Source: a virus. Taken from it: DNA of 64,000 bases. This document shows positions 1 to 64,000 of this stretch, in pieces; the stretch's first letter is position 1; every line of letters begins with the position of its first letter. The notes beneath the pieces were generated by a model. It worked only from the letters and a program-made list of their open reading frames with translations. It did not search any database and was not told the DNA's origin. The DNA lies in IMG/VR virus record IMGVR_UViG_3300012953_000017, positions 1 through 64,000 of that record. One strand, 5' to 3'. The position numbers were made by a program, and so were the translations under genes.

Positions 1-138
1 AAAGAGGTGACAGATGCGCTAGAAACACTTCGATTTGCCCGGCCAAAGGACTGTGGTCGAAGACGAAGATAAGTCTTCGGCGAAGATCCGAAGTCCACGC
101 CGAGTTAATTTTATAATCTTTCAATATTCGTCTATAAT

Positions 139-384
139 TTGTCTATGAGTAAAATTAAGACACTTTTAGACGAAGTTAAGGAGCAGGCTGTTGCGATCAA
201 AGATTCTATAGAATCTGAAAAGATCAAACGCCTAGACCTTAAAATCGAGAAGCTCACAAAGAAGCAGGATGAGCTTTTAAAAGAAAATCATCAGCTTAAA
301 GCTTTACTCATCCGTGTAATTGAAGACTTAGATAAAGAAAACAAAAGAAACAGATCGTTGCTTAAAAGCTTGCAATCCATATAG
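139..384 (+). CDS. hypothetical coiled-coil protein
   Basis: 81-aa ORF with a heptad-like L/K/E pattern. Confidence 0.6.
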   Translation: MSMSKIKTLLDEVKEQAVAIKDSIESEKIKRLDLKIEKLTKKQDELLKENHQLKALLIRVIEDLDKENKRNRSLLKSLQSI

Positions 385-395
385 TAGGCCGCATA

Positions 396-746
396 TTGAA
401 CAAGAATTTAATATACGCCTCACTTCTATTTGTAGCACTTCATATCTTCGTATGGTTGTCCACAAATCTTCAATTTGTCAATAAATCTTGGCAAAGCAGA
501 TCACTTTTCATTGCTATCATGCTATCAATTCCGATAACTTTTTGCGGGTATTGGGGTTCTAGGTTTGGCTATAATGCGTTAAATGACAGCGCGTGGAGTG
601 TGAGATTTATCGGGTTTGGAACATCATATCTTGTTTTTCCACTTATGACGTGGATGCTTCTTGGAGAGTCTATGTTAACACCTAAGACACTCTTGTGTAT
701 AGGCCTATCAATTATTATCGTGTGTATTCAAGTTTTTTGGAATTAA
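396..746 (+). CDS. small multi-pass membrane protein (SMR/DMT-like topology)
   Basis: 116 aa with about four hydrophobic segments; ends ...LLGE...LCIGLSIIIVCIQ as in DMT-type proteins. Confidence 0.55.
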   Translation: MNKNLIYASLLFVALHIFVWLSTNLQFVNKSWQSRSLFIAIMLSIPITFCGYWGSRFGYNALNDSAWSVRFIGFGTSYLVFPLMTWMLLGESMLTPKTLLCIGLSIIIVCIQVFWN

Positions 747-806
747 GTTAACACTCAACAACCGGGTGTATATTTATTTCTTGATGGGCAAGGAGCACAC
801 AACACC

Positions 807-1019
807 ATGGATCGCAAGACCAAAAAAGATCCAACTGTATGGAGGGCGAAGGTCCTCGTGCTGTATCGAACCGTCTTGCAACTTAAGGCAGAAAACAAAC
901 AGCTGTCTAAACAAGTCAAACGTCTTGAAAGAAAAATTAAATCCATTGAAACGTGGCAAAAAAGAAAAGACTCAATTATCAAATGGGTTAAAAAGATTTT
1001 TTGTTTTAAAAGCAGGTAA
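807..1019 (+). CDS. hypothetical basic coiled-coil protein
   Basis: AAGGAG upstream of the ATG; ATATTTA motif at 770-776. Confidence 0.55.
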   Translation: MDRKTKKDPTVWRAKVLVLYRTVLQLKAENKQLSKQVKRLERKIKSIETWQKRKDSIIKWVKKIFCFKSR

Positions 1020-1021
1020 TA

Positions 1022-1330
1022 ATGTCTAAATCTAGCACACATAATATCTCCTTAACAGAACTTCGATCAATAATTCGAGAAGCTATCTTAAGTGAAAAGA
1101 TCGGAGGAGAAAAAATTAAAGGCTGGAAGCCTCCATGGGCGTCGAGTATCGAGGGCGAAGGAGACTGGGCTACTACGAATCGGTGGGAAGGCTCCGACAA
1201 AGACGAGATGTTCGACCGTCTAGGCGGCTACGAGAGAGAAATCGCCGGTGAGCGAGGTGCTAGTTATGGTCCGGACCATGGTGATGGTGATGACTATGAC
1301 GACGATGACGACGACGACGGAGACGATTAA
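1022..1330 (+). CDS. hypothetical acidic protein with LRSIIREAILSE tag
   Basis: N-terminal recurrent motif and a poly-Asp tail. Confidence 0.65.
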   Translation: MSKSSTHNISLTELRSIIREAILSEKIGGEKIKGWKPPWASSIEGEGDWATTNRWEGSDKDEMFDRLGGYEREIAGERGASYGPDHGDGDDYDDDDDDDGDD

Positions 1331-1345
1331 ACAGGGGAAAGGGGT

Positions 1346-1696
1346 ATGAATCGCCTCACGCAACTCTATAATAACCTAACTTCTCCTAACGCATTCATAT
1401 GGATTCTAGGATTTATATTCGCTGCTAACGCAGTTGATGGTCTTCTGACAGTTATATGGCTAGAACATAAAGTGGCATGGGAAGCCAACCCTCTCATGGC
1501 ATGGCTTTACGACTATAGCCCTGGGCTTTTTCTTTTCCTTAAAATTGCAATTGTTTTCCTAGCACTTCTTGGCTTGTATAGAGTCTCTCATAGAGAGTTG
1601 GCAAGAGTGCTCATATGGCCTGTATTCTGCGTATACGCTTACGTCCTCATGTGGCACATAATTGGAGTGGCTGATGTGGTCGCTCAACTTCGCTAA
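1346..1696 (+). CDS. DUF5658-like membrane protein
   Basis: NAVDGLLT...EANPLM...FLFLK pattern with hydrophobic helices. Confidence 0.65.
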
Positions 1697-1950
1697 ATTG
1701 TTGCGTAGGGCATTGAAATTAACTCTAGTTTCTTTTTTCTGCTCAACTTTTTCAAGGCATATTCTGCCTTACATGCACTAGATCTATCTGCATGCTTTTC
1801 ATAATAAACTAGTCTCACTGGACGCCTAGATCTGGTGTATTTTGCGCCTTTAGAAGAATTATTATGCTCACTTAGACGACGATGTACATCTGTTGTTACA
1901 CCGGTATAGAGAGATCCATCCGAACATTCAACGACGTAAAGATACCACAA
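1693..1950 (-). CDS. GIY-YIG nuclease (UPF0213/YhbQ-like)
   Basis: [38 protein letters not shown]. Confidence 0.9.
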
Positions 1951-1954
1951 AGTC

Positions 1955-2152
1955 CTAGGACTCCTGCATCACCTCTGAATAGCGATATTCCTGCAAAACT
2001 CCATCTCTATCATGTTTTACGACTGCTACCAATTCGGCGCTCATAGCGCCTCCGACCATCCAAGTAGTGGTTTCCGCTTCTTTTATTTCGACAACGACAC
2101 CTGCCATGTCCATGGCAAATATCGGATATACTCTGTCACCAACTTTAATCAT
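1955..2152 (-). CDS. hypothetical protein (MIKVGDRV start, SH3/KOW-like)
   Basis: GAGG RBS; N-terminus typical of small phage proteins. Confidence 0.55.
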
Positions 2153-2187
2153 GATTATGATACCTCTCTAAAAACATTATATCATAC

Positions 2188-3102
2188 CTAGGGCTTCATG
2201 TAATCGACATACTTTGTCATCTTCTTAAGTAGCTTTTGAATCGTTCCTGGATGATCATCCTGAAGATACTCGTAATAATGCTGTATAGCGTTCGGAAGTT
2301 TAGGATCAGACAAATCGAACCCTCCAGTCTTCATAAGCTCTAAGGACTTATCATAACCGTATATCGCTAGCATTTCTTCTGCTGCATCATGAGCATGCGC
2401 GTCGATTTCGATGTGGCTTGTGAGGTAGTCTTGTGTGTATAGTTTTTGATCAAAGCCTTCTTTTTCGATTATCTCTTTACCCTCTTCATCCATCATCCCG
2501 GTAGGCTCGAACTTCTCCCAATATTTTGGACTATCCTCATTTGGTACCTGTTTTGGGTCTTGGAGCATCTCGTCAAAAGCCTCTATATCGTCATATAGGC
2601 CTTTCTTAAGTGATTGCTTTTTCATCTGAGTGTAATGAACTAGTTCATGACGAACAGATTGGTTTATGTGCCGAACTAATGCAGCAGGATCAACGTCATT
2701 TGGATCAGCAGTTTCATCAAAAACCATGATCTCCATGTCAACTGTATTTCTACCCGGTCTTTGTTTCGAAACGTACCACCTAGCATCCATAAGCCACCTA
2801 TTAGGATATGCAGGGTGTTCTGGGTGCAGCATCAGATCCGGGTTGCCAGAGTCATGTGAACTTACAAAAACATCAACATCGATTCCGAGTTCGGAAAAAA
2901 CTTCTCTAAGGGCAGACTCTAGTTTGCTAGCTGAAGGCGTCTGCAAAGACCCTGACTTTCCTGCGTCCACATCACTTTCCTCATTAGGCTCTAGCCAGAA
3001 ATTCGAAGCCATCACAGCTCGATCTATTTCTGAAAACCACTCTTTAGGAAGCTTTGTCACCTCTGTCAGCAGCGATCGAATATAACTTCTCAGAACGTGC
3101 AT
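2188..3102 (-). CDS. putative zinc metallopeptidase (HExxH) with N-terminal LRSYIRSLLTE tag
   Basis: VRHELVH followed by YLTSHIEIDAHA, which supplies a candidate third ligand (Glu). Confidence 0.6.
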   Translation of the reverse strand: MHVLRSYIRSLLTEVTKLPKEWFSEIDRAVMASNFWLEPNEESDVDAGKSGSLQTPSASKLESALREVFSELGIDVDVFVSSHDSGNPDLMLHPEHPAYPNRWLMDARWYVSKQRPGRNTVDMEIMVFDETADPNDVDPAALVRHINQSVRHELVHYTQMKKQSLKKGLYDDIEAFDEMLQDPKQVPNEDSPKYWEKFEPTGMMDEEGKEIIEKEGFDQKLYTQDYLTSHIEIDAHAHDAAEEMLAIYGYDKSLELMKTGGFDLSDPKLPNAIQHYYEYLQDDHPGTIQKLLKKMTKYVDYMKP

Positions 3103-3785
3103 TAAGCACCGCCTAGCAGAATCTTCATATGAGATTTGCCACCGATTCCTCTATTGTACCAGCCTTCGTACGCAGAACCATATCTGTTCGCATATTTTTC
3201 GTTAGGATGAACACCCACCCATTCAACAGATTTTCCTAACATGGATTCTACCTGATCCTTAGAAGTTACTGCAGGCACGCCGTAGCGAGTGATCATGATA
3301 TGCGCGATCTTTCCGGACATTTCTGCTATTCCACCCGCCATAAGATCTTTAGCAGTTTCCTCTAAGTACATGTCAATTGCGGCTCGACTTCCATCATGTC
3401 CTACAATTCCCATCTTGTATCTTCCGCTACGCATTTTTCCGCCTCGGAAATAGTCAGGCTCTGGATCGCCGTCGATATCTGCGGCTTTCATAACAGTGTA
3501 TCCTGCAGGCAAATCTTCCGGTGACTGGACCTTGGCATTGCCGTACTTGCCGGGCTCTAGCTCGACATCTGCGTACGCATTTTGAACTAGATCAAAGATC
3601 TCATCAGAAAGTGTAACATCATCTTCTAGGTCTAGCTCTTCTGGGTTTTCCCATTCTTCTTCTTCAAAATCGTCAGGAGTTAAAGGAATAGTTGTGCCTT
3701 TTGGGGCATCTAGATCAGCCCACTTCTTTTCGGTGAGCAATGCTTTTCTTATCAGCGCCCTTAGCTGTACCTCTGACAAGCGCAT
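3102..3785 (-). CDS. hypothetical protein with LRALIRKALLTE tag
   Basis: Start better placed at ATG 3785 (MRLSEVQLR...), which removes the overlap with 3790..4104. Confidence 0.7.
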   Translation of the reverse strand: MRLSEVQLRALIRKALLTEKKWADLDAPKGTTIPLTPDDFEEEEWENPEELDLEDDVTLSDEIFDLVQNAYADVELEPGKYGNAKVQSPEDLPAGYTVMKAADIDGDPEPDYFRGGKMRSGRYKMGIVGHDGSRAAIDMYLEETAKDLMAGGIAEMSGKIAHIMITRYGVPAVTSKDQVESMLGKSVEWVGVHPNEKYANRYGSAYEGWYNRGIGGKSHMKILLGGA

Positions 3786-3789
3786 AAAA

Positions 3790-4104
3790 TCACCCTTGTC
3801 GCTGCTGTCGAATAACTCTGGCCAACGCCTCGCTGGCACGAGAGCGCATAGGAGAAGGTTTCTGCTTAGCCATGTGTGCTCCTGCTCCGGAGCGGTGTTC
3901 GCCTACAACATCAAGCATTTCAGGAGAGTCAACTACAGGATCTGCGTCATGATGAACGTTTGCGTGATCTACATCTTTGTGAAGATTATCAAAGCCAGAC
4001 CATGCATCTTCTTCTGCTTCAACTTCAGATGGGTGCTCGGCGTCTAGCATCTCGGCGACGGCCTCTCGAATAATTCTTCTCAATTGTCTTTGTGTAATTT
4101 TCAT
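3790..4104 (-). CDS. hypothetical acidic protein with MKITQRQLRRIIREA tag
   Basis: AGGAG RBS; ATATTTA motif upstream (+ strand taaatat 4126-4132). Confidence 0.75.
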   Translation of the reverse strand: MKITQRQLRRIIREAVAEMLDAEHPSEVEAEEDAWSGFDNLHKDVDHANVHHDADPVVDSPEMLDVVGEHRSGAGAHMAKQKPSPMRSRASEALARVIRQQRQG

Positions 4105-4131
4105 ATAATATACTCCTGATATTATTAAATA

Positions 4132-4953
4132 TCACTTAAGCAGAGCGTTTAATGCAGAAGGCCCTCCGGGGAGCCAATTCATGTCACACGCACTAGAACC
4201 TACTTTTGCTAGCCCTGTGCCTTTAGATGTCCACTGCCAAACTGTCCACTCATTCCATGAGGAAATATAATCAGGCTCGACCCTATCTAGAGGATCTTTA
4301 ATATAGTCTGCTACCCAAAGAGGATAGTCATCCAGACCACTACAGTCACCTTTTAAGTACCCTCTAATAAACCACTTGGCAGTATATATTAAAGGCTTTC
4401 GTCCGGTTTCTTTCTCACACTCCTGCAGCCACTCTAGAGCCCACTGCCTGTTGTGATCCGGATCGCCTTTGACACCCGATTCGAGGTCTAGCACAGGAAT
4501 TAGATCGCCTTGCAAAATAGAGCTTCCGTAAGACTTAAGAAAGTGCTGAACTTCAACTTTTGGATCGTTGTTTTCGGGACGACCAAAGTGATATCCACCT
4601 ACAGGTATTCCGTTTCTTCGGCAGCCTTCAAGATTTCTCTTTCGACGCTTGTCTTTAAACGTCCTGCCTTCACTTATCTTGGCCCAGACGTATGCTACTC
4701 GGTTTTGATCTACAGAAGACCAGTCAATCTTTCCGTTCCAATGACTTACATCCACACCTGAGTAGACGTCCATCCCCAAACTAGACAGTGTTCTTTGTCC
4801 AGCGACGCCGTCTTGATCTAAATTGTGTGCAGCTTGGTACGTAATCAGTGCTGCCTCTGTCTTAGGGCCGAAATCCCCATCAACTGATAAATTTCCTAAC
4901 AAGGTCTGGAGCCTTTTAACTTCTTGTCCCGCATGCCCATTTTTTAGGATCAT
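4132..4953 (-). CDS. endolysin: peptidoglycan-binding domain plus GH25 muramidase
   Basis: VDGDFGPKTEAA..YQ..L.QDGVAG (PG_binding_1); GVDVSHWNG, KISEG, GGYHF, LDLE, LWVADY, WQWTS (GH25). Start set at MILKNG (4953), directly after the upstream gene. Confidence 0.9.
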   Translation of the reverse strand: MILKNGHAGQEVKRLQTLLGNLSVDGDFGPKTEAALITYQAAHNLDQDGVAGQRTLSSLGMDVYSGVDVSHWNGKIDWSSVDQNRVAYVWAKISEGRTFKDKRRKRNLEGCRRNGIPVGGYHFGRPENNDPKVEVQHFLKSYGSSILQGDLIPVLDLESGVKGDPDHNRQWALEWLQECEKETGRKPLIYTAKWFIRGYLKGDCSGLDDYPLWVADYIKDPLDRVEPDYISSWNEWTVWQWTSKGTGLAKVGSSACDMNWLPGGPSALNALLK

Positions 4954-4954
4954 A

Positions 4955-5323
4955 CTATCTCTCATCTCGGGATTCGTGCTCGTGGACTTCCCTCGTCTCG
5001 AGAACGGGAACGACATGAGCTGTCGGCACATTTCTAAGAATTTGTTTTCCGAATTTAAGGTCATAATACCTAATATCTCCACTCTCGCTTAGCGAATGCC
5101 ACAACACAGTACCCACCTCATCTCTACCGATTCCATGAACTTCTCTCATAGCTGGGGACCCCAGCTTACCGTGCTTGAGTCATTGATGGCTTATGAGGTC
5201 TTCTTTTTCATCGGGCAAATGAGATAAGTCTGCCTGATCCATGCCACTTCCAAAAGGGGTGGCTGATTGGCTTTTTATGGCTTCTCTAATGATTTTTCTA
5301 AGTTGTCTATTTGTGACTTTCAT
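4955..5323 (-). CDS. candidate selenoprotein, 122 aa with in-frame TGA at codon 48 (5180-5182); His-rich putative metal-binding domain
   Basis: One frame reads MKVTNRQLRKIIREAIKSQSATPFGSGMDQADLSHLPDEKEDLISHQ*LKHGKLGSPA then MREVHGIG...WHSLSESGDIRYYDLKFG...HEHESRDER; SECIS-like hairpin just 3' of the TGA. Confidence 0.7.
5150..5166 (-). promoter_or_regulatory. putative bacterial-type SECIS hairpin
   Basis: mRNA reads UGA CUCAAGCACGGUA AGCUGGG-GUC-CCCAGCU; perfect stem with apical GGUC starting 19 nt after the UGA. Confidence 0.6.
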
Positions 5324-5387
5324 AAAGTAACCTTATGTGTAATAGTTTCATATGTTAAGTATGATCTAAGGCACAAGAAGGACAGTC

Positions 5388-6485
5388 TTAGACCTGCTCA
5401 AAAAGTAGTTCGTCTAAAACATGGAGATACTGTTTGTAATCATCTCCATGGATTCCGTAAAGCGCAGTTACCGCCGAGCTTAAAAGCGAGTTGCCGTCCT
5501 GAGGTGTAAAACAAAATCCAGTCACTGCAGTTTTGTTATTTTTTGTTTTTCTCACCTGAAGTGACGGCACTGAAACTACTGCTTGATTGTAGATTCTCCC
5601 ATAGTATCCGTGGTCTCGACCGAATGAAAACACCTTGTTCGAGCAAGCTTTGTGTGTGAGAGCAATAAATTTATTTTCTCTCAACATTCCTACTACATCT
5701 TCATGTGACATGGCTTTGTCGACTGTAATAGAAAATCTTATTGTGTGCATATACTGAGAATTTGTTTTCATCGCAGAAGAATAAACGGGCACCGATTTTT
5801 TAACAGTTTGCATTAAGTCGTTGACGTCTCTTGCGTGATGCGTACCAAATTTTTTGTCACTATGACTCCCTAAAGTCGGAGAAGCCACAAAACTTCCATC
5901 TTGACTCACATCATTTGCGCGCCGTATGCAAACAAAGTCACTTTCTACTACTTTTCCAAAAGACCCAAGTGTCGCTAACAGACATGCGATATTATGTGTG
6001 TTGCAGCTGACGACTTGCACAAATCTTGTGGACATGAAATGAGGATCCCCAAGGATGTCATCGTTAATACCATACGCATATGGCACACCGAACCCCTTTT
6101 CGCTTCCTTGCGCGACAAAAAGAATTCTTCCAGAATAAGCAGCGTCTAGCCCTAGATAATTCTCATCCTTGTTTTGATTTCCTGCAGGAGTGCAATCTAT
6201 TACAACGTCAACTTTATTAAATACTGAGTCCAACAAGTCCTTGGCGTGATTACCATACACATTAAATTTTTCAGCACAGGCAAGATCAGTCGCTACAAGT
6301 TTTGCACCTTTTCGGCACATACTGTTGACTTTTCCTACTTCATCGATAAGCGGCGTTCGCTTATGGAAATAGACATTTTCAATACCTAGACGCTTTCTAA
6401 GAGTTGCTAGCAACCCAACAAGAGGCTCACCAATGGTGCCTGTTCCTACAACTAAAACAGATTTTTTACTCAAGATCTTCTCCAA
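5388..6485 (-). CDS. type II (archaeal-type) glyceraldehyde-3-phosphate dehydrogenase-like protein
   Basis: Rossmann GTGTIG, DVVIDCTP, QGSEK, catalytic VVSCNTH, RRAND, THHARDV. Confidence 0.7.
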   Translation of the reverse strand: MEKILSKKSVLVVGTGTIGEPLVGLLATLRKRLGIENVYFHKRTPLIDEVGKVNSMCRKGAKLVATDLACAEKFNVYGNHAKDLLDSVFNKVDVVIDCTPAGNQNKDENYLGLDAAYSGRILFVAQGSEKGFGVPYAYGINDDILGDPHFMSTRFVQVVSCNTHNIACLLATLGSFGKVVESDFVCIRRANDVSQDGSFVASPTLGSHSDKKFGTHHARDVNDLMQTVKKSVPVYSSAMKTNSQYMHTIRFSITVDKAMSHEDVVGMLRENKFIALTHKACSNKVFSFGRDHGYYGRIYNQAVVSVPSLQVRKTKNNKTAVTGFCFTPQDGNSLLSSAVTALYGIHGDDYKQYLHVLDELLFEQV

Positions 6486-6492
6486 TAATATA

Positions 6493-6723
6493 TTACATCC
6501 AATTTTTTTGCAAAGTGGCCAAGCATTCTTCTGCCTCTGAGAGTTTAGCAGTCCACGACTTTATCTCGTCCATAAAATTAGAGTGGTCAGCTATGGCTAC
6601 AGGTTTGCTAAAATATATGTTCAGCACCGCAATTGCCTCGTCGCGCTGTGCTTCATAGTATTTTCGAGTTGCAGTTAACAAGGTTGGATGACTAGAATTA
6701 CACTTTTTATTGGCACATGCCAT
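6493..6723 (-). CDS. hypothetical phage protein
   Basis: AAGGAG RBS; helical 76-aa ORF. Confidence 0.65.
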   Translation of the reverse strand: MACANKKCNSSHPTLLTATRKYYEAQRDEAIAVLNIYFSKPVAIADHSNFMDEIKSWTAKLSEAEECLATLQKNWM

Positions 6724-6773
6724 TGCTATTCTCCTTACAGATTATTATAATAAAATGTTCATTTGGGTAAACC

Positions 6774-7820
6774 CTATAGACGGTTCACGTGAGTGCTACT
6801 TTCAACAACCCCGTTTGAAGACTGTCGTGTAAGGGTAGACTTCGATCTAAAGTCGGACAAGGACCGGCATCCGCTATAAGAAAGTCCGCTGCGAATACCT
6901 TTTTCTAAACGCTCGAGAACATCTGCAACTGGCCCCTTATAGGGGATCGTTGAAGATACACCCTCTTCAGAAGATGTATGACCTCTCCAGTCAATTTGAG
7001 CTTCAACAGATGCCATTCCTCGGTATACTTTGTGCTTTGTATAAACCTGTCTTCCGTTGATAATCTCGGGCTTCTCAATCACTTCCCCAGGGGATTCATC
7101 TGTACCTGCCAAAAGTGACCCCAGCATAACTAAATCAGCGCCGGCAGCGAGAGACTTAACAATATCACCGCTGGTTCGAATACCTCCGTCAGCAATTAGT
7201 GCAGCATCTCTGTCAGAACGAGAACACTCAATTATCGACTGTAAAGTTGGCATGCCATGGCCTGTCTGAATTCTAGTAGAACAAATAGATCCTCCGCCGA
7301 TACCAACTCTGACAGAATTGGCGCCCCAGTCTGATAGATCGTTAAAAGCCTCTAGCGTAGCGACATTTCCTGCCATGATATGCAAACTGCCTACATACGG
7401 GTCTTCTCTTAAGGAGCGCAAGGCATCTTTCATCATTACATGATGTCCGTGCGCGATGTCTACGCAAATAACGTCTGCGCCGGCTTTAGCAAGCGAGCGC
7501 GCTCGGCGTAAAAAATCACCAGATACACCAACAGCTGCTCCAACAACAGGACAACCACCGTTCTTCGCCGAATACACAGCCTCTGATTGTTGATCCATTG
7601 TATTGTATCGGTGGATGATTCCTAGACCACCTTGGGCAGACATCTGGACTGCCATTGAAGTACCTGTCACCGTGTCCATTGGACTCGACACTATCGGCAA
7701 ACTAAATTTATGTGTGCCTATGTTGGGTACATTGCTTGTGAGGTCAATTTCTTTTCTGGACTTAATGTCAGAATAACGAGGTGTCAAAAGAACATCATCA
7801 AAACAAACGCCTAATTTCAT
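6774..7820 (-). CDS. guaB: IMP dehydrogenase / GMP reductase family protein (no CBS domains)
   Basis: [53 protein letters not shown]. Confidence 0.85.
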
Positions 7821-7842
7821 TTTATGTATCCATTATTAATAT

Positions 7843-7938
7843 CTAGAACGCAAACCCAACAATAGAAAATACAACTACAGCTGTAAATCCAACGATTCGA
7901 AAAAATCTAATATCATCATTGTCAAAAAACTTTTTCAT
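7843..7938 (-). CDS. 31-aa single-pass membrane peptide
   Basis: AGGAGA RBS then MKKFFDNDDIRFFRIVGFTAVVVFSIVGFAF. Confidence 0.5.
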   Translation of the reverse strand: MKKFFDNDDIRFFRIVGFTAVVVFSIVGFAF

Positions 7939-7961
7939 TATCTCTTCTCCTTTAAAAATAA

Positions 7962-8046
7962 TGGTGCGCAAGGTGGGACTCGAACCCACACGCCGTAAGG
8001 CACAGGAACCTAAATCCTGCGCGTCTGCCAATTCCGCCACTCGCGC
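7962..8046 (-). tRNA. tRNA-Leu (anticodon TAG)
   Basis: GCGCGAG acceptor; D-arm GGCGGAATTGGCAGACGC; anticodon arm CAGGA-TTTAGGT-TCCTG; long variable arm; GTTCGAGTC; encoded CCA. Confidence 0.95.
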
Positions 8047-8051
8047 TCGTA

Positions 8052-8159
8052 TTAATAGCCCGGGCATTGCGAAAACATGTAACCCACGCTTCCCACATAA
8101 AGCACGATGATCACTGCTGTTAATCCCGCATATTTTATAGTTTTGCTATCAAATTTCAT
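8052..8159 (-). CDS. 35-aa membrane peptide between the two tRNAs
   Basis: MKFDSKTIKYAGLTAVIIVLYVGSVGYMFSQCPGY fills the gap exactly. Confidence 0.4.
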   Translation of the reverse strand: MKFDSKTIKYAGLTAVIIVLYVGSVGYMFSQCPGY

Positions 8160-8175
8160 CTATCAGATCCATGTT

Positions 8176-8252
8176 TGGTGGGCCTCCGGGGACTTGAACC
8201 CCGAACCTGCCGGTTATGAGCCGGATGCTCTTACCAATTGAGCTAGAGGCCC
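8176..8252 (-). tRNA. tRNA with CAT anticodon, most likely tRNA-Ile2 (lysidine acceptor)
   Basis: GGGCCTC/GAGGCCC acceptor with C4-G69 and C5-G68; loop CTCATAA; encoded CCA; lies near tilS. Confidence 0.9.
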
Positions 8253-8272
8253 TCATTCCTCATGTCTATATC

Positions 8273-8533
8273 TTAACCAACTCTCTCCAAGTGTTCAACA
8301 GAAATTTTCTCATAAAGAACACCTTTATGCATAATGTCGCACGCTCTATAAACAGTAGTCAGCTTACTTCCATCATCAAACTCTCTTCTGAAAGAGCATT
8401 CGTACGGACCTCGAACTACAACAGCCGGGTCATTCCATCTAGCCTTTGTCTCTTCATCGCACTCTTCGAGCAAGACAGACTTTCCTTTCTCAACTGGAAG
8501 AGATCGAAGTTTCACTAAGCTTCCTTTATACAC
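8273..8533 (-). CDS. hypothetical protein
   Basis: AAGGA RBS; in series after tilS. Confidence 0.6.
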   Translation of the reverse strand: MYKGSLVKLRSLPVEKGKSVLLEECDEETKARWNDPAVVVRGPYECSFRREFDDGSKLTTVYRACDIMHKGVLYEKISVEHLERVG

Positions 8534-9135
8534 GCGTATTCCTTTTCAACTTTCTTGATCATTGTCTTCGCTAAGCCTGGGTTAACCTTCATTGCCATTT
8601 TCATCATATTGTTTCGAATATGATTTCTCATGTAGCTGTCATCATCATTAGAAGGGTCTTCCACATATGGCACATTGCTTTTGTTTGCCCACCTATAAAA
8701 GCATTTCTTATTGGTTGTTAGAAAAGGTCTTATCACATCCACATCATCTCGTCGATACGGTATTAGCCTAGGGTTACCATGAAGAGCTGTGAATATCCAC
8801 CACTCAATAACGTCTCCCAAATGGTGTGCTGTAACAATCGGGCCTTTTAAGCCGCTGAAAAATTCGTATCTTTCATTTCTCCAAAACTCTTCAACACTTG
8901 TCTTTGGTGGCCTTTCTTTTGATAAGCGTCCGATTATTGTAGGGATGTGATGCCTACGACAATATGAAAGCACAACATCTTCAGCCTCTCTAGCGTAAAC
9001 AGTCCCATGATTAAAATGTGCGACAGTGATCTTCTTTTTTCCTTTTCTAAGAAAATCTAAAACTGCCATAGAATCAACGCCGCCGCTGCATGCGACAGTC
9101 ACTTCTCTTGGGATTTTTCCTAAAATCTTGATCAT
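8515..9135 (-). CDS. tilS: tRNA(Ile)-lysidine synthetase (minimal, N-terminal domain only)
   Basis: SGGVDSM PP-loop, HFNHG, R.ERY.F, TAHHLGD..E, IRPFL, EDPSN, RNHIR. Confidence 0.9.
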   Translation of the reverse strand: MIKILGKIPREVTVACSGGVDSMAVLDFLRKGKKKITVAHFNHGTVYAREAEDVVLSYCRRHHIPTIIGRLSKERPPKTSVEEFWRNERYEFFSGLKGPIVTAHHLGDVIEWWIFTALHGNPRLIPYRRDDVDVIRPFLTTNKKCFYRWANKSNVPYVEDPSNDDDSYMRNHIRNNMMKMAMKVNPGLAKTMIKKVEKEYACIKEA

Positions 9136-9141
9136 GTTCTG

Positions 9142-10041
9142 CTAGCTAAATACACTCATGTAACGTTCGCCTCGATCACAAAGTACAGTAACAACGATAC
9201 CACTTGCATCTGGGTTTCGTCTAATCCATTCTTCAGAAGCACAAATATTTGCGCCGGCACTAATTCCCACCAATAATCCGTTTTCTCTAGCGAGAAGCTT
9301 TGCTCTGTTGATAGCATCTTTCGTCCTTACTTTAATAATATCATCGACAAGTGCCCTGTTCAATAAAAAATCGGCCCCATCATTGACACCCTGAATGCCG
9401 TGCTCGGTGGCGTTCTCTTCGGGTATCATTAAGACATGCTTTACATGCTTGCACTCAGAAATTGATTTGTTGTGACTGATTACACCCATCATAGTTCCGC
9501 CCGTGCCAGAGCCACAAACAAATGCATCCCACTTCTTGGACCACATACCGACACTTCTTAAATCACCGTGAATTTCATGCGCTGTAGTTAGCTGATGGCA
9601 CTCTACATTTAGTTCATTTTCAAATTGGCATGGACTCCACACATTTTCATCCTTGCACATCTCGTCTCGCATGAATATTGCACCTTGAAAATCGCTGTCA
9701 TTTACTTCAATTATCTCTGCCCCTAGAAGCCTCATCATCTGCTTCCTTTCTTCACTCATATTTTTAGGCATTATGATTTTTACAGTGTGACCATTTGCTG
9801 CGCCATATGCAGACAAAGCAATTCCCGTGTTACCTGACGTCGCTTCTACCAAAGTCATGCCCGGTCTAAGCGATCCCTGCCGTTTAGACATATTGGCAAC
9901 ATAGTGAACCATTCTGTCTTTTATTGATCCAGTCGGATTATAAGTTTCTAGCTTTGCCCAGATCCTGTCAGTTATCTGAATCAGGGGGGTTTTTCCTACA
10001 GTATTATAGTAAAATTTATCCATTAACACCCTCCAAAACAT
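9142..10041 (-). CDS. cysK: PLP-dependent cysteine synthase family protein
   Basis: GKTPL, KLETYNPTGSIKDR, EATSGNTG, GSGTGGT, GISAGAN, DRGERY. Confidence 0.85.
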   Translation of the reverse strand: MFWRVLMDKFYYNTVGKTPLIQITDRIWAKLETYNPTGSIKDRMVHYVANMSKRQGSLRPGMTLVEATSGNTGIALSAYGAANGHTVKIIMPKNMSEERKQMMRLLGAEIIEVNDSDFQGAIFMRDEMCKDENVWSPCQFENELNVECHQLTTAHEIHGDLRSVGMWSKKWDAFVCGSGTGGTMMGVISHNKSISECKHVKHVLMIPEENATEHGIQGVNDGADFLLNRALVDDIIKVRTKDAINRAKLLARENGLLVGISAGANICASEEWIRRNPDASGIVVTVLCDRGERYMSVFS

Positions 10042-10092
10042 TAATAATACACCGTTGTTTCACATCTTTATACTTAAGATATAGAGGAACAA

Positions 10093-10389
10093 ATGGAAAC
10101 CTTTCTTTGCGTCGCTATATGTTTTGCGCTAGTAGCCCTAGGGTTAGCGGTGGGTGTCATTATAAATCACTCACAAAAAAGCACGTTTGAAAACTATTTC
10201 AGCGCTGTGCTAGCAGAAATGATGGAGCTGAACAGGCGCGTTGAAAGTCTATCTGGTGATTTAGCGGACCTGCAAGCGGAAATATACACTGAAGCGATTC
10301 ATGAAAATAAAGATTTCTACGAAGAGGACTCAGACAACGTCACTGCAGAATTACCTGTAGTTGATGGTGATGGTTGGGAGTGGCGATAG
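10093..10389 (+). CDS. membrane-anchored coiled-coil protein
   Basis: N-terminal TM segment; GAGGA RBS; ATACTTA at 10070-10076. Confidence 0.65.
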   Translation: METFLCVAICFALVALGLAVGVIINHSQKSTFENYFSAVLAEMMELNRRVESLSGDLADLQAEIYTEAIHENKDFYEEDSDNVTAELPVVDGDGWEWR

Positions 10390-10541
10390 CCGTCCACCAT
10401 TCCTCTTATCTGGCACTCGCACATGCCACATCCAGTGGAAGCTCCTAATAATTCTGAAATTTCATCAAATGTGTCGATGCCGCTGTCGAGGAGATCAACA
10501 ATGTCCTCTTCAGTTACACCATAACACACACATATAATCAT
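10317..10541 (-). CDS. bfd: Bfd-like [2Fe-2S] ferredoxin
   Basis: MIICVC.GV.E..I...GASTGCGMC. Confidence 0.8.
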   Translation of the reverse strand: MIICVCYGVTEEDIVDLLDSGIDTFDEISELLGASTGCGMCECQIRGMVDGYRHSQPSPSTTGNSAVTLSESSS

Positions 10542-10547
10542 CAGTGC

Positions 10548-11381
10548 TTACCCACGGCGTTTTCTAAGATCCCCGGAAGGCACCGAAACCAGCACCCCGT
10601 TGATCAAGCACGGGTACATGATTTTCCCGCCCTTGACAGTAGGAGCGCCTGTCACCAGGGCCATGGCTTTAGGCGCATTGTACATCACCTTCCACGCCAT
10701 TGAACCTTTAGGGTGCTTGGGACTCTTGAGTTCGTTAAGTGGGTTTTTGACAGCCTTAATAAGCTTGTCACATGCCCACTGATCGATGATAGGTTCTTCG
10801 CCTAAAATATGAGTAGATTCGGCGTCGAGAGCTTCTACATCCTCAATGACCTCACGACGAGCATTCCAGTCGATCCAATCTTCCACTTTGCTAAAAGCTT
10901 TTGCCGTTCCAGGGCGGTGTTGCCAATACCAGCCGTTCTTTGTCTTGCAGATAGCGACAGCGTTGTTGAGATCTTCTAGCATCTCCCCAGACGGTCGAAA
11001 ACGACCCTCAGTTCTGAGAGTTTCTGCCTTGGCAAGAAGACTAGATAAAAACTTCTCCTGCTTTTCGGAGAGTGACCACCCCTTGCCTAGCTTGAAAGCA
11101 AAGTCGCTAAGCGTAGAAGAAACCTGTTGCATGCCGTCAACTTTTGCCGCGGCGAGAATCTGATTAACACGTTCTTCATTCTTGGGAGTAGGTACACCCT
11201 GATCAATCAGGCTGTCAAGGTACTTTCGCTGTCCCTTGGACATTCCCTTGCCTCGCTCCATACGATAGGCCATGTCTGCCATAAAACGATACGATCGGTC
11301 AGACTTTAGACCAGCATCATCAAACTGCTTCATGAGAGAATGAGTTTGTGAAAGACGAACTTCAAGAGATTTTCGAGCCAT
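10548..11381 (-). CDS. hypothetical protein (probably early)
   Basis: AAGGAGG RBS and promoter at 11404-11432; two S.(G/K)Q.K(Y/F)L..L repeats. Confidence 0.75.
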   Translation of the reverse strand: MARKSLEVRLSQTHSLMKQFDDAGLKSDRSYRFMADMAYRMERGKGMSKGQRKYLDSLIDQGVPTPKNEERVNQILAAAKVDGMQQVSSTLSDFAFKLGKGWSLSEKQEKFLSSLLAKAETLRTEGRFRPSGEMLEDLNNAVAICKTKNGWYWQHRPGTAKAFSKVEDWIDWNARREVIEDVEALDAESTHILGEEPIIDQWACDKLIKAVKNPLNELKSPKHPKGSMAWKVMYNAPKAMALVTGAPTVKGGKIMYPCLINGVLVSVPSGDLRKRRG

Positions 11382-11403
11382 GATTCCTCCTTGGTACGTC
11401 CCT

Positions 11404-11432
11404 ATTATACCCTACCTAGGGGAAAATTGCAC
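11404..11432 (-). promoter_or_regulatory. sigma70-like promoter GTGCAA-17-TATAAT
   Basis: Exact 17-bp spacer; same architecture recurs at 19011, 22324, 27901, 35280, 49307 and 53620. Confidence 0.7.
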
Positions 11433-11435
11433 GCT

Positions 11436-11768
11436 TCATCCTTGACTTTTTTGCTTTTTTCTTTGCTCTCGCATCTTTCTTTTTTCAGACTTGCTATTTG
11501 GCTTTCCTGTGCCTTTTGACACTTTCTTCTCTTTGGGTGCATCAAAAGTCACAGACCTCGTCTTGACTGTGTAAGTACCGTCTGGCCTACGGCGTACTTT
11601 TACTTGCAAAGACAGGTCCTCAGATAAGGACTCCTTGCATCGAGTTGCTGACTCATAGCTGTCATGAGTTGAATTATTGGTCCATGGCTTTCCATGTAGT
11701 ACATTTTTATCGTTAGACATCGTTGTCCTCCTTATTTGTATTTGATACTGTTTTAAACCACTCATCAA
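11436..11768 (-). CDS. hypothetical basic protein (start probably MSNDK)
   Basis: GGAGG precedes MSNDK; Lys-rich tail. Confidence 0.6.
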   Translation of the reverse strand: MMSGLKQYQIQIRRTTMSNDKNVLHGKPWTNNSTHDSYESATRCKESLSEDLSLQVKVRRRPDGTYTVKTRSVTFDAPKEKKVSKGTGKPNSKSEKRKMREQRKKQKSQG

Positions 11769-11976
11769 GCATCTTTTTTGCTGTGTCTTCAGAAGCGTTA
11801 GAAGAAGAAGTAATTGCCTTAATAGCAGCTTCAGTTAGATCCTGTTTTTCCTTTCGAACTCTTCGAAAATTTTCTCGAAGATCAAGAAATTCTCTCACAC
11901 CATCTGCCAATTCTCGATAAACTCTGTCTAGCTCTTCGTGGAGCTTTTCTACTTCTTTGTTCCCTTCTGACGACAT
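11713..11976 (-). CDS. hypothetical coiled-coil protein
   Basis: ORF in series with neighbours. Confidence 0.6.
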   Translation of the reverse strand: MSSEGNKEVEKLHEELDRVYRELADGVREFLDLRENFRRVRKEKQDLTEAAIKAITSSSNASEDTAKKMLDEWFKTVSNTNKEDNDV

Positions 11977-11988
11977 TTTGCAATAACC

Positions 11989-12249
11989 CTACATTCCTTT
12001 TAGTTTGTTTGTTTGAAATTCATGAATTCTTTCTAGATCTAGAGAAGACGGCTCAACAGGTATCCCCATTAAAACTCTAGAGTGAGGTTTAACCTCAGAG
12101 TTTTTGTTAATTCTTTCCCATTGAAAAACAGCTGGGTTGAACCAAAGAAACTCTGCATCTTTTAAAAAAGAATCTCTGGAGAGTCGCTCAATAGTGCCTC
12201 TAGCCAAGAATCCTATAAAAAATATGCATACGAAAAGAATGTATTCCAT
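11989..12249 (-). CDS. hypothetical membrane-anchored protein
   Basis: N-terminal hydrophobic helix; GGGAG RBS. Confidence 0.6.
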   Translation of the reverse strand: MEYILFVCIFFIGFLARGTIERLSRDSFLKDAEFLWFNPAVFQWERINKNSEVKPHSRVLMGIPVEPSSLDLERIHEFQTNKLKGM

Positions 12250-12271
12250 CTATCGGTCTCCCTGAAAAGTT

Positions 12272-12772
12272 CTATCTCCGAGCATTGTTCCAGTCTTTTT
12301 TTAGTTTCTCTGCATCGTACACTCTTTTTCTAAGATCACTAGTGGACCAACTATGATCACGTGAATTAAAGTATACCTTTATAGGCAAGTCGAAGCCCGT
12401 GTATTCTTTGTCTTTCCAATCAGCACCTACGATCCTGATGTCTGGTAAAATTTTCTGAAGAAGTGCATATAGATCTGATTCTGTGTCGTAGGTCACTACT
12501 TCGTCTACCCACCTAATTGCCCTTATCATTGTGAGTCTTTCTTCATAGCTCTGTATTGGAGCATTTTTTTCTGGTCTATCTATTGAAGGGTCTGACTGGA
12601 CTGCTACGATTAAGTGATCACACTGCTCTCGGGCCTCGGCTAGCATTAAAGCATGGCCTGCATGCAAAAGATCAAACGCACCGCATGTGAATCCTATCGC
12701 ACTGCTGCTTTGTGTTCCCTTGTCGCGGTACGGTGAGATAGCTGCTGCTGTGGTCTTATTTTCTTCAGTCAA
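12272..12772 (-). CDS. glycerol-3-phosphate cytidylyltransferase-like nucleotidyltransferase (TagD family)
   Basis: GAFDLLHAGH, YEER...IRWVDEV, GADW, STSDLR. Confidence 0.85.
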   Translation of the reverse strand: MTEENKTTAAAISPYRDKGTQSSSAIGFTCGAFDLLHAGHALMLAEAREQCDHLIVAVQSDPSIDRPEKNAPIQSYEERLTMIRAIRWVDEVVTYDTESDLYALLQKILPDIRIVGADWKDKEYTGFDLPIKVYFNSRDHSWSTSDLRKRVYDAEKLKKDWNNARR

Positions 12773-12887
12773 GATCAGTTCCTCCTATATGTGATTTAAA
12801 TGTACTATCATGAAACAAATTGTACACTAAAGTTTATACTACATTTATGAGCCTTTAAACTCAAAAGACACAAGGAGATAGACTAAA

Positions 12888-13040
12888 TTGATTTACAGAA
12901 AGGGAACTCACAAAGGAAAGAAGAAAAAGACAAGACAAGGAAAAGGCAAATTTTCAAAGTTTGGTAGCAAGGGTGGAGGCAAAAGCGGTTCTACAGTTTC
13001 CAAGATTTACAGAAAAAAGCCTAGAGGACAGGGGCGCTGA
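12888..13040 (+). CDS. 50-aa very basic K/G/R-rich protein (below the ORF-track cutoff)
   Basis: AAGGAG RBS; TTG start; MIYRKGTHKGKKKKTRQGKGKFSKFGSKGGGKSGSTVSKIYRKKPRGQGR. Confidence 0.7.
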   Translation: MIYRKGTHKGKKKKTRQGKGKFSKFGSKGGGKSGSTVSKIYRKKPRGQGR

Positions 13041-13048
13041 CAGAAAGC

Positions 13049-13124
13049 ACAGAAATGCTCTTTGTGCCCTAATAATAGTTTACCTTAGGTTTACATTTAA
13101 AGATGTCACAGAGAGCATTTTTGT
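13049..13124 (+). repeat. inverted repeat with 40-nt spacer, copy 1
   Basis: ACAGAAATGCTCTTTGTG-N40-CACAGAGAGCATTTTTGT; 18 bp, both mismatches are G-U pairs on the + strand. Confidence 0.75.
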
Positions 13125-13129
13125 ATACA

Positions 13130-15244
13130 CTATGGGCCTTTGCAGATCTCATCTAAGATCTCCATTAAGCTGTTGTACATCTCTGTAGGATTATCAGTTA
13201 ATTCATAGTACACGCCGCCGGTCAACACAGCTAACTCATCCCATTCCCAGTCCTCGTCAGTAGAGAAAACGTATATTTTGAGTTTTGGTGTGCCTTGAGA
13301 AGCTGCCATTACGTCGGCCATGGCCAATTTTTGTCCTTCCGGAGTTTTCAGGTAGGCTTGAGGATCTTCGTCTGTAAAGACAATAATAATTTTTTCTGCC
13401 TGGCCTCTCCAATCAATGCTAAAATTGTCATGATGTGGAACAGACTCAGCAATACTGTAGTGATCCCAATCAAGGTCAGCAATTGGAATTGGCAGAGAAG
13501 CTGAGATGTTTTGGATCGAGAGGTAAATCGCATCTAACAGCATTTCGCTTCCGCCACCCATATTGCCTCCGAGGCCACTCATAGCTGTCAAGAAGTCAGT
13601 GAATCCGCTCATATTATGGTAAAGCTCAAGGATGTCGTCGCCCCAAGGCTTTCCTGGCTCGTCTCTCGGCCCAAGAATGGTAGCCCACTGTAACACGTCT
13701 TCGTCAGAATAGGTTGCGGCAAACTGGTTCAGGGCGATCATCACCGCATTAATTTCGTCAGACATGGAGCCCGACCAATCGATTATAAAAAGAATGTCGG
13801 TGTCTTCAAGTTCCTTTCCGTAATCAGTGATTCCATCGCAGTCATTGTCAACGCCATCGCAGATCTCTGTCTGGGGCGTTACTTCGTCTTTACAGAAACC
13901 AGGTGTAAAAAGTCCTGTGTTGTCATTATAGTGCCCCCATGTGCCTACGTCACATGTCATCTCTCCCGGCAGGCATATCCCCACTCCGATGGTGCCTTCT
14001 GGGCCTGTATAGCATCCTGCGAAGAGATTTTCATCAATTAGTTGATTACAATTGTCATCAAAGTTGTTGCACTGCTCTTGCTGTAAGGGCATGCCTATCT
14101 GTGGATCACAAAGTGGATCTGATCCTACTGGCTGAGCCAACCAGTAACATGGTGCAAAACACTGGGTCGTTACTATCGTCTTGCATTCTGGATCTACACA
14201 TTCACATGTTTTGAACCCTTGGCCGCAGAGAAGTGGACTATCTTGGCACGGAAAAAGTGTTCCCACATCTTGTATTGTGCAGAGACACTGCAAATCTTCG
14301 TCTATTTGGCCGTCACAGTCATTGTCTAAACCGTCGCAGATCTCGTCAAAAACAGGAGGAGCAGTACAAGAAACCCAGTTTCCATCAATACAAGTCTCAT
14401 ACCCTTCGCCACAAGCAGTACTACAAGGCGATATTAACTCTTCGTCGACTTCTCCATCACAATCGTCGTCAAGGCCGTTGCAGGTTTCCTCTGGAACAGG
14501 CCCACACTGAAGGCATGCGTTTAACTGGCCCTCGTCAACTTCTCCATCACAATCGTTGTCAAGGCCGTCGCAGATCTCTTCCTCAGGTAGCTCGGCCATG
14601 CAAACAAACTCTCCTGCAAGGCATAAGTTAGGACCAGGTCCGCACCCTTGATCGCATTCCCATTCGCCCTCGTCAACAACTCCATTACAATTATCGTCGA
14701 TGTTGTTGCAGACTTCTTCTATTTCCGCAAAACCTTCGTCTATCACTTCGTCGCAGTCATCATCAATTCCATTACAGATTTCTTCTTTGCACTCTGTCAC
14801 GCAGTCTGTATACTGGATCTGGCCTTTGTTGCATATTTTATCCTGGAGTCCGGGATATCCATCGTCTGTTTGACACGGTAAGTCTGCCTCTATGATGGTT
14901 TGTGTAGGATCGCATTGCAAATACTCTATGCATTGTCCTTCATATACTACTGTGGGTGGGTCATCACACTGATTAATGCAAATCTGCTTTTGCCAAACAG
15001 AGTCTAACGGTGGGCAGAAGTACATTTGACAGTCAACACATGGATCTGTCCATATAGAATAAGTGTCTTCTTCAACGTCTGCGTCTTCTTCAAGTGCCTC
15101 TACGTCTTCGCTATCCAGCGCCGGCGGGAGAACAACGTCAAAGGCGCCAGAAGGGTTTAATGCCACATCCTTGTCTTGTGAACAACCAAACAGGAAAAGG
15201 GCAATGAATAAAGGGTAATACAGATTGCGTAGTTTAGTGCCCAT
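13130..15244 (-). CDS. lipoprotein with Cys-rich MopE-type (EICDGxDNDCDG) repeats and a C-terminal vWA domain
   Basis: Lipobox LFGC; about seven E.C(N/D)G.D.DCD repeats; DILFIIDWSGSM MIDAS and IIIVFTDE. Confidence 0.8.
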   Translation of the reverse strand: MGTKLRNLYYPLFIALFLFGCSQDKDVALNPSGAFDVVLPPALDSEDVEALEEDADVEEDTYSIWTDPCVDCQMYFCPPLDSVWQKQICINQCDDPPTVVYEGQCIEYLQCDPTQTIIEADLPCQTDDGYPGLQDKICNKGQIQYTDCVTECKEEICNGIDDDCDEVIDEGFAEIEEVCNNIDDNCNGVVDEGEWECDQGCGPGPNLCLAGEFVCMAELPEEEICDGLDNDCDGEVDEGQLNACLQCGPVPEETCNGLDDDCDGEVDEELISPCSTACGEGYETCIDGNWVSCTAPPVFDEICDGLDNDCDGQIDEDLQCLCTIQDVGTLFPCQDSPLLCGQGFKTCECVDPECKTIVTTQCFAPCYWLAQPVGSDPLCDPQIGMPLQQEQCNNFDDNCNQLIDENLFAGCYTGPEGTIGVGICLPGEMTCDVGTWGHYNDNTGLFTPGFCKDEVTPQTEICDGVDNDCDGITDYGKELEDTDILFIIDWSGSMSDEINAVMIALNQFAATYSDEDVLQWATILGPRDEPGKPWGDDILELYHNMSGFTDFLTAMSGLGGNMGGGSEMLLDAIYLSIQNISASLPIPIADLDWDHYSIAESVPHHDNFSIDWRGQAEKIIIVFTDEDPQAYLKTPEGQKLAMADVMAASQGTPKLKIYVFSTDEDWEWDELAVLTGGVYYELTDNPTEMYNSLMEILDEICKGP

Positions 15245-15300
15245 ATAAAATAGGTATGGGCGAAACTAATCTTAGTATACTAATTGTCAGAAAATAAAAA

Positions 15301-15325
15301 AGGTCACGACCATTGGTCGTGACCT
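15301..15325 (-). terminator. intrinsic terminator
   Basis: AGGTCACGACCA/TGGTCGTGACCT perfect stem followed by TTTTTATTTT on the minus strand. Confidence 0.75.
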
Positions 15326-15338
15326 AAAATTTAAAAGT

Positions 15339-15368
15339 GGAGGGCCGAGGGAAAACCCCCGACCCTCC
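15339..15368 (-). terminator. GC-rich hairpin or terminator
   Basis: Minus strand GGAGGGTCGGGGG-TTTT-CCCTCGGCCCTCC then ACTTTT, just after the stop of 15378. Confidence 0.55.
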
Positions 15369-15377
15369 GAGGCGCCT

Positions 15378-15686
15378 CTACTCTGCCAGCTGTCTATTAA
15401 AGATGCTCGCCAGCACCCAAACAGCCACGAGACCCACTAGTCCCTCACTGCCTAACTGCTTAGTCAGTGCAACCACGTTTCCGGTCACGTCAACCGGGAA
15501 AAATGGCGCTGCTGATCCAAACAACAGCCCTGCTATAATAGCAAGACAAAGCAATGAAATACCAAGGTCGCATGAAAGTTTCATCCATCCTAGGATGGAT
15601 TCCATTTTCTCTCTCATAACAATCTCCTCAATAGTGAAATGCCCCAGAGAGTTGAGGCTTGTTGTGCTGCCAACATGACAACACAA
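15378..15686 (-). CDS. small two-TM membrane protein (start probably MREKMES)
   Basis: GAGGAG RBS before MREKM; two hydrophobic helices, GLVGLVAVWVL. Confidence 0.65.
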   Translation of the reverse strand: MCCHVGSTTSLNSLGHFTIEEIVMREKMESILGWMKLSCDLGISLLCLAIIAGLLFGSAAPFFPVDVTGNVVALTKQLGSEGLVGLVAVWVLASIFNRQLAE

Positions 15687-15755
15687 CTCAAATAATTATG
15701 AGGATGGAGACGTATATGAATGGAATAACAGCACTATGTGTGCCAAGCAGTAGGA

Positions 15756-16085
15756 CTATTTTTTTGTATGTTTTTTTATAGCTCTAGCTAGGCGCATTTT
15801 AAGTGCCTCTCTCAGAGGAAGAGTATAATCACCTTGCGGCAGCCGGTGTTGGGGCTTTTGTGGAAGATCATAATCATCAATTGGTGTCATTAAATGCTGA
15901 GACCTATGCCTGTAAGACTCTAACTCAACCCAAGACTTTACCTTTTCTGCTTGGACATGGTCTAAATCATGCTCAACCATTAGGTCTCGAACTTCCATGT
16001 CAAAAAGAATTTCGGCTTCTTCTAGATTCAAACGCCCGCCGGTCAAAGCCTTTATTACCGCTAGCTCTTTATCAGTAACTGCCAT
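15756..16085 (-). CDS. hypothetical protein
   Basis: AGGAG RBS; ATACTTA upstream (16107-16113). Confidence 0.65.
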   Translation of the reverse strand: MAVTDKELAVIKALTGGRLNLEEAEILFDMEVRDLMVEHDLDHVQAEKVKSWVELESYRHRSQHLMTPIDDYDLPQKPQHRLPQGDYTLPLREALKMRLARAIKKHTKK

Positions 16086-16133
16086 TGTGTTGTCTCCTAC
16101 ATGACATAAGTATCTCGCACTATAGGATATTTC

Positions 16134-16418
16134 TCAATCCGAGAGATCGGATAAAATCATTCTATGCACTGCTGCTCTTCGTCTTCTGAGTTCTGCTGCA
16201 GAAGGCTGCATGTTGGACATGCATCTTATTCCTAGCTTTTTGTAAGCTTTTTTGTGCAGTTTTCGAAATTTTCTTTTTGCTTTTCTACGGTCTTCAGGAG
16301 AGAGAGACTCTAATGCATTAGTGATCTCATCTTTTGAGAAAAAACTTGGGCCTTCAAATGGAGCAATTCCTAATTCGACCATTTTTATAGCAGCTAATAT
16401 TTCTTTTGTGTCTCGCAT
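16134..16418 (-). CDS. hypothetical basic protein
   Basis: GAGG RBS; Arg/Lys-rich. Confidence 0.6.
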   Translation of the reverse strand: MRDTKEILAAIKMVELGIAPFEGPSFFSKDEITNALESLSPEDRRKAKRKFRKLHKKAYKKLGIRCMSNMQPSAAELRRRRAAVHRMILSDLSD

Positions 16419-16438
16419 GCTTTGCCTCTTTGGTGTCT

Positions 16439-17671
16439 TTAATCTCTATCGTTCCTAAAGCACACAAACGTCGGAAATCGAAGTGATCCGTCAGGTGTGA
16501 CTTCTTGATATCTTACTTCGATAGTTCGCCCTATAAAACTATCCGGTGATGCCCAGATTGTATCACGAAGGTCATCAGAGAACCCAGAACCAACTTGAAC
16601 TTCGACACCATTGTAAACCACCACAACAGAACCAAGTTTATCAGAATGCTTTCCTGTTCCTTCTAGAAGCCTTTCAACTTTAAGATCTACATCATGAAAT
16701 GCTTTTAGCTTCATTACCTCAGGACCACGACCGAACTTGTATGGGGCTTCCAAATCTTTGATCATTGCTCCCTCGTACCCTTCGGTAACATATTGATCGT
16801 GATAACCCTTGATAGTGAGATAGTCTGCGGCAATTTTGGTCCTTGGGACTACCTTAATATACTTTCCGCTATTGCCGTTCAGGTTGGTGCAAAGTGTCTT
16901 ATACCTGTCTTCACACGTCATAACAGTTTCTCGGCTTTTCCACTCGTTCATCGGTATGTAATCAAACAAAGACAAATATGTGTCAGTAGTTACAACATTT
17001 TCTTTGCGGTATGCCTGGCGCATGAGTGAAGTAAAATCTTCTCCCATAATCTCGCCGTCGTAGCAACCATCAGGAAGCATTGCCAAATCAGCACCAATAG
17101 TACTGTCGAAATTAGAAATTAACTTTCCTGAACGTGCGTAAAGCAGTGATTCGTCACCTTCGACAATTGCAAAACAACGGATGCCGTCTAATTTTGGCTC
17201 AATTGCCACCTCTACCTTACCTTTGAGACGCTTTTCCTCAAACTTCTGTGCTAGTGCAACATCGAAAGTTGGAATCAAGCCAGGAAAAACTTTGTTGACA
17301 GTCTTTGTAGAGGCACCGATCGCAAGATGTTTCTTAAGAATCTTGCGCATCCACTTTTCTTCCTCCGGGGTCGCAGTGCTCAAAGCTCTGTAAAGAATCT
17401 CTACAGCAGCATTCCCCGTATGATACCTGTCAGCGCAAATTTGTGCGCAGTCAAAAAACATATTCCATCGATCAGTCTCGTTTTTTCCAACGCTTCTATC
17501 CTCAGCTTTTACTTTTGGGACTTTTACAACATGGAAAGGTACAAAATTATCCAGACCAAATTTCAATGCCTTTTTTAGAGAATCGTTCTCGGCATGTGCC
17601 TGAAGAATCTCCTTCTTAGCATTAGAACCCGGGACGTTTTTTATCTGCTCCAAAATATCAGATACTAGCAT
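16439..17671 (-). CDS. lig: ATP-dependent DNA ligase
   Basis: EPKLDGIR, YDGEI, LFD, EGAMIK, Y..GR, KLK, OB fold VGSGFSD...SLRFPTF...RND. Confidence 0.95.
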   Translation of the reverse strand: MLVSDILEQIKNVPGSNAKKEILQAHAENDSLKKALKFGLDNFVPFHVVKVPKVKAEDRSVGKNETDRWNMFFDCAQICADRYHTGNAAVEILYRALSTATPEEEKWMRKILKKHLAIGASTKTVNKVFPGLIPTFDVALAQKFEEKRLKGKVEVAIEPKLDGIRCFAIVEGDESLLYARSGKLISNFDSTIGADLAMLPDGCYDGEIMGEDFTSLMRQAYRKENVVTTDTYLSLFDYIPMNEWKSRETVMTCEDRYKTLCTNLNGNSGKYIKVVPRTKIAADYLTIKGYHDQYVTEGYEGAMIKDLEAPYKFGRGPEVMKLKAFHDVDLKVERLLEGTGKHSDKLGSVVVVYNGVEVQVGSGFSDDLRDTIWASPDSFIGRTIEVRYQEVTPDGSLRFPTFVCFRNDRD

Positions 17672-17686
17672 TAAGCAGCTCCTCTT

Positions 17687-18013
17687 TTAGCTATTTTCCA
17701 ACAACTCATCCAAACCTAAAATAGACTTGCATGTGTTGTAAGCCACATGCAAGTCCTCAAACGTCTTCCAAATATATTCTGGTTTTACTGGGCGTACTGA
17801 CATCGTCTTCCAGTAGTCCGGGTTAACCCCCACCACATTATCCTCAGCTTCTTCCAAACAGTCTGCCTGGATAAATTTCACGTGCCTCTGGAACTCTCTT
17901 TTTCCATTTTTCACATAAAGCTCGAATACTTTTCCCTCGATGACATCATCACCGAAAGGTAAGCTCATTTGTATTGATAAATCTTTCATACTTCCCATCA
18001 TTAGTCTTCCCAC
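17687..18013 (-). CDS. hypothetical protein
   Basis: ORF in series. Confidence 0.55.
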   Translation of the reverse strand: MGRLMMGSMKDLSIQMSLPFGDDVIEGKVFELYVKNGKREFQRHVKFIQADCLEEAEDNVVGVNPDYWKTMSVRPVKPEYIWKTFEDLHVAYNTCKSILGLDELLENS

Positions 18014-18417
18014 CTACTGTACATATCTTTAATTTGATCATCGGTCACAAAATGCTTGTTGCGAGATGCGGCAACATCAGCCTTAGGCTTATCCAGCACT
18101 ACAGTACTGGTTATGTAACCGTGTTCCTTGGCAATATCTATATACTTCTGATAGTCTTTGCGCTCAATATTAATACAGTCACAGACGACAACGGGGTGTC
18201 CTATTCTACAGCTGTTTTTAAACGCTTCAAAGTTCTTCTGGTAAAAATTATCTGCTTGAGCCTCATCCCAAAAGAATACTCCTGAAGAATCAGTATGGTA
18301 CTCATCAACAGCGTGAATTATTCCGTCCTCACCTGCCAAATAAAAAGCAGTGCTGGACTTTCCCGAACCCGGGACGCCCCTCATTATGAACGCAAATTTT
18401 TTCTTCTCCATTACCAT
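18001..18417 (-). CDS. P-loop kinase (AAA_33 / polynucleotide-kinase-like)
   Basis: IMRGVPGSGKSS, VVVCDCIN, RNKH.V. Confidence 0.8.
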   Translation of the reverse strand: MVMEKKKFAFIMRGVPGSGKSSTAFYLAGEDGIIHAVDEYHTDSSGVFFWDEAQADNFYQKNFEAFKNSCRIGHPVVVCDCINIERKDYQKYIDIAKEHGYITSTVVLDKPKADVAASRNKHFVTDDQIKDMYSRWED

Positions 18418-18680
18418 ATGTCATTGCCAAACTTTTTTCGACAGGCGCGCCGAGACTGCTCTTTACGTTTGTCAACATACACGTCATGGCGCCCTCGCCA
18501 TGATGCTAAATCTCCACCTGATGCAAAGTGCGCTTCACGCATATGCCCTTTAACGGCACGGCTAGCCGATAGAATTGCTCTAACCTTCTTCTGTTTGCTC
18601 TTCTTCATCAGCATGCTCCGGCAACTCTTCCCAAGTGCGAAATAAATCATACAGGTCGAGAAGACGACGTGTATCTTCAA
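18411..18680 (-). CDS. small basic hypothetical protein (true start probably MLMKK)
   Basis: REAHFASGG....WRG....DKRKEQSRRACR. Confidence 0.5.
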   Translation of the reverse strand: MKIHVVFSTCMIYFALGKSCRSMLMKKSKQKKVRAILSASRAVKGHMREAHFASGGDLASWRGRHDVYVDKRKEQSRRACRKKFGNDIW

Positions 18681-18984
18681 TTCCTACAGACTGCATATTC
18701 ATAAGAGTTATCATGTTAAACTCGTCAAGATCCATCTTCACTGCGCCGGCGCCCATATCGACAGTGATCGACTTAATACGTGGGATCGTTACGATATCAG
18801 GGCACCCAGTGAGGGATGGATTTTGCATCTTGTCGACAGCTAATTTGGCCTCTTTTAGGCCGCAGCCTACAGCACTCCGAAGCACCTTGATTGCGCCAAT
18901 CTTCTTGCCGTTAGAAAGCTGCTGCTTGACCTCTTTTAGAGTTTCGGGCCTAACACGCAGTTTGATTTGTCCTAGATTAGACAA
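18580..18984 (-). CDS. protein with a ribosomal bL12 C-terminal-like domain
   Basis: KKIGAIKVLRSAVGCGLKEAKLAVD; GAGGAG RBS; promoter at 19011-19039. Confidence 0.7.
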   Translation of the reverse strand: MSNLGQIKLRVRPETLKEVKQQLSNGKKIGAIKVLRSAVGCGLKEAKLAVDKMQNPSLTGCPDIVTIPRIKSITVDMGAGAVKMDLDEFNMITLMNMQSVGIEDTRRLLDLYDLFRTWEELPEHADEEEQTEEG

Positions 18985-19010
18985 GTAAATCTCCTCTTGT
19001 TGATGCTTCT

Positions 19011-19039
19011 ATTATACACCACGCAAAAATAATTTGCAC
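19011..19039 (-). promoter_or_regulatory. promoter GTGCAA-17-TATAAT
   Basis: Matches the recurrent promoter architecture exactly. Confidence 0.7.
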
Positions 19040-19047
19040 TTAGAGGC

Positions 19048-19731
19048 TTACTTTTTTCTGTTACGCCTCTTTGACAACTTTTTCATTTTTGCAAGATTTT
19101 TGTTCTTTGGCTTTGTGGGCCTTTCCATCTTTCGAACAGCGGCTTCGCCATGAACGTCTACAAGACTTTCTCGCCTAATTCTTTCGACTTGGTGCTTCTT
19201 GTCCTTGATTCTCTTTCTAATTTTCTTACGAATACTGTCACTCGCAAATCTACCGATTCTGTCGATAAAGAGGCGCCCATCTAGATGATCGCATTCGTGC
19301 TGAATCGCACCACTAAAAGGCCACTGGGCTGTGAGTTGCTTTTGATTCCCTTTCACATCCTGATAAGACACATTAGCCACAGACTTTCTAGAAACTTCTG
19401 CTGTAAAACCAGGAACTGACAAGCAACCCTCTGTCCAAACAATATCATCTCCTTCCAGGTCCACAACCGGATTGACAAGCACGAGGATGTTGCCGTCCTT
19501 CTCATAAGGATCAGGATTTTGTGCAACAAAGTCGGATGCCTTAACAACGACAACTTTCTGATGCACTCCTATCTGCGGTGCAGCCAATCCTGCACCCATC
19601 TTGACGTAGAGAGTGTCACAGAGATCATCAACCAGCCTTTCTAAAGACTGGTCGAACTTTTCTTCTGGGACAGGCTTTGAAAGCTTTTTAAGCTTTGCAC
19701 TAGGCCATGTCAAAACTGTACGGTTAGCCAT
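19048..19731 (-). CDS. def: peptide deformylase
   Basis: GAGLAAPQIG, EGCLS, QHECDHLDG; long basic C-terminal tail. Confidence 0.95.
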   Translation of the reverse strand: MANRTVLTWPSAKLKKLSKPVPEEKFDQSLERLVDDLCDTLYVKMGAGLAAPQIGVHQKVVVVKASDFVAQNPDPYEKDGNILVLVNPVVDLEGDDIVWTEGCLSVPGFTAEVSRKSVANVSYQDVKGNQKQLTAQWPFSGAIQHECDHLDGRLFIDRIGRFASDSIRKKIRKRIKDKKHQVERIRRESLVDVHGEAAVRKMERPTKPKNKNLAKMKKLSKRRNRKK

Positions 19732-19734
19732 TTA

Positions 19735-19983
19735 TCACTCCACAAAATCTATCGTCAACTTATCTTCAACAGTTCCCAAGATGTTTTCCAGTTCGGCACC
19801 AGAAACCTCACCTAATCCTGACTTGATTTTTGCGATTCTTAATGCTGCTTTAAATACTTTTACATCAAGCTTGTCCTTGTACTCAGCGAACAAGATCTTT
19901 CTGTCTTCTTGCAAAAGCTTAAGTTCGTTCTCAATCTTAAGAAGGCGCTCTACCAACTCCAATACTACTTCTTTAATAGCCAT
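19735..19983 (-). CDS. GapR/DUF2312-like (T4 DsbA-like) DNA-binding protein
   Basis: LVERLLKIENE...L.EDRK..FAE.K...DVK....ALR..K. Confidence 0.6.
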   Translation of the reverse strand: MAIKEVVLELVERLLKIENELKLLQEDRKILFAEYKDKLDVKVFKAALRIAKIKSGLGEVSGAELENILGTVEDKLTIDFVE

Positions 19984-20163
19984 TTACTTCTCCTTTTCTT
20001 CTTTGTTCGGGGCTGAGGATCTAAAATATCCTGCCCAACAGCACAGTGCAGCGACAAAATTAATTGCAGCGTATCCTAGCTGATCTATTACAATGTTGTT
20101 TATAATAAAGACAGTATTTAAGGCGATAAGCACTGCCCAAAAAGCTTGTCCTAAGTTTCTCAT
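19984..20163 (-). CDS. 59-aa two-TM membrane protein (not in the ORF track)
   Basis: MRNLGQAFWAVLIALNTVFIINNIVIDQLGYAAINFVAALCCWAGYFRSSAPNKEEKEK; ATGA-coupled to the upstream gene. Confidence 0.6.
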   Translation of the reverse strand: MRNLGQAFWAVLIALNTVFIINNIVIDQLGYAAINFVAALCCWAGYFRSSAPNKEEKEK

Positions 20164-20411
20164 CGACTCACCATGTCATGGTCCCAAACCAACAACACAT
20201 CCTTGTCAATCAATACATGCCAGCAAGAAGCTTTGTCAGTATGATATCCTACATGTTCTATAGTTAAACCGTGTGTGTTATCCTGAACGTCAAGAGTCTT
20301 GTTATTTGAACCTACAACAGGGTATTTTCCTGGCTTTATTGTTACCAAACCCTGTGCAGGCTCAGTGTTATAGATCGATCTCATCTTTGCACCGATCTGA
20401 CACAATATCAC
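20160..20411 (-). CDS. hypothetical protein
   Basis: ORF in series. Confidence 0.5.
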   Translation of the reverse strand: MILCQIGAKMRSIYNTEPAQGLVTIKPGKYPVVGSNNKTLDVQDNTHGLTIEHVGYHTDKASCWHVLIDKDVLLVWDHDMVSR

Positions 20412-20679
20412 CTACAATCTCAAACATACTTTCTTGAAAGCGAGGATCTTTCGCTGTTCGAGTAATAACATCTTCTGTGGCCTCTTTTCCATACATTGTA
20501 TGGATGGGCTCAGCTAGCTTCTTCATAGCTCGAAGAAAAACATTCCGGGCGGTTGCATGATTCATCTTATAACCTTGCTCGGTCATTGTCTCAGCAATTT
20601 TTCTATAGTCTAGACCGCCATATTCACCACTAACTGTAGCGTATCCATGCTCACTCTTATGTCCTTTCGGCATACTCAT
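20368..20679 (-). CDS. putative HTH protein (sigma region-4-like)
   Basis: LDYRKIAETM.....NHATARNVFLRAMKKL; ATGA-coupled to the sigma gene. Confidence 0.55.
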   Translation of the reverse strand: MSMPKGHKSEHGYATVSGEYGGLDYRKIAETMTEQGYKMNHATARNVFLRAMKKLAEPIHTMYGKEATEDVITRTAKDPRFQESMFEIVGDIVSDRCKDEIDL

Positions 20680-21446
20680 TTTGCACTCCTTTTTTTAAGT
20701 TCTAATACTTTTCCCTTAGTGATCGGATGAACAGTGTGATTATGTGGGTCGTCTGATATTCCGAACCTCAATCGCAGAATTTTCTCTTCACGATCTGTAA
20801 GAGAATTAAATGCGGCACGGACAGCACTTACCACACACTGCCTGTCAATTACGTCGTCTGGTGACACATAATTTTCATCTGGTACTACTTCAGCGAGTGT
20901 TCGACCTGAATCCCCTGAAGAATACCTGACTGGTGTATCCAGAGAAATAGGTGTAGATGAACACCCTAAAATGGATTCCATAGTATCTCTGGTTACGCCT
21001 AACAGTTCAGCTAGCTCTTCAGGTGTGGGTGCAGTTCCAAACTCTTTCTCAAACTCTTCGGAGGCTTGTCTCATCTTCCAAAGCATGTTTTTTGCATAGG
21101 AAGGAAGTCTTATGGCGCTTGAATGAGAAGCAACATGGCGGCGAACAGCCTGCTTAATCCACCAGCATGCGTAAGTTGAAAACTTAAATCCGCGGCGCCA
21201 ATCAAACCTGTCCACAGCTTTAATCAAGCCTATGCTTGACTCTTGAATAAGGTCTTCTAGATCACACCCCTTATTCTGGTACTTCTTTGCAATGCTTATC
21301 GCGAGCCTAAGATTAGACTGAATCATTTTTCGACGTGCATTTTTATCACCCGCCTCTATTCGTTTTGAGAGATCTACTTCTTCTTCACGCGTAAGCAAAT
21401 TGGATTTACCGACTTCAGTGAAAAAATCTTGCAAAGTGCCTGCCAT
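20676..21446 (-). CDS. RNA polymerase sigma-70 factor (RpoD/RpoS-like)
   Basis: LLTREEE..L, NLRLAISIAKKY, DLIQE..IGL.KAVDRFD..RGFKFSTYACWWIKQ, LTDRE..ILRLRFG. Confidence 0.95.
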   Translation of the reverse strand: MAGTLQDFFTEVGKSNLLTREEEVDLSKRIEAGDKNARRKMIQSNLRLAISIAKKYQNKGCDLEDLIQESSIGLIKAVDRFDWRRGFKFSTYACWWIKQAVRRHVASHSSAIRLPSYAKNMLWKMRQASEEFEKEFGTAPTPEELAELLGVTRDTMESILGCSSTPISLDTPVRYSSGDSGRTLAEVVPDENYVSPDDVIDRQCVVSAVRAAFNSLTDREEKILRLRFGISDDPHNHTVHPITKGKVLELKKRSAK

Positions 21447-21471
21447 TTATGGCCTCCTTTGTTGTTTTGTT

Positions 21472-21801
21472 TTAACGATTGTATGATCTAGGTTTAACAG
21501 GTTGAGACTCTTTCTTCTCTTTGCGATACTCACGCTTTCTAGAATCAGAAGAAGATGAAGATCCCCAGGCCTCTCTCCGTTGCCGCTCGTTGTCGAGATA
21601 ACAAAACTCAACCTCAAGAGATATTGTGTCTTCACCTCGCTTTCGTGCTTCTCGAATGTTCGATCGCATTTGGTTGACGGCGAAAAATAGCTCTTTATCA
21701 GTAAAGGCCATAATCTCGTCTCGTGAATAGGTCCTGTATTTCTTGTAACTCTTGTCGGACATTGAACTCCTCCTGTGTGTATTAAATTGAATCATGTCCA
21801 T
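21472..21801 (-). CDS. hypothetical protein (start probably MSDKS)
   Basis: AGGAGGAG RBS before MSDKS. Confidence 0.6.
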   Translation of the reverse strand: MDMIQFNTHRRSSMSDKSYKKYRTYSRDEIMAFTDKELFFAVNQMRSNIREARKRGEDTISLEVEFCYLDNERQRREAWGSSSSSDSRKREYRKEKKESQPVKPRSYNR

Positions 21802-21844
21802 AATAAGTTCGAATAAATAGCTAACAGCTTATAATATAGTAATC

Positions 21845-22300
21845 CTATTTTGTCAAAAGTACACCTTCTAAAGTATTTAAAGAAACATTATCAATCATGC
21901 GATGATTTTCGCCGCACGTAATTAGAACAGCATCACACTTTTCGATCAGTCTAATACTGTCTTCGTGAGAAACTATTTTGTCTTCTTCAGCGTGAAGAAC
22001 TGTGACGTCTTGTAGGTTTTCTGGCACAGTTACGTTAAAATGCTTCCATGCAGGACACATCAACACTAACTTTGTATCAGGGTTTGCAGATGCAAGAGCA
22101 ACAGCGCCACCTCTGCTCGAGCCAACAACTACATCAGGTTGGTGTATCTGAATTGCATCTTTTGCGATATTGATTGACATATCAAAGCTTTCATCAGGCA
22201 GATGAGGATTAATAACATCATATCCTAAGCTTTGCAAAAACTTAGGTTTTGTTCCGCCCGGTTTCGATCCTCTGCCGTGCAAATAAAGAATTTTCTTCAA
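21845..22300 (-). CDS. alpha/beta hydrolase (YqiA-like esterase)
   Basis: LYLHG, GSSRGG nucleophile elbow, LHAEED.IV, NHR. Confidence 0.85.
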   Translation of the reverse strand: MKKILYLHGRGSKPGGTKPKFLQSLGYDVINPHLPDESFDMSINIAKDAIQIHQPDVVVGSSRGGAVALASANPDTKLVLMCPAWKHFNVTVPENLQDVTVLHAEEDKIVSHEDSIRLIEKCDAVLITCGENHRMIDNVSLNTLEGVLLTK

Positions 22301-22323
22301 GTCCTACCTCCGAGTACATGTTT

Positions 22324-22352
22324 ATTATACAACAGTTTGACAAGACTTGCAC
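22324..22352 (-). promoter_or_regulatory. promoter GTGCAA-17-TATAAT
   Basis: Matches the recurrent promoter architecture exactly. Confidence 0.7.
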
Positions 22353-22363
22353 AAGTTTTGTTA

Positions 22364-23989
22364 TTAAAATGACATTAATGTGGAATCTGAAGTGTTGCTT
22401 TCTTCATCATGCGCCATAGCACAGCCTACAGAAAGTAAGTTACACGCTGCACTGGCCGCATGCTGTAACGCAGAACGGACGACTTTAAGTGGGTCAATAA
22501 TCCCTGAGTCAAACATGTCCACGTATTTTTCATTTCTCGCGTCGTAGCCTTTAGTCCCTTTTAGTCGAATGACTTTTTCTAAGACAACCTCAGACACACC
22601 TCCAGAGTTCTTAACAATCTGGAGTAAAGGTGCTTCACAAGCCCGTCGGACGATTTCCAGCCCTACATTCTCATCTGTGTTCGCTTTTTTCTTAATTTCT
22701 CTTTCTAAGCATTTTGAAGATCTCACTAATGATACACCGCCGCCTGGGACAATGCCTTCGTCGATTGCAGCTTGTGTCGCATGTAATGCATCTTCGACTC
22801 TGTCTTTTCGCTCTCTTAGTTCAGTTTCAGTCGACCCACCTACCTTCAGTATTGCTACGCCGCCGGAAAGAGTTGTGATTCTTCGTTTAAGTGCTTCTAT
22901 CTCAGGCTGCAGAAGTGTTGGATCTTTCAGGCGTTCCTTCACAGAAAGAAGTCTAGACTCTACTTTTTCAGAGTCGGCCTTGCTACTAATAAATGTTGTT
23001 TTATTTTTTGTTACTATTGCACGCTTGCACTTTCCAAAATATTTTTCATCAACGTTAATTTCTCCAGAAGACACATCGTCATAAACTTCGCATCCAAGAA
23101 TTGCAGCGAGGTCTCCGAGGGCACTAATTTGCGCAGTACCAAACTCCGGAGACTTTATTGCGCAGACATTTAATGTCCCTTTGAGCTTATTAACAACTAG
23201 ACCTTGCAGTGCTTCGCCATCGACGTCGCTGCAGACCAAGAGCAATGTTTTTTGCTCTGAGTGTACATGTTCTAGAAGAGGCAGGACCTCTTTGAGCGCA
23301 CTAATTTTTTTGCTACAAAGAAAGACACATGGATTTTCTAGAGTAGAAATCATCTTGTCATTATCAGTTATAAAATAAGGAGACAGATAACCTCTTTCTA
23401 TCTCTGTCCCATCGACAACTTCAAGAGTTGTATCAAATCCCTTTGCCTCCTCGATGGTGATGACTCCGTCACGTCCAACTTCGCCCATCGCCTTACACAA
23501 AAACTCGCCTATTTCTGATTCTCCATTTGCTGAAATAGTTCCAATCTGGACAATCTCAGATTCACTAGTTACAGGAACAGATAAAGCCTGTAGATCTTTG
23601 ACAACTAGATCCACACCTTTCATGATACCTCTTGTAATATCAGTAGAATTGTATCCCGATGCTATCATTTTCAAGCCTTCTCTGTATAGAGACTGTGCTA
23701 ATACAGTTGCTGTTGTGGTACCGTCGCCTGCAACTTCGGCGCTTCTCTGTGCTGCTTCTTTTACCATTTGCGCGCCCAGATTTTGAAATCGCGCGCGAAG
23801 ATTGATCGCTCTAGCAACAGTCACGCCGTCTTTTGTCAAGTGAGGCGGTTGACCTAATCGCTCAATTACTACGTTCTGGCCTCGAGGTCCCATTGTCACT
23901 TTTACAGCGTCAGCAAGAGTCTCTACACCTTGTAAAATTTTATCTCGAGCTTCGTCGCCAAAAACTAGCTCTTTTGTTTCTTCAGGCAT
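22364..23989 (-). CDS. groEL: chaperonin GroEL
   Basis: VTMGPRG, TKDGVTVA, GDGTTTATVLA, GIVPGGG, GIIDP.KV. Confidence 0.97.
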   Translation of the reverse strand: MPEETKELVFGDEARDKILQGVETLADAVKVTMGPRGQNVVIERLGQPPHLTKDGVTVARAINLRARFQNLGAQMVKEAAQRSAEVAGDGTTTATVLAQSLYREGLKMIASGYNSTDITRGIMKGVDLVVKDLQALSVPVTSESEIVQIGTISANGESEIGEFLCKAMGEVGRDGVITIEEAKGFDTTLEVVDGTEIERGYLSPYFITDNDKMISTLENPCVFLCSKKISALKEVLPLLEHVHSEQKTLLLVCSDVDGEALQGLVVNKLKGTLNVCAIKSPEFGTAQISALGDLAAILGCEVYDDVSSGEINVDEKYFGKCKRAIVTKNKTTFISSKADSEKVESRLLSVKERLKDPTLLQPEIEALKRRITTLSGGVAILKVGGSTETELRERKDRVEDALHATQAAIDEGIVPGGGVSLVRSSKCLEREIKKKANTDENVGLEIVRRACEAPLLQIVKNSGGVSEVVLEKVIRLKGTKGYDARNEKYVDMFDSGIIDPLKVVRSALQHAASAACNLLSVGCAMAHDEESNTSDSTLMSF

Positions 23990-24014
23990 TTTTATCCCTT
24001 TGACAATACCATGG

Positions 24015-24203
24015 TTAGCCTCTCAAAAGAGACCTTTTTGACTCTAAAATTAAGCCAGCGGTTTCAATGACTCTTCTCTCTTTGGTTAAGACATTTTCCG
24101 CGACGACCACATCTCCTACGAGAAGTGCAACTTCATTTTGTTCAATTTTACCAGACGCCCTTAGCTTTTGTAAATCAGCATCTGAAACAGTCTTTTCTGA
24201 CAT
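24015..24203 (-). CDS. hypothetical protein
   Basis: AAGGAG RBS. Confidence 0.6.
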   Translation of the reverse strand: MSEKTVSDADLQKLRASGKIEQNEVALLVGDVVVAENVLTKERRVIETAGLILESKRSLLRG

Positions 24204-24205
24204 TT

Positions 24206-25327
24206 TTAGTCTCCTTTATTTTGGTTGTTAATCCACGAAGAAAGTTGTTCAGGTGATATCATGTTCATAATTTCTTTTCTTCTTGTGTCATAGTATTCAT
24301 ATGACAATTCAAATTCTAACTCTTTTGGGGAGTAGATCGCCTGCTTTCCTTTTCTTATTATCCCACATCCCTGGTCAGTGTTAATACAGACCATGTTTAA
24401 ATCTGCACGGGTTGATCTTAGTGCCGCAAATGCTTTCCAACAGTCTCCATTTGATTCGGGCGGAAAAGCTTGCGAAAACCAGTTTTTAGGATTAAGGTCA
24501 TGAACGACTATTGTACCCCCATCTGATAAAATGTTAAGTGAGTTATCAATATCCTTCTTGACCTGTTGATACGTGTGTAGTCCGTCAATAAAAATTATGT
24601 CAAACGTATATTGAGGATTCTTTTGGCTTTTAGCCTCAAAAAACTCATCAGAAGTTTGACATAACATGGTTTCGTTTTCGTAAAGAACAAAAGCGTTGCT
24701 ATCAAGTACTAGCGACGGCTCTATTACGGTTTTTCTGTCACATTCTATAGACTTAAAGTTTTTTCCATCTCCTAAGCCTATCTCGAGGTAATTTTTGTAC
24801 TCAAATCTGTCTATTAACTCTTGAATTATCTCTGTTCTTGTCATTGATGACAATTCGTGTGAAGGTGCGATAACCTCTTGATAATACGTTTTGTCGTCGT
24901 ACTTATTAAAGTATCCTATCTTGGTCAAAACTGTTTTGCCTCCCCAGAGGTGTACACAGCTCCTCGCAATATGAATGATTGTGTTGACCATGTGCTGTTG
25001 CCAGCTGTCGGTCGAAGGGTCATGACCTGTGTCAATTAAATAGGACGACCAATTATCAACTAAGGACTTTGTATTCTTTATGAGAAATACATGATCGTAA
25101 GCTGCTAGAGGTTCCCAATTTGGTTGGACTTCAACCATTCCATTGGCGCTGTTTAGAAAGTTAAAAAGATCAATTGCAACATCCGATTGCAACTGTAATG
25201 ACTCAACAACTGCAGCCTTTGGCGGTTTAAAACAAAACATCAGGGCGAATCCTCCTGGGCGGGCGGATTCCCAAAGGACTGTGTCGATAATGTCAACGTA
25301 TCTTGTAAATTCTTTGTCTTCTTTCAA
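24206..25327 (-). CDS. class I SAM-dependent methyltransferase (Methyltransf_24-like C-terminal domain)
   Basis: YLEIG, TSDEFF, FDIIFIDGLHTY.QV..DI.N....L..GG.IVVHD. Confidence 0.8.
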   Translation of the reverse strand: MKEDKEFTRYVDIIDTVLWESARPGGFALMFCFKPPKAAVVESLQLQSDVAIDLFNFLNSANGMVEVQPNWEPLAAYDHVFLIKNTKSLVDNWSSYLIDTGHDPSTDSWQQHMVNTIIHIARSCVHLWGGKTVLTKIGYFNKYDDKTYYQEVIAPSHELSSMTRTEIIQELIDRFEYKNYLEIGLGDGKNFKSIECDRKTVIEPSLVLDSNAFVLYENETMLCQTSDEFFEAKSQKNPQYTFDIIFIDGLHTYQQVKKDIDNSLNILSDGGTIVVHDLNPKNWFSQAFPPESNGDCWKAFAALRSTRADLNMVCINTDQGCGIIRKGKQAIYSPKELEFELSYEYYDTRRKEIMNMISPEQLSSWINNQNKGD

Positions 25328-25351
25328 GCTACGACCTCTGACTGAGTAAAA

Positions 25352-26173
25352 TTAGTCTCGATCAATAAAAGTGTCTCTAAATTTTATCCAAGATTTTTCT
25401 TCTGTAATCGTCTTAAATCCCATCTGATTAAAATATGCTCTCACAGCTTCCCAATCCATTTCGGGTGTTGATCTCTCAATCTTTTGAAGACCTTCGCCTA
25501 AGTCATGAAACCTTATTAAAGACATGTTCTTGTTAAAAGTCTGTCGATTATCCGCCTTGTCTAGAAACTCTTCTAAAAGCGCTTTGTCAGATACAAGCTT
25601 TTGAGCGCGCTTGTCACCCACACCTTTAAATCCGGGAATATTATCCGCTGGGTCGCCTCTAAGCGATTTCCAAGTCACATAATCAACCTGAGGTTTTTCC
25701 AAAACTTTTTTACGAATAGGATTGTATATTTCAATATTTTTATGCTGATCATACAGCTGTAAAAAGTCAGTGTCTGAAGATACTACGGTACATTTGTCAT
25801 TTTTATGCAAAGACGTCGCGATGGCTGCTAACACATCGTCGCATTCATATCTTGGGTGGCGTACAACATTGATCGGAAATCTTCGCCTGAGAAGATTGAT
25901 GATGATGTCTTTTTGTCGCTGGAATCCGTCTGTATCATGATAGACTCTTTGTGCCTTATAACCTTCAAATTGTTCAATTCTGTCTACAGGTTTTCCTTCC
26001 AGCACAAAGTAAGCTGTGTCAGGATCAAACTTTTCAATAATCGCTCGAAAACTTCTAAAGAAGTTGTATACAATAGCATACTCACTTCCTGTAAAGCCGC
26101 TACGAGCTCGATAAAGCAAGTTGTAACCATCTAAAAGTAGGACCTTATTCACTCTCACCTCCAATTGCTCCAA
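25352..26173 (-). CDS. 5'-3' exonuclease / flap endonuclease (T4 RNase H / PolI N-terminal type)
   Basis: LLDGYNL, YKAQR, ECDD, SSDTDFLQ, GDPADNIPG..GVG.K.A. Confidence 0.92.
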   Translation of the reverse strand: MEQLEVRVNKVLLLDGYNLLYRARSGFTGSEYAIVYNFFRSFRAIIEKFDPDTAYFVLEGKPVDRIEQFEGYKAQRVYHDTDGFQRQKDIIINLLRRRFPINVVRHPRYECDDVLAAIATSLHKNDKCTVVSSDTDFLQLYDQHKNIEIYNPIRKKVLEKPQVDYVTWKSLRGDPADNIPGFKGVGDKRAQKLVSDKALLEEFLDKADNRQTFNKNMSLIRFHDLGEGLQKIERSTPEMDWEAVRAYFNQMGFKTITEEKSWIKFRDTFIDRD

Positions 26174-26579
26174 TTGATGACAGATCTACATTAGCAAGCA
26201 CGCCGCCGCCCAGGTCGACCTTTGCAGGGTCTTCACCCAATGATTTAGGGGATGTCAATTTAGGAATAACAACCGATGCTTCGGATTCTTCAGCGGCTTG
26301 AAAAAATTCTTTAGCTATTGACTTAGCTTTTTCTGCCATAGAAGAGATCGCATTTTCTGCATTTGAAAGAAGCTCTCTTTTGACATCTTCAATGGAAGAG
26401 TAATGAACTTTGCCTAGGCTGGCGAGACTTACAGTTTGGTTTTGACCCGGCACTAATACCTTGTATGATATACTTTCACCTTCAACAGTTCGACGAACTA
26501 TTTGTTCTGTCACTCGAACTGGAAGAATCGTGTGTTTTTTAGATAAGATGACGTAAAGCACTTGACCAACATCGTACAT
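26145..26579 (-). CDS. hypothetical protein
   Basis: GGAGG RBS. Confidence 0.65.
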   Translation of the reverse strand: MYDVGQVLYVILSKKHTILPVRVTEQIVRRTVEGESISYKVLVPGQNQTVSLASLGKVHYSSIEDVKRELLSNAENAISSMAEKAKSIAKEFFQAAEESEASVVIPKLTSPKSLGEDPAKVDLGGGVLANVDLSSIGAIGGESE

Positions 26580-26640
26580 GAAACCTCCACAATAGAATCT
26601 AGCTAAATTCTATCATGCCGACACGGATCTGTACAATGGA

Positions 26641-27186
26641 TTATTTAAAACCTGGCCCAGTAAATCCAAGAGTAGGCGACCACCTTTTCGGGGTTGAACG
26701 CTTAACAGTCGATGAAGAAAATCCCATGGCATCAGCGACGGATTTGCTTTTTTGTGCTCGAGCGACTTGTCGATCATCTCTTTTAGAAATTTCTTCAGAA
26801 ACTATTTGACGAACCTCGGTTCTAATAATTCTTCGTAACCTTTCCTCTAGGGGCTCTTCCATTTCGGGATCGACTGAAGCAGCTGACATATCATCAGCAA
26901 CAACTTCTTCAGGACCCGGGACGTCTGGTGCAGCAGCTTCGGGGGAGGCGTCGCCAGCAGAAGCACCGGCGGCCATGCCTGGCAGAGTCTCGACTTCTAC
27001 TTCATCAGCTGGAATGTCAGAAACTAGCTGATCTACCATCGCCTGTTCTTCTTCATTCTCAGGTGAAAGAACAATTTTTGTCTCCATTTCTTGGAGCTTT
27101 TTGTATCTATAGTCAGTGTGTGATCTCACACCGGCCAAAACTTCAAATCTATCAGGGTCAAAACGCATCATTGGTCTCCTGTTCAA
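26641..27186 (-). CDS. acidic hypothetical protein (RFEVLAGV and LRRIIRTE motifs), possibly virion/scaffold-like
   Basis: Recurrent motif; ATACTTA upstream (27191-27197). Confidence 0.65.
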   Translation of the reverse strand: MNRRPMMRFDPDRFEVLAGVRSHTDYRYKKLQEMETKIVLSPENEEEQAMVDQLVSDIPADEVEVETLPGMAAGASAGDASPEAAAPDVPGPEEVVADDMSAASVDPEMEEPLEERLRRIIRTEVRQIVSEEISKRDDRQVARAQKSKSVADAMGFSSSTVKRSTPKRWSPTLGFTGPGFK

Positions 27187-27208
27187 TGAATAAGTATGTG
27201 TTTATCAA

Positions 27209-27859
27209 TTAAACTTCCTCAAGGGAAATTTCATACTTTTCATCGGTGCTTTTCCAGTATTCTAGACTCTTTTGAATCTTTTTTAAAATATAAGGAGGAT
27301 TCTTTTCCTCCAGCTTTTGATTTAGTCTCTTGATGTGTCTTGAATTAAGAGAATTTACTTCACCTAAGAGGACATTGCACTTTTTCATCCCTTTATGCTT
27401 AAACATTGAGACTTTTCCTCTAGCACCAGAAGAGAGAGGGCGAAAATCTTCTACAGTAAGCCCTAAGAAGTGAAGCACAGCAAACTTCTTAAAATCATGA
27501 TCTGCAATGACATACAGATAATCCAATGATCCTTTTGCCTGAAGTGTTTCGAAGTCTGACTGAAAACTTATCGCTCCGGACTTGTGTCGGCTGGTAAGTT
27601 TACACTCCAGCTCTTTATCTAGAGCTTCAATGACAATGTCAGGTTGACCGGTTTTGCCGTCTTCCTTGACACCTTCGTAAAATTTGGAAAGAACTTGAGC
27701 AAAAAACTTCTCCTGTGATTGTGACATCACAATATTTCGTCTTCCGAGATTGTCTAAAAGGTCCATGTTGTGCTTGTTGTACACAGCAACAACATCTTCG
27801 TGAAAAGTCTTCATTGAAGTTATTGCTTCTTTTGCCATTTTAGGCGTAAGGTATTGCAT
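27209..27859 (-). CDS. putative PD-(D/E)xK endonuclease
   Basis: GQPDIVI....ELECK; own promoter GTGTAA-17-TATAAT at 27901-27929. Confidence 0.55.
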   Translation of the reverse strand: MQYLTPKMAKEAITSMKTFHEDVVAVYNKHNMDLLDNLGRRNIVMSQSQEKFFAQVLSKFYEGVKEDGKTGQPDIVIEALDKELECKLTSRHKSGAISFQSDFETLQAKGSLDYLYVIADHDFKKFAVLHFLGLTVEDFRPLSSGARGKVSMFKHKGMKKCNVLLGEVNSLNSRHIKRLNQKLEEKNPPYILKKIQKSLEYWKSTDEKYEISLEEV

Positions 27860-27900
27860 AAGTGTCTCCTTTTCTTGGGCGCAAATCTAAAAACACTACT

Positions 27901-27929
27901 ATTATACCCTAAAAAAGAAATATTTACAC
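27901..27929 (-). promoter_or_regulatory. promoter GTGTAA-17-TATAAT
   Basis: Recurrent promoter architecture. Confidence 0.65.
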
Positions 27930-27952
27930 TTAATCAAGCAACAAACAACAAG

Positions 27953-28300
27953 CTACTTTACAGCAGCTCTAATACTGTCTGATATTTTGATTCCTTTTTT
28001 TGCGGCAACTCTGAGAGGTTCGAGGCCTAGAGCTTTTCGAATGGTGTCGTAGGAGTTCTCGTCAAAAGCTTCTTTTAAAACGGCTAAATCTGCATACTGA
28101 TGCAGCTCCATTTCAGTCACAGGCAAATCTTCTCCTGCGGGGCCCGGTTCAAATTCTCCTGTCTCCCTAGACTCAAAAACATAAATTAATTTTGGCATTT
28201 CCTCATTTTTAGGTACAGGAATAAAAGGAATGTGTGAACTAAGCCCTTCTTCAGCCTCTTCGTACATGATTTCAGGTACCCAATTTTTCCCTGGTGACAT
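27953..28300 (-). CDS. hypothetical protein
   Basis: AGGAGG RBS. Confidence 0.7.
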   Translation of the reverse strand: MSPGKNWVPEIMYEEAEEGLSSHIPFIPVPKNEEMPKLIYVFESRETGEFEPGPAGEDLPVTEMELHQYADLAVLKEAFDENSYDTIRKALGLEPLRVAAKKGIKISDSIRAAVK

Positions 28301-28358
28301 TTTGCAACCTCCTACAGCATAGACAGCATTATAATATTAATATTTTATTAGTAAATCC

Positions 28359-29693
28359 TTACAAAGAAAGTGTATAGCTTTCAACTTCAGACTTTGCTTC
28401 CTCAAGCATTTTAGTATAATCTTTCCCGGCATCAGAATTTTTGATTATTGATAGCTCTTCTTTTGTGGGTGAATCTTTCGTTAATGCTTCTAGCGTAGAC
28501 TTTTTTAATTTATCAATTCCATCGACCAACTGTTTTTGTAAGTTTTGTTTGGCATTGTTAAAAGCAACTTTTCGAGCAGCCTCCATAGCTTCTTGCTCAG
28601 AAACTTCTGGGGTTTCTCCCTCTTTTGCCTTTGAGCCGTTTTCTTCAGCTGTTGTCTTCAAAAACTCTTCAGAAGAAGCTAATTCTTTAGCTGCTTTTTC
28701 GACTTCAGCTTCAACTTTATCAGCGCCTGAAGCCTGAACATCTACACCGACTTCCTCGAATTTTTTTAGTGACTCGTTAAACTTTTCTATGGAATCTGCT
28801 TGACCAAGCAGTGTAATTGCTTCTAATTGTAAAGTTGCAACCTCCATGACTTGATCTATGTAATCTTTTTTTGCGTCAATCATTTCTTTAGTAGACTTTT
28901 CAAACTCTTCGTCTAAACCTGTATCTTCAAAAAATTTTGCCAAATCTTCCTCAAAATTTCCAGTACCTTTCTTTTTTGGCTGCTCTTCTTCTTCAGCCTC
29001 GATTAAAATCGCCTCAGAAAGAAGAGGGCCTGAAGGCGCGTGGTGTGCGATAAAGAACATGTCAGCCAAGCCCTTTAACACACCTTTAGCAGTCCCTAGT
29101 AAGCCTGAGCTCTCACCTCCCCCGGTGGTGCCGCCTCCACCTGAAGCATCTGTTTGTCTCGGAGGTTTAAAGTTTGGTAGCATACCCATCAATGGGATTG
29201 TCATTCCTGCTTCATCTAAATACTGATATATGTCACCCGTTTTGTCATAAGCGGCTCTACCTAACTTAGCACCTAAATACATCTGGGGTGCTAGAACAAA
29301 TGCTACAAGTCCTGCATCGCCTGCAGTCAACGCTGCATCAGTTGCATCCATTAGAGGCTTCCATTTAGCAGCTATTGCTTCATGGCGCTTATCGTACTCT
29401 GATAAAACTTTATCCATCTTGTCAGGGTCAAGTGTTACTAGCATTTCAACATTGAGCCTGATTGCATTTAAGATGTCTTGTCCTGCAAGGGCAGTCGCTT
29501 TTAGAACATCTGTAAAAGGTGCCACAAATGTATTGTATAGCGCTTCGTCTTCTTTAAGGAGACGGCCTTCTTCAACCAAGATCGAAAGCTCTTCTCTGGA
29601 CCTAGTCTCTCTTAAAATATTACGAACCCAAATTCTAATTTTTTCTTCTTGAAGTTTTACTGATGTGTTGTCGACATTCATAGTTTGATACAC
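28359..29693 (-). CDS. acidic helical hypothetical protein (IRIWVRNILRE tag)
   Basis: 444-aa ORF with the recurrent motif. Confidence 0.7.
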   Translation of the reverse strand: MYQTMNVDNTSVKLQEEKIRIWVRNILRETRSREELSILVEEGRLLKEDEALYNTFVAPFTDVLKATALAGQDILNAIRLNVEMLVTLDPDKMDKVLSEYDKRHEAIAAKWKPLMDATDAALTAGDAGLVAFVLAPQMYLGAKLGRAAYDKTGDIYQYLDEAGMTIPLMGMLPNFKPPRQTDASGGGGTTGGGESSGLLGTAKGVLKGLADMFFIAHHAPSGPLLSEAILIEAEEEEQPKKKGTGNFEEDLAKFFEDTGLDEEFEKSTKEMIDAKKDYIDQVMEVATLQLEAITLLGQADSIEKFNESLKKFEEVGVDVQASGADKVEAEVEKAAKELASSEEFLKTTAEENGSKAKEGETPEVSEQEAMEAARKVAFNNAKQNLQKQLVDGIDKLKKSTLEALTKDSPTKEELSIIKNSDAGKDYTKMLEEAKSEVESYTLSL

Positions 29694-29734
29694 CTACTTA
29701 AGCATGTCTATAATTATACCAATAGGAGTGTAGA

Positions 29735-30361
29735 ATGAAAATTGGTCTTATACCGATGGCAGCAAAACCTTACCATGCTGGACATCATGCACTTGTAGAA
29801 GCTGCAGCGGCTGAGAATGATCAAGTTCTTCTTTATGTCTCTCTTTCAGACAGAAAAAGAAAAGGCGAAATACCAATTTACGGTGCGGACATGCAGTCCA
29901 TATGGAAAGAAGAAATTGAAAAAGTTCTTCCAGGAAATGTCACTCCGGTTTATGGAGGTGTTCCAGTAAGAAGTGTGTACGAAGTGCTTCAAGACGCAGA
30001 GGCAAAACTTGAGCAAACAGATGAGTTTGAACATGTTTATACTGTCTATTCTGATCCTGTGGATACTTCACGAAACTTTGGTGAAGCACAAAGACAAAAA
30101 TATTTTCCTAACGCTTACAAACGAGGGCATGTTTTATTTGCTGCTGAAGAAAATCCTGATGCATTTACTAGAGGCACAGGAACTCCAAATGTCTCCGGAA
30201 CTGCACTAAGGCAGTCTCTTGAAGCATGTGACCTAGCGACTTTTAGTGCTGGCATGCCTGCAGGTGTTGATTCAGAAAAAATATTTAATACACTCTGTCC
30301 TGCAATGAAAACAAATGAGAATGTACTTAGGCAGTACATCAGCGCTATCATCTCAGGATAG
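29735..30361 (+). CDS. HxGH nucleotidyltransferase (cytidyltransferase-like) with C-terminal LRQYISAII tag
   Basis: KPYHAGH and VSGTALR motifs; AGGAG RBS. Confidence 0.8.
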   Translation: MKIGLIPMAAKPYHAGHHALVEAAAAENDQVLLYVSLSDRKRKGEIPIYGADMQSIWKEEIEKVLPGNVTPVYGGVPVRSVYEVLQDAEAKLEQTDEFEHVYTVYSDPVDTSRNFGEAQRQKYFPNAYKRGHVLFAAEENPDAFTRGTGTPNVSGTALRQSLEACDLATFSAGMPAGVDSEKIFNTLCPAMKTNENVLRQYISAIISG

Positions 30362-30374
30362 ACACAGGATGTTC

Positions 30375-30445
30375 TAGAATGCTCTCTGTGGGATTGTTTT
30401 AGTTTATATGTGTGTTTAATCAAAAGAACACACAGAAGGCATCTA
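30375..30445 (+). repeat. inverted repeat with 40-nt spacer, copy 2
   Basis: TAGAATGCTCTCTGTG-N40-CACAGAAGGCATCTA; arms homologous to copy 1. Confidence 0.7.
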
Positions 30446-30466
30446 TGATACCCTCGGATCTTGCTT

Positions 30467-30931
30467 TCAGCCTTGCTGCTGCATTGCTTGAAGCATTTTT
30501 AACATAATCATCATCTCAATTAACTTCTTGAGATCTATCTCAGGCGACTGTTGAGACTCGCCAATACTGCTCATTTCTCGACACTGCATATGATCCTGAG
30601 TGCTCATGTTAATGTTGTTAGTGACATTGACATTTTGCTCCATATGGATATTGTGACCCATCCCATACTTTTCAGCGTTTTCTGTGTCGCCGCCATTAGA
30701 ATCTATTTTTCCAGGTGTTTCTGTACCTATGGATGATGATCCGTCCGCTGGGGTTGCTGCAACTGATGCAGCGCCGCCGCTAGATGTTACACCACCTGCG
30801 CCGCCGCCTCCGCCGCCTCCTGCTCCGCCGGCTGCGCCGACTCCTCCTACTCCACTCATTTTCTTCCTCTTTTTACGTGCAGGCCTCCAGATGCCTAAAC
30901 CTCCGAAGGGCAATATGTTGATTAAAAGCAC
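30467..30931 (-). CDS. Gly-rich low-complexity hypothetical protein
   Basis: AGGAG before the GTG start; poly-Gly tract; C-terminal helix. Confidence 0.6.
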   Translation of the reverse strand: MLLINILPFGGLGIWRPARKKRKKMSGVGGVGAAGGAGGGGGGGAGGVTSSGGAASVAATPADGSSSIGTETPGKIDSNGGDTENAEKYGMGHNIHMEQNVNVTNNINMSTQDHMQCREMSSIGESQQSPEIDLKKLIEMMIMLKMLQAMQQQG

Positions 30932-30960
30932 GTCATTCTCCTATTATGGAATATTTGAGC

Positions 30961-31404
30961 CTAAGAAGTAAAATGAGACCACATTGTGTCAAACTCTTTT
31001 TGAAACTCTAGTACAACGTATCTGAGTCTTATTATCACAAAATTCTCTCTGTTCCTGGTATCTGCGTTCTTGGTCCAGTTTAAGGAACCAGTACCTACAG
31101 ATTTCTTATCTCCGATTATAAACTTGTTGTGCATACAGCCCGATTGTCTGGCACGTATTAAGGGTATACCGTGCTCTAGTAAATGTTCATCGTCAGCGTA
31201 CTTATTTGAAGCCTGCAAGTCATCTGTTATAATTCTAACATGAACACCCCTAGCTTTTGCTCGAACTAGTGCTTCTGCAATATCATCATGAGTAATTGCA
31301 TAGACTGCTGCATCAATGGAGTCGACACATCTATCTATGAAACCCACTACTGTGTCAGCAGCACCTCTTTTTGGGCTGAAATAACTAGAAACGTACTTAG
31401 ACAT
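30961..31404 (-). CDS. phospholipase D-family (Nuc-like) protein with a single HKD motif
   Basis: YFSP, IAEAL..A..RGV.VRI, MHNKFIIGD.....GSLNWT..A...N.EN. Confidence 0.9.
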   Translation of the reverse strand: MSKYVSSYFSPKRGAADTVVGFIDRCVDSIDAAVYAITHDDIAEALVRAKARGVHVRIITDDLQASNKYADDEHLLEHGIPLIRARQSGCMHNKFIIGDKKSVGTGSLNWTKNADTRNRENFVIIRLRYVVLEFQKEFDTMWSHFTS

Positions 31405-31406
31405 TT

Positions 31407-31589
31407 TTATTCTTCGGGGTTGTTAGGCTCTTTGTCCGGATCTATTCCACGGTCTTTTAAAACCTGTTTCAGTGCTCTTTCAAAACCCCTGGAGGCTGCA
31501 TATGCCCCTATGAGGATTGAAACCGTACAGCACGAAAGTAATATACCTGCTCCGAGCCAAGCATCAGCGCTCATGATATTTTCTCTCAA
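31407..31589 (-). CDS. small membrane protein
   Basis: Single TM segment; ATATTTA upstream (31603-31609). Confidence 0.55.
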   Translation of the reverse strand: MRENIMSADAWLGAGILLSCCTVSILIGAYAASRGFERALKQVLKDRGIDPDKEPNNPEE

Positions 31590-31627
31590 TTGTCATGTTC
31601 TATAAATATGGAGGGGAAGGAAGGATA

Positions 31628-32023
31628 TTAGAAGTAACCGTGATAACACGTCTCCTCGGTAAAATCCCAGTCACAAATATCATCCCACCAGCACCACTCT
31701 TCTTCACATGAGTATCCGTACGAATCGTAAGTAGACCAGGTGCAACAATACCCTATTCCCAAGCCGTACTCTGTGCACCACTCAGGCGAATGATAATATG
31801 GATCATAATGTGGGTCGTAGCATGCGTATGTTTCATATACGACAGGAGTATGCGTCACTACAGTCTCTGTGTAGTACACTTTCTTTGGTGGGTATGGTTC
31901 ATAATAAGTACGAACTTCACATCCCGTTAGCAGAAAGATAAAAATCATTGCCGCCACAAGCACAGTTATGACTGCAACAGCTGTTTCAACTAAAACACCA
32001 AAGCGTTTTCGACTCACAAACAC
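31628..32023 (-). CDS. Cys/Tyr/Trp-rich putative lipoprotein
   Basis: Hydrophobic signal ending in the LTGC lipobox; GAGGAG RBS. Confidence 0.6.
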   Translation of the reverse strand: MFVSRKRFGVLVETAVAVITVLVAAMIFIFLLTGCEVRTYYEPYPPKKVYYTETVVTHTPVVYETYACYDPHYDPYYHSPEWCTEYGLGIGYCCTWSTYDSYGYSCEEEWCWWDDICDWDFTEETCYHGYF

Positions 32024-32109
32024 CTCCTCGTAAAGAGTTCACAAATTAATCCTATATTAAATAGTATACAGAGAAGTGTGAATGTGTAACGAAGCTTTGG
32101 TTACAGAGG

Positions 32110-33981
32110 CTAGGGTTTTATTCTAGCTAGAGGCACGTCGTATCGAGAGAAGCGTCGGGCTTGTTGGAACTGTTCTTCAGCATAGACCTTCATCAGCTCT
32201 TTCCATATTTTGCCCACTACCTTGTAGAAGTCATTATTCTGGTAAGCGTTCTTGACTTGCTTGTCGAGCATCGTCTGGACTTTCTTTTCTAACTCTTTCT
32301 TCCACGCGGTATCGATTTCTTTGCGGGTTAACACACCAATTCTATCTTCATCTGTCTTGGTGAATGCTTCTGTCAACATCTCTCTAACATATTCTCTAAT
32401 TAGCTTATGTTCTGAATTCTCTTTAGACACAATGCCCTCTCCAAGCGCAATAATTTCAGCCAAACCTGGCTTGCCATCGGCGCCACCAAACATAGGTCCT
32501 CTGTGAATTTGAGGCCCTCTGTCAGTTCTAATCTCTAAGTTCATATACACATTATCTGGACTATTCTTGTCAACAATTTTATAGAGCTGACCAGTGGCTA
32601 CTTTTCCTGACTTGCCCGGAGTTGTATTCAAAACGGCTTCAAGCTCTACATTATCAGGAATTGCCATCCTCTCGATCTCTAGCTTAAAATTATTTTCTCC
32701 AGCATGATCAAATTTGAAATAATATGTATCCACACCTCGACGGCGACCACTAAATAAAAAGGGTTCTATGGCATCTGTAACTGCTGTAGAAAAATTATTA
32801 CTTTCGAGTGAAGAAATAAACTTTTCTCTCAAGCCTCCTGGCTCCTGGTCATTGAGTATCTGTTGCTTTGCCTTTTTCAAATTTCCCTTAATAGGATAAT
32901 CCATAGGGTTTGGTGACATTTCTTGAGCAAGTCTATGTACATCTGAAAATGCTTTATTTGCTATAGCAGCAGGAGTTCCTACTTCAACTGCCTTATCAAG
33001 CTTCTGATGTACATCATCAGGAGATACTTTTTTAGATCCTGACTTATCACCCGATTCTTTTGCAACAGGCTTTATAGACTTACGATCAGCGTTGATACCA
33101 CCCAGCCTATCTGATCCTAGCTTAACATGGATGTCAGCACTAGCCAGATTGATATCCACGGGTGCTGTATCTTCTGTTGCAACACTTGGAAGCAGGTAAT
33201 CAGGTATTTCTTCTCCGTCAGGCTCCAACACCCATTTGATTTCTGATTGTCTTACAGCATTGATTGCTGCTCTTACCATATTTCCATATGACTGTTTGAA
33301 ATCTTCAACAGCTTTAAAGTCATCTTCGCTTGCCCCACCGGCTTTGACCTTGTCATTTATTACTCGTAGTTTTTCATTGGCGCCTAAAACATCTGGCCAA
33401 ATATCTTCAGGGCTACTATTACCGGTGGCGATCAGAATTGCATGTTTGACTGCATATTCTGCTGCATATCCCAACTCTTTGTCGCTTGATAAAGACACAG
33501 CTGCATCTTCTCCAGCGGATGTATGTACCTGCTCAAAGGGTACATAACCGACATTAGATGTGCCCGGAGGAGAACCGTCTGGAAGATTTTGAATTTCAAC
33601 TTTCAAAACTTTCTTTCCATAGCCTGTGCCAAGAGCATCAAACGATCCGTTGTCAGACACCACTGTTTTGTAATCTTGTGCAAGTACTTTTATACTTGTT
33701 TGAGCAGGTAGCGGAATACTTCCTATCTTCTGATCTTTGCTAAAATTTTTAGGATAGAATTTGGTGTCACTTGCCACAAAAAACGTGCCCCATTGCTGTT
33801 GATCTGGTCCAGCGCGCAATGCATTTTCGGTGCCTTTCTTTCGTGATTGCCTTCTCTTACCAGAAGGATCAGACTGTGACCATCCAGGAAAGTGCTTGTT
33901 AGAGAGCTTTATCTCATTGACAGGTCCTTCTTCAAGCAACCTTCGAATGGTATTTCTTAGCAGTCTCTCGTTCATTATCAT
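32110..33981 (-). CDS. large hypothetical protein with N- and C-terminal LRxxIR tags
   Basis: LLRNTIRRLLEE and LIREYVREMLTE. Confidence 0.75.
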   Translation of the reverse strand: MIMNERLLRNTIRRLLEEGPVNEIKLSNKHFPGWSQSDPSGKRRQSRKKGTENALRAGPDQQQWGTFFVASDTKFYPKNFSKDQKIGSIPLPAQTSIKVLAQDYKTVVSDNGSFDALGTGYGKKVLKVEIQNLPDGSPPGTSNVGYVPFEQVHTSAGEDAAVSLSSDKELGYAAEYAVKHAILIATGNSSPEDIWPDVLGANEKLRVINDKVKAGGASEDDFKAVEDFKQSYGNMVRAAINAVRQSEIKWVLEPDGEEIPDYLLPSVATEDTAPVDINLASADIHVKLGSDRLGGINADRKSIKPVAKESGDKSGSKKVSPDDVHQKLDKAVEVGTPAAIANKAFSDVHRLAQEMSPNPMDYPIKGNLKKAKQQILNDQEPGGLREKFISSLESNNFSTAVTDAIEPFLFSGRRRGVDTYYFKFDHAGENNFKLEIERMAIPDNVELEAVLNTTPGKSGKVATGQLYKIVDKNSPDNVYMNLEIRTDRGPQIHRGPMFGGADGKPGLAEIIALGEGIVSKENSEHKLIREYVREMLTEAFTKTDEDRIGVLTRKEIDTAWKKELEKKVQTMLDKQVKNAYQNNDFYKVVGKIWKELMKVYAEEQFQQARRFSRYDVPLARIKP

Positions 33982-35237
33982 CCCATCATGATCGGCATTA
34001 CGTATCTTACATATCTTCTTAGAAGAGCTTCTGACTGTGGAGAGGGCATTCTTCGTGCCCTGCCAACAATCTGGTTGAGCATGGCAAACGCACCTGTTAA
34101 TTTATACAGCGACTTGCTTCCAGGTGGGTATTCAAACACAATCCCTTCTAGCGAAGAGGACACATTTGCAACATCACCTAGCTTTTCCATCTGTGCAGCA
34201 ACAGTCGGCATCAATTCTTCACCACCTTGAGCCGATTCGATCTGCGAAAGGGCACCCTGGAGCATTTTTTGCATTCTGGCAGTTTCTTTGTCGTGATCTT
34301 CGACAAATGCTGACGCAAGTCCGTCTAGAACCTCAATAGCAAAGTCACTAATCACTCTTTCGAGCGGTTTTGTTGCTTTTTGGATGGTTTTCTTACTATT
34401 TACCTTTGTGGCCAGTGCAGAGACCTTTTTTTGCGTCTCTTTGTCCAAGCCTGCCTTCAAATCCCGAAGAGAAGGCGCATCTTCCTTGCCGAGGATCAAT
34501 TTTATGACTTGCTCCTGCTTTATAACAGGAATTGGAAGGTCAGAGACAATTTCAGTGCGCAATTTCTCTTCTACATAGTCTGCGATTGTGGAACTGTCAG
34601 ACATTCCAGTAATTGCGTCAATTTTTGATGCATATCCATCGCCTATCTTGCCAGAAGATAGATTCTTGAGCTTGATAATCTGTGGGCCTACCATTTTCCA
34701 GCCTTCCTGATCAACTTGTTGCTCTGCGGCCTCGACAGCTGACACTAATTGACCAAATTGGCCTCCTTTTAGCTGTGCGTCGACCTCTTTTCCTTCTTCG
34801 TCGTAAGATCTGAGGTTGTGCATGGCAATATAGCTACCATTGTAGTTAATCATGTTAGGATTTGCAGGATACATGATCTCTGCCATGACAAAATTTCTTC
34901 CATCAGGCCCAAAGACTTGTGTCAGAGTCTCTGCATCTAAAGAATCAAGCCCTCTTTGGATGGCCTTGAATCCACCTACAAACGCATCCTCTGCAGGATG
35001 ACCTGACCACCTTTCTAGCCACTTATCACCTGGCATGCCGCCGGAGCGCAGTTCGCCTTCGCTGTAAGACGCTCGAATTCCGCCGGACTTCGCGTCCCAA
35101 GTAAAAAAGATACTCTGACCATCAAACTTTTCAACTGCTTCCATCTCTCCAGCTTCTACAGCTGTTACGATTGATTTAAGCTCGCCGATTGTAAGGGATA
35201 GGTCTTCGTGAAGATGTCTAAGATGAATCATTCCCAT
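33978..35237 (-). CDS. ligase-like nucleotidyltransferase-fold protein
   Basis: EKFDG (motif I), MAEIM (motif III-like), EGIVF (IV), YKLTG (V); C-terminal LLRRYVR tag. Confidence 0.55.
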   Translation of the reverse strand: MGMIHLRHLHEDLSLTIGELKSIVTAVEAGEMEAVEKFDGQSIFFTWDAKSGGIRASYSEGELRSGGMPGDKWLERWSGHPAEDAFVGGFKAIQRGLDSLDAETLTQVFGPDGRNFVMAEIMYPANPNMINYNGSYIAMHNLRSYDEEGKEVDAQLKGGQFGQLVSAVEAAEQQVDQEGWKMVGPQIIKLKNLSSGKIGDGYASKIDAITGMSDSSTIADYVEEKLRTEIVSDLPIPVIKQEQVIKLILGKEDAPSLRDLKAGLDKETQKKVSALATKVNSKKTIQKATKPLERVISDFAIEVLDGLASAFVEDHDKETARMQKMLQGALSQIESAQGGEELMPTVAAQMEKLGDVANVSSSLEGIVFEYPPGSKSLYKLTGAFAMLNQIVGRARRMPSPQSEALLRRYVRYVMPIMMG

Positions 35238-35285
35238 ATGTGTTCGCTCCTTTAGCTAGGGTTTTCACGCCATGGGTGTATTATA

Positions 35286-35567
35286 TCACAGTTCTTCAAG
35301 ACTTACATTAATTACATCGTTTTGTTTTTTGGCAGAACGAAGGTTTCGTCGAAGAACGTTTAGAATTCCGTTATAGTGCTGCCTAGAATCAGTTCTTCCT
35401 GGGCAAGCGTCTCTAAAGTGAATAGCATCCTCAATTCTCATCTGCATATCAGCAACACACTCGTTAGATCCGAACGGCACCATTGCGCCGTCCATGCATC
35501 GATGACTCTCAGGATGTCCTAGACTCTCTTGGATAATCTTTCTAAGTTTTTCTCTGGAGATACTCAT
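35286..35567 (-). CDS. hypothetical protein with KLRKIIQESL tag
   Basis: Recurrent motif; Cys/His residues. Confidence 0.65.
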   Translation of the reverse strand: MSISREKLRKIIQESLGHPESHRCMDGAMVPFGSNECVADMQMRIEDAIHFRDACPGRTDSRQHYNGILNVLRRNLRSAKKQNDVINVSLEEL

Positions 35568-36223
35568 CTCATTAACTCCTTAACTCTTTTTAGGAGCTGC
35601 CTCTTGCTTATTGATTCTCCTACAATAATAGGAGCTTCCTCGGAACCTTTTTCGTCAGCTTTTTTCTGTTCATCTGACAGATCTTTTGCCGGTTCTTGTC
35701 GTTCTTCTTGATCTCTGGACTTCTTTTTTGCACTTATCTTAATGCCTACTGAAGAAGGGTCTGTCGCATCAGCACCAACTGCTCCGGCTGTCATTATTTG
35801 AGTGAGTCCTGTAAGATATGCAAAAAGAGACTGCTGCTCGCCTGGCTGCATTGTGTCCCAGTAGGCTGCAAGCTGGTCTCTTACTTCTTCGTCTTTAGTC
35901 GATTTTCCAGACCGAAGCATGTTAAGCTTGTCTACAATGTCATCCACAGTTGCTTCAACGACTTCTTCTTCTGTAGGGATTGCGGGTGTAGGTGTTTCGG
36001 GATCTTTTTTATCTGTCTCAGGTGCTTCAGCTGCAGCTTCTTCGCCTTCTTCTACTTCGTCCTTACTAGACTTTTTAGAACCGGATTTTAGCGCTGACAA
36101 TTCATCCTCTAATTTTTTCTGGCGCATCTTTTCTTCGTCTTCTGTGCCTAAGGCTTCTAGAAGACTGAGTCTTGTTGCAGTCTCGACAATCCTGTCTAAT
36201 TCTTTAAAAAAATCTTGAGACAT
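35564..36223 (-). CDS. acidic hypothetical protein
   Basis: ORF in series; C-terminal RQLLKRVKE. Confidence 0.7.
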   Translation of the reverse strand: MSQDFFKELDRIVETATRLSLLEALGTEDEEKMRQKKLEDELSALKSGSKKSSKDEVEEGEEAAAEAPETDKKDPETPTPAIPTEEEVVEATVDDIVDKLNMLRSGKSTKDEEVRDQLAAYWDTMQPGEQQSLFAYLTGLTQIMTAGAVGADATDPSSVGIKISAKKKSRDQEERQEPAKDLSDEQKKADEKGSEEAPIIVGESISKRQLLKRVKELMR

Positions 36224-36415
36224 TTATTTTCTCCAGCGTGTACTGTTTCGCCAGTCTTCCTGGTGTCTTCTAAAATATTCTAAATTTGGGTTTTCCTCAA
36301 TCAGCTCAGACCTTTCTCTCACTTTTTCTCTTTTTCCTGCGTCTTTCGTTTCAAAATCCTTCATAAACTTGTCGAATTGAAAGGTCTGTTCTTCTTTATT
36401 ATTGCTTTCGCTCAT
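36224..36415 (-). CDS. hypothetical protein
   Basis: AGGAG RBS. Confidence 0.6.
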   Translation of the reverse strand: MSESNNKEEQTFQFDKFMKDFETKDAGKREKVRERSELIEENPNLEYFRRHQEDWRNSTRWRK

Positions 36416-36436
36416 ATCGTGTTGACTCCTATATTA

Positions 36437-36937
36437 CTATTTATGTCTTTCTGTGTATGCTATCTTTCTTATGATTAGCGTGACAATTGCCTCAGAATTA
36501 TTTAAATCTACAGAAACAGTATCTTTTAATTTTGGAACTTCTTCAGCGCTCCAGAGCTCAGTATCTGCATGCTTAATTGTGACAGTATCAAACCTTTTTC
36601 CGTCAATAAACTGTATCGCTTCAGTCTTTTTTAGTTCAAAACAAAGAGTAGACTGACTATTCTGTAGTTCGAATGATATCAGCTTACCAACATAAGAATT
36701 GTTATCATGTGCTAAGCAGACTTGCGTCTCAAAATCATTACTAAGCTCAGAATTATTGTTGGAAAAAATATCCTCAGGTAAATACCCTCTAAGAGAGTCA
36801 CTTATGATAAAATTATCTTCTGTGGATGACATTGTGACTGTGTATCCGTAGTCCTTGTCATTTGTATCAGAACTCATAATCATTTTCCTCGCTGTAATAA
36901 GACACATCTTGTCTAATTTGATCTGCCTTTGTTGCAT
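36437..36937 (-). CDS. hypothetical protein
   Basis: ORF in series; true start probably near MSSDT. Confidence 0.5.
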   Translation of the reverse strand: MQQRQIKLDKMCLITARKMIMSSDTNDKDYGYTVTMSSTEDNFIISDSLRGYLPEDIFSNNNSELSNDFETQVCLAHDNNSYVGKLISFELQNSQSTLCFELKKTEAIQFIDGKRFDTVTIKHADTELWSAEEVPKLKDTVSVDLNNSEAIVTLIIRKIAYTERHK

Positions 36938-37268
36938 AGTCCGTGTCCAACTCTGTTATGGCATTGACATCGTGTGTATACACTTCAATCACAACCTTAG
37001 GGAAATCAATTGTCATTTTTGCATAGTGATTAAAGTCTTGCTCAAAAATTAGAAGCTCACCGACAAAATTTGATAACTCGATATGAGAATCAAATTCGTA
37101 TGCCTTCATAAGACGATCCGGGTCTGTCACACGCTCCCAAGTAAAACTCATAGGTGTAATAGGCGGCTTTTGTGCTATTCCTGTCCCGACAATAATGTCT
37201 AAAGGAGATCTTTCTTGACTTTTGTTAAAATAGTCGCTCATAACTTCAGTTAGCATTTGCCTTTTCAC
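36867..37268 (-). CDS. pterin-4-alpha-carbinolamine dehydratase-like protein (degenerate)
   Basis: W......L.K.YEF......FV......E...NH...V.IE.YTHDV.AITELD...A...D. Confidence 0.75.
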   Translation of the reverse strand: MKRQMLTEVMSDYFNKSQERSPLDIIVGTGIAQKPPITPMSFTWERVTDPDRLMKAYEFDSHIELSNFVGELLIFEQDFNHYAKMTIDFPKVVIEVYTHDVNAITELDTDYATKADQIRQDVSYYSEENDYEF

Positions 37269-37280
37269 GATCCTAGACCT

Positions 37281-38555
37281 TTAGTTTTGAAATTGTTGTT
37301 GAAAATCTGCTGTAGAATTTAAAGCTTGTCTTAAAAGATCTTCTTTCTTTTTTTGGTTAAAGCTGCTCCACTTGTCTAACCCTAATTTCACCATATCTTG
37401 ATCTAATTCTGCTAACTTGTGCAAAGAAGGGAATATTTTTGCAAGACGCTTAGAAAGAGCTAACTTTTCTTCTGTCGACATTCCTGTCTCGTTGGCAGCA
37501 GCAGAGAGCTTCCGAGAAATTGCGGATCTATCTCTAGCGGCTTTTCCAGTTACTTGATTTAAGACAGTTTGATGCATCTTTTCAGGAAGACCTATTGAAG
37601 AAAGCTCTGACTTGACTCTTTTTCCGGCGTCGCGGCCAAGTTGCTGGAAAGCTGGCAAAACAAAGCCACTCACAAAAAAGAATCTAAAAGAATCCAAATC
37701 TTTGACTATAGCTGGAGATTGCTGCAGCTCTACAGCATCCTCATCGTCAATTAACTCAGTAGAAATCATTAAATCAATATACTCATCCACAGCCCTGTCT
37801 TGTAACATTTGAATTTCCTTTGGATCAGTCTTTGAAACAAAATATTCCATTCTACTAGTTATTCTGTCTATATACTGCCTTACTCCGGGGACACCGCTAA
37901 AACCAAACTGTGATGCTAGCTCTTCAAATGTCATTCCTTCTTGAGTACTGGGAAGAGAAACAGCAGCATTGGCGGCTTCTTCAAATTCACCGTCATCGGC
38001 AGGCATCTCAGAACCGTACCTGTAAGAAGCTAGCTCTTCTGGGCTTTCTTCGAATTCTGGTTGCTCTAATATAGTTCTTATATTTTTTCGAATTGTGGAC
38101 TCGTTTTTTTCTTCTGACTTCTCAGCCTCGACCGGTGCAGAATCTTCTTCTTCGGTTTTAGAAATATTATTAGAAGATAAATTTGGATTATTTTCTTTAT
38201 CTGTTGATTTGTCTAGAAGACGATGAAGATTTTTATAGAAAAAATCAACTTGGCCGCCCGGCACTAATTGCGCTATAGCTCTAGCAGCACGAGAAAGCTC
38301 TTCGGGATTCGAAGGCGCATATTCATCGTCTTCAATCGGAGGGCGCTCATCAACAAGCTGGTTCGACATCATTTCTGTCGGTGTCAAAGGCACCTCAGCT
38401 TGAACCGTTATGTCTTCTTCCGGAACCTTGTCTCCGTCCCAAGAAGGTCCTGGCTGATCGTAAATCCCATAATTTGTATTGGCGAGAGAAGAAGATCCTA
38501 TCTCAAACAAGTAATTTCTAATTACTTCTCTTACAGCTTCTTTTTTTATGCGCAT
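37281..38555 (-). CDS. acidic hypothetical protein with VREVIRNYLFE and IRKNIRTILE tags
   Basis: Recurrent motif; ATATTTA at 38601-38607. Confidence 0.75.
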   Translation of the reverse strand: MRIKKEAVREVIRNYLFEIGSSSLANTNYGIYDQPGPSWDGDKVPEEDITVQAEVPLTPTEMMSNQLVDERPPIEDDEYAPSNPEELSRAARAIAQLVPGGQVDFFYKNLHRLLDKSTDKENNPNLSSNNISKTEEEDSAPVEAEKSEEKNESTIRKNIRTILEQPEFEESPEELASYRYGSEMPADDGEFEEAANAAVSLPSTQEGMTFEELASQFGFSGVPGVRQYIDRITSRMEYFVSKTDPKEIQMLQDRAVDEYIDLMISTELIDDEDAVELQQSPAIVKDLDSFRFFFVSGFVLPAFQQLGRDAGKRVKSELSSIGLPEKMHQTVLNQVTGKAARDRSAISRKLSAAANETGMSTEEKLALSKRLAKIFPSLHKLAELDQDMVKLGLDKWSSFNQKKKEDLLRQALNSTADFQQQFQN

Positions 38556-38636
38556 GTTTAATAATCTCCTACTATATCCTTTTTGCTGGACTGCACTTCA
38601 TAAATATGCGGTCGTTGAGCAATGAAACCTCGGAGT

Positions 38637-39131
38637 TTATCTGTTAGTTTGTCCTAGAGCATATCCGGCGCCAATTGTAATTAATATACCGCCTACGACG
38701 CCCATGGCAAACCAAAACTCTCCGGACTCATACCACACCACAGGTTTAATTTGTTCTCCTAGAAAATCAATTTGTTCATCTTTTACTTTCATTAAACTTG
38801 TGTGTTTAGTCTGAAGAGAATCATAGCTTCCTTGCAGTATGTCGAGCTTAAGCTGCATATCTGCACGCAAAAGCCCTAGTCTCCTATCAATCTCCAGGTT
38901 GCAAGTCTCCTGAGTGAACTTTAAATCAACCATTAGCTTTGCAGCAGCCTTTGTACTAAAAAGTGTGCCGGCAAAAGGTGCGGGCTCACCTAGACGAAGT
39001 GTGGTTATTCTTTCTCGATCTTCGCTAGGAGGTGATGGGGTATCTGCATAGGCAACAGGCATTGAGAAAACTAGAGACTGCAGCAGAAAGCATAAAACGG
39101 TTACAGGTGTAGTGAGCTTGATCCAATTCAT
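38637..39131 (-). CDS. exported coiled-coil protein with C-terminal TM segment (spanin-like candidate)
   Basis: Signal peptide, GEPAPFAGTL, coiled coil, WYE...FWFAMGVVGG anchor. Confidence 0.5.
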   Translation of the reverse strand: MNWIKLTTPVTVLCFLLQSLVFSMPVAYADTPSPPSEDRERITTLRLGEPAPFAGTLFSTKAAAKLMVDLKFTQETCNLEIDRRLGLLRADMQLKLDILQGSYDSLQTKHTSLMKVKDEQIDFLGEQIKPVVWYESGEFWFAMGVVGGILITIGAGYALGQTNR

Positions 39132-39154
39132 ACTTCAATTATAAGAAATATAGG

Positions 39155-40741
39155 TTAGTCGTTAAGGATACCAGCAAGTTTTTGCCATCGCTCTAGTATT
39201 AGATCATCTTCAGGCTTTTTAGATCTTGCTGACTCTTTCTTGACTGTGATTCTTTCTGTTGGAGAGCGTCCTGTGACTGTTGCGTCATCACCCTTAAAAT
39301 CATCACCGAAGAGTTCTGTCGACCACGGTAGTTTTCCATGCTTATCACCACCTCGAATTCGAGGTGGGCTGATTGTTTCTAGATACTCTTCCAAATCGCT
39401 TACAGATGAACTGAATCCCATGTCATTTAAAGCTTGGACAACCTTTTCCTTTTGCTCGTCATTCATCTGAGCGGCTGTAGGAAGACCCTCATCGTCGCTT
39501 ACATCCTCAACTCCGGCGGCTTTTGCTGCTTGCTTTTCCATTCCAGCGAGTGATTTAGCTGCAGTGCCTCCGTCACAGCCTTCTATGTCGAGAGAGCCTT
39601 TTCCAGGTCCGAGAGGATTGCAAATTTTATCTCCAAATTCTTTAGCATCTTCAGGAGTAAATGGATTGGGAGGATAGTAAACGTGAATTTGATCATATCC
39701 GGCGGATTCCATGGCCTCAAGTGCGGCACCTTTCTTTACAATCTTGCCGCCTTCTATCTCAGGTCCAGCGGCAAAGATTCTGTCAACTTCCTTCGAAGAA
39801 ACTCGGCGGCCGCCGGTGGCTGCTCTATGAAGATTTGCAATCTCTGTTCTTTCTTGAGGCTGATGGATATACACACCAATAATTGTAACAGAAGGAAAGT
39901 CTGGGTCTTCTCTTAGTTTGCCTAGTGCTTCAATTCTGCCGGTGTCTGCTGTTGACTCACCAGCTTGATCCATGAGATATACACTTGCAAATGTTGTATC
40001 GCCTACCTCTTTAGCACCCAACCCTTGAATTTCAGACTTGACATCATCCATGTATTTTCCAGCTGCCAATGCTCTCGTTCCTAGTGTCCTTCCTTCATCA
40101 TCAGTAGCACCTAAAACCATATTTAAATCATCAGGGGCACCATTGATCTGCTTTGAAAATCCTCGAGCCTGTGTGAAATAAGCATTCGTATTAGGAAAGT
40201 TTTTGAACTCTTCTGCAGCTGCTTCAACATCATCTTCGTTGTCAGCTAATATCTTTTCAAAAGAGGACTTAGAGAGAATATCTTCCAAGTCAAAATTCTT
40301 TCCAGTTTCGTTAATGTGGTAGTAGTCACCAATAACTTGATCAAACTCTTCACCGCCCTTAACTCGTCCGGTGATCTCCTTAAAAACTAGAGGAGGGAGA
40401 GTATCAGTCATGTACTTTACCATAACTGCATCTTCTTCCTGGAAGAAAGAGCTAGCTTCTTCTTTACCCATCGAATCAAGCCAGTCTTCATAATTTTTGT
40501 CAGCTCCGACTCCGGCAAACTCACCTACAGCACTTTTTGCGGCGCCTTTACCTGCTGCTGGTGGACCGTAAAGAGCTACAATTGTTACGGGCTTAGCATC
40601 TACTTGCTGTGCTATCTTTTCAACTTCTGACTCAAAAAGAATGCTTGCGAGGCTTGGCATTTTTTTAGAGACTGGTTGGTTGTGTCGACTAGCCTCTTTG
40701 ATAATAATTCTTCTTAGCTGTAATTCAGTTAGTCTCTTCAT
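39155..40741 (-). CDS. P-loop NTPase/kinase (zeta-toxin-like Walker A) with N- and C-terminal tags
   Basis: ALYGPPAAGKG, lid-like NLHRAATGGR; LRRIIIKE and ERWQKLAGIL. Confidence 0.6.
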   Translation of the reverse strand: MKRLTELQLRRIIIKEASRHNQPVSKKMPSLASILFESEVEKIAQQVDAKPVTIVALYGPPAAGKGAAKSAVGEFAGVGADKNYEDWLDSMGKEEASSFFQEEDAVMVKYMTDTLPPLVFKEITGRVKGGEEFDQVIGDYYHINETGKNFDLEDILSKSSFEKILADNEDDVEAAAEEFKNFPNTNAYFTQARGFSKQINGAPDDLNMVLGATDDEGRTLGTRALAAGKYMDDVKSEIQGLGAKEVGDTTFASVYLMDQAGESTADTGRIEALGKLREDPDFPSVTIIGVYIHQPQERTEIANLHRAATGGRRVSSKEVDRIFAAGPEIEGGKIVKKGAALEAMESAGYDQIHVYYPPNPFTPEDAKEFGDKICNPLGPGKGSLDIEGCDGGTAAKSLAGMEKQAAKAAGVEDVSDDEGLPTAAQMNDEQKEKVVQALNDMGFSSSVSDLEEYLETISPPRIRGGDKHGKLPWSTELFGDDFKGDDATVTGRSPTERITVKKESARSKKPEDDLILERWQKLAGILND

Positions 40742-40791
40742 GGATAAAATGCTCCTGACTTTAACATGATTAAATATTTGAAAAAAAAAGT

Positions 40792-41196
40792 TTATTCCTC
40801 TTTCAGATCAAACCCAGTAATTTCAGCTAAACGGCGCGTAATTTCTTCAGGGTCATCTACATTTTTTTTAAGGACTTTCTCGACTTCTTTTCTTTTTTTA
40901 GTTGACAACTCTTTGTTTGCGTCTTTATATTTTTTCTCGACTTCAGAGAGAGTTTTCTCATAAGATCGGAGAGCTTCATCTCTCTTTTGTATTTCTTCTT
41001 GATGAGCCGCTTCTATTGCGTCAACTTCCTTTTTGTGTGCTTCCTTAGTTTTTTCTAGGACTTCATTTAACTTTCCAGAGTCTCTAGATAAAACCCATAT
41101 CACTAGTGGAATGGCCATTCCTACCAAAAGCTGCCAGTACTTCTTGCACCATGCCCATGCTTTTTTAACAAAAGCTTTAAATACCAACCATTTCAT
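40792..41196 (-). CDS. N-terminal TM plus coiled-coil protein (i-spanin-like candidate)
   Basis: MKWLVF...WQLLVGMAIPLVIWVL then a long coiled coil; follows the holin-like gene. Confidence 0.5.
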   Translation of the reverse strand: MKWLVFKAFVKKAWAWCKKYWQLLVGMAIPLVIWVLSRDSGKLNEVLEKTKEAHKKEVDAIEAAHQEEIQKRDEALRSYEKTLSEVEKKYKDANKELSTKKRKEVEKVLKKNVDDPEEITRRLAEITGFDLKEE

Positions 41197-41197
41197 G

Positions 41198-41398
41198 CTA
41201 TTTGCTAGGTCCATGTTTCCAAAGTACAGCTGCATCTACTAGAGCCTGTGTCCCTATGTAAGCTAAAGTCACAGCTACCCAGTCATTGCTTGTCACACTA
41301 CCGGACAAACATAGGTAAGTAGCTGTCCCCCAAGCGAGAAACTTTCGACTGATAAATCTCTCAATGTGCTTATCAAAAAATGCTTTAACTTGTGCCAT
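41198..41398 (-). CDS. holin-like two-TM protein
   Basis: ISRKFLAW...W.AV..AYIG.QALVD pattern seen in phage holins. Confidence 0.6.
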   Translation of the reverse strand: MAQVKAFFDKHIERFISRKFLAWGTATYLCLSGSVTSNDWVAVTLAYIGTQALVDAAVLWKHGPSK

Positions 41399-41406
41399 GA
41401 TTTCTC

Positions 41407-41715
41407 CTAATTTAGATAGCCCTTGTCATCGTCGTCTTTTTTAAATGAAAATATGTCATCTTCCATGGAAGATTGCTTTGTAGCAGTCTTAAGTGCAGTA
41501 TAAATAGCACTCACATCATTTCCTATTTGATACTGAGCTGCTGTCACTATACAAACTGTATCATGGAGCTGATTAACAACTGCCTCTAAGTCCTTCACTT
41601 TGTCTTTTAGAGTAGTCACTTCTTCTCTAAGCGCCTTCTTTTCTGCGTCGTCTTTTTTAAATAAACTTATCATTTTCTTGGTCACCCTTAATATTAAACT
41701 AATCAATAGTTCCAT
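41407..41715 (-). CDS. hypothetical coiled-coil protein
   Basis: ORF in series. Confidence 0.6.
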   Translation of the reverse strand: MELLISLILRVTKKMISLFKKDDAEKKALREEVTTLKDKVKDLEAVVNQLHDTVCIVTAAQYQIGNDVSAIYTALKTATKQSSMEDDIFSFKKDDDDKGYLN

Positions 41716-42007
41716 CTTTGTCGCTTAAAGTAAACGGATTGTCGTCTTCAATTGCACGAAATATTGATTCTGCGTCAGAAGAACGAAGTTTTCTTATCTG
41801 TTTGTTCTTTTTATCTTCTTCAATTCTATCTAAAATACCACAAAGATAGGGGTCTTTTTCAATTATTAAAACAGCAAGATTTTCAAAAACTTCTTGCATA
41901 GAAAGGTGCCTCTGAAATAGCTCTGTCCTAAATTCAGAGTGTGTTCCTCGAGTCAAATTTATATGGACTGACTTTTTTGTTTGAAAATCTGAGTAGCTTT
42001 TGGACAT
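41699..42007 (-). CDS. putative ribbon-helix-helix DNA-binding protein
   Basis: KKSVHINL....HSEFR......LSMQEVFE; start set at MSKSYS. Confidence 0.5.
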   Translation of the reverse strand: MSKSYSDFQTKKSVHINLTRGTHSEFRTELFQRHLSMQEVFENLAVLIIEKDPYLCGILDRIEEDKKNKQIRKLRSSDAESIFRAIEDDNPFTLSDKDGTID

Positions 42008-42035
42008 TCTGTTCCTGTATCGACAGTAATAGTAT

Positions 42036-42755
42036 TTAAGCAGCCGGGGGCTGAGCACCGACAGCACGAGGTGGCCATGGGGTTTCCGGCTTACCTTCAT
42101 CTCCAAACGGCTCAGGGTGTTCTGGGCCTTTAAAGTCAATGCCGTGTTCGTTTGACATTATTTCTTCAAAGTCTTGCACATCGACATCTGTGTATTTAGA
42201 CATCAAGAAAACTTTCGCCTTATTGTAGATTAGCTGCTCCATGTCCAAAAGATCTGTATAATTGTTTATCAGTCTGGCAGTGTCGTTAGCAAACTGATGT
42301 ACGTCAATTTTAGGTGATTCACCTTCGCCTTCAAAAAGGTACCTTTTTAGTCTGTCGCCATAAGACTCCTGCGCCAAAGCTGAGTTTGCTTCGTCTTCAA
42401 CAGCAACACTGTGCAGTGCATTAGCCTCGAAGTCCATAAAAAGAGAATTTATTTCATCATCAACGGCTTTTGATAATTCGGTGCGCTCGGCAGGAGGCAA
42501 TTCTGATAAGTCTGGTTCAGGTATCGCTTTTGCCTCTTCTTCTTCTTCTTCAGGGGCGTCGCCTCCCTCCTCCGCGTCATCACCCTCTTCGGCTTCGGTG
42601 TCTTCAGCAGCTTCAGTGTCTTCACCCCCTTCATCAGCTGCCTCTTCTTCCTCATCGCCGCCGAATATGTCAGCCCCTTCGTCTTCGCCCTCCAGAAAAA
42701 GATTTATTTCTTCTAAAATAAGTCTGTTTAATTTTTCTCTTGTTAGCTTATTCAT
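42036..42755 (-). CDS. very acidic hypothetical protein with KLNRLILEE..LFLE tag
   Basis: Recurrent motif; Glu/Asp tract. Confidence 0.7.
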   Translation of the reverse strand: MNKLTREKLNRLILEEINLFLEGEDEGADIFGGDEEEEAADEGGEDTEAAEDTEAEEGDDAEEGGDAPEEEEEEAKAIPEPDLSELPPAERTELSKAVDDEINSLFMDFEANALHSVAVEDEANSALAQESYGDRLKRYLFEGEGESPKIDVHQFANDTARLINNYTDLLDMEQLIYNKAKVFLMSKYTDVDVQDFEEIMSNEHGIDFKGPEHPEPFGDEGKPETPWPPRAVGAQPPAA

Positions 42756-42758
42756 TGT

Positions 42759-43454
42759 CTAGTCTCTCTTCATGACTTTAGCGATCTTCTCAGTCTTCTT
42801 AATTCTTTCTTCAACTCTATCCCAGTTTATTTCTTTCATCATGGCAACAATGTAAGTCTTTCGATCTTCTAGGTAGTCTCTATAGTAAGCGCCCTCAGAC
42901 ACGTCTAGAACAATTATAGGAAAAGTCCCAATTGGAACATTAAGTGATTCAATGTCAACGACAAAATTCATATATCTACCTAACATGACATTATATGCAG
43001 TAACTGCATATCCACTTCTAGAGCTCATTCCACAAGCAATAAAGTCTTTTTGCCAATCATCAAAAGTTCCAAAGTCTCTCTCTAGGCGAAGAAAAGACAT
43101 CGTATCCATTGTAATTTGACTCTTTAAATCGCTAATATTTTCAAAATGGTATGCTCTGAAGAAGGCTGCATTTAAGAGGTGTGTTTCGTCAACTTTTAGC
43201 TGACGAAACTCTGACGAATATTTGTCAGCATCGTCTCTAGACGCTGTGTCAAGCTTTGCACTTATCTCATTTAAACCACTTACATGTTTCTCTAAATCTT
43301 CTTGACGTGCGCTTTTGTTTTTCGGGCTTAAAAACTCTGTATTTAGCTTGTACTTCTTTGCTTGTGTCACATATGACTCATTTACGGCTTTGTCAGGTAA
43401 GCCTAAAGATTCTCGAATGCTTTGAATTATATCATTTTCTTTGACTGTAGACAT
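42759..43454 (-). CDS. Fe/Mn superoxide dismutase-fold protein lacking metal ligands
   Basis: ERDFGTFDDWQKDF, PIIVLDVSEGAYYRDY...Y......INWD.VEER. Confidence 0.75.
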   Translation of the reverse strand: MSTVKENDIIQSIRESLGLPDKAVNESYVTQAKKYKLNTEFLSPKNKSARQEDLEKHVSGLNEISAKLDTASRDDADKYSSEFRQLKVDETHLLNAAFFRAYHFENISDLKSQITMDTMSFLRLERDFGTFDDWQKDFIACGMSSRSGYAVTAYNVMLGRYMNFVVDIESLNVPIGTFPIIVLDVSEGAYYRDYLEDRKTYIVAMMKEINWDRVEERIKKTEKIAKVMKRD

Positions 43455-43879
43455 TATTTTACCTCATATTCTTTTTCAAATTCTTCTTGATCAATTACAA
43501 AAACGTCTTCGTCTTCATCTTCTGGAATTGTCTGCAATGGATCTGTAGGAGATGCTGGTGGTGGGTCTATCTCTTGGAGTACATTCTTCTTGCCACCAGA
43601 TATTACTTCTTCATCGCCTTTTTTGTCATCCGTCTTAAATCTCGGTTGATCCGGAGCTTTTAGTTTTACTATTACATCACCTGATTGGTCTTTTAACACA
43701 TCGTCAACTGTATATTCATATTGTGTATCCTTGTGCCGAACTTTTAAGCCCTTTCTAATTAACATATTGCCTCGATCGTCGAACATATCAGTTTCACTCA
43801 TAACTTCAAGTAAGCGTGACTTATATTCTTTTCGCATCATCTCTATAAGCATATTTTCTGTAAGTTTTTTAGTCATCAA
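43454..43879 (-). CDS. hypothetical protein
   Basis: GLKVRHK...YEY.V (SH3-like) and a FEKEYEV end. Confidence 0.65.
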   Translation of the reverse strand: MMTKKLTENMLIEMMRKEYKSRLLEVMSETDMFDDRGNMLIRKGLKVRHKDTQYEYTVDDVLKDQSGDVIVKLKAPDQPRFKTDDKKGDEEVISGGKKNVLQEIDPPPASPTDPLQTIPEDEDEDVFVIDQEEFEKEYEVK

Positions 43880-45449
43880 TGTTTTCCTCTAGTCCCGCTA
43901 TTCTCATCCACCGAGACTGAACTAACTCATCTTCTGTGTACTCGTATGATTCGTCAAAAGTTTCCGATTGGTCTGTGCTAGAACCTAATAAGTCATTTGC
44001 AGCAGGTAAAAATGCTTCTGTTAGCAGAGGCTGTCTGCTAAACTTCTTATTCAAAAACCGATAGACGGACTTTTTTACCATAGATTTAGTTAGTGTAACT
44101 CCAGCCTCATTAGTTTTTTTGAGTAGTTCTGCAGCTAGCTGAGGTATTAGGTCTTCTAGTGAATCAAAGTTCTTTTTTGCAAACCTTCTTGACTTTAACA
44201 AAGTTTCTTCATTTTCTCCTCTCCACTGTGATACTGCGTCACCCACTGAGCTAGACAAGGTATCAGATGCAGAGTCGACCGCAGTCTTTATACTTGTTTT
44301 GAGGCTTCCAATTCTATCATTTGAATCCATGGACTTTTTGCTGGAGTCAGAAAGACTATCATACCATCCGTCGATTGCTGACATTATCGCATCAGCAGGT
44401 GAGCCACCTTCCCCGGCAGCGGCTTGAACAGCACCTTCAAGTCCTGACTGAGCTGCATCGGCTTCTTCGGCGCCTTCTTCTTCACTAGCAGGGGAGGGTT
44501 CGCCGGCTTCTGTTTCTCCGCCGCCGCCGCCTTCTCCTGCTTGGGCTGCTGAGGCGCCTGCTTGCACAGCGGCCGAGTCGCCGGCGCTATCGGTGACAGC
44601 ACCCGTCATATCTTGTTCAAGACCTTCGACAGCCTTTGTGACAGCTCCTAGCTCTTCTAGAGTGCATTTCACAATCTCGTCGGCAAAAGTTGCTGGATCT
44701 ATGCCTTCAACGGCGCCGCCGCCGCCAAATAGGCCTTTAAAGAAAGCACCTACTTTGGACATGAAGTCGCCTGCTTCAGCTTTGGCAGAATCCATGCCTC
44801 CCTGAAAAGCTGTTTGGTACCACTTGGGTACTGTGACTGCTTTTGACGCTCCGCTCTTAAGTTTTGCTACTTCAGGAAATTTAATTTCTTTGCCGTCTGA
44901 TGACTTAAGATTGCCCTTTTTAGCTTCTTCTCCTAACTCTTCTAAAGTCTTTCCTGATTTCATTTCTTCAGGAACATCGGCGACTGCATCTTGAAGATTT
45001 GATGAAAATACCTTAATAGCCTCTATAATTGAAGCCGCTGCTGAGCCGGCATTTGAGATACCTTTGTTAATTTCTTCAGTAGCAGCTGCGAGAGCTTTAG
45101 GATCCGGATCAACTACCATGCCTGCTAAAGTGCCTGGGTCTGGAATTTCTCCACCTAAAGCTTGAACAGCTGATTTTGTTCCGTTCATTTTTCCGCCGGC
45201 GGCATCCAGCGCGCTTGATAAGTCAGAAATAACACTTTTAAGCTTTTCTACAGAAGCTTTTAGCTCATCAACATCGCTGTCTGAAAGAGATGCCTCTTCC
45301 TGCTCGTTTAGCAAGAAAGAAGACATACTCATGTCTGTAAGGCTTTTTTCCATTAGTCCGTGTGATCTATACTCAGATCTGAGAACCTTTGCGTGGACTT
45401 CAGTCATAATTTTTGCCATGACCGCAATGGAATTATTTGTTTTGTTCAT
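43869..45449 (-). CDS. Ala/Gly/Glu-rich hypothetical protein, possibly a virion protein
   Basis: 526 aa; ends RWMRIAGLEE. Confidence 0.7.
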   Translation of the reverse strand: MNKTNNSIAVMAKIMTEVHAKVLRSEYRSHGLMEKSLTDMSMSSFLLNEQEEASLSDSDVDELKASVEKLKSVISDLSSALDAAGGKMNGTKSAVQALGGEIPDPGTLAGMVVDPDPKALAAATEEINKGISNAGSAAASIIEAIKVFSSNLQDAVADVPEEMKSGKTLEELGEEAKKGNLKSSDGKEIKFPEVAKLKSGASKAVTVPKWYQTAFQGGMDSAKAEAGDFMSKVGAFFKGLFGGGGAVEGIDPATFADEIVKCTLEELGAVTKAVEGLEQDMTGAVTDSAGDSAAVQAGASAAQAGEGGGGGETEAGEPSPASEEEGAEEADAAQSGLEGAVQAAAGEGGSPADAIMSAIDGWYDSLSDSSKKSMDSNDRIGSLKTSIKTAVDSASDTLSSSVGDAVSQWRGENEETLLKSRRFAKKNFDSLEDLIPQLAAELLKKTNEAGVTLTKSMVKKSVYRFLNKKFSRQPLLTEAFLPAANDLLGSSTDQSETFDESYEYTEDELVQSRWMRIAGLEENIDD

Positions 45450-45496
45450 TAATCACACTCCAAGAGACTTTCAGGCTTACAGGTATACATATCTCG

Positions 45497-45919
45497 CTAC
45501 GACGTAAATTGGCAAACCTCTATACCACTCTCTTGAAGTATATCTAAGCCTGATGTGTCTCGATATTCGTCATAATACACGACTTTGCTTATTCCTGCAT
45601 TAACAATAGCTTTTGCACACATCTTGCACGGAGACAGTGTTACATAAAGAATCTTCTTTTTTGGGTTGTTGTAGTCAGTCTTAAGCAAAGCATTGATTTC
45701 TGCATGGAGCATCCCAGACTCACCGGGAACTGTGGATTCAACTTCATTAGGTCCGCCGGTGTGATTTCCGTTGTAACCTACTGCTAATACTTGTGTATTA
45801 TCTTCAGTCACAATGACAGCACCTACTTGATGCCTTGGATCATATGATCTTTTAGATATAAGGCATGCCATTTCCATCCACACTTCGTTCCATGTAGGTC
45901 TACTAACAGCTATACTCAT
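45497..45919 (-). CDS. dCMP deaminase
   Basis: VGAVIV, GYNG, HAEINAL, TLSPCKMCAK. Confidence 0.92.
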   Translation of the reverse strand: MSIAVSRPTWNEVWMEMACLISKRSYDPRHQVGAVIVTEDNTQVLAVGYNGNHTGGPNEVESTVPGESGMLHAEINALLKTDYNNPKKKILYVTLSPCKMCAKAIVNAGISKVVYYDEYRDTSGLDILQESGIEVCQFTS

Positions 45920-46755
45920 TTGTCAAATATATCCTCTATGTGGGTGGGTGAACAAAGTGTGAACCCGGCTGCCTTTTTGTGGCCGCCGCCGCCGAATTCT
46001 TTAGCAATTTCTGAGACATCAACATTATCATGAAAAGATCTCAGACTTACCTTAGTCTTTAACGATTCATGACAGTAATACCAAATCATCGCAAAGTCGC
46101 AATTAGGAGATAGACTGGATCCAATTTCAGACATCCAATGTGAAGAATTAACAACGAGCACATGCTTTTTCTTGAAACTTCTCGACTTAGCCTTTTGAGA
46201 TACTTTCTTAATGACCGTCTTTGAGTAGGCTAGTATATAAGAGCCGCGTTTAACAGCGTCATCAAAGACAGAGTCGTCTTCAAATTTCTCAAACTCTTCA
46301 AACTTAAACGGCACCATATCAAATGCTGCGCTAAACTCTTTTGAGTAAGGCAATTCCCACTTCCACAAGTCTCTGTCTTCAATGTAGTCTATAAACTTAG
46401 GAGGCTCTTTTCCGGGATGAAAAAAGTCCCACGCCAAACGTGCACCCGAATGGTTCATGTCAAAGTGTGTATTAGAGATGTCATGCAGCTCCACCATCGC
46501 TGATTTATGATGATCTATGATGATCAAGGCCTCAGCATCTTTAATCATTTTTTTAGTTGTTGAGTTGTCAAAGGAAAAGTCTAAAATTGCAACAACCTTT
46601 CCAGTAACGTCCGGCGGTGGAGTGCCATGCGCGCGTGCATAATATTGTGCCTTGTTGCCTAAGCACTTCCACGCCGCATAAGCAGCTCCAAAACCATCAG
46701 TACAGCTTGCGTGATAAATGACAGTGTCAACACTATTCGGATCAATTACATTCAT
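45916..46755 (-). CDS. DHH/DHHA1 phosphoesterase
   Basis: YHASCTDG, LDF, IDHH, EDRDLW, SLRS, GGGGHKKAAGF. Confidence 0.9.
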   Translation of the reverse strand: MNVIDPNSVDTVIYHASCTDGFGAAYAAWKCLGNKAQYYARAHGTPPPDVTGKVVAILDFSFDNSTTKKMIKDAEALIIIDHHKSAMVELHDISNTHFDMNHSGARLAWDFFHPGKEPPKFIDYIEDRDLWKWELPYSKEFSAAFDMVPFKFEEFEKFEDDSVFDDAVKRGSYILAYSKTVIKKVSQKAKSRSFKKKHVLVVNSSHWMSEIGSSLSPNCDFAMIWYYCHESLKTKVSLRSFHDNVDVSEIAKEFGGGGHKKAAGFTLCSPTHIEDIFDK

Positions 46756-46759
46756 AGCA

Positions 46760-47317
46760 TTAGTCTCTCTGGTTCATGTAATTGTGGTGCTCCCAACATC
46801 TAGGTTCATATAGATCTGAGCCTCCCACAGCAATCTCGTCTAGTCCTTCTAGCTTTCTGTGTGTGTAAAAAGCGTCCCTTCCTGTAATAGGGCAGACAGC
46901 AGGGCACACTTCAATCTTGGTTGCCCATGGCATCATATCTCGGACTTCTTCAAAAACAACACCGCTGGCAGATAGCTGAAGCGAAGAAACAACGATCGTT
47001 TTGCCCGATCTAAATAGGCATAACAGAGCTTTCGATACACCTTCTATCATAAAAGCTTCGTCTACAGCAATGACGTCGACGCTATTTTCAGAATTCTGAA
47101 TGTGCTCCAGAACATCCTTACCGCAATTAACTCCAACTGCCTCAAGACTAGCGCCTGAATGTGTTCTGATTTCCACATCCGAATATCTGTCGTCCATTAT
47201 GGGCTTGAAAGCAATAATTTTTTTATTTTGATGCAAATATCTATCGACTACTGCCATCAGGCGTGTTGTCTTTGACCCAAACATTGGCCCAGTAAAAATA
47301 ATAAATTCAGGATCCAT
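46760..47317 (-). CDS. tdk: thymidine kinase
   Basis: GPMFGSKT, FKP..DDRY, DVIAVDEA, VGGSDLYEPRC. Confidence 0.92.
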   Translation of the reverse strand: MDPEFIIFTGPMFGSKTTRLMAVVDRYLHQNKKIIAFKPIMDDRYSDVEIRTHSGASLEAVGVNCGKDVLEHIQNSENSVDVIAVDEAFMIEGVSKALLCLFRSGKTIVVSSLQLSASGVVFEEVRDMMPWATKIEVCPAVCPITGRDAFYTHRKLEGLDEIAVGGSDLYEPRCWEHHNYMNQRD

Positions 47318-48335
47318 TTATACCTCTCTTGTTAAAATTCCACCAGTGCCAAGTTTGACGCAAACCTTCGTCCAAAGTTGTCTGAGCCTCAAACTTTAAT
47401 GCAAACTTTGCTGCGCCGCACCTGGCAGATGTGTGCATTACATCTCCCGATCGCCACTGTGCGTTCACGACTTCAACATCTACAAATCTTTCTTTAAATT
47501 TGTCTAGCACTTCATTGTTTGAATACGAGATTCCAGATGCTATGTTAAAACACTCGCCTTTAAAGTCAGAAGGGCAATTGGCAGCACATATGTTGGCAGT
47601 TGCTACATCATCAACAAAAATTAAGTCTCTTGTTTGGGTTCCGTCGCCGTCACTTCTTAAGGGGCTTTTAGAGTGCATCTTATTGCACCATGCAGATATT
47701 GCTGTCGAATATGGTGAATCTCCTGTTTGTCTAGGGCCGTACACATTAAAATATCTTAAGCAGACCACGTCTAAATCGTATAGATCAGCGAACATAGATG
47801 CGTACTGTTCACACTGAAGCTTCTGTAGGCCATAAGGCGAATTTGGACTTTTTGGTGCTTGCTCTGAAGTTGGCAAATCTTTTTGATCTCCGTACACAGC
47901 AGAAGAAGAAGAGAATACTATTCTATCTACAAACCCTACTGATGCAGCAAACAGTGCGACAGTCTTAAATAAATTAGTTTCAGTTGTCACTATAGGGTTT
48001 TGCACAGAATACTCTACCCTAGGGTTAGCAGCTAAATGAAATATGATATCATATTTTCCAGACCTGATGCTGTTTAGAATATTATCATGAACAAAGTCAC
48101 CTTGAATTAATAGTGTTCTTTCCTTAGGTCGTGTATTTTCCTTTTGATTCTGATATAAGTGCAGGGTGTCAGCCAAGACTGTTCTTACATCCAAACCTTC
48201 TAAAAATTCAAGATGCCCATTAGACATGTCGTCTATGATGTCTACTTGCCAGCCTTCACAAACTAATCTGTGCACTAAATTGCTTCCAATAAATCCACAC
48301 CCACCTGTCACCAGGGCTTTTTTAAAGCTCATCAT
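47307..48335 (-). CDS. NAD-dependent NDP-sugar epimerase/dehydratase
   Basis: TGGCGFIGS, HLAA, SSSAVYG, PYGLQK, LRYFNVYGPRQ, TRDLIFVDD. Confidence 0.92.
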   Translation of the reverse strand: MMSFKKALVTGGCGFIGSNLVHRLVCEGWQVDIIDDMSNGHLEFLEGLDVRTVLADTLHLYQNQKENTRPKERTLLIQGDFVHDNILNSIRSGKYDIIFHLAANPRVEYSVQNPIVTTETNLFKTVALFAASVGFVDRIVFSSSSAVYGDQKDLPTSEQAPKSPNSPYGLQKLQCEQYASMFADLYDLDVVCLRYFNVYGPRQTGDSPYSTAISAWCNKMHSKSPLRSDGDGTQTRDLIFVDDVATANICAANCPSDFKGECFNIASGISYSNNEVLDKFKERFVDVEVVNAQWRSGDVMHTSARCGAAKFALKFEAQTTLDEGLRQTWHWWNFNKRGINGS

Positions 48336-48390
48336 ATTCTCCTAAAAATTCAACTAACAATAATATTCAAACGCACATATTAGTTTAAAA

Positions 48391-49299
48391 TTAATCAATG
48401 ATATGGGCAGAGTTCATAGCGCAGTTTAAAATCACTGTATTGTTTAAGTCTAATTCAGATCTTATTGAGGCTGCGATGTGAATTAAAAACTTGAGATCAT
48501 AAGGAAAAGTATTGACAACATCAGAAGACCTACAAACTACGTGTACATTTAGAACATTGTTGCGGAGCATTGTATGAATTAAAGATATGCAAGAATCTTG
48601 AGTGAATACAAACCTTCTTGTTGTCTTTGGATCTTGACTTCTGCCATATTCGTTGTCACCGGAAATCTCTTTTTTTATGTTTTTTAGAACACCGTTTTTT
48701 ATTGTAGCATAGTAATTCTTTTCAGGCGGATGATCCATAATCTTTGGGTCATTAAATAAATCAATCTTGTCAAACTGAAGCGACAAGTTTAATGGTGACA
48801 CTTCTTTTTTACCCGAACACGACACAAAATCAGAGATAATGCCTCCCATGTTTTCAATAGACTGATTTTCTAAATTATAAATTTGATCGACACAGCTTAA
48901 CGCTAGATCGTTTTCTGTTAAGAACCCATCTTCGACAACTATTACATTAGGCAGATGTTTAATTTTTTCTGTCTCTTCTGAAAAAATATCATACAGGCGA
49001 CGAAGTGAAGACAAATTCTGGATTTCGTCCCCTCTAAGATGATATCTGTATCTAATTACTTCCCATTCAGGCAGAAGTACTACTATCCTGTTATTGAGGT
49101 TGCACAAATCCTGCCAAAGACGGCGGCGATGGTCAACCACGTCTCGGCCGTAAAGACGAGAATAGCAAACCATGCTTAAATTAGATCTATCCTGTATGTT
49201 CCATTTGTACCCCGTCATCATATGAATCGAGTTGTACAGTGTCGTTTTTCCAGCCAGATCTGGCCCTTCTATCGTTATTGAGTTCGTTGACAATATCAT
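48391..49299 (-). CDS. dNMP-kinase domain fused to a truncated thymidylate-synthase-fold domain (dCMP-modifying type)
   Basis: IEGPDLAGKTT and QDRS (kinase); RR....DSC...H......RSSD....PYD...NSAHI (TS fold). Confidence 0.7.
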   Translation of the reverse strand: MILSTNSITIEGPDLAGKTTLYNSIHMMTGYKWNIQDRSNLSMVCYSRLYGRDVVDHRRRLWQDLCNLNNRIVVLLPEWEVIRYRYHLRGDEIQNLSSLRRLYDIFSEETEKIKHLPNVIVVEDGFLTENDLALSCVDQIYNLENQSIENMGGIISDFVSCSGKKEVSPLNLSLQFDKIDLFNDPKIMDHPPEKNYYATIKNGVLKNIKKEISGDNEYGRSQDPKTTRRFVFTQDSCISLIHTMLRNNVLNVHVVCRSSDVVNTFPYDLKFLIHIAASIRSELDLNNTVILNCAMNSAHIID

Positions 49300-49840
49300 A
49301 GTTGATATTATACACAGCTCTTGTGTGCTTTACAACACTTCGTTGTGACTCTTTAAGATCTTTTAGGTAATGCTTTCTCGTACCTAGTATGTGATCCCAC
49401 AGCGGAAATGTTACACACCAATTTGCATCTTGATTTTTCCCCATATGATGATCATAATGCCAAGGCGCATACTTTTTTGCCCAACTAGGATCTAAGTGCG
49501 ACTTTCTATGAATTAGAAAATATGCCAATGCCATGAGAATCATAGCACCCGAATACCAAGGAAAGAGAAAAAATGAAGGAATCTGAGCTACAGAGAGTAG
49601 AACTAGAGAAAGAATTTCTTTTGTTCCTTCATTCCACCCTTTGAACAGCTTAAGATAATCGTCGTCGAAGTATTCATTCTTGCGAGATTTTTTATGATGC
49701 ACTTTCCAGTGTGAAGACCAAAAACTGTTCTTTTTCTTTCCTAAACCATGAAGAACATATTTGTGTATGAGCCACTCATAAAGATTTGCTATGATGATAC
49801 CAAGTGCAATTTGTACTAAGGCACTCAGCACCATCATCAA
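49187..49840 (-). CDS. fatty-acid hydroxylase / sterol desaturase family membrane protein
   Basis: His boxes EWLIHKYVLH, HWKVHH, IHRKSH, HYDHH; N......WDHILGT. Confidence 0.85.
   Translation of the reverse strand: MMMVLSALVQIALGIIIANLYEWLIHKYVLHGLGKKKNSFWSSHWKVHHKKSRKNEYFDDDYLKLFKGWNEGTKEILSLVLLSVAQIPSFFLFPWYSGAMILMALAYFLIHRKSHLDPSWAKKYAPWHYDHHMGKNQDANWCVTFPLWDHILGTRKHYLKDLKESQRSVVKHTRAVYNINYDIVNELNNDRRARSGWKNDTVQLDSYDDGVQMEHTG
49307..49335 (-). promoter_or_regulatory. promoter TTGTAA-17-TATAAT for the kinase-TS gene
   Basis: Recurrent architecture; sits inside the 3' end of the upstream ORF. Confidence 0.55.
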
Positions 49841-49943
49841 CCTCCGATTAGCCCGAAGGAGGTTCTAAACTGTGTCAAAAAGAAGGACATTGAGCGAGGC
49901 CTCCGCACCTCATTCTATAAGTATGCATTTTTTTACCTCTTGC

Positions 49944-52900
49944 TCAATCAAAAGCAGTAATTTTTCTAACTTTTGCAGAAGATGTTGACATTCCCCAGTT
50001 TGCATCGTTGTGGACGTCAGCCATCCACAGTGTGTACAGCTCTGGCGGCTCACTAAAAGAACCCCAAACTCGAAGCCATCCTGTATTGTTATCCAAGTCC
50101 ATTACTTTAAACCGATAGAAAGGTTTTCCGTTCTTGGTTTTTTTAGAAATGACATCGGTTATGCAGAACCAACCTACACCCCGGGTGCCCGGGGAGACCT
50201 CAAAAATTGAATCAACATTCTTGGATTCGATTCTTCTTACAAACTCATCTGGAAAAACTAAATTGTTGCTTACACCTGATGTGAGATCGATATAATTAAG
50301 AATCTTTTCCGTACGATTCCAGTCAGGAAGGCTTGCATAGTCTTTCTTTAACATAGAAAGGATTGGCGTCAAAGTTTCGCCATTCTTTTCTGCACGCTTT
50401 ACTTGCGTCTTGGTTTTGCCATACCTCCCTTTGCGCAAAAGGTCATAGTTCTTGCCATCGGTAATGACCGCCAAAAGCTGTTTGTGATTAATCACTTCTC
50501 CAGTTTGCATCTCTGTAAGAGAGCCAAATGCTTCGATTTTGCACAAAGATGTAAAACAAGTCTTATTGAGTTTTGAATGCTTCCAAGAACCGTCTTCATT
50601 CCAAAACAAGTCGTCTAAAGATTTGTAAGGTCTCCGAATCATGATTTCTTCCATGGCTACATTTCCTACACCTTTTACAGCACTTAGAGGAGGAACGAAA
50701 GCACCTACCTCTTCAGAATAGGACCACTCATCGCCTGAATAGTTTACGTCTGAAGCAGCTATCTTGTACCCATATTGCTTGATCTCAGACATTGCCTTTG
50801 CAAGACCTTTTGGGCTGTTATTTTCAGACTGAAGAATTGTTGCTAGCCACTCATGCTCGTAGTGTGTGTGGAGCCACGCTGCGTAATAAGAATCGATGGC
50901 GTAAGACACTGCGTGTGATTTATTAAAGCCATATACAGAGAACGCTTCAATAGTCTTCCAGAGAGCTTCTGTGATACTTCTGTCGATGCCATGGAGGGAG
51001 TGCGCGCCTTCGACAAACTTCTTACGTGCTGCCTCTCGTTCACCGCCTTTTTTGCCCATCGTGTCTAGCGACTTCTTAACCAATGTCTTTCGAAGTTTAT
51101 CAGATTCACCGGGGGAGAAGCCAGCTAGTTCCACAGCAAGTGTCATAAACTGCTCTTGAAAAACAACAAAGTTAAATGTTGGACCTAGAACTTTTTCAAT
51201 CACAGGATGATCATACTTGATCTCTGATGCATTCTTTTTAGCTTTTACATATTTCCTATGGACATTTGCTTTTAAAGGTCCTGGGCGGTAAATAGCTGTT
51301 AATGCAGCCAACTCTGTGATGGTTGTCGGCTTGGCGGCTAGACAGAAGCGCCTTGCTCCGACAGCTGTAAATTGAAATACGCCTGTGAATCGAGCATTGT
51401 GGTAAACATGTTCCCACACATCAGGATCATCTTGTTGATTATATCTACAATTTAAGTGCTTGTCAAAGAATGCCTTAATGTCGGCAAAAGAAGGACTTGG
51501 GCTTCCTTGCTTTTTTAGAATACGCCCAATACAGTTTTCAACATCCTTTAGCAGGGTGAGTCCTAGAAAGTCGAACTTTAGAAAACCATTGTCTTCTAGA
51601 TTCCGGAAGTTCATACCTTCTGTCCATGGAGTTTGCAAGTCGCCACGTACTCCAATGATTGGCATTGTTTTTGCAAGATCATCTGGAGGTGCAATGATTA
51701 CGCCGCCGGCGTGTCTTCCGATGGATCGATTTTCCATGAAAAGTGTTTCAACGTGCCTACCAACTTCAGGATACTTTTCCATGAATTCACGATAACCCTT
51801 AGAGTACTTAAGGCAGTCTTCATGTTTTAGGACAAACACAGACTTTTCTTGATTCTCATCCTTCGCAAACTTCATAACCTCGTCTTGCAAAGGTCCGGTC
51901 ATCTTGTTCACTTCTGCAAAGTCGATACCGTAAAACTTAGCAATGTCCTTAATCAGTGACTTTAGCTTGAGTGTGTTAAAGTTAGAGACAGGAATAACAG
52001 CATCATCACCAAACAACTCCCGGGAAGCATCAATAAGCGCATCTCGATCGCCGGCGTCGGTGTCAATGTCAGGCCATGAAGTTCTATGGCGCCCTAGGAA
52101 CCGCGACCAGAGCAAACCATGCGGAAGTGGATCGATCTGAGTGATTCCTAGTAAATAGTTTACCAGTGAGCCGGCTCCGGAGCCTCTTCCTGGGCCGAAA
52201 AGCGTGCGTTTTTCAGCAAGATGAAATATCTTGTACATGGCCAAGAAGTAAGCTTCATATCCGAGGTACTTAATGTCAGACATTTCTTCTTTCATGCGTT
52301 CGACATATTCAGGCTTTGAAGCCAAGTCCTCTCTAATCATCGCCTCTTTAACAAGGTCCGCCAGCATTTTAAAAGCCGGCTTTTCTGGAGATCCAAACTT
52401 TGGAAGTTTTACACTAGTGTCAATCCACGTGTCTTCGCACTTTTGCCACGCAATATCATGAGTGCGCTCAATAGCATCACGAACTGTTTCCTCGTACCCT
52501 TTGTAGAAATCATATTCCGCATATCCTTGGTGGAACTCTTCCCACATCTGCTGTGCATTTTTAGGGTACAGCTTACATTTTAAGTCTTCTTCTTTTGGAA
52601 GCATGCTTTGGTCAAGCTTAGCACCCATCCATCCGAGCTTTTTATAAAGCTCGCGTGCTTGCCACTTTTGTGGATCGGGAAAGTGTGAGTCAGCTGTGGC
52701 GATAAGAGGAATATTGGTCTTTTTAGAAAGCTCTAAGAGACACCGATTTGTCAGGTGCTGTGCAGGAAGGTCGTTAAACTGCATTTCTAGGAAAAAGTTA
52801 TCCGGCCCCACACAATCGACAAACCGGTCTGTCATATTTTCTAACCTAGACATGATTGGATTGTAGTCGCCGGGACTATTCATCAAGTCAGGATGTAGTT

Positions 52901-53582
52901 CATCAAACATCATTCCGCCGAACTGTCTGTAAATCAGACCGGAAGCTAAGCCACCTACACAAGCTGTAGAAACCACTAAGCCTTCACCATGCTCTTTAAG
53001 CATCTTGTAATCAATTCTAGGAAAGCGATAAAAACCGTGCTTATACGACTTTTTAACAAGTGTAAAGAGGTTGCCTAGACCTACCTGATTTTTGGCGACA
53101 ACGACAAGATGGTAATAACGCTTCCATTCAGGCTTGTTCCCTCTGGACCGTTTGGTCTCTTCTTCGTCTTCAATTACGTGACCGCCCTGCTCGACTTCCT
53201 GGTCGGCGATGATTACGGTTTTTTCAGTCGAGAGCTTTTCTTTTTGCTTTGCACTCTTTGCGTCTTTGATAGCTTGACGGTGCGCTTCGTAAGACACTTT
53301 CCAGTCTTCCAAAGAAGGTACAAAGTAAAACTCAACACCATACAGTTGTCGATATTTCCGGCCAGCTTTCTGCATTTTAACAGTATGTGATCTAGCATGT
53401 GCAAGACCAGATCCGTTTCCATGATCAGTTAAGGCCCAAGCATCCATTCCTTGTGCATCACTTAGCACAAAATCGATATGCTCTTTAGGATATCCTAGGC
53501 CATCAAATGTGCTAAAAGATGAATGTGCATGAAGACCCACAAATCTTGTGGGTGGCCTGATATCTGTGATAATGTTTGACAT
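49944..53582 (-). CDS. dnaE: DNA polymerase III alpha subunit (family C)
   Basis: PHP domain LHAHSSFSTFDG/TDHG, GPGRGSGAGSL, PDIDTD, RHAGGV, KFDFLGL, YRPGP, YGFNKSHA; GGAGG precedes ATG 53582. Confidence 0.96.
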   Translation of the reverse strand: MSNIITDIRPPTRFVGLHAHSSFSTFDGLGYPKEHIDFVLSDAQGMDAWALTDHGNGSGLAHARSHTVKMQKAGRKYRQLYGVEFYFVPSLEDWKVSYEAHRQAIKDAKSAKQKEKLSTEKTVIIADQEVEQGGHVIEDEEETKRSRGNKPEWKRYYHLVVVAKNQVGLGNLFTLVKKSYKHGFYRFPRIDYKMLKEHGEGLVVSTACVGGLASGLIYRQFGGMMFDELHPDLMNSPGDYNPIMSRLENMTDRFVDCVGPDNFFLEMQFNDLPAQHLTNRCLLELSKKTNIPLIATADSHFPDPQKWQARELYKKLGWMGAKLDQSMLPKEEDLKCKLYPKNAQQMWEEFHQGYAEYDFYKGYEETVRDAIERTHDIAWQKCEDTWIDTSVKLPKFGSPEKPAFKMLADLVKEAMIREDLASKPEYVERMKEEMSDIKYLGYEAYFLAMYKIFHLAEKRTLFGPGRGSGAGSLVNYLLGITQIDPLPHGLLWSRFLGRHRTSWPDIDTDAGDRDALIDASRELFGDDAVIPVSNFNTLKLKSLIKDIAKFYGIDFAEVNKMTGPLQDEVMKFAKDENQEKSVFVLKHEDCLKYSKGYREFMEKYPEVGRHVETLFMENRSIGRHAGGVIIAPPDDLAKTMPIIGVRGDLQTPWTEGMNFRNLEDNGFLKFDFLGLTLLKDVENCIGRILKKQGSPSPSFADIKAFFDKHLNCRYNQQDDPDVWEHVYHNARFTGVFQFTAVGARRFCLAAKPTTITELAALTAIYRPGPLKANVHRKYVKAKKNASEIKYDHPVIEKVLGPTFNFVVFQEQFMTLAVELAGFSPGESDKLRKTLVKKSLDTMGKKGGEREAARKKFVEGAHSLHGIDRSITEALWKTIEAFSVYGFNKSHAVSYAIDSYYAAWLHTHYEHEWLATILQSENNSPKGLAKAMSEIKQYGYKIAASDVNYSGDEWSYSEEVGAFVPPLSAVKGVGNVAMEEIMIRRPYKSLDDLFWNEDGSWKHSKLNKTCFTSLCKIEAFGSLTEMQTGEVINHKQLLAVITDGKNYDLLRKGRYGKTKTQVKRAEKNGETLTPILSMLKKDYASLPDWNRTEKILNYIDLTSGVSNNLVFPDEFVRRIESKNVDSIFEVSPGTRGVGWFCITDVISKKTKNGKPFYRFKVMDLDNNTGWLRVWGSFSEPPELYTLWMADVHNDANWGMSTSSAKVRKITAFD

Positions 53583-53600
53583 GTAGCCTCCGGAAGACAT

Positions 53601-53634
53601 AAAAAAACCTGGCATAGATATTCTATACCAGGTT
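53601..53634 (-). terminator. intrinsic terminator overlapping the dnaE promoter
   Basis: Minus strand AACCTGGTATAGA-ATA-TCTATGCCAGGTT followed by a T run. Confidence 0.6.
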
Positions 53635-53656
53635 CGTAAGAATTACACTTTTTCTT

Positions 53657-54628
53657 CTAAAAGAATTGTGTAAGATCGATATTTTTTCTCTCGGCTTCCT
53701 GAAGATGTTTGAGCGGATTATAATCTTTACCTTCATTATTCAGAATGCTTTCCCAAGAAGACATTATTCCTTCTCTGAGAGAATAGCTAGGCTTCCAAGC
53801 TGTAATATTTCTAAACTTATCACAGCTAAGAAGGTGATTCCCTAGATAGTCAGTTTGAGGATGCCACTTAATTTTCTTCTGAATATCTAGGCCGGAGACT
53901 TCGGACATCATGTCGACTATTTTTCCAACCTCAACAGGTGTTTCTGCAGCAATGTTAAAATCGTACCCCCACAACCCTAAGTGACAGGCAAGTGCAACGG
54001 AATCACAAAAATCTTCTACGTGCAAATAATCTTTTGTTTTGGCTGGATCTAAAAACATGTCTATGCTGTCAACGCTGTCATCTAGAGCAGCGAAGAAAGA
54101 TTTCGCTATGAGTGAGTTCATATCTCCAACGCCGCCGTAAGCAAATAAGGGACGCATGATAAGCCATCGGTCGCAATGAGACTTGACAACAAACTCAGAG
54201 GCTAGCTTATGTGCGCCATAGAGAGTATTAGGGCCTAAAGTTGAGGCTTCAACAATTTGTCGATCTTGATACAGACTTGTATCGTATATGACAGTAGTGC
54301 CCATGTAGCACACAGGAATCCCTAGACTATTTGCTGCTCTACAAATTGTGTAAGTTCCTGTCACGTTTGAATTAGTAGCTTCATGTGGATTTAGAGCTAC
54401 AACATCTGTGCCTACCATAGCTGCATTGTGTACAACTAGCCCAATTTCGTTCTCTGAAAGCGCTTTTGACCAAGCTGCCTCAGAGTTTCTCCAGACGCAC
54501 AATTCACCAGAAGGCGTTTTTTCTAGGCTGTCTGAAGTTAGAGTAACTGCCTCTTCGCCTACTTTAGCAAAAGACTTTACTAGATTTCTTGCGATAAAAC
54601 CGTTTTCACCCGTGACAAGAACTTTCAC
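53657..54628 (-). CDS. NAD-dependent epimerase/dehydratase (second, divergent)
   Basis: VLVTGENGFIA, HNAA, YGAHK (YxxxK), KDYLHVED. Confidence 0.85.
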   Translation of the reverse strand: MKVLVTGENGFIARNLVKSFAKVGEEAVTLTSDSLEKTPSGELCVWRNSEAAWSKALSENEIGLVVHNAAMVGTDVVALNPHEATNSNVTGTYTICRAANSLGIPVCYMGTTVIYDTSLYQDRQIVEASTLGPNTLYGAHKLASEFVVKSHCDRWLIMRPLFAYGGVGDMNSLIAKSFFAALDDSVDSIDMFLDPAKTKDYLHVEDFCDSVALACHLGLWGYDFNIAAETPVEVGKIVDMMSEVSGLDIQKKIKWHPQTDYLGNHLLSCDKFRNITAWKPSYSLREGIMSSWESILNNEGKDYNPLKHLQEAERKNIDLTQFF

Positions 54629-54640
54629 TTTTGCTCCTTA

Positions 54641-55087
54641 TTACTCGATGTCTAGATCGTATGGTTCCTCAATAAGAGTACCCGCTTGTTTACATCTGTC
54701 CAAGTAATCCTCAAGCTGCTCAAAAGATGTGCATACTTTGACACCACTACGTGCTAGCATTAGGTTGAACTTTGCTCCTTCAGGTAGACCTTGGCAGAAA
54801 TAAACAATTGGCACATTATTTGCATGAGCATAACCTGCCTCCCAAATTGTGCCGATATCCTTATCACGTGTGTTGACAATAAGAAAATCTGCTGTTTTAA
54901 TGTGGTGAAGGTTACCTGAGAAGACCTCATCCTGTACGCTCTTCGGTGCGTCAGGTGGACACACAAAAATTCTGCGTGGTGAGGCGAGGTCGATCCAGTC
55001 ACGATCGTCGCAAATCTTCTCTAGACTTGTTAGTTCTTCTGCTTGTACTGGATTAAACCAGCCTGATGCTAAATAAATCTTTTTCAT
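54641..55087 (-). CDS. nucleoside 2-deoxyribosyltransferase / nucleotide N-hydrolase family protein
   Basis: IYLASGWF, D.GT.WEAGYA.A...P, NLML. Confidence 0.88.
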   Translation of the reverse strand: MKKIYLASGWFNPVQAEELTSLEKICDDRDWIDLASPRRIFVCPPDAPKSVQDEVFSGNLHHIKTADFLIVNTRDKDIGTIWEAGYAHANNVPIVYFCQGLPEGAKFNLMLARSGVKVCTSFEQLEDYLDRCKQAGTLIEEPYDLDIE

Positions 55088-55099
55088 TATTGCCTCTTT

Positions 55100-56071
55100 C
55101 TAAAACTTGTTGTTATAGTCATCTTTGAGTTGGGCGAACTCCGACATGAGATCTCGCCACATAGTTGTAAATACTTTCTCTCCAGTGCCGTGAGTACCAT
55201 TAAGTTCTTCGCGGCGGCACTGGTAGATCGTGTCGTCCGGGTGGAAGTCAAAAGTATCATTCTTAGGTTCTGGCCAGTAAAGATTTGTGCCACGACTGAT
55301 CCACTTGTCGCCCTCTTTCACCCTAAAGGTCTTGATATAGTGCATATCAGGTGTATCAAACTTGAACACGTTTGTTAGCTCTGGAATTGCCTTGCATGCC
55401 TCAATTGCCATTCTTGCGGCCAAAATGTTATCAGCTGCTGGCTGAATCTGAACATCTTGGCGTTGACGAACAAATCCAATGAGATCTTTTAGATTAAGGC
55501 GCATGTAATAAAAAGAAGTTAATGCTTTTGGCAAAATCATACGAGCATCCATCATGGAAACAACTTTAGAATCCGTCATGTCAGCATAAAGATCCTTAGC
55601 TTCTAAGACTAGCTTTTTATATCGCTCTAAAAACGCCGGAGAATTTTCTACAGACTCAGGAATTACTGCTGCATCATCGCGTAGATCTCGATCGCCGGTG
55701 CATTGAGCTGCGAAAGAGCCGGCTCGATGGCGAATGATATGGGTCACCTCTTGAAAAGAAAGACCGGAGAGACGAAAGGTAAATCCTAGACACTCCATTG
55801 GAGTTGGTAGTGCTCGGAACTGAAGAACGTCAAGCAAGTTTTTGCTTTTTAAACTGTCTTCTGCAGTGTCCGGATTAATTTCGTCAGGGGTGTCGGCCCA
55901 AGTTGCCTTAACATAATGCCAAGCAACGTTTCTGGCCTGCTCAGTAGAAGGTGCATCTACCAATTCTACCTTTAAAGCTTCTAGGTTATTTTCGAACTTG
56001 GTCGTAGGTTCCTGACCAAACTTGAGATCCATGGGGAGAACGATAGGTTCTAGATCTGTATTTTGTGGCAT
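55100..56071 (-). CDS. thyX: divergent flavin-dependent thymidylate synthase (ThyX-like)
   Basis: PME...FTFR....S....HIIRHR..SF, DARMILP, NLKDL..F..QR. Confidence 0.75.
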   Translation of the reverse strand: MPQNTDLEPIVLPMDLKFGQEPTTKFENNLEALKVELVDAPSTEQARNVAWHYVKATWADTPDEINPDTAEDSLKSKNLLDVLQFRALPTPMECLGFTFRLSGLSFQEVTHIIRHRAGSFAAQCTGDRDLRDDAAVIPESVENSPAFLERYKKLVLEAKDLYADMTDSKVVSMMDARMILPKALTSFYYMRLNLKDLIGFVRQRQDVQIQPAADNILAARMAIEACKAIPELTNVFKFDTPDMHYIKTFRVKEGDKWISRGTNLYWPEPKNDTFDFHPDDTIYQCRREELNGTHGTGEKVFTTMWRDLMSEFAQLKDDYNNKF

Positions 56072-56101
56072 TGCTTTCCTCCTTTGTGCCAGGTCAATGC
56101 A

Positions 56102-56407
56102 CTAAAAATACCACGATTCATCCCAGTGTTCAACACTAGATGTCTTATTTTTGTCATCTTTTTTGCCTATAATTTCATTCCAAAAGATCGACAATGAATT
56201 GGTATATCCTGATCGATTGAGCGCGGTGTCACCCATATGCAACCAAAGATTCATGCACACATCATGGTAAGCTTCATCTATTTTATCTCGATTTGACTCA
56301 AGTTTCCACTCGTCCGGGACACAATCTTTAGGTGCAGTGCCTGAGTGGATTAAATCGATAGCACGGCGAACACTTTTATGAATTTTTAATAAGTTCATAC
56401 AGATCAT
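56102..56407 (-). CDS. hypothetical protein
   Basis: ORF in series. Confidence 0.55.
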   Translation of the reverse strand: MICMNLLKIHKSVRRAIDLIHSGTAPKDCVPDEWKLESNRDKIDEAYHDVCMNLWLHMGDTALNRSGYTNSLSIFWNEIIGKKDDKNKTSSVEHWDESWYF

Positions 56408-57314
56408 CCTTATCAGAAAATAAAGTCACTAAATCAACGTTTTTAAGCTCTGTGTTGTAAGGCAAAGCGGGAGAGAAAACTTGCACACCATGCTTCGCGT
56501 ATTCGGTTGAGTGCTTTGGAGAATCATCAACTGCACAGATCACTTTCCCTTCTTTGTAGAACTCTTGATCGGATAACCACCTAAATTTTTCTCCGGAAAA
56601 GTCAAGTGCGTCAAATTGTAACTCTGACTCTGAAAGCCACATGTAAGTATCGTGATAGCATTTAAGATTGTCAGAAGGGCGTGCTGTTAGTAGATGAATC
56701 CAGTAGCCTTCACTCTTGAGCTTGTTGACGACACGTACCAGCTTTTCATTCTGCTCTAATATTAAAAACCCGCTCTCATTAATGAAATCTCTAAAAACTT
56801 GTTCCGGAGCTAGGCCGGCATTGAGAACGTCAGATACGTTATAGTATTCCGGGCAAGACACCGGAGTATCGACGCCCTTTGTCACTCTTAGCCAGTCAAA
56901 AAAAGACTTTCTAAAATGCGCTAAAACATCATCAATATCAAATATGACTACCGGTTGTCCTTGCCATGCATTCCTTTCTAGAGAATGTCTCATGTGAAGG
57001 AATACATCTTTTGACTCACACGCAGTTTCAAAATCTTCCGGTTTAATATCCCAGAGATTCAAGATAGCCAAAACATATCTGAAAGCATCGACAGACTTAT
57101 ATAAAATCTTGTGGTGGTCTACCTGATTTTTAACTTGTCTGTGGTCTTTAAAATTAATTGCTGAACCTATTCCGGAGGCTTCAGAATGAAGTGCGAGAAC
57201 AAAAGTTTTTGTAATCTCTTCCTTTTCCTTTGTAGACAGTTTTTCACTATTAAAAAACAGACTTGAAAATTCTTTTTGTCTAATTAAAGACTTTGCCAGA
57301 GTTTCAAAATTCAA
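56376..57314 (-). CDS. MazG/dUTPase-like helical domain fused to a HAD 5'-nucleotidase (NT5C-like)
   Basis: L..E......NFKDH......SVDAFRY; FDIDDVLA, LTAR, VDDSP. Confidence 0.75.
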   Translation of the reverse strand: MNFETLAKSLIRQKEFSSLFFNSEKLSTKEKEEITKTFVLALHSEASGIGSAINFKDHRQVKNQVDHHKILYKSVDAFRYVLAILNLWDIKPEDFETACESKDVFLHMRHSLERNAWQGQPVVIFDIDDVLAHFRKSFFDWLRVTKGVDTPVSCPEYYNVSDVLNAGLAPEQVFRDFINESGFLILEQNEKLVRVVNKLKSEGYWIHLLTARPSDNLKCYHDTYMWLSESELQFDALDFSGEKFRWLSDQEFYKEGKVICAVDDSPKHSTEYAKHGVQVFSPALPYNTELKNVDLVTLFSDKDDLYELIKNS

Positions 57315-57325
57315 GAGAATTCTCC

Positions 57326-57535
57326 TTATACAGACACATTATCTAGATCGACAGGGTCAACGTTGAACACAACTTCACCGTGCAAAAGCACTTCACATAA
57401 ATTTTCGGAAGTGTAGTTGAGCATTATTCCTACAGCGTCCTCTTCTATAATTACTTGCTGAGAACCATACATGGACGCATAGTTTCCTACGCTGTGTGAA
57501 TTGAACTTCACCAAAGTACCTCTTTCGCTACACAT
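57326..57535 (-). CDS. hypothetical protein
   Basis: 69-aa ORF. Confidence 0.5.
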   Translation of the reverse strand: MCSERGTLVKFNSHSVGNYASMYGSQQVIIEEDAVGIMLNYTSENLCEVLLHGEVVFNVDPVDLDNVSV

Positions 57536-57669
57536 AAGTAAAATATAGCCGCCTTTAAAAAAAAGTACATTTAAACAGCATTGGGTAGTTTTTTTCCATA
57601 GTTATTAAATGTGCCTAAAGTCATAAAGATTATTGGCTCTCGTAAGGCAACAAATATTATTATGAGAAC

Positions 57670-58311
57670 TTGATAGTGCAAGAAAATCGTCCTGACAACG
57701 AAGAAGTCTTTAACGCTCTGACACATGGGGTTGGCGCGATTTTGGCTTTGGTTGGCGGAGTTTTTTTAATTGGACAATCTTGGGAAATAGGGCCCTGGCA
57801 CTTTGCTGGGGCTTTTTTGTATTCAGTTTCTCTTTTTTCAACTTTTTGTGCGTCAGCTTTTTACCATATCTCAACAGATCCTTTAATAAAGCATAGGTAC
57901 AGAGTTCTGGACCATTCATCCATTTACTTGGCAATAGCAGGGAGTTACTCTCCTATACTTCTAGTAAGTCTAATGGACAATTGGGGACTGCTATATTGTG
58001 TTGTAGTGTGGGTGTTGGCAATTGCAGGAATTCTGTACAAGTCTAAATACACAGGAAAGCATGAGGAATATTCACTCGGAACTTATCTAATGATGGGGTG
58101 GATAGGGCTCTTGATTGTGCATGACATTATAGAAACAATACCTAGCGCAGGATTATATTGGCTTTTAGCAGGCGGCATTATCTACACATCCGGGGCTTAT
58201 TTTTATTACAAAGACGATAAAAGATGGTACCACACCATATGGCATTTTTTTGTACTAGGCGGCAGTATGTGTCACTATATTTTGGTCTCTAAGTACATTA
58301 TACAACCTTAG
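57670..58311 (+). CDS. hemolysin III family (YqfA/PAQR) membrane protein
   Basis: EE.FNALTHG, SAFYH, LDHSSIYLAIAGSYSP, YLMMGW, HTIWHFFVLGG..CH. Confidence 0.93.
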   Translation: MIVQENRPDNEEVFNALTHGVGAILALVGGVFLIGQSWEIGPWHFAGAFLYSVSLFSTFCASAFYHISTDPLIKHRYRVLDHSSIYLAIAGSYSPILLVSLMDNWGLLYCVVVWVLAIAGILYKSKYTGKHEEYSLGTYLMMGWIGLLIVHDIIETIPSAGLYWLLAGGIIYTSGAYFYYKDDKRWYHTIWHFFVLGGSMCHYILVSKYIIQP

Positions 58312-59089
58312 TCAGTCCCATTTTTTCAATGTATCTGGAAGTGTGAGAATCCATCATTCTCGACTTATACACACCTAATTCCTCTTCAGTAGCGTCTAAG
58401 GCGTTCCTGGCAAGATATTTTTCAACATAAACAGAAAGTGTATTTATAAATTTTTCCAGATTGTCTTCATTAACATTGTCTTCGAGGTATGCGATATTTT
58501 CTTCCACTCGAGCGTCTATTTCCATTGGACTACTCATGTGTGTATAAAGATCCGCATTAGTCACATCATCAAGTGGGTACCCGTATATCACACGCTGAAT
58601 AGAATGTTGCATTTCATGAGCTAGTGCTGCTCTTATCTCCATGGGGAGTGTCGTCAAAAACGGCTTAAGATCTCTTAAATCTTTCGGCATATGCAGAATT
58701 ATTTCTATTATTCCCTCATCTTCAAAATCATCGCTGTGAAGATATCCTGCATCAACGTCAGAATGATCAGCACTTTTGATTAAAAAATGAAACTCTACGT
58801 CTGGTAGAGCGTCAAAGTACTCGCCTTTGGGCTCCGGTAATTTTTGATTATTTTCTGAAGAAATTAAGTCTGTATAGATAAAATCAATTGTGTCATAAAC
58901 AGCTTGTGAGTCAATTGAGCCTTTATTTAAATTAATCGAATTAACAATGGCACTCACAATGGGGTATGCGATTTGAGATGCTGCAGACCTCAGATCAAAT
59001 CTTTGCTGAATCTGACTAGAAGAAGACTCATAAATTAGCCTTTCTTCTGTTTGATCGCTGTCGTTACTGTTTAAAATTGTGTCATTCAT
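58298..59089 (-). CDS. putative zinc metallopeptidase (HExxH)
   Basis: LAHEMQH and SPMEIDAR; ATATTTA upstream (59098-59104). Confidence 0.55.
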   Translation of the reverse strand: MNDTILNSNDSDQTEERLIYESSSSQIQQRFDLRSAASQIAYPIVSAIVNSINLNKGSIDSQAVYDTIDFIYTDLISSENNQKLPEPKGEYFDALPDVEFHFLIKSADHSDVDAGYLHSDDFEDEGIIEIILHMPKDLRDLKPFLTTLPMEIRAALAHEMQHSIQRVIYGYPLDDVTNADLYTHMSSPMEIDARVEENIAYLEDNVNEDNLEKFINTLSVYVEKYLARNALDATEEELGVYKSRMMDSHTSRYIEKMGLTKVV

Positions 59090-59107
59090 AACACATATAA
59101 ATATGCG

Positions 59108-59494
59108 CTAGTAGCCTGTGTTAAGACGGTCGTGAATAACTTCATCCTTTTTGCGATATGCGTCAAAAAGCTCATCAGCTGTAACGCCAGTAAGAACTAA
59201 TAAGGACAAAAAATAGTTAAAAGCGTCAACAATTTCTTCTAGAAACTCTTCTCTATCAAATTCGTCTACTTCGGTCTTCTTGTGGGGTTTCCAGTTTTTT
59301 AAATGCTGAAGTGCTTCAAACATTTCTTCGACACCTTTCAAAGCAGTATCTCTTAACACTTGCTGAGACTTCTTTTGTGTCAAAGAGACAGGCCATTCTG
59401 GGTATATGTCTGGGTTTGCCTTACTAATTTCTACCATAAATGATTCACGCAGGCGAAACATTTCAGACAGCTTATCTTTATTACTCAGACTCAT
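59108..59494 (-). CDS. all-alpha dimeric dUTPase/dCTPase-like pyrophosphatase
   Basis: EEMFEAL...NWKPHK......EFLEEIVDAFNY...AY..K..V...R...GY. Confidence 0.85.
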   Translation of the reverse strand: MSLSNKDKLSEMFRLRESFMVEISKANPDIYPEWPVSLTQKKSQQVLRDTALKGVEEMFEALQHLKNWKPHKKTEVDEFDREEFLEEIVDAFNYFLSLLVLTGVTADELFDAYRKKDEVIHDRLNTGY

Positions 59495-59756
59495 TTGTCT
59501 CCTCAACAAGTTCTTGTACCTCAGAAATCATAGCTTCTAAATTGTTATTAAAAGTCTTTTCATACTCTGATTCTAGGTCAAGAACACCTTCATTACTTAC
59601 AAACTTAATAAGTCGTAAGTTATCAGTGATGTCTGTCCCAGTTAATATTGCAACTTGTAATACTTTGGCAATTTGTGCAATTGCAGAATCTGATAGCTTG
59701 TAGCAGTCAAACATATTATTCTCCTTTTTTTTTATTTCTGAATTTTTGGTACCCAA
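59481..59756 (-). CDS. hypothetical protein (start probably MFDCYK)
   Basis: AAGGAG RBS before MFDCY. Confidence 0.6.
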   Translation of the reverse strand: MGTKNSEIKKKENNMFDCYKLSDSAIAQIAKVLQVAILTGTDITDNLRLIKFVSNEGVLDLESEYEKTFNNNLEAMISEVQELVEETNESE

Positions 59757-60538
59757 TGTGTTGTCCTTCCATCAGGTGTCTTTTCTTTAACAACCTCATT
59801 ACCTTCAGGGTCGTTCTTTTGATTATATACCAGGAACCTCTGTGCGTATTGGCCCAATGTTCCGTTAAAATTTTCGTATGTTCTTATTGTAGCACCGCCT
59901 GACCGAAAGCTTTCTCTCAATATTTTTTTAATTGCTGAGTTAAGTGATGACAAATCTTTGTCAGAAAGAGAGTCAACTGTCCTGTGTGGTGATATCTTGG
60001 ACAGCCACAAAGAGTCTGCTTTTACATAGTTTCCGACGCCAGCCACCACTGACTGGTTCATTATAGCTTTAGTGATAGGCCACTTAGACTTCTTTCTAAT
60101 GGCTTGAAAAAACACTTCATCTTTTACATCAGTGGCTAGCATATCCGGCCCTAATGCCTTGAGTTTTTCTAACAAATAATGTTTTCCTCTGACTATTTTA
60201 ACAGTGCCAAAATTTCTTTGATCGTTGAAGTACACCTTACTTTTATCGTCAAAACAAAACTCGACTCTAGAATGCTTTTTTTTATTAGGTGACCAATGGC
60301 CGGTCATTCCTAGCGTGTTCCAAATATAGTGATCATTTTTTAGCATCCAGTATAAAAACTTGCCATGCACACCTACACCGGTGACTTTTGCCGGCAGCGT
60401 ACCTACAGATTCTAGAAGTCCTGGAATTGGCTTTTTCGTATATCTGCCGCTTAGCACATTTATGCTTTTTAAAGTCTTTGCGGAGACAAATTCAGACAAG
60501 TCTAATCCGTATCTTCTTACTTCAGGTCCTTCAGGCAC
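59732..60538 (-). CDS. Fpg/Nei DNA glycosylase-AP lyase (zinc-less finger type)
   Basis: MPEGPEV, GKF, LGMTG, D.RNFG, LGPD, NQS.VAGVGNY, GRTTHW.P..Q without Cys. Confidence 0.92.
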   Translation of the reverse strand: MPEGPEVRRYGLDLSEFVSAKTLKSINVLSGRYTKKPIPGLLESVGTLPAKVTGVGVHGKFLYWMLKNDHYIWNTLGMTGHWSPNKKKHSRVEFCFDDKSKVYFNDQRNFGTVKIVRGKHYLLEKLKALGPDMLATDVKDEVFFQAIRKKSKWPITKAIMNQSVVAGVGNYVKADSLWLSKISPHRTVDSLSDKDLSSLNSAIKKILRESFRSGGATIRTYENFNGTLGQYAQRFLVYNQKNDPEGNEVVKEKTPDGRTTHWVPKIQK

Positions 60539-60950
60539 AGTTTTCCTCCAGCCAGTCTCGATATTTATTCAAGGCATGATCGTTAGGGCGTACATTTTTC
60601 CAGTCACCTACACAGAAAACTCTCCACGCATCCTCAGCGTACTTTCCGCATCCGTAAAGCTCTTTAGGCGATGACCACTCCTTCTCAACGTATTCTCTAG
60701 AGAATCTCCGAAGGGTCTCTGTACGTCTCTTCCACATTCCTAATGGTTTTATAAGGCTTTGCAAATCGTTAACATCTGCGTCCTTCATAGAATCTGCTGT
60801 GGGATACTTACGAAAAAGCTTCTCGTACACTTTGTCAACTTGTTTTCTAGAAGTTTGATTATGAAGAAGACACGCCACTAGTATTTTCCACTCATTAGGC
60901 CACAAATCTTCTTGCAGCATTCCGACTGGTGATCGAGGTGGTCTCCACAT
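60531..60950 (-). CDS. MBD4-like HhH-GPD mismatch DNA glycosylase
   Basis: W.PPRSP...LQE.L....WKILVAC.L.N.T, PLG, LYGCGKYA.DA...FC..W..V.P.DH.L.KY..WL. Confidence 0.88.
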   Translation of the reverse strand: MWRPPRSPVGMLQEDLWPNEWKILVACLLHNQTSRKQVDKVYEKLFRKYPTADSMKDADVNDLQSLIKPLGMWKRRTETLRRFSREYVEKEWSSPKELYGCGKYAEDAWRVFCVGDWKNVRPNDHALNKYRDWLEENCA

Positions 60951-61004
60951 GCAGAGTCTCCTTTTATAAACTTGTTATATTATAAAAAGAGATCTTAAGA
61001 TGTA

Positions 61005-61307
61005 TTACTTGAAAACTCGCTCTTTGGCAGTGTCAAAAAGCTCTTTCATAAAAGATTTCTTTAGTTTGAGTAACCTATCAAATTTGACTTTATTTCTAGC
61101 GTCTGTGTAGAGTGCAGTGGGCTTTTTAATCTGGCCATCAATAAGCTGATCGCTAAAGTCATAAAATTTAGACTTAGGGCTTCGAGGTGGCTTAGCTTCG
61201 GCATCTGTTGGTGCCGCACACATTCCTATGCAAAATGCTATAATGCACGACATTATCATGGTCATGATTGATGAGTGTCTTATAAATCTTCTTACACCAG
61301 GAAGCAT
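61005..61307 (-). CDS. CglF/GltF-like (adventurous gliding motility) exported protein
   Basis: Signal peptide then YDFSDQLIDGQIKKP...Y...R.K..FD.L.K.K.SF..EL. Confidence 0.6.
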   Translation of the reverse strand: MLPGVRRFIRHSSIMTMIMSCIIAFCIGMCAAPTDAEAKPPRSPKSKFYDFSDQLIDGQIKKPTALYTDARNKVKFDRLLKLKKSFMKELFDTAKERVFK

Positions 61308-61323
61308 ACTGTCTAAGTATGCA

Positions 61324-61650
61324 CTAAGCTTGTCCTGGTTTCATCGCGGCAAGAATTTTAATCTCAGCCAGTTTCCTGTCCATCATTTGACGAAACTCTT
61401 CAGAATGATTTGCAATTTCAGCTGATCGAATTTCTTCAATCATGTCCCAAACAGAATCGTTTTCATCTGTTAGTTCTCTTATTTCTTTTATGCAAAACTT
61501 TAATGATTCTTCAAGCATAGCCAATCGAAAGTTAGCATCGTGCTCTGGCGAAGGTTTTTCTAAGACTGACTCTATTAGAACAAGTTGCTCTTCTACAAGT
61601 TGTGATCTAGTAAGTTTTTTTGTCATGTTATTTATTATATTCGACGACAC
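61324..61650 (-). CDS. hypothetical coiled-coil protein
   Basis: ORF in series. Confidence 0.6.
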   Translation of the reverse strand: MSSNIINNMTKKLTRSQLVEEQLVLIESVLEKPSPEHDANFRLAMLEESLKFCIKEIRELTDENDSVWDMIEEIRSAEIANHSEEFRQMMDRKLAEIKILAAMKPGQA

Positions 61651-62437
61651 GAACTCTTATAACTGGAATATGATCATCAGGCGTCTTATCCATAACGCCG
61701 ACAAATTTGCATTCTTCAGGAACTACATACACTACAAACTCTAGATCGTCTAAATGCATTAAGCACTGAGAAGTTGAACGCATATTGTCTGTTGTGCGCA
61801 TCATGTTGTAGTTGCTTCCTTTATCAAAATTTTGCTTTGTTAAAGTTGGCATTATTTTGTTATGGTCATCAATATCAGAAAGCTCCATTTCTGCTGTAGC
61901 TTTTCTTATTTTTGATGATAGGTAATCATCAGGTTTTCTGTCTGGAGTATAACCCGCACCATCATGGTCTTGACCATGATTTGTCCTTACATCAAACCCT
62001 GTAGAAGGGTCTAGCTTTTTTATAATTGGGTTGTGTTTACTAGTCATCTCAATGCTGTACATTGACTTATTGTTTCCCGCGAAGGTGTGCCCTTTAATTC
62101 CATCTCTATAGGAAACTAATGATTTTATACAGTCTGAAAGTGTTTCTTGTTCGAGTGCATGAATCATTCTAGGACCATCGTCTGACTGAAGCTTTCCTTT
62201 TACAGCCTTTTCGTCTTCACCCACGAGTAATGCAGCGTTTATCACTCCAATTCCCTTCTCGTTCATGCCTTCCATGTAGTTAGTATACAGATCGTGTAGG
62301 TATACAACTTCCATTCCATTTCTTATCTCTCTTACTAGTCTGAGCTTTGGAACATAGTTTCTGTCTCTAGTTTTACCTAGAACATTGCCTCCTGAAATTT
62401 GGCCACCTACAATTATACATTCGCGCAAAGGTTTCAA
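61628..62437 (-). CDS. Ntn-hydrolase (peptidase C45 / choloylglycine hydrolase-like)
   Basis: C7 nucleophile followed by beta strand IIVG, GKTRD, EGMNEKG, RTNH. Confidence 0.75.
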   Translation of the reverse strand: MKPLRECIIVGGQISGGNVLGKTRDRNYVPKLRLVREIRNGMEVVYLHDLYTNYMEGMNEKGIGVINAALLVGEDEKAVKGKLQSDDGPRMIHALEQETLSDCIKSLVSYRDGIKGHTFAGNNKSMYSIEMTSKHNPIIKKLDPSTGFDVRTNHGQDHDGAGYTPDRKPDDYLSSKIRKATAEMELSDIDDHNKIMPTLTKQNFDKGSNYNMMRTTDNMRSTSQCLMHLDDLEFVVYVVPEECKFVGVMDKTPDDHIPVIRVRVVEYNK

Positions 62438-62449
62438 TTTTTTCTCCAG

Positions 62450-64000
62450 CTATGACATTAGGTAAATATAATTTTGATTTACGGTACACGCAACTCTAAA
62501 ACCACAGATCATGTCATGAAACTCGACTAAAGCATTAATATCTCTTCTGGTTGGTTCATACATGTGATAAACGAGCGACTCGTTTTTAGAAAACTTCTTC
62601 TTAAACCACCCTACTAATTTTTTACCTGCATCAATTCCTTTTTCCCACACAGCTTTTATTCCGGTCCAGAAAAAGCCTAGTGCTTTTTTAGCCATAGTGC
62701 TTATTAGACCTACAGTGTATTTAAAGAATTTGTCTTTTTGCTGTGCTTGCCACTCTTCATCCTTGTCTAAAAATTTAGAAGCGGCCCAAATACACCCTTT
62801 TGCTACACAATAGGCAACTACTAAAGCTAACAGAACTTTACCTATGGCAAGCCACATACCTGCACTCACACCCATCAAAGTTCCGCCAGCCCAAGTGCTT
62901 TGGACGCCGGTTGCACTGGCCATCATGTGTGTCATGGCACCTCCGACGCCGCTGACAGAAGTTGAGGCAGGCATGCCCATTGTCGCGAGCAAAGAAGGTG
63001 TAGTTATCGTTGCAGATGCGCCGGCGCCGAACAAATGAGCATATGCTGCAGCCCCAAAAGAACCAATAGTTCCGGCTCCAACTGCAAACATGCCTATTGT
63101 TCTAGAAAGTCTATCCTTTATGCTTCCTTTACCTCCAGAAAGATCTTCAATCGCAGCTTCTAGTTTATCTTGATCTGACTCCAGCTCGGCTATTTTTTCC
63201 TGATTTTCAGCTATTTCTTTAATAGCATCATCAAAATTATCTGCTTGTATGCCGATTCCTTTTAAGCCTGCCATAGCTGTTTCGGCGGCGCCGTCAGCAT
63301 TGGAGACTTTGCCCTGTATTTCTTCAGCGCCGCTTTTTATTTCGCCTTCAGCAGAGGCCATGCCTTCTTCTGTAGGCATGAATTCATCATCAAATATACT
63401 CTTGTCAGACTGCTGCGCGTCGATACCATCGCCTTCTAAAGTTTCAGTCTCTATGCCTACATCAGCAAGGTCAATCTGATTAGGCTTCTGATTACCACCT
63501 TTTTCTGATGCACCTTTTGCTGCTTTGCCAATGTCACCTTTTTGCTCACTAGAAGGAAGATAGCCTACATTTCCTGATTGTAGACTAAAACCGTTTTTTT
63601 GTGCGTATGCAGAGCAAAAGTCTAGAACCTGAGCCGGCTCTCCTTCTACACCTGCGTCAGATAATTTTTGTGCTATGGCAGACGCTAACTGCGCTACATC
63701 TCCTGGTGTGACTGGTTTTGCAGTGTTTTCTACGTCTTCGAACTCTGGAATGACATTCTTTAGGCTCATGGCAAAACCTTTCATCATCCCTACACCCTCG
63801 AGCGCAGAATTAACTTGAGGTTGATATTTTTCCATTTCTTCTGCCATAGCTTGTGTCGCTGCTGCATCTTTAGCAGCGGAGGCGTCTTCCATTAATAATT
63901 TCCACACTGCATCGGATTTGCATCGTTCATTTACATTTTTCTGTGACGGGAAAGCAGGCACGCCTTCAAGCTCTTGAATTTTAGCTGCAGCACCGGACAA
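62450..64000 (-). CDS. partial large Ala/Gly-rich protein with hydrophobic C-terminal helices (5' end outside the window)
   Basis: Open frame runs to the window edge; TM-like segments. Confidence 0.6.
   Translation of the reverse strand: MSGAAAKIQELEGVPAFPSQKNVNERCKSDAVWKLLMEDASAAKDAAATQAMAEEMEKYQPQVNSALEGVGMMKGFAMSLKNVIPEFEDVENTAKPVTPGDVAQLASAIAQKLSDAGVEGEPAQVLDFCSAYAQKNGFSLQSGNVGYLPSSEQKGDIGKAAKGASEKGGNQKPNQIDLADVGIETETLEGDGIDAQQSDKSIFDDEFMPTEEGMASAEGEIKSGAEEIQGKVSNADGAAETAMAGLKGIGIQADNFDDAIKEIAENQEKIAELESDQDKLEAAIEDLSGGKGSIKDRLSRTIGMFAVGAGTIGSFGAAAYAHLFGAGASATITTPSLLATMGMPASTSVSGVGGAMTHMMASATGVQSTWAGGTLMGVSAGMWLAIGKVLLALVVAYCVAKGCIWAASKFLDKDEEWQAQQKDKFFKYTVGLISTMAKKALGFFWTGIKAVWEKGIDAGKKLVGWFKKKFSKNESLVYHMYEPTRRDINALVEFHDMICGFRVACTVNQNYIYLMS

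What the first reader, a model, noticed from the sequence alone, without database searches (positions are those of the whole stretch)
4955..5323. Candidate phage-encoded selenoprotein: in-frame UGA followed by a SECIS-like hairpin
Seen: the 64-aa ORF 4955..5149 has an in-frame upstream partner starting at ATG 5323, with an AAGG RBS and an ATACTTA late-type motif at 5356-5362. That partner begins with the phage's own MKVTNRQLRKIIREA tag and is separated from the downstream part only by one TGA (5180-5182). Readthrough gives ...LISHQ-U-LKHGKLGSPAMREVHG...LWHSLSESGDIRYYDLKFG...HEH. A perfect hairpin, AGCUGGG-GUC-CCCAGCU (5150-5166), starts 13 nt after the UGA, with apical GGUC 19 nt downstream. 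Established: bacterial SECIS elements lie immediately 3' of the UGA inside the coding region, and the E. coli fdhF SECIS has a GGUC apical loop about 18 nt downstream. Inference: the H-x-U-x-x-H ... H ... H-x-H layout looks like a metal site with Sec in place of Cys, and I recall marine phage proteins with an H-x-C-x-x-H...H-x-L-x-E-x-G...YDxxF pattern (unverified). A late, tagged and possibly virion-packaged selenoprotein using the host SelAB/tRNA-Sec machinery would be very unusual for a bacteriophage.
Basis: partly seen in the sequence, partly recalled or inferred. Interest (0 to 1): 0.93.

Follow-up and report, generated by a model that had tools for sequence, protein, structure and literature searches.

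The report
Phage gene family encoding selenocysteine
A small gene of this uncultured marine T4-like phage runs through an internal UGA "stop" that every related phage sequence examined keeps exactly where more distant relatives have cysteine, always followed by a co-evolving RNA hairpin of the bacterial selenocysteine-insertion type, so it most likely encodes a selenoprotein.

Summary
ATG 5323, TGA 5180-5182, TAG 4955-4957 and the 7-bp/3-nt hairpin at 5150-5166 are all there on the minus strand.

In 44 distinct DNA contexts of homologues, this codon is TGA in 42 and TGT in 2, and never TGG, TAA or TAG. Coding conservation holds on both sides. All 42 TGA forms carry a hairpin 11-13 nt downstream. 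The 2 Cys forms carry none.

- **Covariation:** the stem covaries, with 7 of 8 pairs showing double changes and 95.5% of cells paired against 75.2% when shuffled.
- **Synonymous sites:** variation is suppressed in the hairpin codons.
- **TGA is otherwise a stop:** it ends 20 of 134 ORFs, including the next gene.
- **No phage decoder:** no tRNA-Sec, suppressor tRNA, selA, selB or selD was found in five phage records, one of them 96% complete.

Best reading: a selenoprotein made with the host's Sec machinery (0.75).

The host is unknown, the protein's function is unknown (an SH3-like barrel with a His/Sec cluster), and nothing has been tested experimentally. This scan noted the same kind of find on other phage DNA before, but not this family. 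My five library searches found no paper describing a bacteriophage selenoprotein.

The parts
4955..5323 (-). Whole gene read through the UGA: 122 codons plus TAG stop (4955-4957).
   Evidence: It is homologous over residues 1-120 to L003 and to many IMG/VR loci.
5279..5323 (-). N-terminal tag MKVTNRQLRKIIREA (codons 1-15), ending in I-R-E. Predicted helix 5-18.
   Evidence: The same tag heads ORF 3790-4104 and most homologues. Its role as a capsid-targeting or cleavage signal is inferred only.
5180..5182 (-). In-frame UGA, codon 48, in H46-Q-U48-L-K-H51. Proposed selenocysteine codon.
   Evidence: TGA in 42 of 42 distinct non-Cys DNA contexts and TGT in 2 Cys contexts. H46 and position 48 are invariant in A10.
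5150..5166 (-). SECIS-like hairpin AGCUGGG-GUC-CCCAGCU: 7 bp, 3-nt loop, stem starting 13 nt and loop 20 nt after the UGA.
   Evidence: hairpin alone -10.4 kcal/mol. Covariation. Suppressed synonymous change.
4955..5149 (-). The 64-codon ORF that table 11 calls from the internal ATG. It is the C-terminal part of the beta-barrel domain (WHSL, YD..FG, H114-x-H116).
5331..5334 (-). AAGG ribosome-binding site, 7 nt before the ATG.
   Evidence: read directly.
5356..5362 (-). ATACTTA promoter-like motif. Its class (late or not) was not tested.
4132..4953 (-). Downstream neighbour, a GH25 endolysin with PG_binding_1. Its ATG lies 1 nt after the TAG, and it ends in an ordinary TGA stop.
3790..4104 (-). 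Second tagged small gene. Its N-terminal module is fused upstream of the Cys form of the domain in relatives.

Best explanation
The gene 5323..4955 (minus strand) encodes one 122-residue protein, and UGA codon 48 is read as selenocysteine. The 17-nt hairpin 13 nt downstream acts as a bacterial-type in-ORF SECIS. It is bound by the host's SelB carrying Sec-tRNA(Sec), which delivers Sec to the ribosome paused at the UGA. The phage supplies only the mRNA signal. tRNA-Sec, SelA, SelB and SelD must come from the still unknown marine host.

The product has three parts: an N-terminal amphipathic tag ending in I-R-E, a disordered linker, and a small SH3-like beta-barrel. The invariant residues H46, U48, H76 and H116, with H114 and mostly H51, lie on or next to the first and last strands. 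I infer that they form a metal or redox site with Sec in place of the Cys seen in other lineages.

- **Shown:** the conserved TGA, the Cys/TGA alternation, the covarying and positionally fixed hairpin, RNA-level selection on it, and normal use of TGA as a stop elsewhere.
- **Inferred:** SelB dependence, actual Se incorporation, the metal or redox role, and packaging.
For: 1. **The codon.** Of 44 distinct 72-nt contexts from the window, one metagenome locus and IMG/VR loci, 42 have TGA and 2 have TGT. None has TGG, TAA or TAG. This genome ends ORFs with TAA 71, TAG 43 and TGA 20.
2. **Cys relatives.** Six of the 38 fetched representatives have Cys at this column (H-[SA]-C-A-x-H). Fourteen show 'W', 9 end at the column, 8 start just after it and 1 starts at the internal Met. 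The DNA fetched with the W-type queries always had TGA, for example L048, which is 99% identical to P0010.
3. **Coding conservation on both sides.** L003 is 41% identical over residues 1-120. The invariant columns are H46, position 48, H76, L78 and H116. In many loci the open frame upstream is 200-400 codons long.
4. **The hairpin.** It is present in 42 of 42 TGA contexts, with a 5-8 bp stem, a 3-4 nt loop and the loop starting 18-21 nt after the UGA. The loops are GUC, GGA, GGG, AGUU and one GGUU. This fits the bSECIS geometry quoted in PMC13188914 (passages). Neither TGT context has one.
5. **Covariation.** 95.5% of cells are paired against 75.2 +/- 1.7 in shuffles (0 of 500 reach it). Seven of 8 pairs have changes on both sides. 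The score is 0.572 against 0.203 (0 of 500). Slid controls give 33.6-59.5% paired.
6. **Synonymous sites.** They are nearly frozen in the hairpin codons (entropy 0-0.5, for example Arg CGG 9 of 9, Lys AAG 17 of 17, Ser AGT 15 of 15). Flanking codons vary freely at 0.9-2.1.
7. **No global recoding and no phage decoder.** Table-11 ORFs cover 93.7% of the record. The neighbouring endolysin ends in TGA. Only this in-frame TGA with a strong hairpin lies on the coding strand. There is no tRNA-Sec over the cut-off and no UCA anticodon.
8. **The TGA is real.** Contigs of two other runs carry it.
Against: - The host is unknown, so the presence of selABCD in the translating cell is untested. The phage records hold no selA, selB, selD or tRNA-Sec.
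- The region's folding energy is ordinary (z -0.39 to -1.39).
- The hairpin alone reaches the published -7.5 kcal/mol in only 7 of 42 contexts.
- The loose bSECIS geometry is met by 28% of all TGAs in this genome, so geometry alone proves little.
- My hairpin search required a G in the first two loop bases. That feature rests on the unconstrained folds.
- The hairpin lacks the bulged U and 4-nt GGUC loop of E. coli fdhF (recalled).
- In one subgroup (15 contexts) the UGA is followed directly by ATG, and H51 is replaced by Glu. That also fits a stop-restart pair.
- There is no protein-level or selenium evidence. The only RNA-library contig (X20) covers 4832-5056 of a relative and does not reach the UGA.
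Confidence: 0.75

Rival explanations
1. Programmed UGA read-through without selenium. A near-cognate tRNA (Trp, as in Q-beta A1) reads the leaky UGA, and the hairpin slows the ribosome or hinders release factor 2. This would give a fixed ratio of a 47-residue tag peptide and the full protein.
For: - The stop is always TGA, the leakiest stop.
- The next base is C in 22 and A in 15 of 42 contexts.
- No Sec machinery is found in the phage records.
- The host is unknown.
Against: - No homologue has TGG in 44 distinct contexts, although two search patterns were written with W at that place.
- The only sense codon seen is Cys, next to an invariant His.
- The hairpin keeps the spacing and the G[G/U] loop start of bacterial SECIS elements.
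- Structure-stimulated read-through in bacteria is not established, to my knowledge (recalled).
Confidence: 0.13
2. Two separate genes. A short tag peptide ends at the TGA, and a second protein starts at the internal ATG 5149 (or at the ATG right after the TGA in one subgroup). The hairpin would tune restart or mRNA stability.
For: - Gene callers make exactly these calls.
- 15 distinct contexts have TGA-ATG.
- In the window the ATG follows the hairpin directly.
Against: - In 27 of 42 contexts the codon after the TGA is no start codon: CTN in 22, GCG in 4 and TTT in 1.
- The residues between the UGA and the hairpin (L-[TK]-H-[GVA]) are conserved as protein.
- Cys forms are continuous.
- A plain stop would drift among TAA, TAG and TGA.
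Confidence: 0.04
3. Genome-wide or late-gene reassignment of TGA (code 4/25-like, or a phage suppressor tRNA), or a pseudogene or assembly error.
For: - Part of the public protein collection prints W at this codon.
- Stop-codon recoding is known in large phages (recalled).
Against: - TGA ends 20 of 134 ORFs, including the next gene.
- Only one such in-frame TGA lies on the coding strand.
- The 96% complete relative has no tRNA with a UCA anticodon.
- The TGA is kept in 42 distinct contexts and in independent contigs.
Confidence: 0.02

Closest known systems
Bacterial selenoprotein genes with an in-ORF SECIS read by SelB (prototype E. coli fdhF; consensus bSECIS model as quoted in the review PMC13188914, passages seen)
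   Same: - An in-frame UGA aligned with Cys in homologues.
- A stem-loop just 3' of the UGA inside the coding region.
- A 3-9 nt loop starting with G[G/U], a 4-16 bp stem and 16-37 nt spacing.
   Different: - The gene is carried by a virus of bacteria, which brings none of the Sec machinery.
- The protein family has no Pfam, PDB or clear PHROG relative.
- The hairpin is minimal at 17-19 nt, without the bulged U of fdhF (recalled).
- That review has 0 occurrences of phage, virus or viral.
tRNA-Sec genes reported in phage genomes (Basilisk-like Bacillus phages, PMC6145125; huge wastewater phages, PMC10747093; passages seen)
   Same: Links phages to selenocysteine decoding. The second paper suggests that such phages may encode Sec proteins.
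   Different: Those reports give a tRNA and no selenoprotein gene. Here there is a selenoprotein gene candidate with a SECIS and no tRNA-Sec.
Q-beta coat/A1 UGA read-through (recalled)
   Same: A phage gene continued past a UGA, giving a short product and a long one.
   Different: Q-beta inserts Trp and needs no hairpin. Here the alternative residue in relatives is Cys, never Trp, and a covarying hairpin is conserved.
Selenoproteins of eukaryotic viruses (glutathione peroxidase of molluscum contagiosum and fowlpox viruses, recalled; abstract of PMC8310308 in the listing)
   Same: A virus encoding a Sec protein made with the host's machinery.
   Different: Those are captured host enzymes with a eukaryotic 3'-UTR SECIS. 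This is a phage-specific family with a bacterial in-ORF element.
T4 internal proteins with an N-terminal capsid-targeting sequence cut by the gp21 prohead protease after L/I-x-E (recalled)
   Same: - A short N-terminal tag ending in I-R-E on small, unrelated proteins.
- The genome has a gp21-type protease and a gp23-type capsid protein.
   Different: The tag is longer (about 15 residues, K-x-T-x-R-Q-L-R-x-I-I-R-E) and also occurs inside longer proteins. Packaging and cleavage were not tested.

Membership tests
Bacterial-type selenoprotein gene (UGA + in-ORF bSECIS) | In-frame UGA kept across homologues, with protein conservation on both sides | tested here: met
   42 of 42 distinct non-Cys contexts have TGA. 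Conservation on both sides is seen.
Bacterial-type selenoprotein gene (UGA + in-ORF bSECIS) | Cys-containing homologues aligned with the UGA | tested here: met
   Six of the 38 fetched representatives have Cys. Two distinct DNA contexts have TGT.
Bacterial-type selenoprotein gene (UGA + in-ORF bSECIS) | Stem-loop with a 4-16 bp upper stem, a 3-9 nt apical loop, G in the first two loop bases, and 16-37 nt between the UGA and the loop (PMC13188914) | tested here: met
   42 of 42 contexts have stems of 5-8 bp, loops of 3-4 nt and spacing of 18-21 nt. Unconstrained folds show the same loops GUC, GGA, GGG and AGUU. The base rate of the loose geometry is 28% of TGAs.
Bacterial-type selenoprotein gene (UGA + in-ORF bSECIS) | MFE at or below -7.5 kcal/mol | tested here: inconclusive
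   The window's hairpin alone is -10.4. Only 7 of 42 contexts reach -7.5 with the hairpin alone. The 52 nt after the UGA reach it in 40 of 42, but shuffled sequences fold about as well.
Bacterial-type selenoprotein gene (UGA + in-ORF bSECIS) | Structure kept by compensatory change | tested here: met
   Seven of 8 pairs have changes on both sides. 0 of 500 shuffles reach the observed score. Synonymous sites are frozen in the hairpin codons.
Bacterial-type selenoprotein gene (UGA + in-ORF bSECIS) | selA, selB, selC and selD present in the cell that translates it | not testable with these tools
   The host is unknown. The family is absent from GenBank phages and from 185,579 species genomes. A GMP-reductase scan gave no host hint. 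The phage records lack these genes.
Bacterial-type selenoprotein gene (UGA + in-ORF bSECIS) | Selenium actually incorporated at the UGA | not testable with these tools
   Needs 75Se labelling or mass spectrometry.
Programmed UGA read-through (Q-beta A1 type) | Relatives with the read-through residue (Trp, TGG) or other sense codons at the site | tested here: not met
   0 TGG in 44 distinct contexts.
Stop-codon-reassigned phage (TGA as sense) | Many in-frame TGAs in genes, and a UGA-decoding tRNA | tested here: not met
T4-type capsid-targeted internal protein | N-terminal tag ending in L/I-x-E, and a gp21-type protease in the genome | tested here: met
   The tag ends in I-R-E. PF03420 scores 96.6 bits in G000 and PF07068 scores 220.9 bits.
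T4-type capsid-targeted internal protein | Presence of the cleaved protein in the virion | not testable with these tools
   Needs virion proteomics.

The most novel reading that the evidence does not exclude
The Sec protein is a capsid-targeted internal protein. Its K-x-T-x-R-Q-L-R-x-I-I-R-E tag would take it into the prohead, the T4-type protease would cut after I-R-E, and the mature His/Sec beta-barrel would be injected with the DNA. There it could act as a metal-dependent or redox effector in the newly infected cell. A whole clade of marine T4-like jumbo phages would then depend on the host's selenium supply and SelB, and would carry selenium in the particle.
Probability: 0.3. Interest if true: 0.93.

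Novelty: new variant of a known kind. Interest (0 to 1): 0.88.

Why it matters
In the papers I could search, selenoproteins are described for cells and a few eukaryotic viruses, but not for bacteriophages. If the reading holds, several things follow.

- A widespread clade of uncultured marine T4-like phages (contigs up to 289 kb) hijacks the host's SelB pathway with its own SECIS element.
- The host range of these phages is then tied to Sec-using bacteria, and infection is tied to selenium supply.
- Gene callers systematically split or mistranslate this gene, printing W or two ORFs.
- The family adds a new selenoprotein fold, with an H-x-U-x-x-H ... H ... H-x-H site.
- The minimal 17-nt element and its many natural variants would be a ready-made test set for SelB-SECIS recognition.

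Tried and rejected
- **Single-protein searches were nearly blind.**
  - The search for homologous proteins gave one 72-aa hit.
  - Viral contigs with P0001 alone gave none.
  - GenBank phages gave no match with P0001 or P0011.
  - Genome contigs with A5 gave none.
- **No family or solved relative.**
  - PHROGs gave only E 0.02-0.08.
  - Pfam gave nothing for P0001. Of the 26 members of A10, only chance-level rows appeared.
  - The PDB sequence profile search gave 0 hits.
- **Fold searches gave only a generic small beta-barrel.** The Foldseek best E-value was 0.41. The VIA-align best Z was 5.8, below the tool's own level of about 8 for meaning. I draw no function from them.
- **Host inference failed.** A genome-contig scan with the neighbouring GMP-reductase-like protein gave at best 54% identity, to scattered lineages. 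GroEL matched many unrelated phages at under 60%.
- **Thermodynamic stability is no argument.** The z-scores are ordinary.
- **The sub-threshold tRNA-Sec hits are not tRNA-Sec.** They are tRNA-Leu(taa), Arg, Gln, His, Lys and Asn.
- **A second in-frame TGA with a hairpin lies on the non-coding strand.** It is at 16187 on the + strand, and I take it as chance.
- **RNA run X20 says little.** It gave one 225-nt contig of a relative over 4832-5056, which shows neither transcription of this gene nor read-through. Parts without cover in X8 mean nothing.
- **Papers.**
  - Five searches gave no paper describing a bacteriophage-encoded selenoprotein. The phrases 'phage-encoded selenoprotein', 'phage selenoprotein' and 'bacteriophage selenoprotein' had 0 occurrences.
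  - I read passages only of PMC10747093, PMC13188914, PMC2398784, PMC6145125 and PMC9402790.
  - I saw BSepDB (PMC13326102) only as a listing row.
  - Supplements were not opened and could list prophage-borne entries.
- **Not used:** Complex prediction and the second structure job.
Full report
**What is there**

The window is the first 64 kb of a 119,919-b IMG/VR virus record. CheckV puts it at 42% complete, and G+C is 41.7%. Nearly all genes lie on the minus strand.

On that strand an ATG at 5323 opens a frame. The frame meets one TGA at 5182-5180 and then runs on to a TAG at 4957-4955. Read through, it gives 122 residues:
- a tag, MKVTNRQLRKIIREA;
- a linker;
- ...S-H46-Q-U48-L-K-H51-G...;
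- later WH76SL, YD..FG and H114-E-H116.

AAGG lies 7 nt before the ATG, and ATACTTA lies at 5362-5356. A perfect 7-bp hairpin with a GUC loop occupies 5166-5150. It starts 13 nt after the UGA and appears in the unconstrained MFE and centroid folds.

The next gene is a GH25 endolysin with a PG_binding_1 domain, and it starts 1 nt after the TAG.

**Is it more than chance?**

The folding energy of the region is ordinary, with z of -0.39 for 81 nt and -0.82 for 56 nt.

The loose published bSECIS geometry is met by 1305 of 4605 TGA trinucleotides in this record (28%). A hairpin as stable as this one follows only 18 of 4605 (0.39%). One with 7 bp or more, a 3-4 nt loop and spacing 18-20 follows 12 of 4605 (0.26%). 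So the sequence alone is suggestive, and the weight lies in the comparison with relatives.

**Relatives**

A word-indexed search found only a 72-aa protein that starts at the internal Met. A full HMMER scan of 1.84 billion representatives found 59 proteins at E <= 0.001. I fetched 38 of them. At the column of the UGA they fall into five groups:
- 6 have Cys (H-[SA]-C-A-x-H);
- 14 print W;
- 9 end exactly there;
- 8 begin with the next codon;
- 1 begins at the internal Met.

This is what gene callers would produce from an in-frame TGA, so I fetched DNA. One metagenome locus, L003, is 41% identical over residues 1-120. It has TGA at the same codon. Subgroup alignments brought 49 IMG/VR rows. Later scans brought the Cys forms and the most divergent 'W' forms.

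In all, there are 44 distinct 72-nt contexts. Of these, 42 have TGA and 2 have TGT, with no TGG, TAA or TAG. L048 is 99% identical to the 'W' protein P0010 and has TGA. Two of the search patterns were written with W at that place, so TGG forms had an extra chance of being found.

Protein conservation holds on both sides of the codon. In a 26-row alignment, H46, position 48, H76, L78 and H116 are invariant, and G71, G82, Y87 and H114 nearly so. In many loci the frame upstream of the TGA stays open for 200-400 codons.

**The hairpin**

Every one of the 42 TGA contexts has a hairpin whose stem starts 11-13 nt after the UGA and whose loop starts 18-21 nt after it. Examples:
- AGCUGGG-GUC-CCCAGCU (window);
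- GGAUUUG-GGA-CAAAUCC (L003);
- GGAAGAA-GGG-UUCUUCC;
- AAGCGGAA-GGA-UUCUGCUU;
- AAAGCUG-AGUU-CAGCUUU;
- AGUGGAA-GUC-UUCCACU;
- ACUUGGGG-GGA-CUCCAAGU.

The peptide encoded there differs between subgroups (KLGSPA, RIWDKS, KRKGSAL, KLSSAL, EWKSST), while the structure stays.

On a 38-row alignment (33 distinct rows), 95.5% of cells in the 8-pair helix form pairs, against 75.2 +/- 1.7 in shuffles (0 of 500). Seven of 8 pairs have changes on both sides. The covariation score is 0.572 against 0.203 (0 of 500). Sliding the partner by 1-3 columns gives 33.6-59.5% paired. In the 4-nt-loop subgroup, the two innermost pairs of that scheme cannot form physically. I note this as a limit of the count.

Synonymous variation is almost absent in the hairpin codons:
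- In subgroup 1, codons +4 to +11 have entropy 0-0.5 (Val GTT 17 of 17, Arg CGG 9 of 9, Lys AAG 17 of 17).
- In subgroup 2, codons +5 to +9 behave likewise (Ser AGT 15 of 15, Ser TCA 15 of 15).
- Multi-codon residues in the flanks have entropy 0.9-2.1.

The two TGT (Cys) contexts have no hairpin in that place.

The elements fit most of the bSECIS model quoted in the 2026 review PMC13188914 (passages). That model asks for a 3-9 nt loop, a 4-16 bp stem, G in the first two loop bases (mostly G[G|U]) and a 16-37 nt spacing. The exception is the energy rule. The hairpin alone reaches -7.5 kcal/mol in only 7 of 42 contexts, although the window's is -10.4.

**Is TGA otherwise a stop here?**

Yes.
- Table-11 ORFs of 80 aa or more cover 93.7% of the record and end in TAA 71, TAG 43 and TGA 20 times.
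- The endolysin next door and 7 of 40 minus-strand ORFs of 150 aa or more end in TGA.
- A scan for other open-TGA-open frames with a good hairpin found only this gene on the coding strand.
- The record has two tRNAs, Leu-tag and Met-cat.
- Five records that carry the family, one of them 96% complete at 288.7 kb, have no tRNA-Sec over the cut-off. The sub-threshold hits are ordinary tRNAs.
- The same five records have no selB, selD or selA.
- The near-complete record has only tRNA-Thr, Leu and Arg plus a tmRNA-like gene.

So there is no reassigned code and no phage-borne decoder. The TGA is no assembly error either. Contigs of two other runs cover it with 0 differences.

**Explanation**

Five features together form the classic comparative signature of a bacterial selenoprotein gene:
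- a TGA that never drifts to another stop or to TGG;
- alternation of that TGA with Cys;
- a position beside an invariant His;
- a positionally fixed, covarying hairpin with a G[G/U] loop, under RNA-level selection;
- loss of the hairpin in the Cys forms.

I put Sec insertion by the host's SelB/tRNA-Sec at 0.75.

Read-through to Trp (0.13) explains the TGA and perhaps a pause hairpin. It does not explain the absence of TGG, or Cys as the only alternative.

Two separate genes (0.04) fits the TGA-ATG subgroup. It does not fit the 27 contexts whose next codon is CTN, GCG or TTT, the conserved L-[TK]-H residues between the UGA and the hairpin, or the continuous Cys forms.

Recoding, a pseudogene or an assembly error (0.02) is contradicted by the results above.

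The main gap is the host. The family is absent from GenBank phages and from species genomes, and an auxiliary-gene scan gave no hint.

**The protein**

AlphaFold2 on the 26-row alignment gives mean pLDDT 75. Residues of about 41-110 score 76-95 per block. The model has:
- an N-terminal helix (5-18, the tag);
- a disordered linker;
- a small beta-barrel, with strands 43-49, 51-54, 71-76, 86-91, 94-100, 104-106 and 111-117.

Fold searches give only SH3/KOW/Tudor-like barrels at levels the tools call non-specific. There is no Pfam or PDB sequence relative.

H46 and U48 lie on the first strand, H114 and H116 on the last, and H76 at a strand end. A shared metal or redox site is my inference and is not shown.

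**Context**

The phage is T4-like. It has a gp23-type capsid protein and a gp21-type prohead protease. The tag ends in I-R-E, which is the kind of site T4's protease cuts (recalled). That makes capsid targeting plausible but untested.

The 'late' label for ATACTTA is also untested.

**Known or new**

Papers in the library report tRNA-Sec genes in phages (PMC6145125 and PMC10747093; passages) and Sec in a few eukaryotic viruses (PMC8310308, abstract in the listing). My five searches found no bacteriophage selenoprotein. The selenoproteome review never mentions phages or viruses.

Earlier notes of this scan describe the same kind of find in other phage genomes and other protein families. This family was not among them by sequence.

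The mechanism is a known kind. A phage carrier, a new protein family and a minimal element make it a new variant.

Noticed in passing
window 3790-4104 (-) and 4955-5323 (-), either side of the endolysin 4132-4953: The first 67 residues of the second tagged small gene (3790-4104) match the N-terminal module of P0008 (35% identity, E 1e-10). P0008 is a Cys-form relative in which that module (…AWSGG/FDNL…VDH…) is fused upstream of the domain studied here. P0012 matches more weakly (E 2e-4). The two tagged genes that flank the endolysin are therefore one polyprotein in other phages.
   Followed up: partly
L003 1069-3342; loci L011, L017, L025, L033, L038, L045: The K-x-T-x-R-Q-L-R-x-I-I-[KR]-E tag heads at least six tandem genes in L003. 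It also recurs inside long ORFs (up to 408 codons) just upstream of the Sec domain, as if marking the cleavage points of a polyprotein. First-stage notes on this genome list the same tag on about 20 proteins.
   Followed up: partly
window 5388-6485 (-): The 365-aa ORF directly upstream has no Pfam match at E <= 0.01. By eye it carries a dehydrogenase-like VVSCNTHN motif (recalled resemblance to type II GAPDH or aspartate-semialdehyde dehydrogenase). Not examined further.
   Followed up: no
window 22364-23989 (-), 16439-17671 (-), 6774-7820 (-): The phage encodes a GroEL-type chaperonin (PHROG 5725, E 4e-151), an ATP-dependent DNA ligase and an IMPDH/GMP-reductase-family enzyme. GroEL is under 60% identical to all 239 GenBank phage records matched.
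   Followed up: no
L061 3-355 (record G001, positions 3-355): ARAGORN calls a tmRNA-like gene with tag peptide ANNNYFYDSERLAA at the very end of the 288.7-kb relative. Not checked further.
   Followed up: no
window 5356-5362 and 12 other sites on the minus strand of G000: ATACTTA is not over-represented (13 copies against about 16 expected). About 8 copies sit 20-45 nt before a start codon with a ribosome-binding site, which suggests part of a phage promoter.
   Followed up: partly
public protein collections (P0005, P0007, P0010, P0013, P0014, P0016, P0028, P0030, P0031, P0037, P0043, P0045, P0047, P0050): These database proteins print W at the recoded codon. Every DNA context fetched for these forms has TGA there, so short contigs seem to have been translated under a TGA=Trp table.
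   Followed up: yes
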